In this document: positions 1-64,000 of the stretch, piece after piece
How positions within the stretch are numbered: position 1 is the first letter of the stretch
Layout: each line of letters begins with the position of its first letter
NCBI GenBank assembly: GCA_951406725.2
Contig: OX597824.1
Coordinates: 63,426,001 to 63,490,000, forward strand
DNA: 64,000 bases
Source: Octopus vulgaris
Taxonomy: Eukaryota
Direction: 5' to 3'
Notes under the pieces: generated by a model
The model's input: only the letters and a program-made list of their open reading frames with translations
Told to the model about the DNA's origin: nothing
The model's database searches: none
Position numbers and translations under genes: made by a program

Positions 1-824
1 CAAATGTTTGGAACCATGGGTTACTGCTCATCTAACTTTTGGGTACTTAATGCAAGAAGATTGCAGGATTTAATCTATCGACTTAGATTTAGTCCTTATG
101 AATAATGTGACCATCAATTCGAATAAGAATTCCGCCTTAAGCTACGTTATAAAGCTTACAGTATTTTTTGAGGCTTTACGGAGTTTCTCTACACAGTAAT
201 TAATGCACCAAGAGAAACAAAACTCTAAAAATGATGATTTATACATTCAGCATTCACAGAATATAGAAGGCTTGTCACTGAGTTTTCAGTGCTTTAGTAT
301 GATTCTAATATTAATCAACGTGTGTTCGTCCTTTTCTCGCTTCCTATCTTTCACTCGATTTATCTTTCCTTCTATCTATAATTATTTTTCTATCTACGTG
401 TCTAGCTTTATTCCCCTACGGTCATTTCTCTCTCTCTCCCACCATTTGTCAGTCTCTCTACCCACTAATACACTTTCCGTATTTTCCCCTCTCACAAGAC
501 ACCTCTTGATCTTCCTGTTTTCTTATGCAACCCTTACTGACACAGGCTTTAAACAAAATATTAGTATTGAATAAGCAAGAAGAAAGCACACACTATTCAT
601 ATTAATAAATGCGTAAGAAAAACATTGAAAATTGAACGGCTTATAGCACACACAAATAGCAAATGGCGTTGTAAAGATATTCGAATATGTTTATTATTCA
701 TGTGTTCGTACATACGCATAAACAGTAGTCCTGTCATGAACACTTCAGTCTGACCGGTATAACAGAAGTTGCTGTATACCTTTGCACATGTGTTACCACC
801 GGAAATACATAATAAACATGCATC

Positions 825-834
825 TTATTGAAAT

Positions 835-884
<50 letters not shown>

Positions 885-912
885 AAATCAAATATATATG
901 TATATATATATA
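825..912. repeat. (TA)n microsatellite flanked by a duplicated TTATTGAAATCAAATA
   Basis: Same 16-mer at about 825 and 879 either side of a (TA)n run. Confidence 0.85.
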
Positions 913-1292
913 TCATGGCCCGTAAATATTCGGCGTAATCTTACTATCAAAGTGGATTTTTGAACCCAATATTTGCATGCTTTTATTTATAGCTTATATG
1001 CACTTCGCAAAACAATTCTAAAAAGGAATCCCTACAAGTTCTCTCGAAAGTTTAAACATTGTTATGACGTCAATATTATGCACACGCGTGCGACACATAT
1101 ATACATATATGTATATGTGAATATATATATATGCATATATATATGCATATATATACACACACGCACGCACACGCATATACATATACCTATATGTATATAT
1201 GGAAAAATATATATATAAGTATATATATATATATATGTATATACGTATATATACATATACACACACATACATACATAAATATATACATACGT

Positions 1293-1367
<75 letters not shown>

Positions 1368-2477
1368 CTACCAGAGTATGGACCAGTTAGTATACATATA
1401 ACTGTATTTTTCCCAAAACCTCAGAAAATAATGTACAACGCAAAACACTTTACCCAAGCCTTCTTAAAAGCTTCTGTGAATGAAGGAACCATTTCATTTT
1501 CCTAATTTATTTTCTTCAATATTCTTAATATTTTCCCTCATCACTTTCTAAAGTAGATTTTTTGCTGAAAGTTTATAACTATTAAGTTGAGAAGTATCCT
1601 TGTAGTTTAAAGAGATATTGGCGTCTATTGCAAATTCTAAATGTCCATCGTTACCGGCTTGCTGCTAAAGCATTATGACTAAAAAGGCGGTTTCTTAGTT
1701 GTTTTTTTATTTTCTGTCATAACTATTCATCAATGTTCGTAGGAATCTTGATTGTGGTCGATAGATATTCTTGCTAGTCTGGGCGAAATGGAAAACAGGA
1801 ACAACAAATTCAGAACATAGATGTAAAATGCCTCTGGAGCATAAACACATTTTGGTAAGTATTTAAGTCTCTGAAACACACTATCAACCGATCTTAATCG
1901 TAGTTATATAACACATTAAATTTATATATACATGAAATATGTACATAACAAACCACATTTTCAAAAGCTTCAGAACTGATTTCATTTGGGAAGACAAAAT
2001 TTTGTATATTCGGTACACACTGAAGTTATATATACTGAAGTTACTATGATGTAAATTTCTCTTAAAATGCACAAGAGTAAAATCTGTAATGTAGTGTAAA
2101 TTTGCCAAAATATGTATTTTTTACATAATTCGGCTAAAAACCACGTTGCATATCACATATTTCAAATGCTTTTTTTTTTCAGTTTATAAGGAGAATCAAA
2201 TGTGCAATACATTGCGCAAATTGTAAAGAAAAAAACTGCTCTTGAAATGCAGTTTTCATCAAACCCTTCATTCACTACTGTAGAGATAGTCGAAAAATGT
2301 TTACCTAACTAATAGGCGTAAATATAATATCTCAAACAGCACACTGTTCGTATTGTTGATGCTGTTTACTTCCGTTGATTTATATCTTTTAGAAGAAGGA
2401 GCAGTCTCATATCATGTTTGAAAATGCAAATTGCCTAATTATACGTGGTTAAACAAACACACACACACACACACACG

Positions 2478-2548
2478 TATGTATGTATGTATGTATGTAT
2501 GTATGTATGTATGTATGTATGTATGTATGTATGTATGTATGTATGTAT
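2478..2548. repeat. (TATG)n microsatellite
   Basis: Direct reading. Confidence 0.95.
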
Positions 2549-2826
2549 GCATGCACGTACGTATATATGTATGTATGTATTTGTGTATGCTTTAGCAGCG
2601 ATGCGTGATACTAGAATTTTCGACCCGAGTTACGAAGAACAAACTACTACAAATCCTTCCTAGAGGGTCCGTAAAAATAGTATAGGACAGACTAAATTTT
2701 ATTGAAGCCAAGTCGTGCGAATTATAATAAGGAAGTCAAACTAATAATGATTTTGTAGCATTTAATATGTATTAAATGCTTTCATTTATCATTTTTTATT
2801 TGTCTTTATAATATATACATAGATAC

Positions 2827-2938
<112 letters not shown>

Positions 2939-2939
2939 T

Positions 2940-3245
2940 AATATAAGGGTAAATAATTATTAATTTTTAAATTGACAATTGTTACCAAGTGTTATCGGTA
3001 TGAAAAGAGTACCATAAACGGTAGGAACTTTTAGAAAATGTTTTAAATGTATATATATATATATATATAATTAGGGTTAAGCAACAGGTTGCTAAGCCAC
3101 ATACCGAAAATTTAGAAATTGCAGCCAAAAATCACTTTTTCCCATTTACTACAAGTAAATGTTATATGTGGAGCTATATTTCTAGTAAATGGGAATAAGC
3201 GGTTTTTGGCTGCTATTTCTAAATTTTCGGTATGTTGCTAAAATT
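2940..3245. mobile_element. Short non-coding repeat with fold-back inversion (putative PLE pLTR-type remnant)
   Basis: Imperfect inverted repeat 3099-3151/3183-3235. 3070-3128 is homologous to 43074-43132 (TTAGGGTT.AGCAAC...ACCGAA..TTTAGAAAT.GCAG.CAAA). Confidence 0.5.
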
Positions 3246-3263
3246 AATTATATACATATATAT

Positions 3264-3322
<59 letters not shown>

Positions 3323-3387
3323 CATGCATACATGCATACATACATATACACACACGCATACATACATACATATATATACATACGAGA

Positions 3388-4591
3388 CGAGAGGAAATCA
3401 AAAATTATCCGCACTTTCACCATAACACACATTTATTATTGTGACACTGCCTTCTGCGCGTGCATGCATATAGTTGGTACTGAGCCTGATCGCGCCACTT
3501 CTCTTTTTGACTTTACAATGTATGTATGACGGCTCCACTAGTAATGCGCACCAAAGAACAAAGAGCAGTGATCCGATATCTCTGGTCGGTAGATGACAGC
3601 TGCTGAAATTCATCGGAGGCTTTTAGCATAACACGGGGACTGTGCACTACTGCGTAGAAGTATGTATGAGTGGATCGAGAAGTTTGAAATTGACCGGACA
3701 AACGTGACGCACGAAGAAAAAGCAGGATGCCCGTCAACCTCCACCACTGACGAGAAGATCCAGCAAGTTCAAGAGAACCAGCGATTTATCATCAATGAGG
3801 TAGCTCCATCTCTAGAGATTAGTCATATTGCTGCATATCAAATCATCCACGAATAGCTCGGCTTCCATAAAGTCTATGCAAGATGAGTGCCAAGAGAGCT
3901 TACTGCAGAGTACTAGCGCAAGCTTCTTGAGGTCTACCAACGTTTATTCGATCGCTACAGTAATGATGGCGAGTAATCTTTGAGCAGAATTGTCACAGGT
4001 GATGAAACGTGGGTTCATCATTATGAGATAGAATTCGAAGGACGAAATGTGGGACAGAAACTTTCTGGCTCATCACGAGGACCTTATACTGGAAGAGTAC
4101 CTGGAAAAGGGGTGTACAATCAATAGTGTAAGATACAGTGATTTGCTTGCCAAAAACTGACACCAGCAATTCGCACCAAACGCCGAAGCCTATTGTCGAA
4201 GAAGGCTTTCTTATTGCATGCTAATGCACGCCCACATACGGTAGCCAAGACCGTTGAAACCACTAGCCAGTTGGGTTTTGAAGAGCTGAAACGCCCTGCC
4301 TACAACCCAGATGTCGACCCTTCCGACTATCATATCTTTGTATCGCTGAAACATGGTTTACCAGGTCGTCGATTTCCTACGAGGGATGATGCGAAGGAAG
4401 CGGTGCATAAATAGTCGAAAGACAAATCAGAAACCTTCTTCTTGGAGGGAATACACAAGCTTGTGGACCGCTGGCCCTAATGCATCGAAAAGGAAGGAAA
4501 CTATATAGAAATATGACGTACTTGTTTATACCCTGCTTTGTGTAAAAACATTGAAAAAACAAGAGTGCGTATAATTTTTGACTCACCCTCG
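3388..4591 (+). mobile_element. Full-length decayed mariner (DD34D) transposon, about 1.2 kb
   Basis: TIRs CGAGAGGAAATCAAAAATTATCCGCACT / AGTGCGTATAATTTTTGACTCACCCTCG followed by TA. Transposase motifs *VPREL, IVTGDETWVHHYE, LLHANARPH, PAYNPDVDPSDY with stops and frameshifts. Confidence 0.95.
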
Positions 4592-4602
4592 TATATATAT
4601 GT

Positions 4603-5060
4603 GTTCAGTGATGAAAAGAGGTATGCACAGCTGACAAGGAATAGGATCTCCACTGCAGTTGTAACAGCTCAGAGAAGCAACTTCTATGAAGCAGCTTTCA
4701 ATTATGATCCAGTAGTTCATTATGCAGATGATAGTAGAGTTTCTATTGGTGCAATAACAACTAAGTCCATACATTGTAAAGCAATGTCGGGAGACATCTG
4801 CACTGTGCTGCAGTGGTGGAAAGTTTAAGCTCCCTGCAATCCCCGAACTCTAGAGCCACTGAAAAAAAACATTGTCATCAACTGACCAACATTCGAGGCA
4901 CTTCCTTCCAAAACAAAATTAGACACTGCAACGCTGCACTACAGATGACATCAAGATATTTACCGGAGCCAGGATTCATGTAAACTTTGAAGATCCAAGG
5001 TCAAATTTATGATTGGATTGACTCTCTACTTCCTCTGTCAAATGAATCACCAAAATCGGT
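4603..5060 (+). mobile_element. Helitron Rep/helicase N-terminal coding fragment (decayed)
   Basis: Translated pieces AFNYDP..VSIGA..HCKA, CCSGGKV*LP, NAALQMTS, GFM*TLKIQGQIY, SLLP..NESPK match the Helitron N-terminal pattern CC.NGKV.LP / FQMTSF / FKVQGQVYH.IGSLLP. Confidence 0.85.
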
Positions 5061-5665
5061 CTTTCATTGTTTATAATCCGTACCAGTTTTTTGGTTATGA
5101 AATAAGCTAAACAAATCGCAATTCTGAATTAAGAATATTTACTTTATATGCAAATATGAGTTGAAAACTTTCTTTTAACATTTAGCTTAACGCTTATACT
5201 CCAAGCTGGTATGGACTGGAGAGTTATTTGTTTAACATTTTTCTATTTACATTGCGCTGAAGATTCGAGCACGCATGACGTATTGGATTCTTAGTAAATA
5301 CTCAGTCCTTTAAATCGGTAATAAAAAAGAGAGGAAGATAAGGAATTTATCATCACAATTTAGGAATTTATAAACACAATGTACTGGATGATTCAAATGA
5401 TTACCGTAACTCTCTCGAGTAAAGCAAATACTGAAGGTATTTTTCTGACAATATCTAATAAAGGTCAGGAATATTACACGTTTAAATAGCCTACTAACAT
5501 AATGAGGCATTCAATATGGCAGCAGAATACATTTCATTTCGTACGGAGTAAGAAGTTCTTCTAGGGCAATTTTTTAGTGAACGTTCTCAGAAAGGAATAT
5601 TGTTATATTCTGAGTTACAGAGAAATAGATGAAGATTATGACTCTTTCAACCACAACTCTACAAT

Positions 5666-5850
5666 TTTATATTTAAGAGATGAGGAAATATGTACATTAT
5701 TTACAGTATTTACATTTGACAGATATTTGTCCTCATCTTGTTTGTTGTTAATACAATGTTTCGGCTGATATACCCTCCTGCCTTCTTCAGGTGTCTTGGG
5801 GGAATTTCGAACCTGGGTTCTCATTCTTAAGGTATTTTTCGATGTTGTTG

Positions 5851-5903
<53 letters not shown>

Positions 5904-6021
5904 GTTGTTGTTGTTGTTGTTGTTCAGATCACTGCTTGGAATCGAACTCGGAATATTAGGGTTAGTAGCCCGCGCTCTTAACCACTACGCCACATGCCCA
6001 CGGGCATATGGCGTAGTGGTT
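5666..6021 (-). mobile_element. tRNA-headed SINE-like element with internal (CAA/TAA)n and hammerhead-like motif
   Basis: Minus strand: A box TGGCGTAGTGG, B box GAGTTCGATTCC, microsatellite, then GACAC-CTGAAGA-A-GGCAGG..TCAGCC-GAAA-C-ATT-GTATT. Body shared with 50682-50866. 20-bp inverted copy of the head at 6002-6021. Confidence 0.8.
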
Positions 6022-6619
6022 TTATTACTTTCCAAGTGAGCTTAAAAAATTGATAAATATGCAGTCTATGAAAGAAAAAAGATAATTAGCATTGTTTTGT
6101 ATTGTCGCTATCACTTTTTAATAGCCAAATATGACACGTGAGCGTGTGCCTTTTTGTTTGTGTGTGTGTGTATGTCTGTCAGTCAGTCTGCCCGTCTGTC
6201 TGTATGTGTTCGCGCGCGCGTGCCTCTCTGTGTGCGCGTATGTGTGTGTGATATATTACGCATGTATTGATGTATAATACCTATCAATATTTGAGGAACA
6301 AAGTTATCCTATTAATTTCTTTTTTATCAAATCAATATTATAAGCTATCAGATGTCTAGCTGCTATTGGAAGAATGATATAATAAAAATTTCACAATGGG
6401 AAAGGTCATCTAAAGTCGAAGGATGTTTGACAGAAACCATTAGTTTTAATCGAGTCATCGAGATCTCTATATTTGTATGTTTAGAAATCAACGTTTACCT
6501 TAGCCGCTATGTAAAATAACAGTTATAGTCTGACAGCCATTTCTCAATTACAAGGCAAAACTGACAACAACATCACCAAGACGTTATCAATCTTTATGAG
6601 AAATGCAAGAATACATATT

Positions 6620-7125
6620 TTGGAAGATTCATGTAGTTTACTATAACGAACCCAGGAGCAGTACACAGCTTAGATGTCTTGCAAACAACTTGCACATGCA
6701 AGTGTTACCAGTTAAAAGCTCCGTATACCGGAAGCTAGCGAGTGTATGGGGTCATCAGGAGAGAATGCGCGCCGTTTCGGGGCCTACCTCTCGACGGCAT
6801 CAATGCGCACCGGCACCCCTCACTGATATGAGGCCCCGCTTGCTAGATCAGCTGGTTATGAAGAACTCAATATACTTCTAGCCATCGCTCATCGTCTCTT
6901 TTTAACCAAATCCAGTGGCTAGACTTCTCCACTGTAGATTGGATATCAGTCATGGTGGTATTGACTTTACGACCAGTTAAGCCTATCGATAACAACAGTC
7001 GTCTCACGCTTTATCCAACAAACCCTCTACATCCGACTTCGATAGGAAAATGTTCCGCTTTCCAGCCTGCGTCTTCACATTCGTCGAGGAGATTTTTCAT
7101 AACGGTTCAAAGTAAATTCGACGCC
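6620..7125 (-). mobile_element. Hero-like non-LTR retrotransposon 3' end (RLE C-terminus plus 3'UTR)
   Basis: Minus translation LLDECEDAGWKAEHFPIEVGCRGFVG*SVRRLL..IGLTG..VEKSSHWIWLKRDDERW, with the PVEVGCRGF and W.WL.R motifs of Hero-clade elements. Confidence 0.85.
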
Positions 7126-7199
7126 TGTTCTATGTAATATCAGAGCACGCAGAGATATATATCTAAATTCAGCCAAGCATTTCTAATTATCATAATAAA

Positions 7200-8030
7200 A
7201 TATTAAATATAAAAAAAAATATCTGGCATAATGATAAGCTAAAAAATCCCACCCTGAATAAACTTACGTAATTATTAAACACTAATCTTAAATTTATGAA
7301 TAATCGCTCCAAAAGACGTCTCAATTCAACGAATACCAAACTAATCGTAATGTTTCCACAAACCAGATACATAAAAATCAACAAACCAGATTTTCTACAT
7401 CCCAGGCAGAAATGAATCAGCCTTTACATTTTTATATATATAATTGACTTCTCAACATCTCGAAAGCCCCTTCGCAAAATTTTAACCTTCCATAACAAAA
7501 CAACTATGAAAAACGATACTACATTGATTTCTGCAAAATAAACAAGAGTGTTAGATATTCTGCAGAAATTTGAAAAATTATTAGTATGTACTTTAAATGA
7601 AATATATATTGAATTGCAAAGCATTAAAGAGGAGGAAAACAAAATATGTGACAGTTTGTTTATCTCTAGAAAAAATGTAAACTAGCAACTGGCAGATAAA
7701 TTCAGGGAATACCTAAACAAACAGTTCAACGACCAGAACTTCAAAATCATAATATTTATCAACCTCAAAATAGTCAACTTTTTGGATGAAACATTGGGCG
7801 TCAGCCGGGAATAAATTCCAAATTCATATTAAGCCAAACCGCTCCAGCTTATATATACAGTAACTGAAACCACCCAGGAAATGTTCTTAGAAATCTCTCC
7901 AGCAACCTATGCAAACAAATCTCGGCAATTTGATCAGACAAAGAAACATGAAATCGAGTAATAAATATATGTAACAATGCAAGGACACTTGAGGATTTCA
8001 ATGAAAGTATAAAACAGCAAAGATGCACAA
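7200..8030 (+). mobile_element. Penelope-like element reverse transcriptase/thumb fragment (decayed)
   Basis: FNDQNFKIIIFINLKIVNFLDETL..KPNRSSLYI..NHPGNVLRNL...KQISAI matches the PLE pattern NLKIVNFLDVTL..KPN..PLYI..SNHP. Left boundary uncertain. Confidence 0.8.
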
Positions 8031-8252
8031 GACGCAACTGGACAAAGTATGTCATTGTTAATGTTGTTTGCTGTGGGAAGGCTTTTAACTTTCAAACCAT
8101 ATACCGTCATATGTATATTAACACATTACTACATATATCCATATATTTATGCATATATATATCCATATATTTATCCATATATTTACATGAGTAGGTTTAT
8201 TATGCATAAACACAAACACACACACACTTATAGATATACATACATATATATG

Positions 8253-8304
<52 letters not shown>

Positions 8305-8694
8305 AGGTTGTATATGAGTGCGTATGTACATGTATGTGTGGATTTCCGACTTTATGTGAGCCAAATATATTGAGAGCCATCTTTAATAAAATGGTAAATA
8401 GGGACATAAAATTATGATTTATTTTTACATCATTTTAATATAGTTTTATAAACGCATATATATACACTGAGGTATTGTTAATGTTTTTAAACGAATTACC
8501 ACAAGATTTTAATAATAACATTGCATTAGCACATTTTCTGTTAGAATTTCTCTTTCACCGACGTAATTCACCGTGTTTGTCGGGTGTTATCCTATATTTT
8601 TACCATTCCTGAGTTGCATCCCGACAAACAAAAGCAGAATACTCCCAATAATGACATTTTTAAAGCATTTTTTAAAAGACTTTTTTCAAACGTT

Positions 8695-9030
8695 AGACTG
8701 CAGCCATACGGGGCACCACCTTGAAGAATTTTTAGTCGAATGAATACACCCGAGTAGTTATATTTTTAAAGACTACTACTTACCTTGCTACTTTTGTCGA
8801 ACCGCTACGTCGCGGATACGTAAACACGCCAACACAGCTTGCCAAGCGGTCGTGGTGGACAAACACAGACACTTATACATAAATATACATTGATACGACG
8901 GGCTTTTTTCAGTTCCTATCTACCAAATCCACCCACAAGGCGTTAGTCAGCCTGAGGACTATAGTAGAAAACACTTGCCCAAGGTGCCACGCAGTGAGAC
9001 TGAACCTGGACATCAAGTTTCTTACTGCAC
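8695..9030 (-). mobile_element. tRNA-derived SINE family A (CORE-like CCTTGGGCAAGT box)
   Basis: TCTACCAAATCCACCCACAAGG..ACACTTGCCCAAGGTGCCACGCAGTGAGACTGAACC, shared with many copies in the window. Confidence 0.85.
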
Positions 9031-9723
9031 AGACACGTCTAACATCAGTAATAATAACGTTAGAACTCAAAATCAAATTCCACATAGTACTGATATCTAT
9101 CAAAAATTGTAACCAACGTTAGAGTCTATAAATCGTTCAAAGAATAAAACTACACTAAAAGTGAGAAGGTCGTTGAATGTCAAAGACAATTTTAAAATGT
9201 AGTTGTCACCAGGTTTAGATTAATAACACCAATTTTGTAACAAATATGACAAAATTGGCATGATTCTGGTGAAACCTGAGCAACTGACGCCATCTTTGCT
9301 AGGTTAAATGCAAATTTAAGTACAACCGTACAAAGATATTCATTCTTTCATCTATAAATATATCTACTAGCATAACTTCTATCTAACCCCATAATTATGC
9401 ATATGTATTGCATTTTGATAGCTTGTGTGTGTGAGTGTACATGTGTATTCATATATATGCATATACATGCATATATACGCATAAATTCATATGTACTAAT
9501 ATATACATGTTTATATATATTTATATATATATGTATACACCCCCCACATATATATGTTTGTATATATGTATGCATGTAACTATATATGTATATATATGCT
9601 TTCGGCGCGAATGTTTTTCTTTATACGGCACCGCGTTTATAATCCTATAAATAATAATAATGGTATTTTTATATAAGCTTAAAGCTTATGGCGATCACCG
9701 CGCAATGGCTAAGGAAAATAATT

Positions 9724-9868
<145 letters not shown>

Positions 9869-10109
9869 TAAATTCAATATATATATAAGATTAAAAAGAT
9901 AATGAAAAAGAAAAATAGGCGTGTTTGTACTTATGCATGTAGTATGGATGTAAGAGAGCGGCTATATACTATTTATGGCCTATATATCCTTTTCTTTGTA
10001 GTACCTCGCATAAGTACTCGCACATTGTGTAACAGATTATACATGTATACGATCACATAATTACTCACAGAAAGAAAATATACGAAAATTTGTTTGCATA
10101 GGTCACTAT

Positions 10110-10320
10110 ATTGGTTTCGAATTTTGGCAGAAGACCAGCGATTTGGGGGTAGGGGTTAGGTCGATTACATCAACTCTAGTGCTCAACTGGTACATATTTT
10201 ATCGTCCTCGAAAGAATGAAAGTGGTCCTTGGCGGAATTTGAACTCAGAACGCAATGAGAGACGAAGTGCCGCTCAGCATTTTTCTCAGCGTGCTAACGA
10301 TTCAGTCATCTCGCCGCCTT
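10110..10320 (-). mobile_element. SINE family B (Meta/MESC-like domain)
   Basis: CTGGTACATATTTTATCGTCCTCGAAAGAATGAAAG..GGCGGAATTTGAACTCAGAACG is the reverse complement of the 15138 copy. Confidence 0.8.
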
Positions 10321-10602
10321 ACGCATAGGTTGCTACATTCTCACACTTACACAAACGTATCTATTAATACGAGTCAGCGTATACACATTCACACATGGCG
10401 TTTAATCATCGAGGTGGCACGATACTATGGCGGAATAGTGTAAATTTTACTGTCTTTCCATAAGAAAATAGGAGAAGCAAAAATACCTACAAAGTTTTAG
10501 TGATAGAAGTCTGGTAGGTGTTATATCTGTCAGCCACTAGTTAGTTACAGGGGAGAGCAAATATCAGTAGCGAGTAAATCCAGGAAACGACTGATAGTAT
10601 AT

Positions 10603-10655
<53 letters not shown>

Positions 10656-10674
10656 TATATTAAAAAAAAAAAAA

Positions 10675-10995
10675 GACTCCGCCGGTTACAACGACGAGGG
10701 TCCCAGCTGATACGATCAACGGAACAGCTTGCTCGTGAAATTAACGTGCAAATGGCTTAGCATTCTACAGACACGTGTACCCTTAACGTAGTTCTCGGGG
10801 ATAATCAGCGTGACACAGAGAGTGACAAGGCTGACCCTTTGAAATACAAGTACAACTCATTTTTGCCAGCTGAGTGGACTGGAGCAACGTGAAATAAAGT
10901 GTCTTGCTCAAGGACACAACGCGTCGCCGGGAAACGAACTCACAACCTTACGATCATGAGCCGAATGCCCTAACCACCAAGCCACGCGCCCTCAC
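10675..10995 (-). mobile_element. tRNA-derived SINE family C
   Basis: Minus head TGGCTTGGTGGTTAGGGCATTCGGC..GAGTTCGTTTCC (A/B boxes). Second copy at 51518-51832 on +. Confidence 0.9.
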
Positions 10996-11102
10996 CATAC
11001 ATATATACATGAGCTCTAGGTAACAAAGGATTCGTGTAAGTGTCCGAACACGAAACTATTTAGTTGCAAAGCGAATTTCTTAACCACACGTCATATCACC
11101 TC

Positions 11103-11161
<59 letters not shown>

Positions 11162-11496
11162 AATACATACATATATGTATGCGTGCGCGTGTATGTATAT
11201 GCGTGTAGGAGCTGATATAGCTGCGTAGTTAAGAAACTCGCATTGCAACTGTGCGGTTTCGTGTCCAGACCTCTTTGGTTACCTATTGAACACGATTGCA
11301 ATTTGAAAGAATATGATAGACGTAATCTGTGTGGAATTCCGTTGTGCTTGTGTATATCAGTGTCTGTGGGTGTGAGCTTTTGTCTATCGTGACCCGACCA
11401 CTTGACTGTTGGCGTTTACAACTAAGTGAGCTAACGATTCGTCATAAAGAGTGATCGAATAAGAACCGGTCTTCAAATAAAAATACTGGTGCCGGT

Positions 11497-11770
11497 ATAT
11501 ATATATATTATATAAAATACGTTCTGTCTGTCTGTTTGGGTGTCTTCTAGGATCTCGGGCATCCTCCATCCGATTGCGCTCAAATTTGATATGCAGATAC
11601 CGACGGTATCAGGGCGCGTATAAGTCTTGAAAAAATTACAAAAATCGATTCCATGTGAGAATGCGTTCGATAAAGCGGTGGGAACGTGCATTTGTAAAAT
11701 CGTTTTTTTCTTAATAGAAAAAAGTCTATCTTTATTTCTTCTTTTGCTTATGTCTCAAATTTAGGTTATA
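11497..11770 (+). mobile_element. Non-autonomous Helitron/Helentron-like element
   Basis: TATATAAAA..(TCTG)n..CCGATTGCGCTCAAATTTG layout typical of DINE-1/Helitron-N elements. A hAT-like terminus CAGTGTTTCTCAAA follows at 11772. Confidence 0.55.
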
Positions 11771-12342
11771 TCAGTGTTTCTCAAAGGGGAGACCTATGGG
11801 ACGGTCGGACAAGTTGAGTGAATTTGGTTTAAATGTTTGACAACTCAGCACCGGGGGGAGTTTTGCTCCTACATATATATATTTGTATCTCAATGCTTTC
11901 ACTCCACACACGCCAGCTCAAATTGATTCATCCTTATTAGTTGAAAGACACCTGTTATTAGTCTCTTGTTGTTTGTATTTGTAATCGTGTAACATTTTCT
12001 TTGGGCTCTCTTTTTTATTTGTCTGTGTTGTCGTACACATTCGCTTGTTTTCTTCCCAAAATTTAATGCTCTTAGCTTAGATTTTTGGGGCCAACCAATT
12101 TTGAATAGTGTCAAGTGCAACAGGTCGGAACAGTAATGATAATTTGGAAACTTCCTTTTTCCAGTCCGTCTTTGTATCGTCCACATATCTGTCCGTATGA
12201 TTTTATTATCGTCTGTTACGTTTTTATTCTATTTTGGGCATTTATATACATCTATATCTATACACATATATATATATATATATACATATATGTGTGTGTG
12301 TATGTATGTATATATATATATATGTATGTATGTATGTATGTA

Positions 12343-12378
<36 letters not shown>

Positions 12379-12429
12379 TGTATGTATGTATGTATATATA
12401 TACATATATATATATATACATATATATTC

Positions 12430-12580
12430 GATGTGCCTCTTTCAGTTTCCGTGAACCAAATCTCCTCAGAACGCTTTGGTCGGCCCGAGGCTATAGTAAA
12501 ATCGCATGCCCAAGATGCCACGCAGTGAGACTGAACCCGGAACCATGTGGTTGAGCAGCGAGTTTCTTACCACACAGTCA
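12430..12580 (-). mobile_element. SINE family A, 5' half
   Basis: GGTCGGCCCGAGGCTATAGTA..GACTGAACCCGGAACCATGTGGTTG..TTACCACACAG. Confidence 0.85.
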
Positions 12581-12719
12581 TACATATATATATCATTGTG
12601 TGTGAGTATGTACATGTGTGTATCTATCTATGTATATATATATATATATATATATTATAATACAATGTGAATGTAGGTCATAACACCCTGGCAACGCCGG
12701 GCTACATCGCTAGTATATG

Positions 12720-12755
<36 letters not shown>

Positions 12756-12757
12756 TG

Positions 12758-12809
<52 letters not shown>

Positions 12810-12982
12810 GAAAGAGAGAGAGAAAGAATATTATCACAGTAATCATTACCATTATCATTATTAGTTGCAATCGGCGTAACATACTAAAGCAGCATTATTT
12901 CTGTAATCGTAGTAATCGTAAATCGTCATTTGTTTTGTTCGCAATTTTGCCATCGTTTGCATCAGCATCGTCGATATCATCG

Positions 12983-13016
<34 letters not shown>

Positions 13017-14099
13017 CGTCATCGAGTAAATTACTTGTGTTACTGCAAAAAGAAAAGAAAAAAAGAAAAAAAACGTGTGTTGAAAGTTTTGTAAGCAAAT
13101 TATATGAGTGTACACTTCGTTTTACGAGTAAATCAAGTCTTTTCAGAAAACGGTTATTGCATTTGATGATAACAGCTACGTCATGCAAGTAATTTTATCT
13201 TACATCGAAAACCAAACAGAGCTAAAAGAAAATCACGGAATCATAAACGTAAAAAACATATAAAAATAGAATATAGAATAAAATAAAGTATCTACCATTA
13301 TTACTCAACAACCTTTGACATAAGCGTCCTTAAAGCTAAACATACCTTACTGTATTTTATTACGAAACAAAATAACTGTTGCTAGTTCTCTATAATTTGA
13401 ACATCATTAGAGGTTAGACGCTTCTGTAATGACAGTTTTTCAAATTTTTTTTCTACAAGCTCATTTTGTTGCCTTTTTGCATTGTTAGTATTACCAATAT
13501 TATTGTTACTACTACTACTATTATAACTGCTGCTGCTGCTACTACTACTACTACCACTATTTTTCTTTTGTTCCTTTGCCTGTATGTTGAATGATTATTC
13601 TACATTTCATCGTTGTTACAATTTGTCTTACATTTTCGTTTTACTGTATTTGTCCTCTCCGACAGCCAAATAAATAAATAAATAAAGTATCTTTCTCCCT
13701 GTTCGTATGTGTGCAAGTGCGTATATTTTAACATGAGAGTGCATCTGCTGTACATGTTTGTGTATGACGGTGTCAAATAACCTCGTTGATTTTGCGTTTT
13801 ATGATTATAGCTTGTTACTGTTCAATTCCCGTTGACTTTTAAATAATTTTTTTTCTTTCTTATACAGATCGGGGTGGATGAGTTAGTTTCAAAGGAGACA
13901 TATGTTATGACCTAAATGTCTCATGTTGTTGGCAACAACACCAACAAGTGTTGTCGGCTACATTTTTGGCACTTGATATTTGATGATGTGTATCTGCACA
14001 CTAGTATGTGTGACATTTTGTGTACTTGTGTATGTGTGTCAGTACATATATATATATATATATATATACAGAGAGAGAGAGAGACAGACAGAGAGAGAG

Positions 14100-14959
14100 T
14101 GGGGGTACGATGAATAAATTGTCGAGGAAAATAACGCAAAATGGAAATAACACTGACAGCTCAATTTAACATACATTTACCAAAATTACATTAAAATATC
14201 TTGAAACACTTAAGAGTAAATTTATTCAACAAAATTACCATTGGTTTCAACCACGGCCTCCAGACGACTTTGGATGCTCCTACAACTCTTCTGAACGGTC
14301 TCCTTGTTAAGTTGGTGAATGCTGCCTTAATCCTTGCCTTCAATTTATCTTTGGTGCAACAAGACATTTTGTTGTTCTCTTGGTCAATTGCACCCCATAC
14401 ATAATAATCAAGAGAGTTGCAGTCTGGGGAGTTACGTGACCAAACGTTAGGGGTAATGAGGTCGCAGGAATTGTCTGACAATCATGACTGAGTTATCCTA
14501 TTTCTGTGGCATCGTGCAGAGTCCTGTTACCAAACAAAGAGTCTTCCAGCTGCCACTCTTTTGACCCTTGGCAGCACTATCTCCTCCCGGCATTCCGTAT
14601 TGAGTCTGAGGTTGTGCGCAAAGATGAATGGAGGCATAACTTCGCCATCACTAGTGATCACTCCAAACACCATGATGCTGATAGGATGTTTGAATTTTAT
14701 CACCCTCAGTACATGTCCTCAGATTGCTCTGTCTTCAGATTGACACCCAAACACTCTGAAATATACGTATTGGTGCTTCCGGCGTGAATACAGCATGTCG
14801 TTTCCAAATTTCTGGGAGAGTGAATTGCATCATGCTGTTTGTCTTTTCTCACATACGGTGCCCAACTGACGCTACTATACTGTGTAGTCGACAAATTTAA
14901 AAACAACGGCCATGCACAAAATTAAATATATTGTAACAATTTACCCATCGCATCCCCCG
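14100..14959 (-). mobile_element. Internally deleted Tc1/mariner element of DD37D (maT)-type
   Basis: Minus translation MVFGVITSDGEVMPPFIF..VW*QDSARCH..WSRNSPDCNSLDYYVWG. Degenerate TIRs GGGGGTACGATGAATAAATTGT / ACAATTTACCCATCGCATCCCCCG followed by TA. Confidence 0.85.
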
Positions 14960-14963
14960 TATG

Positions 14964-15127
<164 letters not shown>

Positions 15128-15137
15128 TATATATATG

Positions 15138-15368
15138 CAGGCGGCGTGCTGGCAGACACGTTAGCACGCCGGGCGAAATGCTTAGCGGTATTTCGTTGTC
15201 GTTACGTTCTAAGTTCAAATTCCGCCGAGGTCAACCTTGCCTTTCATCCTTTCGGAGTCGATAAATAAAGTACCAGTCTCGCACTGGGGTCGATATAATC
15301 GACTCAATTCCTTCGTCTGTCCTTGTTTGTCCCCTCTATGTTTAGCCCCTTGTGGGCAGTAAAGAAAT
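15138..15368 (+). mobile_element. SINE family B (tRNA head plus Meta/MESC-like domain), well preserved
   Basis: GGCGGCGTGCTGGCAGA..GTTCAAATTCCGCCGAGGTCAACCTTGCCTTTCATCCTTTCGGAGTCGATAAATAAAGTACCAG. Further copies near 26180-26380, 35835-36220, 39255-39460, 45843-46025, 50490-50580, 56950-57135, 59770-60275. Confidence 0.9.
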
Positions 15369-16329
15369 ATATGCATATATACGTATATGGATATTTATAT
15401 CCATGCACGTGTGCGTGTGTGTGTGGGGGGTGTATGTATATATATACATATATACACACATACATACACAAAATACACATAAATATGTATGTGTATGTAT
15501 GTATGTATAAATATATGTGTGTGTGTGTTTGTGGGAGTTAACTCTGCTTGAAATCGATATTTCAAAATGACACTCTGAATGGCATAGTGTCTCTCTTTAA
15601 TGTGCGCTGATTGCTTTATGGGAAGCAGAATTACTGCAATAAATACATATATCTAAAACCAGTGACACAAGAGATATTTTCAGTTGTTTAAGGAGAGTGA
15701 TGGCATTGTTGTAGCATCAGGTCAGACCTGATGGAGTGGATCTATTATCAACGCGATCTGATTCCATTTTTTAACTTCAAACATGGTGTGTTTAAAAGCA
15801 TAGCACTTAATGTATGTTTTTACTCAAAACATCTCATTCTTCGGTTTGTAGGTGAGAATACTAATGCTTACAACATTTAAACTGACTACATGGTAGTACT
15901 CTCGTCCGCATATCGTCATTTGGATGCAAGTCAACTCTAAAACAACAAACACAAAATTGATTTTAAAAATAAGGCATCGGAGGCGCGATGCATACCATTT
16001 GCGCAGATAAGTTGTTTTGCAAATTATAGTGTCACTTACCATGGGTGGCTTACCAATGATTCTTAATTGAACTGAATTCATTTTGTTTTAAGTATCACTG
16101 TTATAGGTAATTATACTCCGTGTGTGTGTAATTATACACACACACATACACAGAGTCGCATATCTCTGTATGTATGTATGTATGTGTATGTATGTATGTA
16201 TGTATGTATGTATGTATGTATGTATGTATGTGTGTGTACCCACACGTATCTACGCGCAGAGGTGCACCATGATCTATACACGCAAACGAGGGTCGGTTGA
16301 TATGAAAAATTAAGCGAACAAAATAATAT

Positions 16330-16542
16330 GACCACTTACAGGAAATTTGTAAGTTTGATTTTTTTTTTTAAGATAATCAAACAAATGTTCCTTATTTCGA
16401 GCCACTCTCCCAAATGTGGTGAAAATCCGTTCTACTGTTTTCCAGTAATTTTGCAAAAACACAGACAGACAGACAAACAGACAGACAAGCAAAGACGAGT
16501 GATTAAAATATCCTGCTTTCGCTTACGCGCGCAGGGTAAAAA
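16330..16542 (-). mobile_element. Helentron-associated (DINE-1/HINE-like) element
   Basis: Minus strand TTTTTACCCTGC..GCAGGATATTTT short inverted repeat, then (GTCT)n, then GAACGGATTTTCACCACATTTGG core. Confidence 0.7.
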
Positions 16543-18144
16543 TGTTTCTAACTCGTTCCTTTACCCTAGACAGGTTTATGGCCAAATGGTTGATGAATTC
16601 GCTTCGTAAACACCAGGTTGTGCTTCCGATCACACTGCAATACATTTTCCGCACACATTTTCTATAGCCTCGAGCCAATACATATATTGTAAATTAGATC
16701 GGGTAGATGTAAATAGTATACATGCCCATTGGGTAGATTGTATCTGTAGTTCAAAAGATATACCGTTATCACACAATATGTTATGTTGATTCTGCATAAG
16801 AATCACGTTAAGGGTACACGCTTCTATGGAATTCACAGTTACAAGTTAATTCGAAAGAAGATAATTCTGATCATTGAATAAATGAAACCTTATTGTCGAG
16901 TGATACAGATCCATCACAACCACCATGGTATATTTAGCAGTACATTATCAAATGTGCCCTTCCTCATTTGGCAAGACCATAGACTGTGCTTTGAGGGAGA
17001 TTTGATTGATGTTTAGTATGCCAGTGATCAACCACATGAAAGCAATCACGCTGGTTCGTGAAACAAAGTAGTGCAGTGAAATTTAAATACATTGGTTAAT
17101 AAAGTGATGGATTAATCTTAACCTGGATATAAGATGATATATAATCATAAGGAAAATAAATTTGTTCACAAATGCTAACAGCAATATGATTAATGAGTGG
17201 AGGATGGTTATTAGTTCAAATTATAATCGTAATTGAAATAATATTCATCAACTTTAATTACGGTTTTTCTCAAGAAAGCTAAAGGCGACGCTACTGGTAA
17301 AAACTGTCAGAAACTTTAATGGCGGGAGGTCTGTAAGGGACATCAATCAGATGTTTGTTTCATACGGCGAACGTTTTATGGATCAACATGTTACATGCAA
17401 GTTTCCTCTCTCAAACAAAGTTGACCTTGGTGGGTTTTGAATTTACATCTCAGAGAAACATAATAAAAACTACAAGGTAGAGTATGACAAATCTCTTTCA
17501 ATGGTCGAAGATATAAATCTGAAAGAACCCCATTCAGATTTAAAATAAAATACAGGGATTTTGTGTAGCGCCTTTCGTATTAGATGACCAAAGACATCAG
17601 AACAATAACAATAACAATTATAGGTAATACAGGTTAATAAAAGAGAGCTGTCATCTTTCGACTTGCAAGAAATAGCAATCAAATTTCATTATATCATGCT
17701 CCACTGTCTTCAAAGTCGCAAAGATATACCATAATATTGTAATTCAAAATACCTCAGTACCTTAAAGGTAACCTTGTATGATTAGGGAACATGTGGAATA
17801 ACTGATAATAAACGGGTGAATGCGGCGGGAAACTGGAACGCATTACTGTATCTTTAGAATGATATTTTTTGAACTGAGTCAAGAGAAAAAACAACTAAAC
17901 TGGTTAGTTTTGGGGCTGCTTAACCGATTCTTCTTAATTCAGTTTGTCATTATCCGAATGAAAAGAGAAAAATGTTTTAAATGTAACATCTATATTTTAC
18001 AGAGAAAATTGAAGTGCATGTTTACTAAAATACGTCTGTATTTTAACATGCACATACACACACATACACACATACACAGGGAGAGGGAGGAGAGATGGAT
18101 ATATATATATATTGATAGATAGATAGATACACACATATACATAC

Positions 18145-18183
<39 letters not shown>

Positions 18184-18184
18184 C

Positions 18185-18412
18185 TTTATTTAAAGCAGCA
18201 GAAAATTCAACAAAATCTGTTACTCTGAGTTTCTCGTTGCCGTCCATCAGACAGTTTTTGTTAGAATGGAACCGATATATGAGGAATTGATATATCGGTT
18301 CCATTCTAACAAAAACTGTCTGATGGACGGCAACGAGAAACTCATACTCTACCACTGGTATTTGAGTACTCTTTTTTTCCACCTTGTTTCACATTTATGT
18401 GTTTACTCCGGT
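18185..18412. mobile_element. Hammerhead-motif repeat with perfect 55-bp fold-back palindrome
   Basis: Arms 18226-18280 and 18290-18344 are exact reverse complements. Minus 18217-18254 reads CTGT-CTGATGG-ACGGCAACGA-GAAA-CTCAGAG-TA-ACAG. Confidence 0.75.
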
Positions 18413-19214
18413 ATATATATATATATATATAGATGTCTATCAGTCTCTCCCCCTCTCTTTCATTCCATCTATATATGTGTACACATACACATACAAACAC
18501 AAAACAACAAGTATATTTATAGATAGTTACGCACACATATAATAAAGCTTATAATTCACTGATTGATAATTATTAAAAAAGTCCCTCTCATAATATATTT
18601 TACCTACTAAGTAACAAATCTTTTTCTTTACCCTTCCACTTTTTCTTTCACTCTTTCCTTCTATTTTCTTACTTGCTTTCGTTCTCACTCTTTTCCTCGT
18701 TTTTTTTTTATTCTTCGTCTATTTTTGACTTTCGTTCATTGTTTTCTTTATTAATGACTTTGTTAAAACATTTTTCAATTCCTTTCTTTTTTATTTACTT
18801 GGTGGAATAATTTCTTAATTTATTTGCTGTTTTCTTCTTCCTGTCTTCAATTCTTTAATGATTTATTTTTCTTAGACTATTCTCTTTCACGCTTACTCTA
18901 TTTCTTTCTCTCTCACCATCACCGACACCACCACTACTACCATGGGTCTTTAATATTACCTTATATGTTCTCTCTCTTATTTGTCTGTTTTCATTATGAA
19001 AGAATACACACACACACACACATGCAATTACTAACTTATTTGAAATATTTCACATTCGATGAGTTTAGGTTGGAAACATAATTACAGATTATTTTCAATA
19101 ACAATTTAATAAATTCATATCATGGTGCACAGAGAAATTTGTTCAAGTAAAATCTTTGAAAAGAGAAACGGTCAAGCATCCGACAAAGTAGAAACATACT
19201 ATTAAAAGCGTGTT

Positions 19215-19575
19215 TATGTCATGAGAAGTTTGCTTCCCAACCTCATGGTTCCGGGTTCAGTTCCATTGCGTGGCAACTTGGGTAAGTGGCTTCTGCTATG
19301 GCCTCGGGCCGACCTGTGAGTTGTGAGTGGATATGGCATACGGAAACTGAGAAAACATCGTCGTGTTTGTTTGTGTGTGTGTGTGTGTGTGTGTGAGTGT
19401 GCACGCGTGTATTTGGGACTATATTTTACCTCACTACCGCTTGTCAGCCGGCGGTGGTGTGTCTACGTCCCACAACATTGCAGTTCGGCAAAGAGACCAA
19501 TAAAATAAGTACTTGGATTAAATTGTTCAAGTAAAATCTTTTTCTAGTGGTGCTTCAGTATTACCGCAGTCTAAA
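19215..19575 (+). mobile_element. SINE family A with internal (TG)n
   Basis: AGAAGTTTGCTTCCCAACCTCATGGTTCCGGGTTCAG..CAGTTCGGCAAAGAGACC. Confidence 0.85.
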
Positions 19576-20139
19576 CACACACACATACACACACATACAC
19601 ACACTCACTTAAAGTTATTTTGATAATAAGATCTGTCCGAACTTAAGTGCTTCGTATTCAAGTGAAAGTATGTTATATCGGTTGAAATAAAACGTTGCCT
19701 AACTGCGTGGTTCAACGAGTTTGTGTTGACCACTAAAGTTAAGTTATGTATTTTGAGACGTCAAGTTTCACCAGTCCCTTCAATCAGTGCAAAAACAACG
19801 CTTCACTAATTTCTGTAAGACGTTCTGAACTCCACTCAATTTAAGAAACCACCTAAAAATATTCCAAAATTCTTTCGCCCACTTGAGCTAATGCTGACCA
19901 TCATTTTTCTATTTTTTTCCACAAGCCATTTCCCAAACTTATCTTTTATTCACACCTGCTTTTATGTAGTCACTAGATGAGCTACAAAATGTCGACCAAT
20001 TCTTACTCCAGGCACAGCCTACAGTCTTACCAAATGAAGAACGACACATTTGATAATGTACTGTTAAATATACTATGGTGGTGGTGCTTGTGCTGGATGT
20101 TACTCGAAAACGAGGATTCATTCAATCAGCTGAATTATC

Positions 20140-20620
20140 TCCTTCCGAATTAATGTACAAGTAGCTGTGAATTCGATCATATACACATCGAAAATACAGT
20201 AGAGACGTGTTCCAAGTTTCAGAATTAGAGATAACTTTAATGCAGGAACTGGTATATAGTGCCAGTTTCGTGATTTCCACCTTGGAAATCAAGAATAGAA
20301 ACACTCTGTTGTATCAGTTTATTTTTTAGAGGTCTTCAACTGTTCAACTTATTTTGGTAATCAGAAGTATAATTTAGGTAATTAAACTTCTGATTACCTA
20401 AAGAAATCAGAAGTATAAGAGGAACCTTTGCTGAAACACTGAAAGAAACATTGGATAAACTATCGACGATACCGGACCAGCAAAGCATTCAAGGATACAC
20501 CCAGGGAAGATAAACTGTTAGAAACTCAATGATAGGCCAACTTCCTGCCATAAAGCGACAAGAAAACCGATAGGAAGAAAGTTAAGGTGAATTTCCAGCA
20601 TGGTTGTAGTCCTACCACTA
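20140..20620 (+). mobile_element. CR1-group LINE 3' fragment
   Basis: IIYTSKIQ*RRVPSFRI..NAGTG, LQLFNL, LPKEIRSI..LKETLDKLSTIPDQ..RNSMIGQ. Homologous to the C-terminus of the 22440-23490 element. Confidence 0.7.
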
Positions 20621-21486
20621 AAACCATTAAAAGAGTAAAATAAAGAACCTGTGTTCTACACTTTAAACTATCTTATTTGCTCCCTATCGCAAATAACATG
20701 GACATCCTTTACTTTATATTATAAAAGTTACTTTCATTAAAATCTTAGAAAATCTTCTACACGACCCTTTGCATTGTGAAGCATTTTATTTGCAATTTTC
20801 TAAACTGGCTCGATAAAACAATAGGCAAAATCTCAAGCCTTTATTAACTCGAATTTTATAATAAATTCATCTCTACGCTCCATATTGAGTCGCAAAATCT
20901 TTAGATATAACTTTGTTATTCTTAAACTAGCTTCAAAATATTATTTAAAGTTCAAAACGTATGTGTGTCTGTGTTTGTGAGTGTATGTATAGACACACAT
21001 ACAAGCTCGCGGGTGTATACACAACGCCACACATGTTTTAATTTCAATCTAAACACATTCATATACAGTGAAGCACTATATCCATATATAACTCTCTAGA
21101 CAGTAGCTGGAATAAAAAATAAGATAGAAAGATAGAAAGGCAGTGTGAGACAGAGATAGAGACAGAGAAAGAACTGTATTTAGATGGGGGTGGTGTACGC
21201 ACGAGTGTTTGTATGCATTTATATGTATAACTGTGGATGGATTTCCTTGACTATGAGCTTTGCATTACAATGTTTTCTATTGTATGTATATATGGAAGTA
21301 AAGAATCACATTGCAAATAAGGAGGATAAAGAATATTTTAATACATAGAGCATTGATTCTTTACCGTATTTGGCACATGCAACCATATCACTACAATTCA
21401 GCATGTCACTCCGCTCTTTGAAAGATTACGTGACTCAAAAGTGCATTCGAAATAATACCCACTTCATAATAATTCCTATGTGTATG

Positions 21487-21595
<109 letters not shown>

Positions 21596-21647
21596 TGTGT
21601 GTGTGCGTGTGTGTAGATATATATATACATACACGCGCGCACACACA

Positions 21648-21697
<50 letters not shown>

Positions 21698-21779
21698 AAG
21701 AGAGATACATATATAGATAGATGCATACATACATAGATAAACTTACTTGGAATTAGATGCATGGCGTTCAATCATATAA

Positions 21780-22345
21780 TAATATAAATAATACATATAT
21801 ATATATGAATATATACATACATATATGTACATACTTACATATATATGTATATACATATGCATATATGGGTACAGAACGTCATAAAACGTAAACAACATGA
21901 AATACGAAAACAATATGAAATAAGAAATGCAAAAACATGGAATACGATCTTTTTTACGAACAACGAAGGAAACACATGGAAAACAAGACAAGTTGTCGGC
22001 TGTTTTATCTACTCCACATTTCGAGCAATTACAACAAGATGTGTCTTCGAGAGAGCAGTTGCTCCCCCAAGGCAAAATATAATTTGAGATTTGCAGGGGG
22101 TCAAAGTTGGTAAGGAAAACAGGACAGTGAGAACAAACAGTAAGGGCTGCTAAGCCATAACGAGGTGAGGTGGCGAACGCTGGAGGAACAAGCTTTGACA
22201 GAAGAAAAGATAGGAGAGGAGACAGACAAGAATGCGTCTGATCTGTGGCAGATCAAAAGGAAAGAAATAACCTCAAGTTAGGAAAAGAAAGATGGCCGAT
22301 GGTCACGTGTGAGCAACGAGAGAGTAAAGGAAAAAGTGTGAGAAA
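21780..22345 (-). mobile_element. Non-coding interspersed repeat, same family as the tandem pair at 54640-55640
   Basis: Reverse complement shares TTCCATGTTTT..GTTTTCGT..CTGTACCCATATATGCAT..TGTA.GTATGTACATATAT. Confidence 0.7.
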
Positions 22346-22439
22346 AATATATATATCTTTTATCTTTCACTGGTTTCAGCCAGATGCCCGAGTCATGCTG
22401 GATCACTTCCTTTCAGTGTGTTGACGCTTGTTTTACGTA

Positions 22440-23490
22440 CTGTTTTTGGTGAAGTAGCGAGGTGGAGGGAGCTGTTCTTCTTCCTGCCTACTATCGTTAT
22501 GTGGATTCACCTGGTATTCCAGATTAAAAAAACTTGTTAAACTCTCTTTGAATTCCTCCACATCTACATCTCGCAATCCCTGAGGTAGCTTAACAGAATG
22601 TTAAATAGTCTTGCGCTCTTAAAACCCAATTTATTTGAGATGGAGAAAACGGAATCTTTGATTCTATGCGGTGCCGTCAATTTCGGTGTTTGTAAAAGCT
22701 TTCAAATCTAAAGTTGGGAGTTCAGTTGTTTAGGATTTTCATATGTATATCTTTCACTCCTTGTCTCACGGAAGTAGAGCTTCAGTTCCTTTAGCCATTC
22801 CCAGTAGCTCATCTTCTTCACCAAGTCAATTGTATTTGTGTAGTGGCGCTGCATTACCTCATGTTCCGCCACCATTTAGACGCTATGTTGCGACCACAGT
22901 TGGGAGCAGTAATCCAGACGACTAAGAACGAAAGTTCTGAATAGGAGTAGCATGGTATCCATTTTTCTTGTCCTCAGTGATCTCAGAATTCATCCATTTA
23001 GTCGCCTGTAGTGTTGCTACATTGATAATATGCAAATAACATGTTGCATTATTACTCATGCATATTCCCGGGTCATTGTGACTCTGAGAGTGTATTACCC
23101 ACCGGTCCTGTGTACTCCGATTGATTTCTGATTGTAGCTCGGTAGTGGGGTGCTTGCATCTTCTCAGCATTGAACTGCATGATATGTTTATCAGCCCATT
23201 TATATATTGCATATAAGTCATTTTGCAGTTTTAGTATGTCATCAGGGTCCTTGACCGTCTGTCGTACGCGTAGCTGGTGAGATCGACTGACTGTATGGCC
23301 GAAGGCATTTCTGAGAGAGCCAACACAAAAATAGTGGCCCCATTACAATTCCTTGAAGAACTCCGCGGTGAATTGCAGTCTCCCCAGAGAACACCACTGG
23401 TTGCAATTGTCTGACTTTTGTCTTTTAGAATGTCAAGCTGCCACTCTCCCAGTTTTCCAATGATACCAAGGTCAGAACTACAAAGATGTG
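22440..23490 (-). mobile_element. CR1-group LINE ORF2 (RT) 3' fragment, decayed
   Basis: Minus: DLGIIGKLGEW.., GVLQGIVMGPLF, LTSYAYD (YADD), LQNDLYAIYKWAD..MQFNAEK, FVLSRLDYCSQLWS, SYWEWLKELKLY, LGFKSARLFNIL. Confidence 0.9.
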
Positions 23491-23770
23491 TTGACAGAAA
23501 TGGAACCAATTCATGCAAACCTCTTCACGTAAATTTTGGGTAGGAATCACACGTCACGAGCTAAAATTTCCCTGCCTGATTTTTCATCGAAGATAAATCT
23601 TACTCCCGAATCACTCATCGCCGCTAAAAGTTCATACTGGTATCCATTAGTAATTATTCAACTGGTAATTTAATTGGGAACTGAATCCAAATATACGTCA
23701 GCAATGTTAAAGAAATATCCTCTTGATACAACTTCTAGCGCTGTGAAACGCTTTATAAGTATCATTTCTA

Positions 23771-25026
23771 TTAGATCGTCAAGTGTGAAATGTGTAGAAA
23801 AGAAAAAAGTTTGCTAATAACTTTATAAAAGTTTACTAATGTTATATAAAAACAAGGGATAGTTTTGTTCATCAAAGTATGCACCCATATTGTCAATACA
23901 CTTTTGCCATTTCAGCGGTAGTTTGTCCATCCCGGAATTGTAAAAGCCTGGCAATCTAGAATCAATAACATTTTGGAAGGCCTGTTTTACAGCATCGTCG
24001 GAATTAAAATGTTTTCCTATCAAAATATTATCCAAATTCTGGAAGAAGTGGTAGTCAGTCGGGGAAAGATCAGGTAAGTATGGTGGATGATGGAGAACTT
24101 CCAAATCCAAATTCAGTAGTTTCGCCAATGTCAATTTTGCGATGTGTGGTCTGGCGTTGTCTTGCGATAAAATAGGAGTGGATTTGTTGATTAATTTGTT
24201 CTTTTTTTTTGTAAGTTTCTGCATCATTTGGTCCAGTTCGCCGCAGTATACTTCGGCCGTGATTGATGAGCCAGCTTTAATGAAATCATAATGGATCACA
24301 CCTACACCAGACCACCAAACATACACCATCAGCTTCTTTTGATGAATTTTGCATTTTGGACTGTGTTTTGGTGGCCCGCCTTTGTCTAACCATTGTGCTG
24401 AACGATTACAGTTGTTGTATTGGATCCATTTTTCATCGCGTTACAATTCGATTCAAAAATGATTCATTTTTGTGACGAGAATGTAGCATAATGCAGGCTA
24501 CCAAACGTTGCTGTTTCTTATTTTCATTCAGTTCATGTGGAACACACTTATCCAACTTTTACACTTTACCGATTTGAACTAGGTGAGTCAATATTGTTTG
24601 CTTGCTAACACCAAACAAAACGACAATTCACGGGCACTTTGAGATAGATCTGACTCGACGGTGACTTTCAGTTCGTCATTATACACCTTTGTTTCTGGTC
24701 GATCGCGTTGCTCATTTGTGAGGTCAAAATAACCAGAATGAAATTTTGCAAACCAATTAACATTCCGAACTGTCTTTGATGCTGTATTTCCAAGAAAGAA
24801 CTCATATTTCAAAACTGTACGAATTTCTAACTTATCAATCTCTAAGCCAAAATAGCAAAACACGATTTATAAATACTTTATAAAGCGCAAAATGAGTTAA
24901 CATAAAGAAATATGTGTCAGCTTTCTGACAAGAAATAAAGGTTGTCAAAATATAATAAAGTCACAAAATGAGTAGCTGTCAAAGTTTACCATATACTTAC
25001 TACAAATTTCATACTTGACGACTTAA
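23771..25026 (-). mobile_element. Full-length decayed mariner (DD34D), about 1.26 kb
   Basis: TA-flanked TIRs TTAGATCGTCAAGTGTGAAAT / ATTTCATACTTGACGACTTAA. Motifs WFAKFHSG, KCVPHEL, DEKWIQY, QDNARPH, HPPYLPDLSPTDYHFF (ORFs 23823-24329 and 24588-24863). Confidence 0.95.
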
Positions 25027-25837
25027 TAATAGCTACATAGCATGGAAATACTTTCTAAAGCATTAGCACATGTTTATCCTTTTATTCTATACCGCACAGT
25101 TACAGTGAAGTAAACATATCGGAACTAGTTGCCATTCGATGAGAGTGGATACACGCAATCAGAAAGATGCAAATTCAATGGCCTTTCACATATTCACATT
25201 TGTCAAATTCACTTAAAAGGCATTGATCGGAGTGAGGCTATTGTAAAAAAAATACTTGCTTAAGGTGCCACGATGTGGGACTGAACCAGATACACTGTGA
25301 GTTCAAAGCGAACTTCTTAGTTACGCAACTGTCTTGAAACTACCACACAGATACTGACCTCCCGAATTTCATTTTATCTTTACAGTTCAATAATTTCAGT
25401 TTTCTGGTATGCTTATCTTTTATCTTTTACATGTTTCAGTCATTGAACTGCGGCCATGCCGGAGAACTGCCACGAAGAATCTATAATCAAATGAATCGAC
25501 GGCAGTGCATTTTTTCCTTTTTTTCAACGAATCAATGACATTTGATATTTTATTTATTTTCATACACTTACCCTCCATTCTTCGAACGATATATGAAGAA
25601 GCATGTTGTTAACAAGTAGATTCCAAGTAACCTGTAGTTTCCAACCTCACCATTAATAAAAACACTAAATTAACGTATATTTAATTGTAGTTCTATTTAA
25701 TACACACACTCACACACAACTTCATATATACGTTAAAGTAGTGAGTAAAGGCAAGGCCTGACAAGGATATTTAATATCATTTAATTCAATCTAATTTAGC
25801 CACATAACGAATGGGTGAAAAATAGTAAAAAATATAA

Positions 25838-25926
25838 TCTCTGACAGCTGTTTCTGGAATGCCCACCCAATGGAGCCTTCTATTGAGCGAAGGCTCCGTA
25901 TGGTGGATATATCATCATCAGAGAGA
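25838..25926 (-). ncRNA. Minimal type I hammerhead ribozyme with extended stem II
   Basis: Minus: TCTCT-CTGATGA-[long stem II including CCACC/GGTGG and GGAGCCTTC/GAAGGCTCC]-GAAA-C-AGCT-GTC-AGAGA. Full catalytic core, GUC triplet, 5-bp stem I, palindromic stem III. Confidence 0.8.
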
Positions 25927-26029
25927 TATAGATAATAAAGTAGAGGAAAGTTCCTCATCAATGATATTTATTGTTGTTCATTATGTCCAGGAGAGAGGAA
26001 GGGTCCAGTTAAATCCAGTTAGTTCATAA

Positions 26030-26150
26030 ATACTCCACTCTAAACGCTTCGCAACGTTTGTTTTTGAAAGCAGTGGTTTTCTAATTGCAGCCGTCCCGTG
26101 AAATCCGACTTTGTACAGCTCCCGTCCAACAGTTTTTGTGGAAACATAAC
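26030..26150 (-). mobile_element. Tc1-family transposase fragment (HTH to N-catalytic linker)
   Basis: VSTKTVGRELYKVGFHGTAAIRKPLLSKTNVAKRLEW. Confidence 0.85.
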
Positions 26151-27013
26151 ATAGCAGTCCTGGCTTAGGACGAATGTTGCTGTAATTTTCACACAAGGCC
26201 AGCATTTCGAGAGAGACGTGTAAGTCGATTACATTGATCCAGTGTTCAACTGGTACTTATTTTATCGACCCAGAAAGGATGAAAGGCACCACAGCAGAAT
26301 TCGAAGTCAGAAAGTAAAGACGGATGAAATGAGGCTAAGCCTAGTGCTTGGCGCGGTGACGATTCTGCCAGTTCGCCGCGTCAGATTTACATCTAACTAT
26401 TGCGAGTTAATCATAACTAACTTTATTCAAACCCAGTCTCTTGTAGGTGGCCCTTATATAAACAGAAAGTACACGGTTAATGCGAAATTCGGGGCAAACA
26501 CATACGCGTTGGCTTGCAAACATATGCATATATGTAAACTTAAGACAAAATTTACCAAGTCACCCACTCAATAACTTATATGCTGTTACACATACATACA
26601 TTTGCTGGTGCGTATATACATTAAAATAAACAAATATAAAGCATACATATATACCTAGGTATATGCATACTTACATAGACATACATGCGAACATACATCT
26701 ATTCTAGTCATAGACATATATGTGTACGCATGCATACATTTAAGTATTTTAGTGTACATAGAGAGAGAAACATTTTTTTAAATCTATTGACAGCATTCAG
26801 GTTTCTGTTACCTGCTTAAGCAATACCATATATCTAGATCGATAATCTTGCGGTTGTTTTCGCCACATATTTCAATACTTTTCTAATGTTATTGTAATCC
26901 AGACGATCAATCGATAAATCGGTGGTATAACAACTTATTGATTTAAAATCAAGTACGGCCACAATCTCTATCATCTTGTTTTTCCTTCATTCTTTTACCC
27001 CTCTTCCTATTTT

Positions 27014-27158
27014 TTCTTCTTCTTCTTTTCTTCTTCTTCTTCTTCTTCTTCTTCTTCTTCTTCTTCTTCTTCTTCTTCTTCTTCTTCTTCTTCTCCTCCT
27101 CCTTCTTCTTCTTCTTCTTCTTCTTCTCCTTCTTCTTCTTTTTCTTCTTCTTCTTCTT
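27014..27158. repeat. (TTC)n microsatellite
   Basis: Direct reading. Confidence 0.95.
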
Positions 27159-29096
27159 AATTTTTGTTCCTTTTAAAGATTTTACTAAGTCTTATCTTTC
27201 ACTTTTGCCAAATGTTCCTGTTATTTTGAAAGTTTTGTTTGAAATGAGACGTAAAGTTAAATATACGTACAAATTCACATGCCGTTAAATAAGTTAGGTT
27301 TATAAGCATTTAATTGATTATGCATACATATGTGCTTGTGTGTGCATCTGTGTGTCTCTGTCTGTATATATATATATATATGTATATATATGTATATAAA
27401 TGTCTGAATGTATGTATGTGTGTACGTGTGTGTGCGTGTGTGTGTTGTGAGTAAACATATATATATATATATATATATATGCATACAAAAAATAGATATA
27501 TTGATAGATATGCACGAGTATATATTGATATGAATACGTATGTTTGTTGTGCCTGTGTCTGTAAGCATGCAAATATGTATATAACTTTCAGGAAGCCATT
27601 AAATATGGAAACTTTTGGAAACTTTCACAGTATAAACTTCGATAAAACGTTATCATGTCAATAAAATGTAGTCCACCGACTCGACTAAACTATAAAACAT
27701 CAATCCAGCAAAGAAACCACTACATGGTTACTCAACCTTTTACATACACCAGTTAAATCTTCTTCAAATCACACCATATGTGTTCTGTTGATTTCATTGA
27801 AGTATGCATAAAACAGCACGATGAGAATATACGTTACATGGTTAATCAACGTTTTACTTGTCGCTGCAAGATCTCCCTCTAATCTTATCAGAATTTGAAA
27901 CGGGAAAGATACTTTGAGTAAAGTGATTCTATATGTACAGCATGTGGAAAAAGATGAGTGAAGAGGTGTGGAAGAAATACCATTTCATCAAAGATGTTCT
28001 CAATTGGGGCTGATGCGCGAATCAATAACATCAGCATCCAGAATAGCAAAAAAGAGCAAGAAAGGATGAAAAAACAAATCTGATACAGTAAAAGTTGTTC
28101 TTGTCAACTTTACACGAAATATACAGCATGGACCTTCCTTCGTTAAAGGTACAGCTCCAAAACACTATTAGTCGTTCTAAGGACTACCTCAGTCTCAACA
28201 CCATGCTCCTCCCAATAAAATCCTGTACATAAACAACACTAATAACAATGCTTCTATAATATATAAATATCTACTCCAGTATATTATAGTTTGTGCATTA
28301 ACATTCGCAAGGTGCATTGTTAGATCTCAAATGATCGACAAAGGCCAGGAAATGTCTGGTGCTTTCTGGAAGATTAAACGACTCATGTTTTGTTAGAAAT
28401 AGAATATTTCAACCAAGTACATTACTTATAAACATTTTCTCGGCATTAGAATAGGTGTAGGACATTGTGTTGTCAGAGAGCAGAAAACATAATGGATGAT
28501 CACTAAAGCTTCAATGTAATGTCATTATATAACTCCTCGAATCTTTGGTAATTTGCTTAAAACTTTAACACATAGGTGTCTAGTGTTTAATCTGCGCAAA
28601 AGAAATAGAAGATAAATGAGGCAGTCATAGAGATTATGAATAATTCTAACTACAGACCACAATTAGTTTCTGATGGATGAAAATAATTCGCAGATTGTTT
28701 TTCTTGTTTTTGTTATTTTGGAAAACACAGAGAGGGGAATATTCTAAAATATTATTCCAAGAAAGAGCTGATGTGATAGCCGAAGAAACCTCTAATCCAC
28801 TCTATTATCATAACGAAAAACTAGAACCAATGAGAGGGAATTTATAAAGTCTGATGACAAGAAAATGAAGTTAAATCACCCTCAACTTATATCATACCAC
28901 CTGACATAAAAAAGAAACGCACGAAATAATATAGTGATGCGTATAAAGGATAAGCATTACTGGAACGGTGTAGATTAAAGTCCTGTTCCATCAAATTTGG
29001 ATTATATTACAAATAACAACATTACAAAGAAACGCAGAAAGTGTTCAAAGTTTGTCAAATCTTAGATTTCTTTCAGTAGAAACTCATATACATACA

Positions 29097-29186
<90 letters not shown>

Positions 29187-29208
29187 TTATTATCATTCTT
29201 ATTATTGT

Positions 29209-29266
<58 letters not shown>

Positions 29267-30359
29267 TTAAGTGCATATGCTAATGTATATGCTTTGTGTA
29301 TGTAGGGGAGTATATAACTCTAATATCCCTGGTGTCAAAACACTTTAGAATTATCGACGGGCGAGAAAAAACTCACCTTCAGTTCTACAAGGGAGTGATG
29401 GACATCGATGTTTCACCATTTTTGTGACTTGTCAGCATCACATACCCACTTGGATTGAAGGCGAATCACCTAGCCAGTCGAACGACTTATATAATCATGG
29501 CTTGTAAAATCTTGAGCTGGTATACTCAGAAATTGCATACCTAAGGAAAAATTTGCATGTGAACTAAAAGCAGCTCTAATATGATAGATATCATTAAATA
29601 TATATGTATATGTTTTGTGTATTTCCCGGTGGCTGCAATGGCGTAGCGGAGTATACACCTCACATGTCGCCGGTGTTAAAACACCTTAGAGTCATAGACA
29701 GGCGAGATAACTCACCTTCAATCCCTCAGATGCTGATAGATTTGTAATAAAAAAAAATCTTTGAATAGTGTCGCGAAGACTAGTCTAGTGGTGATGAAAA
29801 TACGTATACGAAATTTACAGTAAATTTGATCAAATATTTGAGTCTGTCAACCTAACGAGATGAAATGTTTAAACAATAACATTTTGTCGAGTGCGGTTGA
29901 AAGACCAACAAACCAGATGTGGTTGAGTGTATATGTAACTCTCATTTAGTGTTTAATTCATTTGTATCAAAACTTCAATACTGATGTATATTTGCTATTA
30001 TACTCACATATATACATACATACATACATACATACATACATACTTACATACATGAAGCTACATCATATACATTTATGTATGCGCGACCGAGTGTGTGTAT
30101 GTGTTTGTAAGTCGGTAAGATTCGTTGTGTGTATTTGCATGTGTGTGCGGTTTTTTTCTGATTTTGCTTATCACCATTTGACAACGGTCTTTAGGATAAA
30201 CTTAGATGTTCAGCAAAATCTCTCATAGCATTATTACCAGACTATGAAATAAGTACCAGATCGACATTATTGACTAAACCGCGTGAATCGGAGTCACAAC
30301 AAGAACGCAGCCAAATGACCACCACAAACAAAATAATAAAAAATATACAATATATATAA

Positions 30360-30790
30360 GGGCAGGTGTGGCTGTATGGTACGAAGTTTGCTTTCCAACC
30401 ACATAGTTTCAAGTTCAGTCACACTGCGTGGCACCTTGAGCAAGTGTCTTCTATTACACAGCTTGGGGCCGACTAGAGCCTTGTGATTCGATTTGGTGGA
30501 CGGTAACTAAAAGAAGCCCGTCGTATATATATATATAGATATATATATATGGGTGTGTGTGTGTGTCCATGAGTGTGATTCGTTGTGTCTACGTTCGAAC
30601 CCCATTGCCGATTGACAACCGATTGTGTTTACGTTCCCGTAACATAGCGGCAAAAGCGACAGAGTGTATAAGTACTAGGCTTCAGAAATAAGTCCTGGGG
30701 TCGATTTGTTCAACTGAAACCTTTCAAGGCGGTTCAAAAGTATGGTCGCAGTCAATTGACCCAAAGAAATAAAAGAATAAAAGAATAAAA
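30360..30790 (+). mobile_element. SINE family A, near full length
   Basis: GGCAGGTGTGGCTGTATGGT..GTTCAGTC..GGCACCTTGAGCAAGTGTCTTCT..internal (TA)/(TG)..AAGTCCTGGGGTCGATTTG..(AAAAGAAT)n tail. Other copies near 11200-11495, 25040-25330, 43345-43545, 44640-45212, 60530-60850, 61344-61490, 62170-62335. Confidence 0.9.
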
Positions 30791-31449
30791 GGTGATGCCT
30801 GAACATGGCCACAGTTCAATGCCTAAAACAAACGAAAAGTAAAGATATTAACATAAGAGTATGTGGGTGTGTTTTTGTATCTGTATGTATTTTGTGGGGC
30901 ACATATGCGTGTACCTATATATATATGGCAATCCGGAAGTATAGAAGATAAACAAGAAAAAAATGTTGATTGGATTAAGTGGTTTCGCCTGTGGATTGTT
31001 CACGAATAAGCGCAGAATGTGTGAACACTTTAAGCGGATGCTGTAACTAATAAATTGAATAATTACTCTACGTAACACATAGAGCTCGATTTTACTTTGT
31101 TTATAGAGATATTCTGTTCATGTATGAGCACATGTGTGTGAACGCATATGAATCTATATGAGTCAATAATACATGTATTTAGGTGTGTGTGTGTGCAAAT
31201 ACGCAAGTATATTTCACGATAATGCGTTGGATTTCTGTGTGTAATACTTATAAGTTTTCCCTGTTCATTCAATATAAAATTTATCTAAAAGCAGTTAGAG
31301 AAGTACCTGCTTCACGGAAGAGATCATTTTGTTTTCTCTTCTTTTTTTTTTGTTTGTTTGTTTGTTTGTTTTTCATTTTCAAGGGAATAAAATGTTTCTG
31401 AATATTTATATTTATTTTATATTAGTATTTCTTTAATGTGTTATGTGCA

Positions 31450-31493
<44 letters not shown>

Positions 31494-31570
31494 CATACAT
31501 ATATTTATATATGTATATACATACATACATACATATATATATACATACATATATTTATATATGTATATAC

Positions 31571-31618
<48 letters not shown>

Positions 31619-31689
31619 TTATGTATATGTCCAAATGTCCATATATATATGCCTGCACATGGTTATAAAAATATATTAGCGTGTGTATA

Positions 31690-31728
<39 letters not shown>

Positions 31729-32194
31729 ATATTTATATATACATACACACATATACACAATGGTATGTGTTTGTGCGTACGTGTCTGTATACATGTATTT
31801 GCTGTTCACATCTTGTTTTAATCTATGTTCTCATTTTGAAGGAACGTATTTTGCTTCTTCTCACTATCTTCTGATAGTATCCATAATTGATGTTTGCTGA
31901 ATAACCAGTTTTCAAAACACCTTATTTTTGTTTTTGATTAGTTTTAGCAGTTTTATTTCACGGTATTTCTGTTTGTTTTTTTTTTCAACGAATACTCCAA
32001 TGGAAAACAACTCCTATCTATTCCTTTACTCCAGTGCTTTCATTAAAGCAAGCAACTTCCTTTCTTCCATTTTATTCTTAGATTAGTTTATACGTGCGAG
32101 AGAATTTTGAACTACCGTACCCTACCTTTTTACAATATGTTAATTACACGATAAAATTAAATGAGCTATGAATCAACTTTTATCTCTTCTATTA

Positions 32195-32267
<73 letters not shown>

Positions 32268-32426
32268 GTTGTTGTTATTGTTATTATCATCATCATTATC
32301 TATGTACACATATTAATAAGGAATAATTAAAAAAGAGTATCTTTATCTTTTTTTTTTGTAAATATATTTTAATATCGTTTGATGATAAAAAATAGTTTAC
32401 AAAATAATCCACGAAATTTGATTATA

Positions 32427-32644
32427 CGATGGGGTGTTGAACATTTCCTACCTTGGGGTAAAAGAAAATACAGGCAGATAAGTTAATTACGATTTTATTT
32501 TACATATTTCATTCTCAGATTCACACAATTATTGCAGGACTGCTTTAGTTTTCCTAAGCCCTGTAAAAGAACCCAGAAAGGTTAGGCCCCCGGGAAGGCC
32601 TTTCGCGACACCCTTAAATGTAGGAACGCTTCAGTACCCCTTCG
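32427..32644. mobile_element. Mariner-derived MITE (218 bp)
   Basis: TA-flanked TIRs CGATGGGGTGTTGAACATTTCCTAC / GTAGGAACGCTTCAGTACCCCTTCG. Confidence 0.8.
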
Positions 32645-33475
32645 TATATGAATGTTTTAAGGAAGCTCAGTTCGTCCTTTGATTTCAGTATGCGGGATAA
32701 ATTTAAGTCAAGATTAATTCTTTTCTCTCTGTGGCTTATAACAGTACGTCATTATATTATCAATAGTTAAAAACTAGGTTCTTCCTCCAGGCGTCTATCG
32801 TGTTTCAGTGAAGTGTTAACTATTTTCATAAATGTGACCCTATCTCATATGTCCCTTTTCGATGGAGCACCGCTGTAAAGCATGGATCTGGTCACCAAAA
32901 CGATTCCAAAAAAAATGTAAAACAGAAAGTAAAAAAGGATAACAAACAAGAATCAAAACAGTAAATGGTTGGTATTTTAATTAATGATCTCAGAAGGAAG
33001 AAAAGCTGAGTTGCCTTCGACAGGCTTGGATCCAAGAACAAAAGTCTTAAATATTATTCGTCCGACGTTTTGATGATTGTACAAATCGAAGCACCTCTTT
33101 TAGAAACGTTAGAAACATATTGCGGGCCACAATTGGCTGTATTGATAGGAAAACAATGTTCACCCACTTCGGGGTATGATCTCTCAAAACAGCAAAAGAG
33201 TTCTTTCAAAACATAATATCTGTTCAAAATTTGAGAGATGAATTATTGGTACATTGTACGCACGGACGCCAAATTGACTTAGTTACTCACATGTTTCTAA
33301 ACACTAGTCTAAGGATACACTACAATGTCCATAAATATTTCGGATATTTTCCTTTTATTTAGTCATAGAGAATAACTTCTAAAGTGTAAGCATCTATATG
33401 CGCAATACAGTAAATCGCCCCCTTACGGGTTCGAATATGACTCAAGCATATCTGAACTGGTAACAAGTTTGTAAT

Positions 33476-33520
<45 letters not shown>

Positions 33521-33557
33521 TGGAATAGATACATACATACATACATACATACATACA

Positions 33558-33591
<34 letters not shown>

Positions 33592-33786
33592 CATACATAC
33601 ATGCATACATAATGCATACATAAATATACAAGGTGTTTCATAGTAATGAGAACATTTTACACGCAAGTGACTAGGGACATAACGAAGCATGGTCGCGTAC
33701 CCACGATCATGTAAATTGAAAAATGTATCCCAACATTATAGGACGCCATATACATACAAACATACATATATATATCTATATCTATA

Positions 33787-33960
<174 letters not shown>

Positions 33961-34089
33961 CATATATCAGCAAACCAACTTCGGAATTTTAAGAAAACAT
34001 ACCTCAATGTTAACAAATACGATACAGAAATAGATTAATAAAATTAAACGTTTTGCAACGTAATTCATCGTTGTATGCCAAATGGCTCA

Positions 34090-34870
34090 AATCAAGATAC
34101 AATTACTCTCTTTAAATGTTCCGTAGTTGGCCGTTGAAATAGATCGATGTTGGTTACAAGCCAAACATAACGAGTATAATTGTCTCTTAAAGTGGACGCT
34201 CATTGCTTTATTTCCTTTCACATGAGTGTGTAGGCTACTCAAACAATAAATGGTTATCGAACATGAACAAATATAGATTTGTGTAAAAGATATACTTTTA
34301 CGTCTTACAGAACTTTTCTCTGTTGCTCTTATGATATTCATGATGGCCACATATACTCGTTATTGGCCTCCTAAAACAGAGAACAGCTATTCGTATCGGG
34401 AAAATTTATGTTTTATGTTGCATGTTTTTTGTTGCTTATTTTGTGCTGTCTTTAAGGGCGATGTTGTATCTGAACTTATAACAATAGATTGACGCCATTC
34501 TGTTAAATTTACCTATGTTGAGGATATTGATGAACTGTACATTTATTTTGTAAGACAGCTGAAATCTCTAGTGCTAATGACAGTTCTGAAACGTGTAAGA
34601 TGTTGACACAGAAAGTTCAGTTTTAACATCTGTCAGTGAACATTGGCACCCAATCTACTAGGGAACTTTCGGAGATGTACAGAGACAACCACGGGATGTA
34701 AGAGGGATATGTCTGTGCGTACAGGATGCCTGGTTGGACAGTGTGTGCAAGTAGCTACTTCCGAGTAGCCAGTTGTAGTAGCAATAGCAGATACACAGAA
34801 CAAAGGAGATGCTTGTCAGTGGATCAGTGACTGAAATGTGTAGAAAATGAATCATTGACAATCAGTTGAG
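34090..34870 (-). mobile_element. Very decayed Penelope-like element (RT thumb to endonuclease)
   Basis: IHFLHISVT..YYNWLLGSSYLHTLSNQ..RHIP weakly resembles FLDISV..YYKPTDSHSYLHY.SSHP..IP. Weak similarity only. Confidence 0.4.
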
Positions 34871-35765
34871 TGACATTATTTTGATGTGGTTTAAAATATT
34901 TACCCACAGAAACAATTAAACAGAGGTAAGCGACTATGAACTAAATGTCATCTGCATGAACACTGTTCATTCTTATTTGAGTCCTTCCTAAAAGCATGTG
35001 ACTCTTACAAAGGTGTAAGGCAAATTCTGTTTAAAATTTTAAAACTTTTTGACAGCTGTTTAGTTGTATTTTGAAATTAGTGATATTTTTGTCTTGTACA
35101 GATCTTTCCCTTCATATGTAGTGCTATAGTAAGTGAAACTAGATGGAAAGATTATACACCGATAATTCCAGACCTGATTCTAAAATCCTAGCGATCAGTT
35201 ATGAACATTTTAAAGCGATCGGACTTACTCTACCATACTGACTCACTTAACGAATTACTTTCTACTACAGTAATTGCAATTTCTATTTTGTGAATTATTC
35301 TGCTTCTGATTTAGTAAAGCCTGCACAAAGGAGGTGTCTCTGAATACTGCATACTTTCTTAATACTTTCTTAAGACATGAATTGTAGTTTGAGAGAAAGC
35401 TGGCAGCTACTTCTAGCCCGTCAGCGGTTCTCTCTTTGGCTAATAAACTTCCTTTGTCGTACGTTACCTATAAAAATGGCGTGTGACCAAAAAGAATGCG
35501 TAAGCCTGATGGACTCATATCAGACAGATATAGGTTCTCATTTCATTTCACAACGATTCTCTTAATTTTTTTATTATTTAAGAATGAATCGTCCACAGAA
35601 AGTCGACGTCACCGTCAATATTCACGTATTACAGTTATTTTTACATATAATCAATCACTTGCAATATGCCTAATATTACACATCAAATTAATCCAGTGAC
35701 ATATTGATTCGGTTTCAACATAGAATAAGTAATAATGATACTACAACAACAACAACAACAACAAC

Positions 35766-35826
<61 letters not shown>

Positions 35827-37489
35827 GTGATGATCTTAGTTTCGAATTCTGTTATAAGTCCTGCAATTTTGAGAGAAGTGGGCAAGTCAATTGCATCAAC
35901 TTCAATACTCGACCAGTACTCATTTTATCGACCCCCTAAAGCAGTAATGGCAAAGTCCACCTCGACAGAATTGGAGCTTTGCATGTTAAGATCTGGAAGA
36001 AATTCCGCGAAGTATTTCGTCTGACGCGAAGACGATTCTGTAAGCTTGTTTCAAATTTTTGTACAAGGCCAGTACTTTTAGCTGGAGGGCTGATGTCGAC
36101 TTCATCGACCCTAATGCCTAACAAGTACTTATTTTATTGATCCGTAGGGAATGAAAAACAAAACCAACCACGGTGGAATTTAAACTCGTAACATACAGAG
36201 CCAGAAGAAATGCCGGTTATTATTGATTCCATCGACAAATCGTTGCCGCTTTACGAAAACAACTGAGAATAATATTCAACTGTTCATTTTGATATTATAT
36301 TTAGTGTTAAAAATAAAAATACAAGTGTACTTATGTGTTTTAAGCGCAGACATGGTTTGTGGTTAAATGATTAACTTCGTTTTTATATGGCTTTGGTTCG
36401 ATCCCACTACAGGTCAGTCATTGCACGTCTCGTCTACTATAACTGCTGGCTGATCAAAGACGTTTCTTTGTAGAAAATAGTAAATCTGTCAGACGGAATA
36501 TTATTGTACTCTCGTAGTAAGCTTAATCCGTCGGAGGGATCATCCTCTTCTTGAGCGCTGGGCTATTATTGTTATTTTTGTTTCTGCTGTAGCTGCTGTT
36601 GTTGTTTACCCGCCAGCCAGCACTTAACGAGAATACATTTGATCACTGATCCCATCGTTTATTCAGACATTATACCTAGAACAATTTTATTCAGGCTGTA
36701 ATTCCATATTCATGACACTAGAATGCGGTTTGAAAGATGTCTGGCTGTTATTTTCAGCACGCCAAGCTACTACATAGCGTGTGAGCTTCCGTTTGGCTGA
36801 ACAGTGAGATATTTTAATGGACAACCAGGAGTGAACTCAAAGGTTTATGCACAAATCACTTTCGATTCTTTTCTGAAATAATTTCCCAATTGAGTGTCAA
36901 ACTTTCATTTTACTTGAGAAAGCAAAAGAGAAATTAATGGTGCTGGATCGTTTCGCAAGAGTTTTAACATAATAAAGCCATTCATCTCCCACCAAATTCC
37001 AGTTGCCAACAGTTGTAAAAGAATAACACTTCAGATATATAATTCAAGAGGAATGCGAATGGGTTGAAGTAATACATTTCCAGGAACACGCATGCCCAAT
37101 GTCTCACTCAATTCCTCTTTGTGTTTTAGACGTATAAACTTTTCTTGACATTTGGTTAGTGATAACTACAGAGTGAATTGCGTGATTGTAAACTTATGCT
37201 TGAATTCTGAAGTAGATTTCTTATATTGTATCACTCATGCTTGCAGACAATGATCAGATCTGCCAACAGGATCAATAATTTGATGTCTCTTGAGGAAAAA
37301 ATAACTCTAGAATAATTGATGTGAGTGATACACTTACTTTATTACATTTAATATGATGAAAGAGGAAGTTGGTCTGACTGAATATCGACTGATATGATTA
37401 CATTTGTTAGAAATATTAAGTAGAAACGACATCTGCTTTTACCGCTATAAGCAACACAGCATCTAGTTAACCAGCAACGAGGCTTCTGT

Positions 37490-37860
37490 ACGCTAGAAAT
37501 AGCAGAAAATAGTTATCAATTCATACCCATCTGGTTTTTAAAATATCACAGTTAATATAGTCATAGATATAGTGCCTAGAATAAAAAGCAGAATAATTAA
37601 CGGTAGAATAGCCATTCCCTATAGCTCTGCTAGTTAAAGTCTCAACTAGTTCAATTATCAGCAATACGGTGTTTAGCTAACCTGGAAAGGAGCTGAAAGT
37701 ATGAGAGAAATCGTTTGCAATTCACACCTGTTTTAAAGAAAGGAAGAACGTATTTGATAACGTAGTCATAGATATAGTGCCTAGAGTAAAAACACAATGT
37801 CTACGGTAGAAATGCCATGTGTCATACACCTTCTTATTAATGACTCGACAGGGTTTAAAC
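37490..37860 (+). repeat. Two tandem diverged copies of an old interspersed repeat (period about 204 bp)
   Basis: TAGTCATAGATATAGTGCCTAGA.TAAAAA..ACGGTAGAA..GCCAT at about 37558 and 37763. Confidence 0.75.
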
Positions 37861-39779
37861 AACACTAACAACGCTGCAACTATTATTACTATACTTTTCA
37901 ATATTATATAATATATTGTATGTTACTAAAGTTAGCACAGTATGGCCAAATGTTTAAGAAATTCTGTTCACAACCACGAGGTCTAGGGTTAGATTACACC
38001 TTGAACAGATACAGTGAAAATAGACAGAAACTACATATAAGCCTGTCGGTTGCATTGTACCAGTACTTCCAGATGTACAGCCTTGTCACACACTATATTA
38101 CACTATATCACGCTGATTCTGCTTCAGAATCATACAAGCGATGCACATGAGTGGAACCACCAACGTTTTTCACATTAAGTGACAGGTCATTCACTAAATT
38201 AAATAACTGATTCCTAAATATCGAGTTTCGGAAATTTATCAGCACTAATATTACAAAGAGCTAGAACGCAGGTGATTGTACAAAACCCTCGAAACAAGGA
38301 ATGAAATAATAAAAATAATGATACTTTGTTTATTCATCAGAAGCATACATTCATTCAAAGTGTATTATTCAAAAGGAACCACAGGGAATGCAAACATGTT
38401 AGATCAGGTTCACAGATTCAATCAGGTTCTATCGGGTTCAGTCAGATAATGTTCAATGTTATCCACACTAAATTCCGACGGAACCACGTTGAGTAGATCA
38501 GAGCATCTTCTGAATCTATCCACATCCAATATTCCAGTCACCTTCTCAACTGAATTCTCTGGATTTTTCTTTAAGCATCTTCAGGTTTAGGTGACCCATG
38601 AAATCTCTTTCGCGTTGTTTTGTAGATTTCGTTTGTTATATGTACATTTGTTTTGTTGTTTTTACCAACTGTCTGCTTATTTTTGTGTTCAATGTGTAGT
38701 TGTAAACAGAAATACGAACATATTAATATCAGGAAAAGAATAAACAGGTGGTATCAAGTACTCAATAGGGAATCTGTTCTCCCAATTACGATGATATTGT
38801 AATATTATAAATGCCAAAATATCGCTGTATAAATATAGTTTCAGAGGGAAGTTCACTAAAACTGTTTAGATTTAGTTTGCTGTGGTTCAAACTGATTTCT
38901 TTTATTTTTCATATTTATTTATTTATTTATTTATGTGCGTTATAATTATTCTACAAGTAAAGCAGAACTCAGTAACCGATCAACAACAAAAAGCTGTTCA
39001 TGTTTAATAATGGAGATAACTGTCTCCAAACTTTTAATTCGGGATGCACAATAAAATATATAATTTTAGCACGAAACATTTTCTTAAGCAGTTGGGTGCT
39101 AAGTTATACGAATGATGCAACAATCCATAGAGAAGGATTACTTTTCAATGAAGACTTTGCTCTTTTTAAGGGTATCAATATCACGTTTGAGGTTAGGTAG
39201 GTGTTTAACTTGGGGCTCACTTGTGAATGCTTTTCCTATTAACATAATGGCTTCTCGTTTAGGTACAAGGCCAACATATTTGAGAGGGGTTGGGAATGAT
39301 AGTCGATACCATCCATCCCAGTATCTGACTGCTACATATTTTATCGACTACTTAGAGACAAAAGTCCAAGATGACCAGATTGGATTTGAACTTACAGCAA
39401 AAAAAAAAATGGAATAAATATGACGGGGAATTTCTTCTGACTAACGATTTTTCCAATCTAACAGACTTCTCTTTTGCATTTTCATAAAGCATTTGCTATA
39501 AAATTTAAAACATAAAGATATAGGCGTATGTGTGTGTATGTGTTTGTACATGTATGCTTGCGTATGTAAGTGAATGTTGTGCGTATAAGTGTGAGTGGGC
39601 GCGCGCGCGTATGTGTGTGGATTAGCTTTCGGGTATTATTTCAACAATAATTATTAATTATGAAAATTAATGAGTACTGTCAAAGATTTCTGTCTTAGTA
39701 TGAAAGTATTTATGAAGAACTGTGTTGCCATGTATATGGATGTGTCTTTAGACGTTATAATGAGTAGTTAACAACTCTA

Positions 39780-40075
39780 TAGGAAGCCCGAAAATTAAAA
39801 AAAAAATACATGTACCTCAATAAATATTCTAAGATACGTTTATAAAATTAGAAAATGCACTTTGTAATGTAACCATTGATAAACCGCCAAGAAAATTAAA
39901 ATCTCAATATGATTTCGTTTATTCTTGAATGTCACATGTAATATAAGTGGATACATTTTAGAGCATATTGATAAAGATTTCATAGAAAGAAAAAAAAGGA
40001 TTTTGATTAATAGAAATATTGTTAAAATTAGTTGTAAATGTACAACTAATATTAAATTATTTAACTTCTAAATGT
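39780..40075 (+). mobile_element. Penelope-like element linker fragment
   Basis: LNVTCNISGYILEHIDKDF..LINRNIVKISCKCTTNIK matches NV.TNIG..FL.LIDKHF..IFNRNTVKVSYSC..N. Confidence 0.7.
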
Positions 40076-40687
40076 TAAATGGTTTAACTTCTAAAATGCA
40101 ATTACGTGCAGATTATACAGCGAGTAATTCTTTGAATACTGAGATATACCTCTTGAACAGTTACACTTGATCATATTTAGTCATTTACTTTGAACAAAAA
40201 CCTACATGAGCATGAAAGTAACTTCAAACATGGTTTCTCGAGCTATATATACAATTTATGCATGAATTTTAGGCGCAGGATTTCCATCTACATGCTTTTG
40301 GTTCAGCCCCACTGCGTGGCATCTTGAACAAGTTACGATAGCCTCGGGCCGAGCAAAGCGTTGTGAGTGTATTTTATTGACAGAAACTGATAGAAGCCCA
40401 GTTTCTTACCACACAGCCACGCCTATATACAGGTATATTAATATAACTATATATAAATGTATATAAGTAGGGTATAAAAATACTACTTGCTAGAAATAAG
40501 AGCTAACAGACCCAAACCACCAATTTCTCACTATTAAAATACACGCGGCGGATGTAAATAGGCTTACCTTGTATGAACTACAGAAGGTTTTGTAGTGTTA
40601 GCTCTTATTTCTAACAAGTGGTATTCTCATGACCCACTTAATTTATTTGTATATTTTACCTATATAACAATAAACTTGCTGACAACT

Positions 40688-40820
<133 letters not shown>

Positions 40821-41374
40821 GTGAGAGAGCAGTGCATGCCATCAAAGTGACACTGGGGTAAAATATATGAAGCCCAGTATACCCATCATGACTACCCGCC
40901 TGATAAGGGTACACCAAGCACATGCATCACAACCATATGTGCGCGACATGGAGATCTCATATCAAGATAAACAGCACATGACCTTGCAGGTGGTGCCCAG
41001 TTAGAATTTTCTTCTGGTCGAGCAACCAATCCCGCTCAAAAGGTCCCTGAATAAGGATTATTTAAGGATGTTCAACGAACCACCCATGTTTCCAGAGGTG
41101 AAATATCCAAACCTCTAAGAATTCCTTTCAACATACGGCTATGATGCTCCCTCACTACTTCTGCTTGGGATCAGAGATGAACATATTGTCAGCCACCAAG
41201 GGACATGCTCAACTTGTTATGGTAAAAAAAAACTGACAAGCAAATATGTGGTATTGAGCAGAATATTTGCTGTAGCCCATCTTTTATACCAAGACAAAAC
41301 AATACACATGATAACCTTCCAATCTGTTAAGATGAGAAGTCACGAGAGCAACTGACTGGTACTGCATCAAGGCA
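40821..41374. mobile_element. 554-bp non-coding element inserted within (TTA)n
   Basis: More GC-rich block sharply bounded by TTA repeats on both sides, no recognisable ORF. Confidence 0.6.
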
Positions 41375-41390
41375 TTTATTACTATTATTA

Positions 41391-41484
<94 letters not shown>

Positions 41485-41485
<1 letters not shown>

Positions 41486-42615
41486 TATGTTTGACTTTTG
41501 CTTTATATTTGTACAAGTTGGCTCCAAGTCTCACCCAGAGACCTCAAGAGACAACAGGGTTGGAAGTTCATGTTGTTGTTATGCCTAGTGTGCCATATAT
41601 TTGGGGGGGGGGATGTTGTACTAATGAATGTCTAAAAAAAAAAGGTTTTTTTTTTTTTTTTTTTTTTAAACCGAAAATTATGTTTGTTTTAAACCTTGAG
41701 ATTACATAGAGAGTATTTTGCGTAGGATATGAGCAGTTCCCATGAGCACTATCTTTTGAACTTCTGCCATTTTTGGGTTTCCTGGTATCTGAGTTAGGTA
41801 GCTATCAGCCCCTTTTGCTATCATTCCCAGGGCACCTATGACAACAGGTATTGTTTTAGTCTTCAGCTTCCACATTTTGCTGATTTCTATTTCAAGATCT
41901 TTATATTTGCTCAGTTTTTGGTAGGTCTTGACAGATACGTTTATATCGATTGGGACAGTCATATCAATGAGGAGGCATGTTCTTTGTTTGAAGTCTTTCA
42001 ATATGATGTCTGGCCTATTTGCATCTATCTTCCTGTCAGTTTGAATGGTGAAGTTCCAGAGGAGTGAGATGTGGTCATTTTCAAGCACTGGGGGTGGTTT
42101 GTGTTCCCACCAGTTTTTTTTATGGGGCAAATCCAGGTTTTTACAGATTACCCAGTGATATATTGTGCAGCTCTATCGTGCCTGTTGAGATACTCTGTAG
42201 GTGCTAGAAGACTACACTTGGAGACCACATGGTCAATGGTTTCATTTTGTTGCTTGCATACACGACACGTTGGACTGCTTCTGATCTTTAATATGTTGGC
42301 CTGGTAGTTTCTTGTTGGTAGGCATTGATCTTGAGCTGCTATGATAAACCCCTCTGTTTCAGATTTTAAGCCAGAGGCCATTAGCCATTGATGGGTCAGG
42401 GCTTTGTCGATATCTGCATTATTCGCTCTCTTTGGGTATTTGCCATAGAGAGGTTTTTCTTGCCATTTATTATTTAGAATATCTAAGGCCGCAGTTTTGG
42501 CACGGGTTTTCATGCGCCTAGCTTTTTCTGTGCTTGTTTCTTGTATATCTATCTCTAATTCCGAAATTGGTTGTATTCGGAATTCACTTAGATATTCCTT
42601 TGCCTGTTTTGTGAC
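41485..42615 (-). mobile_element. Dong/R4-clade non-LTR retrotransposon, 5'-truncated (CCHC knuckle, RLE, 3'UTR)
   Basis: ETEGFIIAAQDQ, CRVC..ETIDHVVSKC, RHD, RPDIIL..LLIDMTVP..KLSKYKDL..PVVIGALG (ORFs 42148-42513 and 41702-42130, one frameshift). (TAA)n on both sides. Confidence 0.92.
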
Positions 42616-42676
<61 letters not shown>

Positions 42677-42869
42677 CATTATTATTATCACGATCATCAT
42701 CATCATCATCATCATCATCATTATTAATGGTAACAATACATTATTTAACTTTATATTGTACTGGCTCACATTATGTTCGTTTTAGAATGTCGTCAGGGCA
42801 TCCAAATGAAAGAACCTACACGTGTGTAATGTGATGAATATTTTCAAATATAGATTAATATGCAGTAAG

Positions 42870-42926
42870 TCCAGCTGACGAGACTTAAGTATATTGATAC
42901 AAAAGGTGAAATCTGTTTATACCGGA
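42870..42926 (+). ncRNA. Degenerate minimal hammerhead-like motif
   Basis: TCCAG-CTGACGA-GACTT..AAGGT-GAAA-T-CTGTTT-ATA-CCGGA. Stems imperfect. Confidence 0.4.
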
Positions 42927-43283
42927 ATATCTGTCTTTTTTGCTTCTGTAGTTCATACAAGGTAAGCTTATTTCTGTTGTATTCGTTACATTCGCCTTGT
43001 GCATTTTAATAGTGAGAAATTAGGCGATTTGGGGTTATAGTTATGCATATATATAGTTATATATACTTTATAATTAGGGTTCAGCAACGATTTGCTTCAC
43101 CACGTACCGAAGTTTAGAAATAGCAGTCAAATGATCTTAGCTATTCCTTCTACTTTTAAAGGAGCTCCCAGAAAAACCAAAGTACTTGAAAACAATCCAC
43201 GCAGGCAAAAGGGGGAAAATAACGAAAATCAATCGATATTAGGTTACCCACGTACGCGCGTTTCGGAATTAGATCGGTATAAT

Positions 43284-43347
<64 letters not shown>

Positions 43348-45246
43348 GTCTTAGTATCTGTGCTTGTCCCCCATCACCTCTTGACGACAAGTGTTGATGT
43401 GTTTACTTCCCGTAATTTAGCGGTTCGTCAAAAGAATGTACTAGGCTTAAGAAATAAATCCTGAGGTCGATTTGTTCGACTGAAACACTCTTCGTGGCAG
43501 TGCTCCAGTATGGCTGCAGTCAAGTGACTGAAACAAATGAAGGAATATACAAATCCTCGAGTTCAAAAACGACATCTAGTTCGATATTTTACTACAAATC
43601 TTTCTTCTATCCTCTAAATGAGACACGCATGTGATTTAATTCTGAAACGTGAAATAATATGTTATGGCCATAATATATGACGATTGCATTTGCTTCGCAT
43701 AATATTTAAAATAATGACATACTCGTCTAGTGTAGATACTTAATATAGTGGTCTACATTAGTAGTATTCACACATACAAATACAAACGTACCAATCAAGC
43801 TAGCTAGTTTCCTCTCTTTATCTATTTAGCTATCTATCTATCTAGCTTTATATATATATATATGTTATTTACATTTATATCTGTCTATATATATGCATAT
43901 GTATATATATATAAACGCACACATATTATATATATATATAAACCTGATATATATAAACGCATATAGAGAGGCATACAAAACACATGTACATATACACATA
44001 CATATAAGCATGCATACATGTCTATGTATACGTGTGCGTATGCGTGCGTGTGTGTGTGTGTATGAAAACATGCACATGGGGTTCATTAATATTGTCAAAG
44101 AAGTTATAATTTCAACGACTGCACTGACAAGTCTATAACTTACACTGAGAGGACTTAGGAAGGAAACAATAAAGCTTCTATCGTTTCTCTTAAACATTCC
44201 AGCGTATGTATTGAAGTCCGTACATATATATATATATATAAATATATATACAGAGACACACATTGATATATATATATAGCATATATACAATATCTATATA
44301 CGTGAGTATGGGTGTGGGTTTGTGTATAACATGTATACAATATATATTGAGAAGAAGAGATAAAGAGGCAGAGACGCAGAGAAAACGAACTAATAAGCAT
44401 TTATCGTGAGAGTCTGAATGTCATGTTGAAACATTGTCACAAAGAAACCGTACAATAGCAGTGTTATCTGAGCGACAATTAACAATTTATCACTCTCCTG
44501 CTTTTTATGACGTCCATGGATATATAGAATTATTCATTTTTATAACCTCATATAACTAATTGCTACTTACGTCACATCGATACGGGTGTCTATACGGGTG
44601 TCTCAAACACAAACACACGCAAATATATAAATATTCTTTTTAGTATTTTAGTTTGTTTTAGTTCAGCAAATCGACACCACGGCTTATTTTTAAGCCCACT
44701 ACTTATTCTCTCATTTTGTTATGCCGAACTGCTAGGCTACAAGGACGTAAACACGACAGCATCGGTTCTCAAACGGTGGTGAGGGACAAACACACATGCA
44801 AATGCACTCACACATACACACACACACATATATTGTTGTTATTATGCAAAAGTGTCTCAAGTCCAGAACGTTTCCTTTTTCAGAGAACGAAATAGTCTCA
44901 ACATTCCATAGCAAAGCCGTTGTACTACACTTTCACAATTGTTGATATCTTGGCATCTCAAGCAGCCAGTGATACAAGGGATTGACCAAACGAACTGGCT
45001 ATGGCAAGCAAAAATAAATATTGAAAAAAAAAAAGCATTTGGCCAAATTTAGTCTGAAGAAATTTTAACATAATACCAACGATATATATATATACGCATC
45101 GATTCTTTTAGTTTCCGTCTACCAAATCCAATCACAAAGCTTTAGTTGACCCGAGACTACTGTCAGAAATACTTGCCTAATGCTCTGAGACTGAACACCG
45201 CAGCCACGCCTACATATAGATAAATTTATATAAATACATATAAATA

Positions 45247-45292
<46 letters not shown>

Positions 45293-45315
45293 TGAATACA
45301 CGCATAAGTAATTAT

Positions 45316-45394
<79 letters not shown>

Positions 45395-45441
45395 TCTGAG
45401 TTTTTATTGTGTATGAATCGTGGAACATGACCGCCACTAGC

Positions 45442-45481
45442 TAAACCTGATTATGGCGTAACGCATGAAATTACTAGTTTA
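45442..45481 (+). ncRNA. Degenerate minimal hammerhead-like motif
   Basis: TAAAC-CTGATTA-TGGCGTAACGCAT-GAAA-TTACTA-GTTTA. Perfect 5-bp stem I, one core substitution. Confidence 0.45.
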
Positions 45482-45566
45482 TTTCAACATTAAAAAGTGT
45501 AAAAATTGCAAATAGCAAAGCGTAAAAATCAGACTTAGCTGCGATTTCATTGGTCAATATATATAC

Positions 45567-45646
<80 letters not shown>

Positions 45647-46205
45647 CACACACTTCGTACATTTCTTTGTCTTTCTATTTTATTTTATTTTGTTAAATAC
45701 GTATCAGCTCCGATTAAAACATTGCGTACATCATTTAGGCAGTAGTAGCATTCTTCATTGCGGTTGAATTTGGAGTTTATGCCAGAAATCAATCTAAGCA
45801 TTTATTGTATGTACTTATTGTTTTACATCATCAGACGTAATATTGGTTTGAAATTTTGCCACAAGTAAGGTTAATTCCATCATATGAACCTTACTGTTTA
45901 AATAGTACCTGTTTTATCGATCCCGAAAGGATGAAATGCAAATTTGACCTCAGTGATTTTGAACTCTGAACGAAAATTTAAACGAAATGCCGGATTACTA
46001 AGGATTCTGTCAACTTGCCCCCTTCATGAGACGTTACCTGAAATTCATATATATAGGGGCGGGGTCAAAATTAACAGATGTCGCAAAAGTGACAGAGGGT
46101 AATGACTAGCACGGCTTTTGCTAAAGATAAGAGTTAAAACAACTCAGAAGCCATAAAATTATTGTCTTAATGATTGACAAAGGAGGTAAGTCCCCAGCGT
46201 ATATG

Positions 46206-46237
<32 letters not shown>

Positions 46238-46499
46238 TGTATGTATGTATGTATGCATGTATATGAATGCGATAGATTATTCTGGTGGATATCGTATTAT
46301 TTCACAAAATGATATAGATGCCGGCTATCCACAACAGTCCAATTACACAGTAAGCAAGTTTAAAACAGATACTGTCACTTGTAGGTTTCACTTGTTGAAT
46401 AGTTCCGTGTTACTATTCAGAAATGCAAATATTCGAATGCGTTACCTACTTTTTCAAAACCTTAGGTAGGAATAGAAATACCCACTTCAATAACATAGA

Positions 46500-47430
46500 T
46501 AATTCTAGCTATATCTAGTGGTATATAATTCCCTTCGGAATTATATACAAATAATTTCTATTATACCAAGATTTATTTATTCGGCATTAGCTAAACATTT
46601 TCCAAAAGACAGGAAATGCTATAGAATTATTAAACATAGAATTAGACTAGCCTTTTCTAATAGCAAAAATCTAGCACAAATTATAGTGGCACACAGCGCT
46701 AGTAAATTTAACAGTTTCTATATAGACAGTAACAACAATAGTATCCACAATAATATAACTGAATTAATAGCAGCAATGTCAACATAAGCGAACAAACCAT
46801 AAGTAACAAAACTAGGTATCAGGAAAGGGACTATGGTTTGACAACCAATAAAAAAAGGCTACCCGAACAAACTCCCGCATTAGCCCCGAAGTAGGTGTGA
46901 ATCCTAAAAAGCACAGTACTCAGAATGTTGTCTGTGTGGAAACAGTAATAGCTCAGAAGATAGAAGGGAGAATGTAGAAATCACATCTAGAGAAGATGAA
47001 GCGGAAACTATTAATAGAAGTAGAACTATCAAATGCGATTGTGCAAGGAATGTGGCCTGCCCGCCTAACACAAATAGTAGGTATAAAAATGTCATATACA
47101 GATGTAAGATTACCTGTAAGAGTTACCTCATGTTATATTAAACAAATAAAGCCAATTAATTAAATTCGATCAGTCATAGGAACACAATGAACACTACTAC
47201 ATTTACTTAACAAGTTTGGGCACTAAAAGATAGTAACAAAGTATTTTCGATTGCTTGGAAAAGGATTAGTAAGGCAAAACCTTATACAATAGGCAATAAT
47301 AGATGTGAGTTTTATGTGGAAGAAATGTACCAAATTTCCACTTCTAGATTTACTCTTATAAACACTAGTCAGGAATAGGAACTAAGATGTTCACTCTTGA
47401 CAAAATATACGTTTAAACGATTTGAATAAA
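46500..47430 (+). mobile_element. Penelope-like element C-terminal linker plus GIY-YIG endonuclease (decayed)
   Basis: LAKHFPKDRKCYRII..IRLAFSNSKNLAQIIVAH, CDCARNVACP..NVIYRCKIT, VWALKD..FSIAWKRISKAKPY..NNRCEFYVEE..LINT..LRC. Matches the CNCR..CP / WSIL.KAKPY..RCNLCL.EK PLE pattern. Confidence 0.85.
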
Positions 47431-48319
47431 CACAATTTACTATCTACATTAATTAAGCGAGTTACAATGATGATTGTAATAATTGACGATATTTATACAA
47501 ATAATACTAATAAAAATAATAATGATAATAATAAAAATAATATTAACTGAGGGTAAAAACCCTAAATAAGCGAAACACTTCTGAATGTGCTCCATACAGC
47601 AAAATGCAATTGTAAACAAAACTACTACAATTAATTGTACTCAAAATAAACATCTTAAAAGCACGCTTCAACTGTAACCAGTAAAGGTGATTATAAGACC
47701 AGAATTCAATTTGATTTAATATGTAACGGTATCACCTTCACCTGAATGCCAACACAAGTGAATTAGTTCGCTTTGAAAATATCGTAAGTGATGGATCCTT
47801 GGTGAAATTGCAGGAACGACGATACATATTTGCATACAGAGTAATATGCAGTTACTGCGGTGGAAACATATGTTGTATATGCTGTAGAAAATGTTAGAAA
47901 AATGTTTTGGATGTGAATAGATCTCCATTTTCCTCTTTGTTATCAATTATATATATACATACACAATGTGTGTGATTATGTGTATGCATGTGCGTATGTA
48001 TGTATATATATTTTATTATTATGTACATTGTTAAACGTATGCCTATCAATCAGCTACAGACCATAGTTTCGTGATTAACGAGTCTTTTCCCATAGAATTT
48101 AGGTCTAGATTGTCAAACTTGTGTCTTTTTTCTGGAAGGTCTTCCGATCACGTCAGTCTCCTTCCGTTAGCAAAAAATGTGATTGTCAGGACATGTGTCG
48201 ATACCGATAAGGCTTCTATTTCATTTTCCTATCTTTCTTTTTGACCGACGATTGCATGTATGTGTGTATATTTCTGTATAAATAAGTATAAATGTATGTA
48301 CATATATCGTGTGTATACA

Positions 48320-48638
48320 CTTTTACTCTTTTACTCTCTTATTTGTTTCAGTCACGTGACTGTGGCCATGCCTGAGCACCACCTTTAGTCGAGCAAATTA
48401 GCCCTAGGACTTATACTTTGTAAGCCTAATACTTATTCTATCGGTTTGGGGGGGGGGGGGGCAAACAGACGCACAAACATATACACACACACATACATAT
48501 ATATATATGTATATACATATATACGATGGGCTTCTTTCAGTTTCCGTCTACCAAATCCACTCACAAGGCTTTTGTCGACCCGAGGCTAGTATAGAAGACA
48601 CTTGTCTAAGGTGCCACGCAGTGGGAGTGAACCCGGAA

Positions 48639-48645
<7 letters not shown>
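48320..48645 (-). mobile_element. SINE family A
   Basis: (TTTTACTC)n tail..GGCCATGC..GGGCTTCTTTCAGTTTCCGTCTACCAAATCCACTCACAAGG..GAACCCGGAACCAT. Confidence 0.9.
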
Positions 48646-48689
<44 letters not shown>

Positions 48690-48771
48690 CAGAATTAAAT
48701 AAGCTGAACTATGTTGTCTCATATTTGAAATGAGTGACAACCATATTTTAACTTAGCTAATTCTGGTCATG

Positions 48772-49090
48772 TGGTGGCGCAATGGCCCAGTGGTTAGGGC
48801 AGCGGACTTGACGTCGGAGGGTCGCGGTTTCGATTCCCAGACCGGGCGTTGCGTGTGTTTATTGAGTGAATAACACCTAAAAGCTCCACGAGGCTACAGC
48901 AGCGGGGTGGGGGTGGCGACCCCTGTTGTACTGTTTCGCCCTAACTTTCTATCACTCTTTCTTCCTGTTTCTTGAGTAACGCTGCAATGGACTGGCGTCC
49001 CGTCCAGCTGGGGGGGGGGAGCACATACGACACAGAAACCGGGAAACCAGGCCCATGAGCCTGGCTAGGCTTGCAAAGGGCGTATAAATA
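48772..49090 (+). mobile_element. tRNA-derived SINE family D
   Basis: A box TGGCCCAGTGG, B box GGTTTCGATTCC, 3' GGACTGGCGTCCCGTCCAG..CAGAAACCGGG resembling conserved metazoan SINE domains, A-rich tail. Confidence 0.85.
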
Positions 49091-49139
49091 AATTTAAAAA
49101 TTCTGCTCATAATTACACACTGCTTAGCTGACACTTGGC

Positions 49140-49172
<33 letters not shown>

Positions 49173-49479
49173 CAATGCACGTATGAGTCCGTGCGCGTGT
49201 GTGTATGTGTGTGTTTGTATGTACATTATTGTGTTACTAAATGTACATTTCCCTGTGATTGCATTTGCATTTTTTAATCATTATTTAAATATTTTCGAAT
49301 TCATTAAAATATTTTTAAAATGGAATGGAAAGCAAAGAATTCAGATATCAGTGGCAACAATGAGATGTTATCAAGATAACAGGCCATGTCGGAGTTGCCT
49401 ACTCTCTGGGACATAGTGATGACATAGTGTGATGATGAGTGAGGGGAAGACGGCTTATATCACCATCAGGATAAAAGAG

Positions 49480-49990
49480 ATGTATATCTGGGAGTGTAGG
49501 AGCGAAGGAAGGCATGTAAGGGTGAGATGGTTGATTTAGGGTAGGATGTAGAAAAATAACAAAGTGGGATACGAATAGCAGTAAGGAGACGGGGAGAAGA
49601 AATGAGAAGGAAGCGGAGAAAAGGAGAAACAGGGGGAGTAGAGAGAGGAGGACGAGGAGAAAGAAAAATCATAAGAGAAGGAAGAGTAGAAAGCCGGAGA
49701 ATGACGTGAAGAAAGAAGTTAGAGTGGAGGTTAGAGTGGAGTAGTAGAAAGAAAGGGGAGGTAAAGTAGAAGGAGGCGGAGGACGACGATGAAGAAGAAA
49801 AAGAACAACAACACGAAGAGAAGGAGAGGGAAAGGAGGACTTATGAATATATGTATGAATGAATGAAGGAAGGAAGGAAGGAAGGAAGGAAGGAAGTGTG
49901 ATCATGGAAATAGTATTGGAGGTGGAGATGAGGAGTGGTAAGTGCGATGAGAGATGTTGGCAAGATAAGGAATTAAGGAGAAAGGAAAAA
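49480..49990. repeat. Polypurine low-complexity tract including (GGAA)n
   Basis: About 500 bp almost entirely A/G on the + strand. Confidence 0.85.
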
Positions 49991-50600
49991 TCTTATTGAG
50001 TTTCAGAATTCGTTAATGAATGACATGGAGTTGGAGCGAGTTGTGCAGAATATTGTTCAATATATGCAGGAATAATATTAGATAAAAAATAAACAAATAA
50101 GAACATTTTTTCGTCTGATAAAAATCCTAGTGTAGATGTATAATTAAGATGTAGAAAGCTAGACAAAATTTCCCTGGCGTCCTGGGTTTATAGATTTACC
50201 TGGGGTAGCATGATCAGCTCCTGGTATTTCAAGTATATCTCTGATGTAAATCTCATTCCCGATGGAAATAGAACGACGTCATTGTGACTACAAGCTAATT
50301 ATACTGTAGACAAAATAAAATACTAAACACCACATAAAACAATGTATATTTTCTAACGTCGTTAAAGTATTGGTTTGGGTGTAGTTACGTAGTTACAGAG
50401 GAAGTAAATGACATTTGTTTTCGTTGATGGGGAATCATGATGTACACGTCAGATAAAAAAAAAAGGAAAAAAATCTTATTATTAAGAAGGAGGCGGTGAG
50501 CTGGCAGAACCGATAATATGCCGGACGAAATACTTTGCGGAATTTTCACCGATATGCTAACGATTCTGCCAGTTTGCCGATATATATATATATATATATA

Positions 50601-50632
<32 letters not shown>

Positions 50633-50681
50633 CACACACACATGTGTGTGTGTGTGTGTGTGTATACATATATATACATGT

Positions 50682-50866
50682 ATAACAACAACAACAGCAA
50701 CAATAATATTACCTTAGGAATGAGAAACCAGGTTCAAAATTTCCCCAAGACAACTGATGAAGGCTGAAGGGTATATCGGCCGAAACGTTGTGTTAACAAC
50801 AAACAAGAATTTACAAGAATGTGAATACTGTAAATAATGTACATGATTCCTCATCTCTTAAATATA
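50682..50866 (+). mobile_element. Second, head-less copy of the hammerhead-bearing SINE-like family
   Basis: (CAA)n..ACCTTAGGAATGAGAAACCAGGTTC..GACAA-CTGATGA-A-GGCTGA..TCGGCC-GAAA-C-GTT-GTGTT..CCTCATCTCTTAAATATA, colinear with 5666-5850 minus. Confidence 0.85.
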
Positions 50867-50907
50867 GACCTACTGATTGTTTTCTGTAATTATATTGTAA
50901 GCAAAGA

Positions 50908-51300
50908 GGCGTAGACAGGGATGTGTGGTGAGAATCTTGCTTCCCAACCCCGTGGTCGTTCTCTGTTTAGTTCCAGTGCATGGCATCTTGAGCAATTGTC
51001 TCGGGCCGACCAAAGCCTTATGAGTGGATTTGGCAGATTGAAATTGAAAGTAGCTCGTCATATATGTACATATGTGTATATATCTCTGTGTGTGCGCGCG
51101 CGTGTTTGTCGCCCACCACCGCTGTAAATTGTCCCCCTGTCAATAAGCGATTCGGCAAAAGAGACGATAGAATAAGTAACGGGCTTTAAAAAACATGAGT
51201 ATTGGGATCGAACAGTTAGGCTAAATATCTTTGAAATAGTGCCCCAGCATGGCCGCAGTGAGATGACTGAAACAAGCAAAAGAATAAAAGTATAAAAGAA
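50908..51300 (+). mobile_element. SINE family A, full length
   Basis: GGCGTAG..GTGTGGTGAGAATCTTGCTTCCCAACC..GCCCCAGCATGGCCGCAG..AAAAGAATAAAAG tail. Confidence 0.85.
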
Positions 51301-51517
51301 CAAAGAGAAGGATTTTACATTTCTCTATTATGTACAGCATTGTTCAAACATCCGTAGACATAAGCTGTGTTACCGTATAACTTTGAGACAAAACACTATT
51401 AATCTCCTAGTAATTTATTAATCGGACGAAAGATCAAGAATCCGTTTTATATGCAAATTACTCTTTCCAGCTGTACTTCCGCTGTGAGTAGTTGTGGATT
51501 CATATATGCGGTTTGCG

Positions 51518-51832
51518 AAGGCGAGTGACGTAGTGGTTAGGGTATTCGACACACGATCGTAAGTCGTGGGTGCAATTCCCGGGAGAGATCTCTGTCCCTA
51601 GCCTAGAAACTTTATTTCACGTTGCTCCAGTCCATTCAGCTGGCAAACATGAGCAGTACGTGTTTTTAAAAGAGCCAGCCTAGTCAAATCCTGTGTCACC
51701 CTGAATCTCCCTCACGACTAGGTTAAGGGCACGTATGTCTGTGGACTACCTAGCCTCCTGGACGTTAATTTCACGAGCAGGCTGTTCCGTTCATCGAATC
51801 AACTGGAACCCTCGTCGTTGTAACCGACAGAA
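51518..51832 (+). mobile_element. SINE family C
   Basis: Colinear reverse complement of 10675-10995. Confidence 0.88.
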
Positions 51833-51837
51833 TTCCA

Positions 51838-53367
51838 TATCGAAGTGTCACTCAGGCACTCTGAAAGTGCCAGATCAGAGTACCTCAATCGGAAGCATAA
51901 TACAGGGAAAGAGGCCATTTCAGGTTGTGTCTCCCCCCGCCCCTGGCAAGCTTTTTAAAAAGCTTTCCCATTGCCTCTCACTTTCTGGAGAAAACCAAAT
52001 TTTGTTCCTCCATTGGGCCGAGGCTACAACTTCCAACGTCGGTGGCACAATATCCACCGACGGGGCTTTGAAACGTGCCGGCAGTGTGTTCACCCCAGGC
52101 ACTGTCCCGTTTTTCTTATTTTTTCTCCCCTTTGCTACGGGAGGGTGTAGTTCCTCTGCTTTAACCGGAGGATTTTCCCTAGTTCCCACAGCCTCGGGGT
52201 CCTTCGTTGGGAAACCATTGTTGCCCACCTTCCTTTTTTCCGCTTTTTTCAGGAAGTATTCACTACCTCCGTCTCTCCCTCCGAATGAAGAGGTTTGGGT
52301 TCTTCCATCACTAGCTATTCCAGGACCTTACCTTGGTCCTTGGGGCAGTTCTTTTTAATATGGCCTAGTTCCAGAAACAGGTGACACTTGGGGTGGCGTC
52401 CCTCAAGAATCACCGGATACCTAGAACCGACCATTTTCAAAAAATTTTGGAAAAACCAGATTCTTGGCTGATTGGCTTCACAGGGTCAAAACCGCTTTTG
52501 ACCCTACTCAATCAGCCGCCGGTAAAAATTTTACAGATAGTGTCCTCTATGCACTTGCAGCCTCTATCCCGGGAAGCAGCCCACAGATCCAAGCTCTTGT
52601 TAATTTCTTCCCACAACTCTTTTTCAATTTCAACTTTGAGAAAGACCGTTATGGTGTCGAGTTACTTAGAATAAGTCCTCAACACCACTGTTCTCTCATT
52701 TAAGTCTTTTAACCATTGCTTGTGTGGGACAATCTCGCACTCCAACGCAGTGTTTACTTTCTTTGCCATGCTTGCAGAAAAATATCCAATAAATAGTTCA
52801 CAACAAAAAGTCTAAATAAAGTCCAAAAAGACAAAAAAGAACAGAAAGACAGATCAGAGAAAAAGAAAGAAGGAAAGCAGTTCAAGAACACAGCAGATAC
52901 AAATTTTCCTGCCACTAGGTACTCCAGGTCAACAGGCACTCCAAATAGGCACTCCAGGGTGAAAGCATCAGTAACACAAAAAATTCGCCACAAATTGGTA
53001 GAATTTTTCCAAATATTTCACCATTTTTCACAATTTTTCGGGGGGGGGGGGGGATACGTTTCCAAAACAACAATTCTCAGAATTAAGTGAGATTAGAAAT
53101 CGGAACGCTACAACTGAAACAGAGCCTACACAAATTTCACAAAATATTAGTGAAAAAAATTCAGCTATTTTTAGAGGCGAATAACGGCCTCAAAACAACA
53201 ATTCTCACAATTAAGTGACAAAAACAATTCACTTAACCTAAACAAATTTTGCCCAACTGTAGGTAGACCAGAATTCAGTATCCAGTGAACCCAAAAAACA
53301 AAAGTCTTACTTTAGATTTGAGCTTCTTTTTCTACGGTGTAAGAACAGCACTGACACAAACGGAAAC
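51838..53367 (-). mobile_element. L1/Tx1-like retroelement 5' part: 5'UTR plus decayed ORF1 (52769-51920) with zinc knuckle
   Basis: Minus: MAKKVNTALECEIV..LNERTVVL, ILEGR/PPKCHLFLELGHIKKNCP (Cx2[C>F]x4Hx4C), basic low-complexity tail, stop at 51920 followed by an ATG. Confidence 0.65.
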
Positions 53368-53890
53368 GGAAGCAAGCTTCTTCGCATACAGCCACTCCTA
53401 CTCCTAAATATGTATGGATGTGTAAATGTGTGAATGTTTGTGCGTGAACGTATCTATACACACATAGACACATATGTACGTATGTACGTATGCATACATG
53501 TATGTATGTATGTATGTATGTATGTATGTATGTATGTATGTATGTATGTATGAAGAGAATGTGGTTTTACAATAATTTCGCTGAACATTTTTCTAAAAGG
53601 TTGCACAACTATATGAAAGCATCCTTGTTTGTGCGACAAAAATGATATTTACTGCAGCTGTGAACTTTAGTACGTATCACTGCTGATCACGTGCAAGCGT
53701 TAAGTGTTGTACACCATTACGGACATTTCCTACTTCATCAAAGCTTCGCCAGTTAATTAAATATATACTCTGTAATTACATTCACTTCCATTATACGTAC
53801 AGAACCATCAACGAGTTGCATAGAACAGACGATTGAATCAAATTTGGAGATAGAATACATACATGCATGCATGCATACATACATAGCAGC

Positions 53891-53940
<50 letters not shown>

Positions 53941-54639
53941 ATGTGTGTTTGTGTGCGTGTGCGCGCGTCTTTGGGGGTGTATACATACATATTCATATTA
54001 ATATATACATTATATATTCACATACACGTACTGGTATGTACATATATATATGTCAATATAAAAAATACATACATATATGTAATGTATACGCAGGCACATT
54101 TATATGTGTTAAATATATATATTTAAAAATATACATGTATGTATATATATTTATATTTATATATATATATATGTATATGTGTGTGTGTGTGTGTGTATAC
54201 ATTTATTTGTATATAGGTAAATAACAAATGAAAGACAGATGATGGAATATACTAGGATATATTATTAACCACAACAATTGTTTCGACATATCTAGCATCG
54301 ACTCTTCTTGTGGGACACACAAACACTGGTACAGGAGTATCCGGTGGTGCAGACGTATCTTGTCGGGTGAAGAATAAAAAAAATCTTGTTAAAATTGAGA
54401 TGTACTCGCATAGCAAGTGATTTGATCTGAGATCGTGTGCCGAACAGGTCGTGGATTTTAGCGACGAAAATATTTTGACAACTTAAACTTAAATGTTGAA
54501 GTGAATCGAACGGCCTTTGTATGTTTCTTAAATGGCTTACAAACACCTTCCACGCTGCAATTGCTTGTTAAAATTACTGTTCCATGATGCAATTTTCCGT
54601 TTTGTAGAGAGAAAAACAGCCAGACGGAAGGAAATTCTT

Positions 54640-54778
54640 CATTGTTTAAATTCTTTGTTGTTTACAAAAGTCCGTTTCCATGTTTTGTTTTTGTTTTCGT
54701 TTCTCGCTGTGTTCTACGTTTTTTTTTGTGGCGTCCTGTACCCATATATGCATGTATATATACATATAAATGTAGGTA

Positions 54779-54847
<69 letters not shown>

Positions 54848-55640
54848 ATGCATATGTTTTATTTGTGTTCTTCCAAGTAAGTTTTATTTTAATAATTATG
54901 ATGCGCTCTCTTCACCCTTTATTTGACATTTCCTCCCTACTTGTCTGTCTTCCTCTATAACTGTCCCTCTCCCTCTCTTAATTTTCATCCTTTCTGGTTT
55001 TGTCTCCCACCGTTCCCTATTCTTTTCCTCTCTCTTTCACCGTTCCCTCTCTCTCTCACTCCTCCTCCTTCCCCTCGTCGCTGACCAGAGGGCTACTAAC
55101 TTTCTTTCTGACTACTGCCTTCAACAAGTCAACAACGGCTTCTCCTGTCCTCGTAAGCCGTTTTCTCAATGCGTTCAAATGAATTTTTCCATCGTCTAGA
55201 CTTAAAAAGGTCCTTATCGGTTGTTTCTCCTTGTCCTGTCTTTTACTGTTTTTATCTTTATTTGTATTGCTTTTACTGTCTTATTTTGTTTTTACTATCC
55301 TGTTCTTGTCACCATTTTTACCCCTCCCAAATTTTATTTAATTTGCTTTGCGGGAAGGACTGTTTCAATAAAGTCGTGTCTTGCCCTTACCTTCGAAACA
55401 CGCAATAAATCGAAGCAGGGGCAGCTGAAGAAAGGGCATGTTCCTTGTGTTGTATGTCTTGTACTATGTTTTTTCGTTGTTTAAAAAAGTCCGTTTCCAT
55501 GCTTTGTCTTTATGTTTTCGTTTCTTGTTGTGTACTACGTTTTTTTGTGGTGTCCTGTACCCATATATGCTTGTATATATACATATAGATGTAGGTACGT
55601 ACATATATGTATGTATGTATGCATATGTTTCATTTATTAA
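54640..55640 (+). mobile_element. Partial tandem (about 820-bp period) of a non-coding repeat family
   Basis: AAAAGTCCGTTTCCATG..GTCCTGTACCCATATATGC.TGTATATATACATATA.ATGTAGGTA at about 54666 and 55485. Confidence 0.8.
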
Positions 55641-55670
55641 ATTGTTATTATATATATGTTATATATATAT

Positions 55671-55710
<40 letters not shown>

Positions 55711-58213
55711 TACTTTAGACGTATGTACCGGTATGTATTGCCAGAAACAGCTAGTTTTCTTTCTCTAACATTTTTACATAGTTCAACCGAGACAAGTTAA
55801 TGAGTGAGAAGCAAACTAGGTATTTTTCAAGAAGTTTCTACAAAGCTAACTTTTAAACATCGAATGGCTATAGCGGTCCATCGAAATAAAATAGTAATCA
55901 AACGACTCCATAGATAAAAAGAAATAATTCAGAACCTCTGACCTAAGCGATTAATTTAGTCTGCTGACAGGAGTCAGATGCAGAATAGGACTTGTGTAGT
56001 GACATAAAAGTCTAGTCTTCTTATCATCTAACAGAATAAGAAAATAAGCAAAGAGAAAAGGCTCGAATGTGGGCCATTTCTTTATCTTCCTATAAATTGA
56101 TATGTAGTATAGAGATAAGTTTGTGTGGTGTGTATTAATGTAAGATCGATCCTTACAATAATGATTTGGTGGGGTTGGGTTGTCCAGTCCATAAGATGGT
56201 AAATCTGTAAATAGCCTCGTCTATAACCTCCAGTCCTTTTCACTAGTCTATGTCAAATCCACAAGACATACAGTCACTTCTTCATCTAATCAATTAGATG
56301 AGAAATACATTTATCTATCTACTCTATGCATTATGAAATCTAGGGCACTCTTCTTTTCTCACGACAAAGCTGGTTGTTCTGAGACAGACTAAATTGATTT
56401 GTCAAGTAACCACTAGTTTCATCTCGAGGAATGATTGAAAAAGTGGCCTCACTTTGTGATTCTAAGTATTAAACAGAATGCCATCATAATCAGCGATACG
56501 TCGTTCCTCGTAAGACGAGTCAGAGGAGACGAAAAACAATCAGGAAAATGAAATGAGTGGAGCGGCAAGAGAAACAAGGACAGAATCAAAGTACTCGCAA
56601 TTGAAGAAACGTGTACTCAACTACGCAGCAGGCTTACGACTTCATTGTGACCCATGCAAAATCTGGAGGAAAAATCAAGCTAATATATATGTTGGACATG
56701 AAAAACAAAGCACTGTTCGTAATGTCCACGCTGATGTTCCATGTACATTTGAATAATCAAACCGTAGAGGATGTAGGACCGTTCACAGCACGGTTGACTC
56801 CTGCAAAATGCTCTTGGGTTTGTTTGGAAATCCCATGCTTTGCACAAAGGAGTATGTGGTTTAAAACGTGGTCAGAGCTGAAGTATTCTGAAATATTTTA
56901 GTTGGCATCTTATTTGTAAATATTCTTTTTATTCTTTCATATATATTGCATTCAATTTTTGGTACAATGCCAGCAACTTCAGGCGACTGGGTAAGCTGAA
57001 TACATTGACCCCCAGTACTCAACCGGTACTTATTTTATCGACCTCGAAAGGATGAAAGGTATAGTCGACCTCGAGGAAACTTGAACTCAAAAGGTAAAAA
57101 TGCCCGGCGTGCTTGCGATTCTGACAGCTCGCCGATTATTTTTCCATAACTGCCACAATAATCTGACCTTAACCTGATAATCTGTCATTTTAATACTCAT
57201 TTAATACACATTTTAAACATCTGAGTGAGGTACTGGAAAAAAGCATCATGTTTACTGACACAACTTACCTCCTGGATCAGGAGTAGAACCCACAACCTTT
57301 AGAACAAAACCTTAGTTTCCTTAGAACAAGGCCTTCTCTTTAGGAGATAATACTCTTCTTATAAAATGTGTTACCTGGTGAACATCATAGAAAATTTTGT
57401 AGAATTTGTAGAACCCTGGAAAATGTCTGGCTAATTCTTATTAGATTCTTACTTTATATATCACCGTGGTCAACTTTGGTTTTTATCCACCGCTGATAAA
57501 ACGAATTCCCAGCCAAGTATCGGTGTGCATTTAATCGACAATAATTTTCTCCATAAACATTCTTGGATTTGTACCAACTATTAGAAATTACTGTATTACT
57601 GTTGTTATTGCTGTTGTTTATTTATACTGTTCTTGCTGCTTTTTTATATTTATTTTGTTGATGTTTTCTTTAGCCCTGTAGCGTCTTCTTAGACATGGTT
57701 TTTCGATATGTATGCCACACACCTAGCAATAACATATGCTTTTTCTTTCCAACACGTTAGTCAATTTCAGTTTTGCACCTTAGAAAGAATACATGTATTT
57801 CCTTCATTTGATGTATTTTTAGCAGAGTAACAAGGTCACGCATTCGGTGGAAGGCGTTTACATGATGCATAAGGATCAAAACATGAATTATTTTTATACT
57901 ATTAAACTCCGGGCAAATAAGAAACTATGATAATCCCCGAAAATTTGTTATCAGAAGTAAAAGAAATTTAACAAGAAACGATGTCCGTGTTTTGTAAAAA
58001 TTTGTGGTAGACATCAACTGGGTTCTCGAAATGATTTGTCATTTATTTTATATTACTGGGATGGATGGAGAGCAAAATTGATCTGAGCGGGTCTGAAACA
58101 GGAACTTAAATGCTATAAGGTATTTTCCTACTATTCATTTAGACAATCCACAGTGTTTGTACAAGACACACACACACACTGTGTATATATATATATATAC
58201 ATACATACATACA

Positions 58214-58249
<36 letters not shown>

Positions 58250-58263
58250 TAATTATGTTTTAA

Positions 58264-58661
58264 ATGCCTGTATACCATGCATTTGCACTTGAATATATAT
58301 ATATACATATATACGCACAAATCGTAGCCAGACTGTAATGCGTAATTAATAATTCTATAAATGTGTGATAATACCTGTTTATTCATTGCACAGATATAAG
58401 AACACTTCCTGATGACTGAGTTGCCTTTAGGGGCATTTAATCTGTTGTCAATGTCCTGGTAAAAGTATTCAGTTTTAAGACATCTTCTTCCGATCATTCT
58501 CACGCGACCTAAAAAAATTCAAGGCTACCACTTTCTCCTGCTGTCTCAATAATAACAAACTCGATTGTTCTTATGTAACAACGTAGAGTGTGTGGCAAGG
58601 AATCGTTCATATTTTACGTGCTCACAATATTTTCAAGTGCAAATGCATGGTATACAGGCAT
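58264..58661. repeat. Perfect 30-bp inverted repeat enclosing 338 bp
   Basis: ATGCCTGTATACCATGCATTTGCACTTGAA (58264-58293) / TTCAAGTGCAAATGCATGGTATACAGGCAT (58632-58661). Confidence 0.9.
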
Positions 58662-59513
58662 ACTGTAATACATTAGATACATGAAGACAGCATTTACATT
58701 TACCTAACGTCAATAGTGTTACAGCAATGGCTGTATAACATATGGAGCAATTTTCTGTCGCACACTGTACGCTGGGATAACTTGGTATAGTAAATACAAA
58801 GACTATACACACTGCTGGGCTCCGAATTCAGGTAAAGGGAAATACTGGTTAGGGTATACTACCATCACTTTAACTACCCTGTACACTGTCAATATATCAC
58901 ACATATATACACACATCTTATCGTTTATTCATACGTACACAGTTATGGTCCGAAATAAAATTCTTGAAAACTCATATGCCTTTAAAACAGAGGCAATGGA
59001 AATGGAGAAGAATTGAAAAGCTGTGTGACAGGCGCATTAGCGATATAAATCATTCAGCTAAGTGTGAGCTTTGAAAGTAATTCGTAAAGATCTTCTCAGT
59101 GTTAGTTAGTTGCTTAGAAGAGAAGCTAGAAATTAAAATGAAAAAGAAGTGTATAAACAGATAAGAAAAGAAACATTTTGTGCATTTGGAATGTTGACTA
59201 TATTTAAGCGAGTGTTAAATTTAATGATGACTCGAGTAAATAACAAATAAAATATCAAGTAAAGAATATATGTAAATGTTTTATTTAGATTAATATATTT
59301 CAAAACTTCAAGAGAGAAAAACAGAGAGACAGAGATACAGAGAGACAGAAAGAGAGAGGGAGAGAAACAGAAAGAGGGAGAGAGACACAGATAATGCAGA
59401 GAAAAGGGGTAGAAAATAATATAAAAATAATCTACGGTAGTCAGGTGTAAAACTGTGGCTGTAATATAACACCTAGAGAAAAGCATAAGACGTAAAGAGC
59501 TATATGAGAAAGA

Positions 59514-59547
59514 TAATAACAACAACAATAATAATAATAATAATAAC

Positions 59548-59603
<56 letters not shown>

Positions 59604-59636
59604 TAATAATAATGATAATAATAATAATAATAATAA
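59514..59636. repeat. (TAA)n microsatellite
   Basis: Direct reading. Confidence 0.95.
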
Positions 59637-60959
59637 TTTTAGTAAAAACATTCCAATAGCAAGTTACCGTGTTATGACAGATGGTAGACAATTGGGTCAG
59701 GGAAATGAAGAAGAAAAAGTTACAAAGTTACATAAAATTAGTTATGGTTATTCTAACTGTACAGAAGGGTGATAGGTTGGTAGAAACGTTGGTGTGTCGG
59801 ATAAATAAATAAAAAGTACCTCGTGGTACTCGTTTCTGAACTTTACATTCTGCGTTCAAATCCCAGCTAGGTTAGACTTACAATTAACCTTTTCGGGAAC
59901 GCTAAAATAAAGTGCCAGTACGGTACAGGACACGATTTCATCAACTACCGATTTGTGCCAACGTTCAAAGCGTGTGCATGGTACTACAGAGAGCCACGCC
60001 CTCACCCATTTGTAGGATTTCCGACAAGTGGAGTTGACAGATCGGCTGCAGTACACTGCAAGCAACCTTAAGGCGGCGACCTAGCAGTTTCATTAGTACG
60101 CATGACAAAATGCTTTACGGTATGTCTTTCCTCTTTACGTTTTGAGTTCAAATTCCGCCGGGGACTTGTGTTTCATCCTCCCGGGGAACGATAAAATGAG
60201 TTCCAGTTGGATACTGAATTCGACTAAGGCGGCGAACTGGTAGAATCGTTAGCACGACGAGCAAAATGATTAGCAGCATTATTTCAGAGTGATCATATAA
60301 AGGCGTGTCCACAGATTCGTGCCGGTTAATTTGGTTACTGTTGTTGATGAGCCTCAGGCCGGCTCTGATTGAGCAGACTTCATATGAAAATTCTCCATGC
60401 GCTTGCGAAAGTGTTTCTATATTTACTTTAACGACAAAATGTTTCTAAATCTAGATTACTTGGCACGATCTTTAATTAACAGCAACTTTTGAGTACACGT
60501 AAGCTTAGACTGAAATATTCTATCTGTATAGGTGCAGGCAGGAATGGTTGTGTTATTGAAAAGTTTACTTCTCTGACACGTGGCTTTGGATCAGTTGCAC
60601 TACTTGGAATCTTGGGAAAATGTCTTCTATATTTTATCATTTACTTGTTTCATTCGTGAGACTGGCGCCATGCCGGAGCACAGCCTTCAATAAATTTTAG
60701 TCGAATGGATAGCCCCAAGTTCTTTCTTTTTTAAGCCCGATATTTAGGTTATCGATTTCTTACGTCGAACTGCTAAGCTACGGGGACATAAAAACAGCAA
60801 TAACGGTTGTCAAACGGCGATGACTGACAAACTCAGAAACAATCACAGACACACACAGTTACACACACACACGCACACACACACACATAGATAGATAGGT
60901 AGATAGATATATACATACATACATACATACATACATACATACATACATACATACATACA

Positions 60960-60992
<33 letters not shown>

Positions 60993-61031
60993 TACGGAGT
61001 TGGAGCACTAAGCAGTGATTTTTATAAATGA

Positions 61032-61323
61032 AATATTATTATCAGTTCAAATATGTTTATGGCACATTCGAACCGTATGCAAGCTCGCTGATTGGCGCTA
61101 CTAGTGATCGCAGCGCACCCTCTTTATTTTCTGTGACTGAAGAGGAGATAATCACTTCGAAATACTAGCATCCCTCAGTCTGGGTAGTTGGCGCTGCGAG
61201 CTGATTTTGGTGTATTTACACCATTTGTCTACTGCGAGAAATAATCTCCATCACAAAACACAGTGAATGGCTTGCATACGGGTTATAACGTGTCGCAAGC
61301 ATGTTTTAACTGGTAATAATATT
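61032..61323. mobile_element. MITE with about 54-bp imperfect TIRs
   Basis: AATATTATTATCAGTTCAAATATG..CCGTATGCAAGC / GCTTGCATACGG..CATGTTTTAACTGGTAATAATATT. Inner CGCAGCGC/GCGCTGCG pair. Confidence 0.75.
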
Positions 61324-61648
61324 GCGTATGTAAATATATATATACGATGGGCTTCTATCAGTTTCCTTCTACCAAATCCAATGACAAGGGCGTGTCTATA
61401 AGAAGTCACTTACTCAAGGTGCCATGCAGTGGGACTGAACCAGGGACCATGTGGTTGGGAAGCAAGCTTCTTACCACGTGTCCACACTTGAGCTTCATAT
61501 GTGTGTGTGTGTTTATGTGTGTGTGTGGCAACATCGACAAGAATGTAGAATATTACATCATACAAGTCCGGCAATCGTTTCTCTTGCGTCAGCATTTTTA
61601 GACACGGCAAAAGAAATAAAAATCCATGTAAGGATGGATGCATGCATA

Positions 61649-62091
61649 CCGTAAATCCTCGAGTATAGCCCGCCCTTGAGTATAATACGCAGGGGACTTT
61701 TAGGGGGCTGTACCTCTGAAAAACCTCCTTCTCTAACTTGAATCAAGGAGGTCTATATAACGTCCTTGGTTTGTAAAAATATATACGGTAACGTCCTATA
61801 TTATTATTGTATATATAACATGCTGTAAACGTGTAGCTTTTTTGTGCATTTTGTTTGCAGAAAATAAAGAAATAACAGTAATAACGTTTAATAAATGTTG
61901 CTAACTGTAAGTTATGGATGATTTAAGGTATTTTCGCGCCCGACATCACAAAATGCGTCTGAATAAACATTGACGGACAGCAAATAGAGAGACGGTCATT
62001 GCTTAGAAAATATTTTTCGTTTTTATGCACTGGGAATTTTGACCTTTAAATTTTGGGGGAAAAAATGCGGATTATACACGTGGATTTACGG
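61649..62091. mobile_element. pogo/Tigger-type MITE (443 bp)
   Basis: TA-flanked TIRs CCGTAAATCCTCGAGTATA / TATACACGTGGATTTACGG. Confidence 0.85.
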
Positions 62092-62449
62092 TACATCTGT
62101 GTGTACGTGTGTGTACGTGTGTGTCAGTGTGTATGTGTATTAAGAAAGGGCATCCGTTTGTTTATCTTCCCATTAATGAGCGATTCATGGAATAAGCATG
62201 ATAGAATACGTACCAGACTTTAAAAAGAAAAGGACTACAAGTGCTCTGGTCGATCCGTTCAGTAAAACATTTGAAAGCGTTGCTCTACAATCGCCGCTGT
62301 CCAATTGCTGAAACTATAAAAGAATAAATGAATAACATATATGCCTGTGAGAGTGCCGAATGATTCTCTGTGTGTGTGCGTATGTGTGTGTGCGTGTGCG
62401 TATACATCTATGTGTGTATCTCCCTCTCTTTCTTTCTTTGCCTTTCTCC

Positions 62450-62493
<44 letters not shown>

Positions 62494-62494
62494 T

Positions 62495-62621
<127 letters not shown>

Positions 62622-62997
62622 GCATACATATATATATATATGTATATATATATATACACACACACACACAAACACACTCAACGCGCTGTATACGTGTGTG
62701 TGTCTGCGTCTGTGCTGTATAGATTGAGAGTCTGATAGATGCATATTTTATAAGACTACCTACATTGTTATGCTGCAACTTATCAGCTTTTCGTCTTATC
62801 TATTTCCAGTTCTATTTTTGTCGTCTCTTCTAATTTTATCTTTTTTGCAGAGCGATATATTCTGTTTGATGAGTTGAACTATACAACTATATAACATACA
62901 TCATTCAGGAAAAAAACTTAAAACACTACACTAAACACGCCCATGCACGTAAGGAAAAATGTTGACATATATACACATGTGCGCACATATACGCATG

Positions 62998-63033
<36 letters not shown>

Positions 63034-64000
63034 TGTATGTATGTATGTATGTATGTATGTATGTATGTATTATGTATGTATGAATGTATGTATGTGTGAG
63101 TATGTATATATGTGTTTGAGTGTGTGTAAGAGTGTGTGTATGTGTATTTGTAACTTTCTATTTATGTAATCTAGATAGGTAGATAGATGTATTTTATATA
63201 TATTACATATACATACATACGCATAAGAATTCTTATACATGTATGTATATATGTATGTATAAATATGTATGTGTGTGTGAATATATATAGATACATATAT
63301 GCGAACATATATGCAGACATATATGTGTATAAATATGTATGCGTGTGTACGTAGAAGGTGAGTGACTTAATGGTTAGTGTGTTGCACTCACAATTTCAAG
63401 ATCCTTGTCTCGATTCACGTTTGGACAAAAACGGTTCCTTTCACGTTGATCTGCGATCACTCCTACATCCGATGTGTGGCACATCGTGCACCTTTAATGG
63501 CTATGTTGATTTCATGGAGGGCGTGACATACATACATACATACATACATACATACATACATACAGCACAAATGTTTGAACACTATAAATGTTTGAACACT
63601 ATAAACAAAAGTTACCTTTACAGGTTCTTGAGCAAGAAATTGCATAACCCTCAACTACGACACAAGAGTTGATCATGTGTTTGCGTTTGTTGTAACATTC
63701 GGGAGAAAGAGAATTCACAAATACAATCTTACTAACAGTACTTACACTATGGTTTAGATCTTTATGCCAAAAAATTAATGAAACTGCGAAAATCAAGAGG
63801 AGAGGTTCATGTAGCCAATACATGGTACGTTCTAGAAAAATTACATTGAATTCACGTGATTATAATAAACTTGAAAACTGACTGGTTTATCTACGACTAT
63901 GTATGTCCCATGAATTATATAAATGTGCCTACACGTGGAAAATTATATTACGCTTACGGTAGTACTGCGTCTCCGTATTCTATCACACTTATTCCACGAA

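What the first reader, a model, noticed from the sequence alone, without database searches (positions are those of the whole stretch)
25838..25926. Intact-core minimal hammerhead with unusually long stem II and palindromic stem III
Seen (minus): all core nucleotides (CUGAUGA, GAAA, GUC), 5-bp stem I, ACAGCUGU palindrome at stem III and a stem II of about 60 nt with a perfect 9-bp apical helix. The base of stem II has mismatches. Known: metazoan minimal type I hammerheads with palindromic stem III occur in PLE pLTRs and non-LTR retrozymes and cleave as dimers. Inference: best candidate for a functional ribozyme here, which could cut a minus-strand transcript.
Basis: partly seen in the sequence, partly recalled or inferred. 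Interest (0 to 1): 0.8.

Follow-up and report, generated by a model that had tools for sequence, protein, structure and literature searches.

The report
Decaying retroelement hammerhead with oversized hairpin
This is a real hammerhead-ribozyme motif inside a roughly 300-base fragment of an old dispersed repeat, likely the end of a Penelope-like retroelement; its unusually long hairpin was not found in sibling copies and has picked up pair-breaking changes in a related species, so it is probably a decaying relic rather than a working host ribozyme.

Summary
The motif is as described: an intact type I hammerhead core on the minus strand, 6-bp stem I, 8-nt palindromic stem III, predicted cut at 25843/25842, and a 60-nt stem II (20 of 26 positions paired). 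It is not chance. Public contigs laid on the stretch show a dispersed repeat at about 25700-26022, truncated upstream. Siblings share both flanks, but no sibling contig in organism A covers the stem II apex at 80% identity or better. One sibling reads as a 10-bp stem II. The same insertion in organism E has 8 listed changes in the 60 nt, 4 pairs broken and none compensated. The copy is solitary, while this ribozyme class needs a dimer or protein help. Best reading: the 3'-end relic of a Penelope-like element whose ribozyme was probably active in the parent element and is probably drifting here. No reverse transcriptase or endonuclease gene was found, so the Penelope assignment is inferred. Cleavage is untested. 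The long stem II is far outside the published range I saw (8 bp or less) but looks private or rare.

The parts
25697..26022 (-). Dispersed repeat fragment carrying the hammerhead; upstream (high-coordinate) end truncated at 26022; low-coordinate end approximate (25697-25730)
   Evidence: summed contig depth about 730-4060 in the flanks against 63.6 for the locus's own contig in X2; 10 (X2) and 16 (X11) contigs run on past 26022 with a near-identical shared different sequence
25922..25927 (-). Stem I, 5' strand
25915..25921 (-). Core CUGAUGA (C3-A9)
25855..25914 (-). Stem II and loop II: 26 positions in register, 20 paired, 8-nt loop 25888-25881; apex not shared by sibling contigs
25851..25854 (-). 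Core GAAA (G12-A15.1)
25844..25851 (-). Palindromic stem III, predicted dimerisation site (self-duplex -11.1 kcal/mol)
25842..25843 (-). Predicted cleavage site 3' of GUC
   Evidence: hammerhead consensus; not tested
25837..25842 (-). Stem I, 3' strand
26031..26145 (-). Adjacent truncated Tc1-type transposase fragment, not part of the element
   Evidence: Pfam PF01498 E 9.5e-10; loose ends at 26031

Best explanation
This is a genuine hammerhead motif in a solitary, upstream-truncated copy of a dispersed repeat that is likely the 3' terminal repeat (pLTR) of a Penelope-like retroelement, and at this locus it is probably a neutrally decaying relic. Inferred mechanism: in the parent element, two ribozymes in a tandem transcript would pair through the 8-nt palindrome, or be helped by the element's own protein, and cut after GUC. 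Reverse transcription then dropped a truncated 3' end here before organisms A and E split. Stem II was likely a near-perfect 26-bp hairpin at insertion, made by extending the family's short basal stem (a rare subfamily or a one-off fold-back), and has since lost pairs by point mutation. Shown: motif, repeat status, truncation, shared insertion, stem II not shared by siblings, uncompensated changes. Inferred: Penelope identity, ancestral activity, present inactivity.
For: The motif fits the published PLE minimal-hammerhead consensus: core, extra base after A9, short helix I, palindromic 15-16 region, U-rich and AU-rich flanks (PMC4209133 text and Fig. S3). Most such motifs are single, truncated-PLE leftovers; repeat-level depth on both flanks; single-locus depth at 25880-25899 in X2 (63.6) and X10 (3.1); joints in X2, X10 and X11 link the GAAAC side (25853-25857) to the upstream side (25939-25976) across the unmatched middle; siblings run on past 26022; a joint between opposite strands (25990/26022, one contig each in X2 and X10) is of the inverted-copy kind described for PLEs (PMC8557442). 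X11 records 9 and 13 cross the left and right junctions, so the insertion is shared. Record 13 has 8 listed changes in the 60-nt stem II against 14 in its other 214 nt (Fisher p 0.11): 4 pairs broken, 2 kept, 1 open pair still open, 0 compensatory, leaving 16 of 26 paired. A second X11 contig keeps 13 of the 22 pairs it covers (window: 18). At 6-11% divergence a perfect 26-bp stem should have 3.0-5.4 hit pairs; 7 are seen. Single minimal hammerheads did not cleave in vitro, and the anole PLE ribozyme needed protein (PMC11167929).
Against: No RT or GIY-YIG gene was found: 0 PLE-type Pfam hits in 91 open frames of 75 aa or more, and the 41-aa frame through the motif found no real relative. Core, palindrome and stem I (28 nt) are all intact in this copy, which has P 0.04-0.18 under neutral decay. 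The 9-bp apical helix is perfect here. Seven hit pairs is high for the lowest divergence estimate (P 0.026 at 6%), so some internal loops may be ancestral. One search hid 36 difference rows, 6 joints, 213 loose ends and 1383 pieces, so the state of the core in organism E is unknown and tandem joints cannot be excluded. Only about 80% of run X2 was read, and contigs drop rare variants.
Confidence: 0.65

Rival explanations
1. A solo monomer of a non-coding, non-LTR retrozyme family (a non-autonomous Penelope derivative spread through small circular RNAs), also decayed at this locus.
For: Length about 300-325 nt, low GC and no coding frame found. Retrozyme families have many dispersed monomers and are linked to pLTRs (bioRxiv 10.64898/2026.07.22.740005; PMC7229834).
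Against: No tandem unit in the window. None of the 15 joints shown goes back as a tandem unit would (6 hidden). Siblings extend upstream of 26022 (median loose length 170 nt in X2). The motif has the minimal PLE form rather than the canonical 6-bp helix I / 4-bp helix II form.
Confidence: 0.2
2. The copy is still an active ribozyme that cuts a minus-strand transcript at this locus, with the long stem II anchoring the fold.
For: All invariant core letters, 6-bp stem I and the palindrome are intact. U-A at the base of helix II occurs in published PLE motifs (Hydra and Schistosoma mansoni(3) rows). The active dimer is predicted at -76.3 kcal/mol, below two separate monomers (-74.4).
Against: No partner copy in 64 kb. 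The predicted monomer pairs the core CUGA with the UCAG at the cut site (probability 0.46-0.98; hammerhead stem I 0.01-0.06), and the hammerhead fold lies 7 kcal/mol above the minimum. This mispairing follows from the motif's own letters, so it need not be peculiar to this copy. The ortholog's stem II decays without compensation. Being able to cleave in vitro would not show a role.
Confidence: 0.1
3. A chance core motif around an unrelated inverted repeat.
For: No Rfam hammerhead match. The stem II apex is not shared by siblings.
Against: 0 of 100 resamples and 0 of 15 metagenome matches meet the structure. Both halves of the core lie in family-shared sequence (X2 records 19-21). One sibling (X9 record 26) reads as a separate, short, in-register stem II with a similar base.
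Confidence: 0.03

Closest known systems
Minimal type I hammerheads of metazoan Penelope-like elements (Cervera and de la Pena 2014, PMC4209133)
   Same: CUGANGA plus one extra base, GAAA, palindromic 15-16 region, NUH triplet, short helix I, U/AU-rich flanks, mostly solitary copies, highly variable motif within a genome. The Saccoglossus(2) row has a stem III of the same CA-palindrome-UGU form.
   Different: Helix II is 26 positions and 60 nt here, against at most 8 bp and about 24 nt in the 56 rows of their Fig. S3 (my reading; their descriptor limited stem sizes). An A lies between C11.1 and GAAA; one of their 56 rows reads AGAAA, the Cotesia bracovirus PLE row if the PDF order is kept. No ORF was found beside this copy.
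Poseidon element of Anolis (PAc) hammerhead (PMC11167929)
   Same: pLTR hammerhead; an AUG at the start of stem II (here A9-U-G); insertion ends about 100 nt past the ribozyme.
   Different: Here the AUG is out of frame with the sequence after GAAA (61 nt), the U is C in the ortholog and in two siblings, and no protein relative was found.
Non-LTR retrozymes (PMC7229834; bioRxiv 10.64898/2026.07.22.740005)
   Same: About 300-nt non-coding repeat with a type I hammerhead; dispersed monomers occur.
   Different: Defined by tandem units, which were not seen here; siblings extend upstream.

Membership tests
Type I minimal hammerhead (PLE type) | Invariant core CUGANGA ... GAAA and NUH triplet | tested here: met
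Type I minimal hammerhead (PLE type) | Helix I closing the motif next to the cut site | tested here: met
   6 bp
Type I minimal hammerhead (PLE type) | Palindromic positions 15-16 / loop III | tested here: met
   8-nt palindrome
Type I minimal hammerhead (PLE type) | Extra base between positions 9 and 10.1 | tested here: met
   U at 25914; C in the ortholog and two siblings, followed by G
Type I minimal hammerhead (PLE type) | G10.1-C11.1 pair directly before GAAA (over 80% consensus, not invariant) | tested here: inconclusive
   The G-C pair is present but offset by A25855, or U-A is the base pair. Both arrangements appear among published rows. Whether siblings have this A is not visible.
Type I minimal hammerhead (PLE type) | Self-cleavage (as dimer or protein-assisted) | not testable with these tools
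   no assay; contigs cannot show RNA ends
Penelope-like element (EN+) | Linked ORF with PLE reverse transcriptase and GIY-YIG endonuclease | tested here: not met
   None in the window; the copy is truncated at 26022 and the upstream family sequence could not be fetched. Not filed as a proven PLE.
Penelope-like element (EN+) | Hammerhead in terminal repeat; 5'-truncated copies; inverted or tandem arrangements | tested here: inconclusive
   Truncation shown by loose ends; one opposite-strand joint each in X2 and X10; weak inverted self-similarity beside this copy (6 of 200 shuffles as good)
Non-LTR retrozyme | Head-to-tail tandem units each with a hammerhead | tested here: not met
   single copy in the window; no go-back joint among the 15 shown of 21
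Non-LTR retrozyme | Abundant small circular RNA | not testable with these tools
   only contigs were available

The most novel reading that the evidence does not exclude
A retroelement family whose hammerhead carries stem II as an exchangeable module (about 10 bp in one sibling, 26 bp here, with a similar basal stem). The long form is a double-stranded RNA big enough for ADAR, and A-to-I editing at its three A.C mismatches (25912, 25908, 25871) would re-pair the stem and switch the ribozyme on: an editing-gated ribozyme in a host that I take to be a heavily editing cephalopod (host and editing level recalled, not shown).
Probability: 0.04. Interest if true: 0.8.

Novelty: new member of a known kind. 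Interest (0 to 1): 0.25.

Why it matters
As it stands it matters little: animal genomes hold hundreds to thousands of such motifs (PMC4209133; 235 Rfam hammerhead loci in the giant squid assembly, PMC6962438). Its use is as a sign that length-capped descriptors and Rfam miss long-stem-II variants, and that stem II can be replaced wholesale while the flanks stay 77-90% alike. If many siblings each carried a different but paired stem II, that would be direct evidence of selection on ribozyme fold during retrotransposition, which bears on the open question of what PLE hammerheads do.

Tried and rejected
No assembly is held for this window, so no genome-wide copy set, covariance model or family alignment could be built. 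Rfam: 0 hits at gathering in 64 kb; 5 weak non-hammerhead hits at E up to 10 in 25500-26200, taken as chance. Pattern scans: 0 in viral contigs; 15 in metagenome contigs, all chance, with no stem I and no BLAST similarity to the element. Protein searches with the 41-aa frame through the motif: nothing. One hit, P0002, is a tandemly repeated peptide whose E-value is the sum of 11 weak stretches of about 21 bits each, unnamed; rejected. Expression: no RNA holder listed. Run X9 (RNA only by guess) has contigs on both outer flanks at depth 2.5 and none over 25860-26020; this is no evidence either way. Run X10's identical 171-nt piece at depth 3.1 may be the same species' DNA and was not used as an ortholog. 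Runs laid: 4 of the 24 listed. The mariner protein search did not identify the host (best hits 73% or less, named ones from insects, a spider and nematodes). Supplements: no match to the motif letters or flanks in PMC8557442 or PMC4209133 file 2 (file 1 not searched). Lunse et al. 2016 (PMC5785218) is not held and may include longer stem II variants. Searches for long or extended stem/helix II and for cephalopod hammerheads listed no description of a stem II this long; the 'long helix II' in PMC13725137 means 6 bp. A pre-miRNA reading was dropped: only chance-level Rfam hits, and decay in the ortholog. The three A.C mismatches are also the commonest product of transitions, so they do not favour editing.

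Full report
Observation. Stem II is one ungapped register of 26 positions with 20 paired and an 8-nt loop. It is not chance. The fold has z = -4.78 with 0 of 200 shuffles as stable. My descriptor found 1 hit in the window, against a mean of 0.02 (stem I of 5 bp or more) in 100 Markov resamples, none with the palindrome. 0 of 15 metagenome matches to the core letters had a stem I of 3 bp or more. Rfam does not detect it.

Setting. The window is microsatellite-rich animal DNA with short interspersed repeats, a mariner transposase at 24440-23826, a Tc1-type fragment just upstream of the element and a non-LTR fragment near 42200-42600. I take the host to be an octopus from recalled SINE sequences; no call confirmed this. 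No PLE reverse transcriptase or GIY-YIG hit was found among 91 open frames. There is no second copy of the element in the 64 kb.

Family evidence. No assembly was held, so I listed public runs (24) and laid 4 of them at 80% likeness (contigs only, outputs truncated). In X2 the locus's own contig has depth 63.6. Summed depth is about 730-4060 over 25700-25859 and 25920-26019, but 68.1 and 63.6 over 25860-25899. X10 shows the same dip; in X11 two contigs cover the apex. Depth is not a copy number, but the pattern is clear: siblings share both flanks and both halves of the core, not the long hairpin. Five listed joints link 25853-25857 to 25939-25976 across an unmatched middle. Ten contigs in X2 and 16 in X11 continue past 26022 with a shared different sequence, so this copy is truncated upstream. 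One contig each in X2 and X10 holds the element on both strands. The 30 loose letters of X9 record 26, read on the minus strand by hand, give a stem II of 10 positions (8 paired, counting the base position whose letter is not shown) with a 9-nt loop, preceded by GA. That sibling appears to have C at core position 6. This rests on one contig and 30 letters.

Ortholog test. X11 (organism E) record 13 spans 25785-26058 without gaps and record 9 spans 25520-25807, crossing both junctions, so the insertion is shared. Eight of record 13's 22 differences are listed within the 60-nt stem II (Fisher p 0.11 against the rest of the record, 0.21 against record 9). They break 4 pairs (25914/25855; 25903/25866, where both sides change to a mismatch; 25897/25872; 25889/25880), keep 2 (25907/25862, 25890/25879) and leave one open pair open: 16 of 26 paired, 0 compensatory. 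A second X11 contig (about 25840-25910, probably the other allele) keeps 13 of 22 pairs, against 18 in the window. The six mismatches of the window copy are not listed as different in E in a way that repairs them, so they probably predate the split. Thirty-six rows were hidden, so the core in E is unknown. With this copy about 6-11% from the family majority (my estimate from the listed and hidden rows), a perfect 26-bp stem would carry 3.0-5.4 hit pairs; 7 are seen. An intact 13-letter core has P 0.22-0.45, and the 28 letters of core, palindrome and stem I have P 0.04-0.18.

Mechanism. The predicted monomer pairs the core with the cut-site strand (probability 0.46-0.98); the hammerhead fold is 7 kcal/mol higher. 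The active dimer is -76.3 kcal/mol, against -74.4 for two monomers and -81.7 for the best mispaired dimer. These models omit tertiary contacts. Published work fits a dimer or protein requirement: a single minimal hammerhead was inactive and dimers weak (PMC4209133), and the anole element's ribozyme cut only with its protein and was dispensable for insertion in vitro (PMC11167929). I infer that the ribozyme processed tandem transcripts in the parent element and that this lone truncated copy is a relic. Whether the long stem came from a rare subfamily or a one-off fold-back is open.

Comparison. It works like, and matches the invariant features of, the PLE minimal hammerheads. It differs in stem II length (60 nt against about 24 nt or less in 56 published rows) and in the extra A before GAAA, for which a precedent may exist in that figure. 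PLE membership is inferred, since no ORF was found. Retrozyme membership fails on tandem structure in the window.

Papers seen. PMC4209133: text parts 1-2 of 4 and supplement file 2 parts 1-2 of 3. bioRxiv 10.64898/2026.07.22.740005: parts 1-2 of 5; its supplements are closed. Passages only: PMC7229834, PMC8557442 (plus one supplement search), PMC6765202, PMC11167929, PMC13725137, PMC13282606 (supplement listed, not read; a repeat library there or elsewhere may already hold this family), PMC8967140, PMC6962438, PMC544870, PMC6466107. Lunse et al. 2016 was not seen, only citations of it. That a stem II this long is not described rests on searches only.

Verdict. Observation confirmed; the 'functional here' inference is not supported. 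New member of a known kind with an odd, apparently private, long stem II. Interest 0.25.

Noticed in passing
window 50754-50790 (+) and 5790-5755 (-): Two copies of a different, short-stem-II minimal-hammerhead repeat with extra base and G10.1-C11.1, each just downstream of an (AAC/AAT)n tract; both look damaged in stem I, II or III.
   Followed up: partly
window 61137-61163 (+): Another CUGAAGA...GAAA core with a short spacer that may be a third minimal-hammerhead family.
   Followed up: no
window 25509-25598 vs 25720-25833: Weak inverted similarity beside the element (score 44; 6 of 200 shuffles as good), and an 18-nt 89% inverted repeat at 25663-25680 / 25726-25743; may be an old inverted copy or tail.
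   Followed up: partly
window 23826-24866 (-): Fragmented mariner transposase, 73% identical to its best database relative.
   Followed up: partly
window 41705-42615 (-): Frameshifted 3' end of a non-LTR retrotransposon ORF (zf-RVT hit E 5e-6).
   Followed up: no
window 26185-26380 and 25410-25500: Two high-copy SINE-like repeats with several further copies in the window.
   Followed up: no
window near 25749: This copy lacks letters that siblings and the organism E ortholog carry (loose ends; 17 gap letters in record 9), suggesting a small deletion.
   Followed up: no
P0002: Unnamed 657-aa frame made of a 55-aa tandem repeat on a 90-kb ENA contig; probably a read-through tandem DNA repeat.
   Followed up: partly
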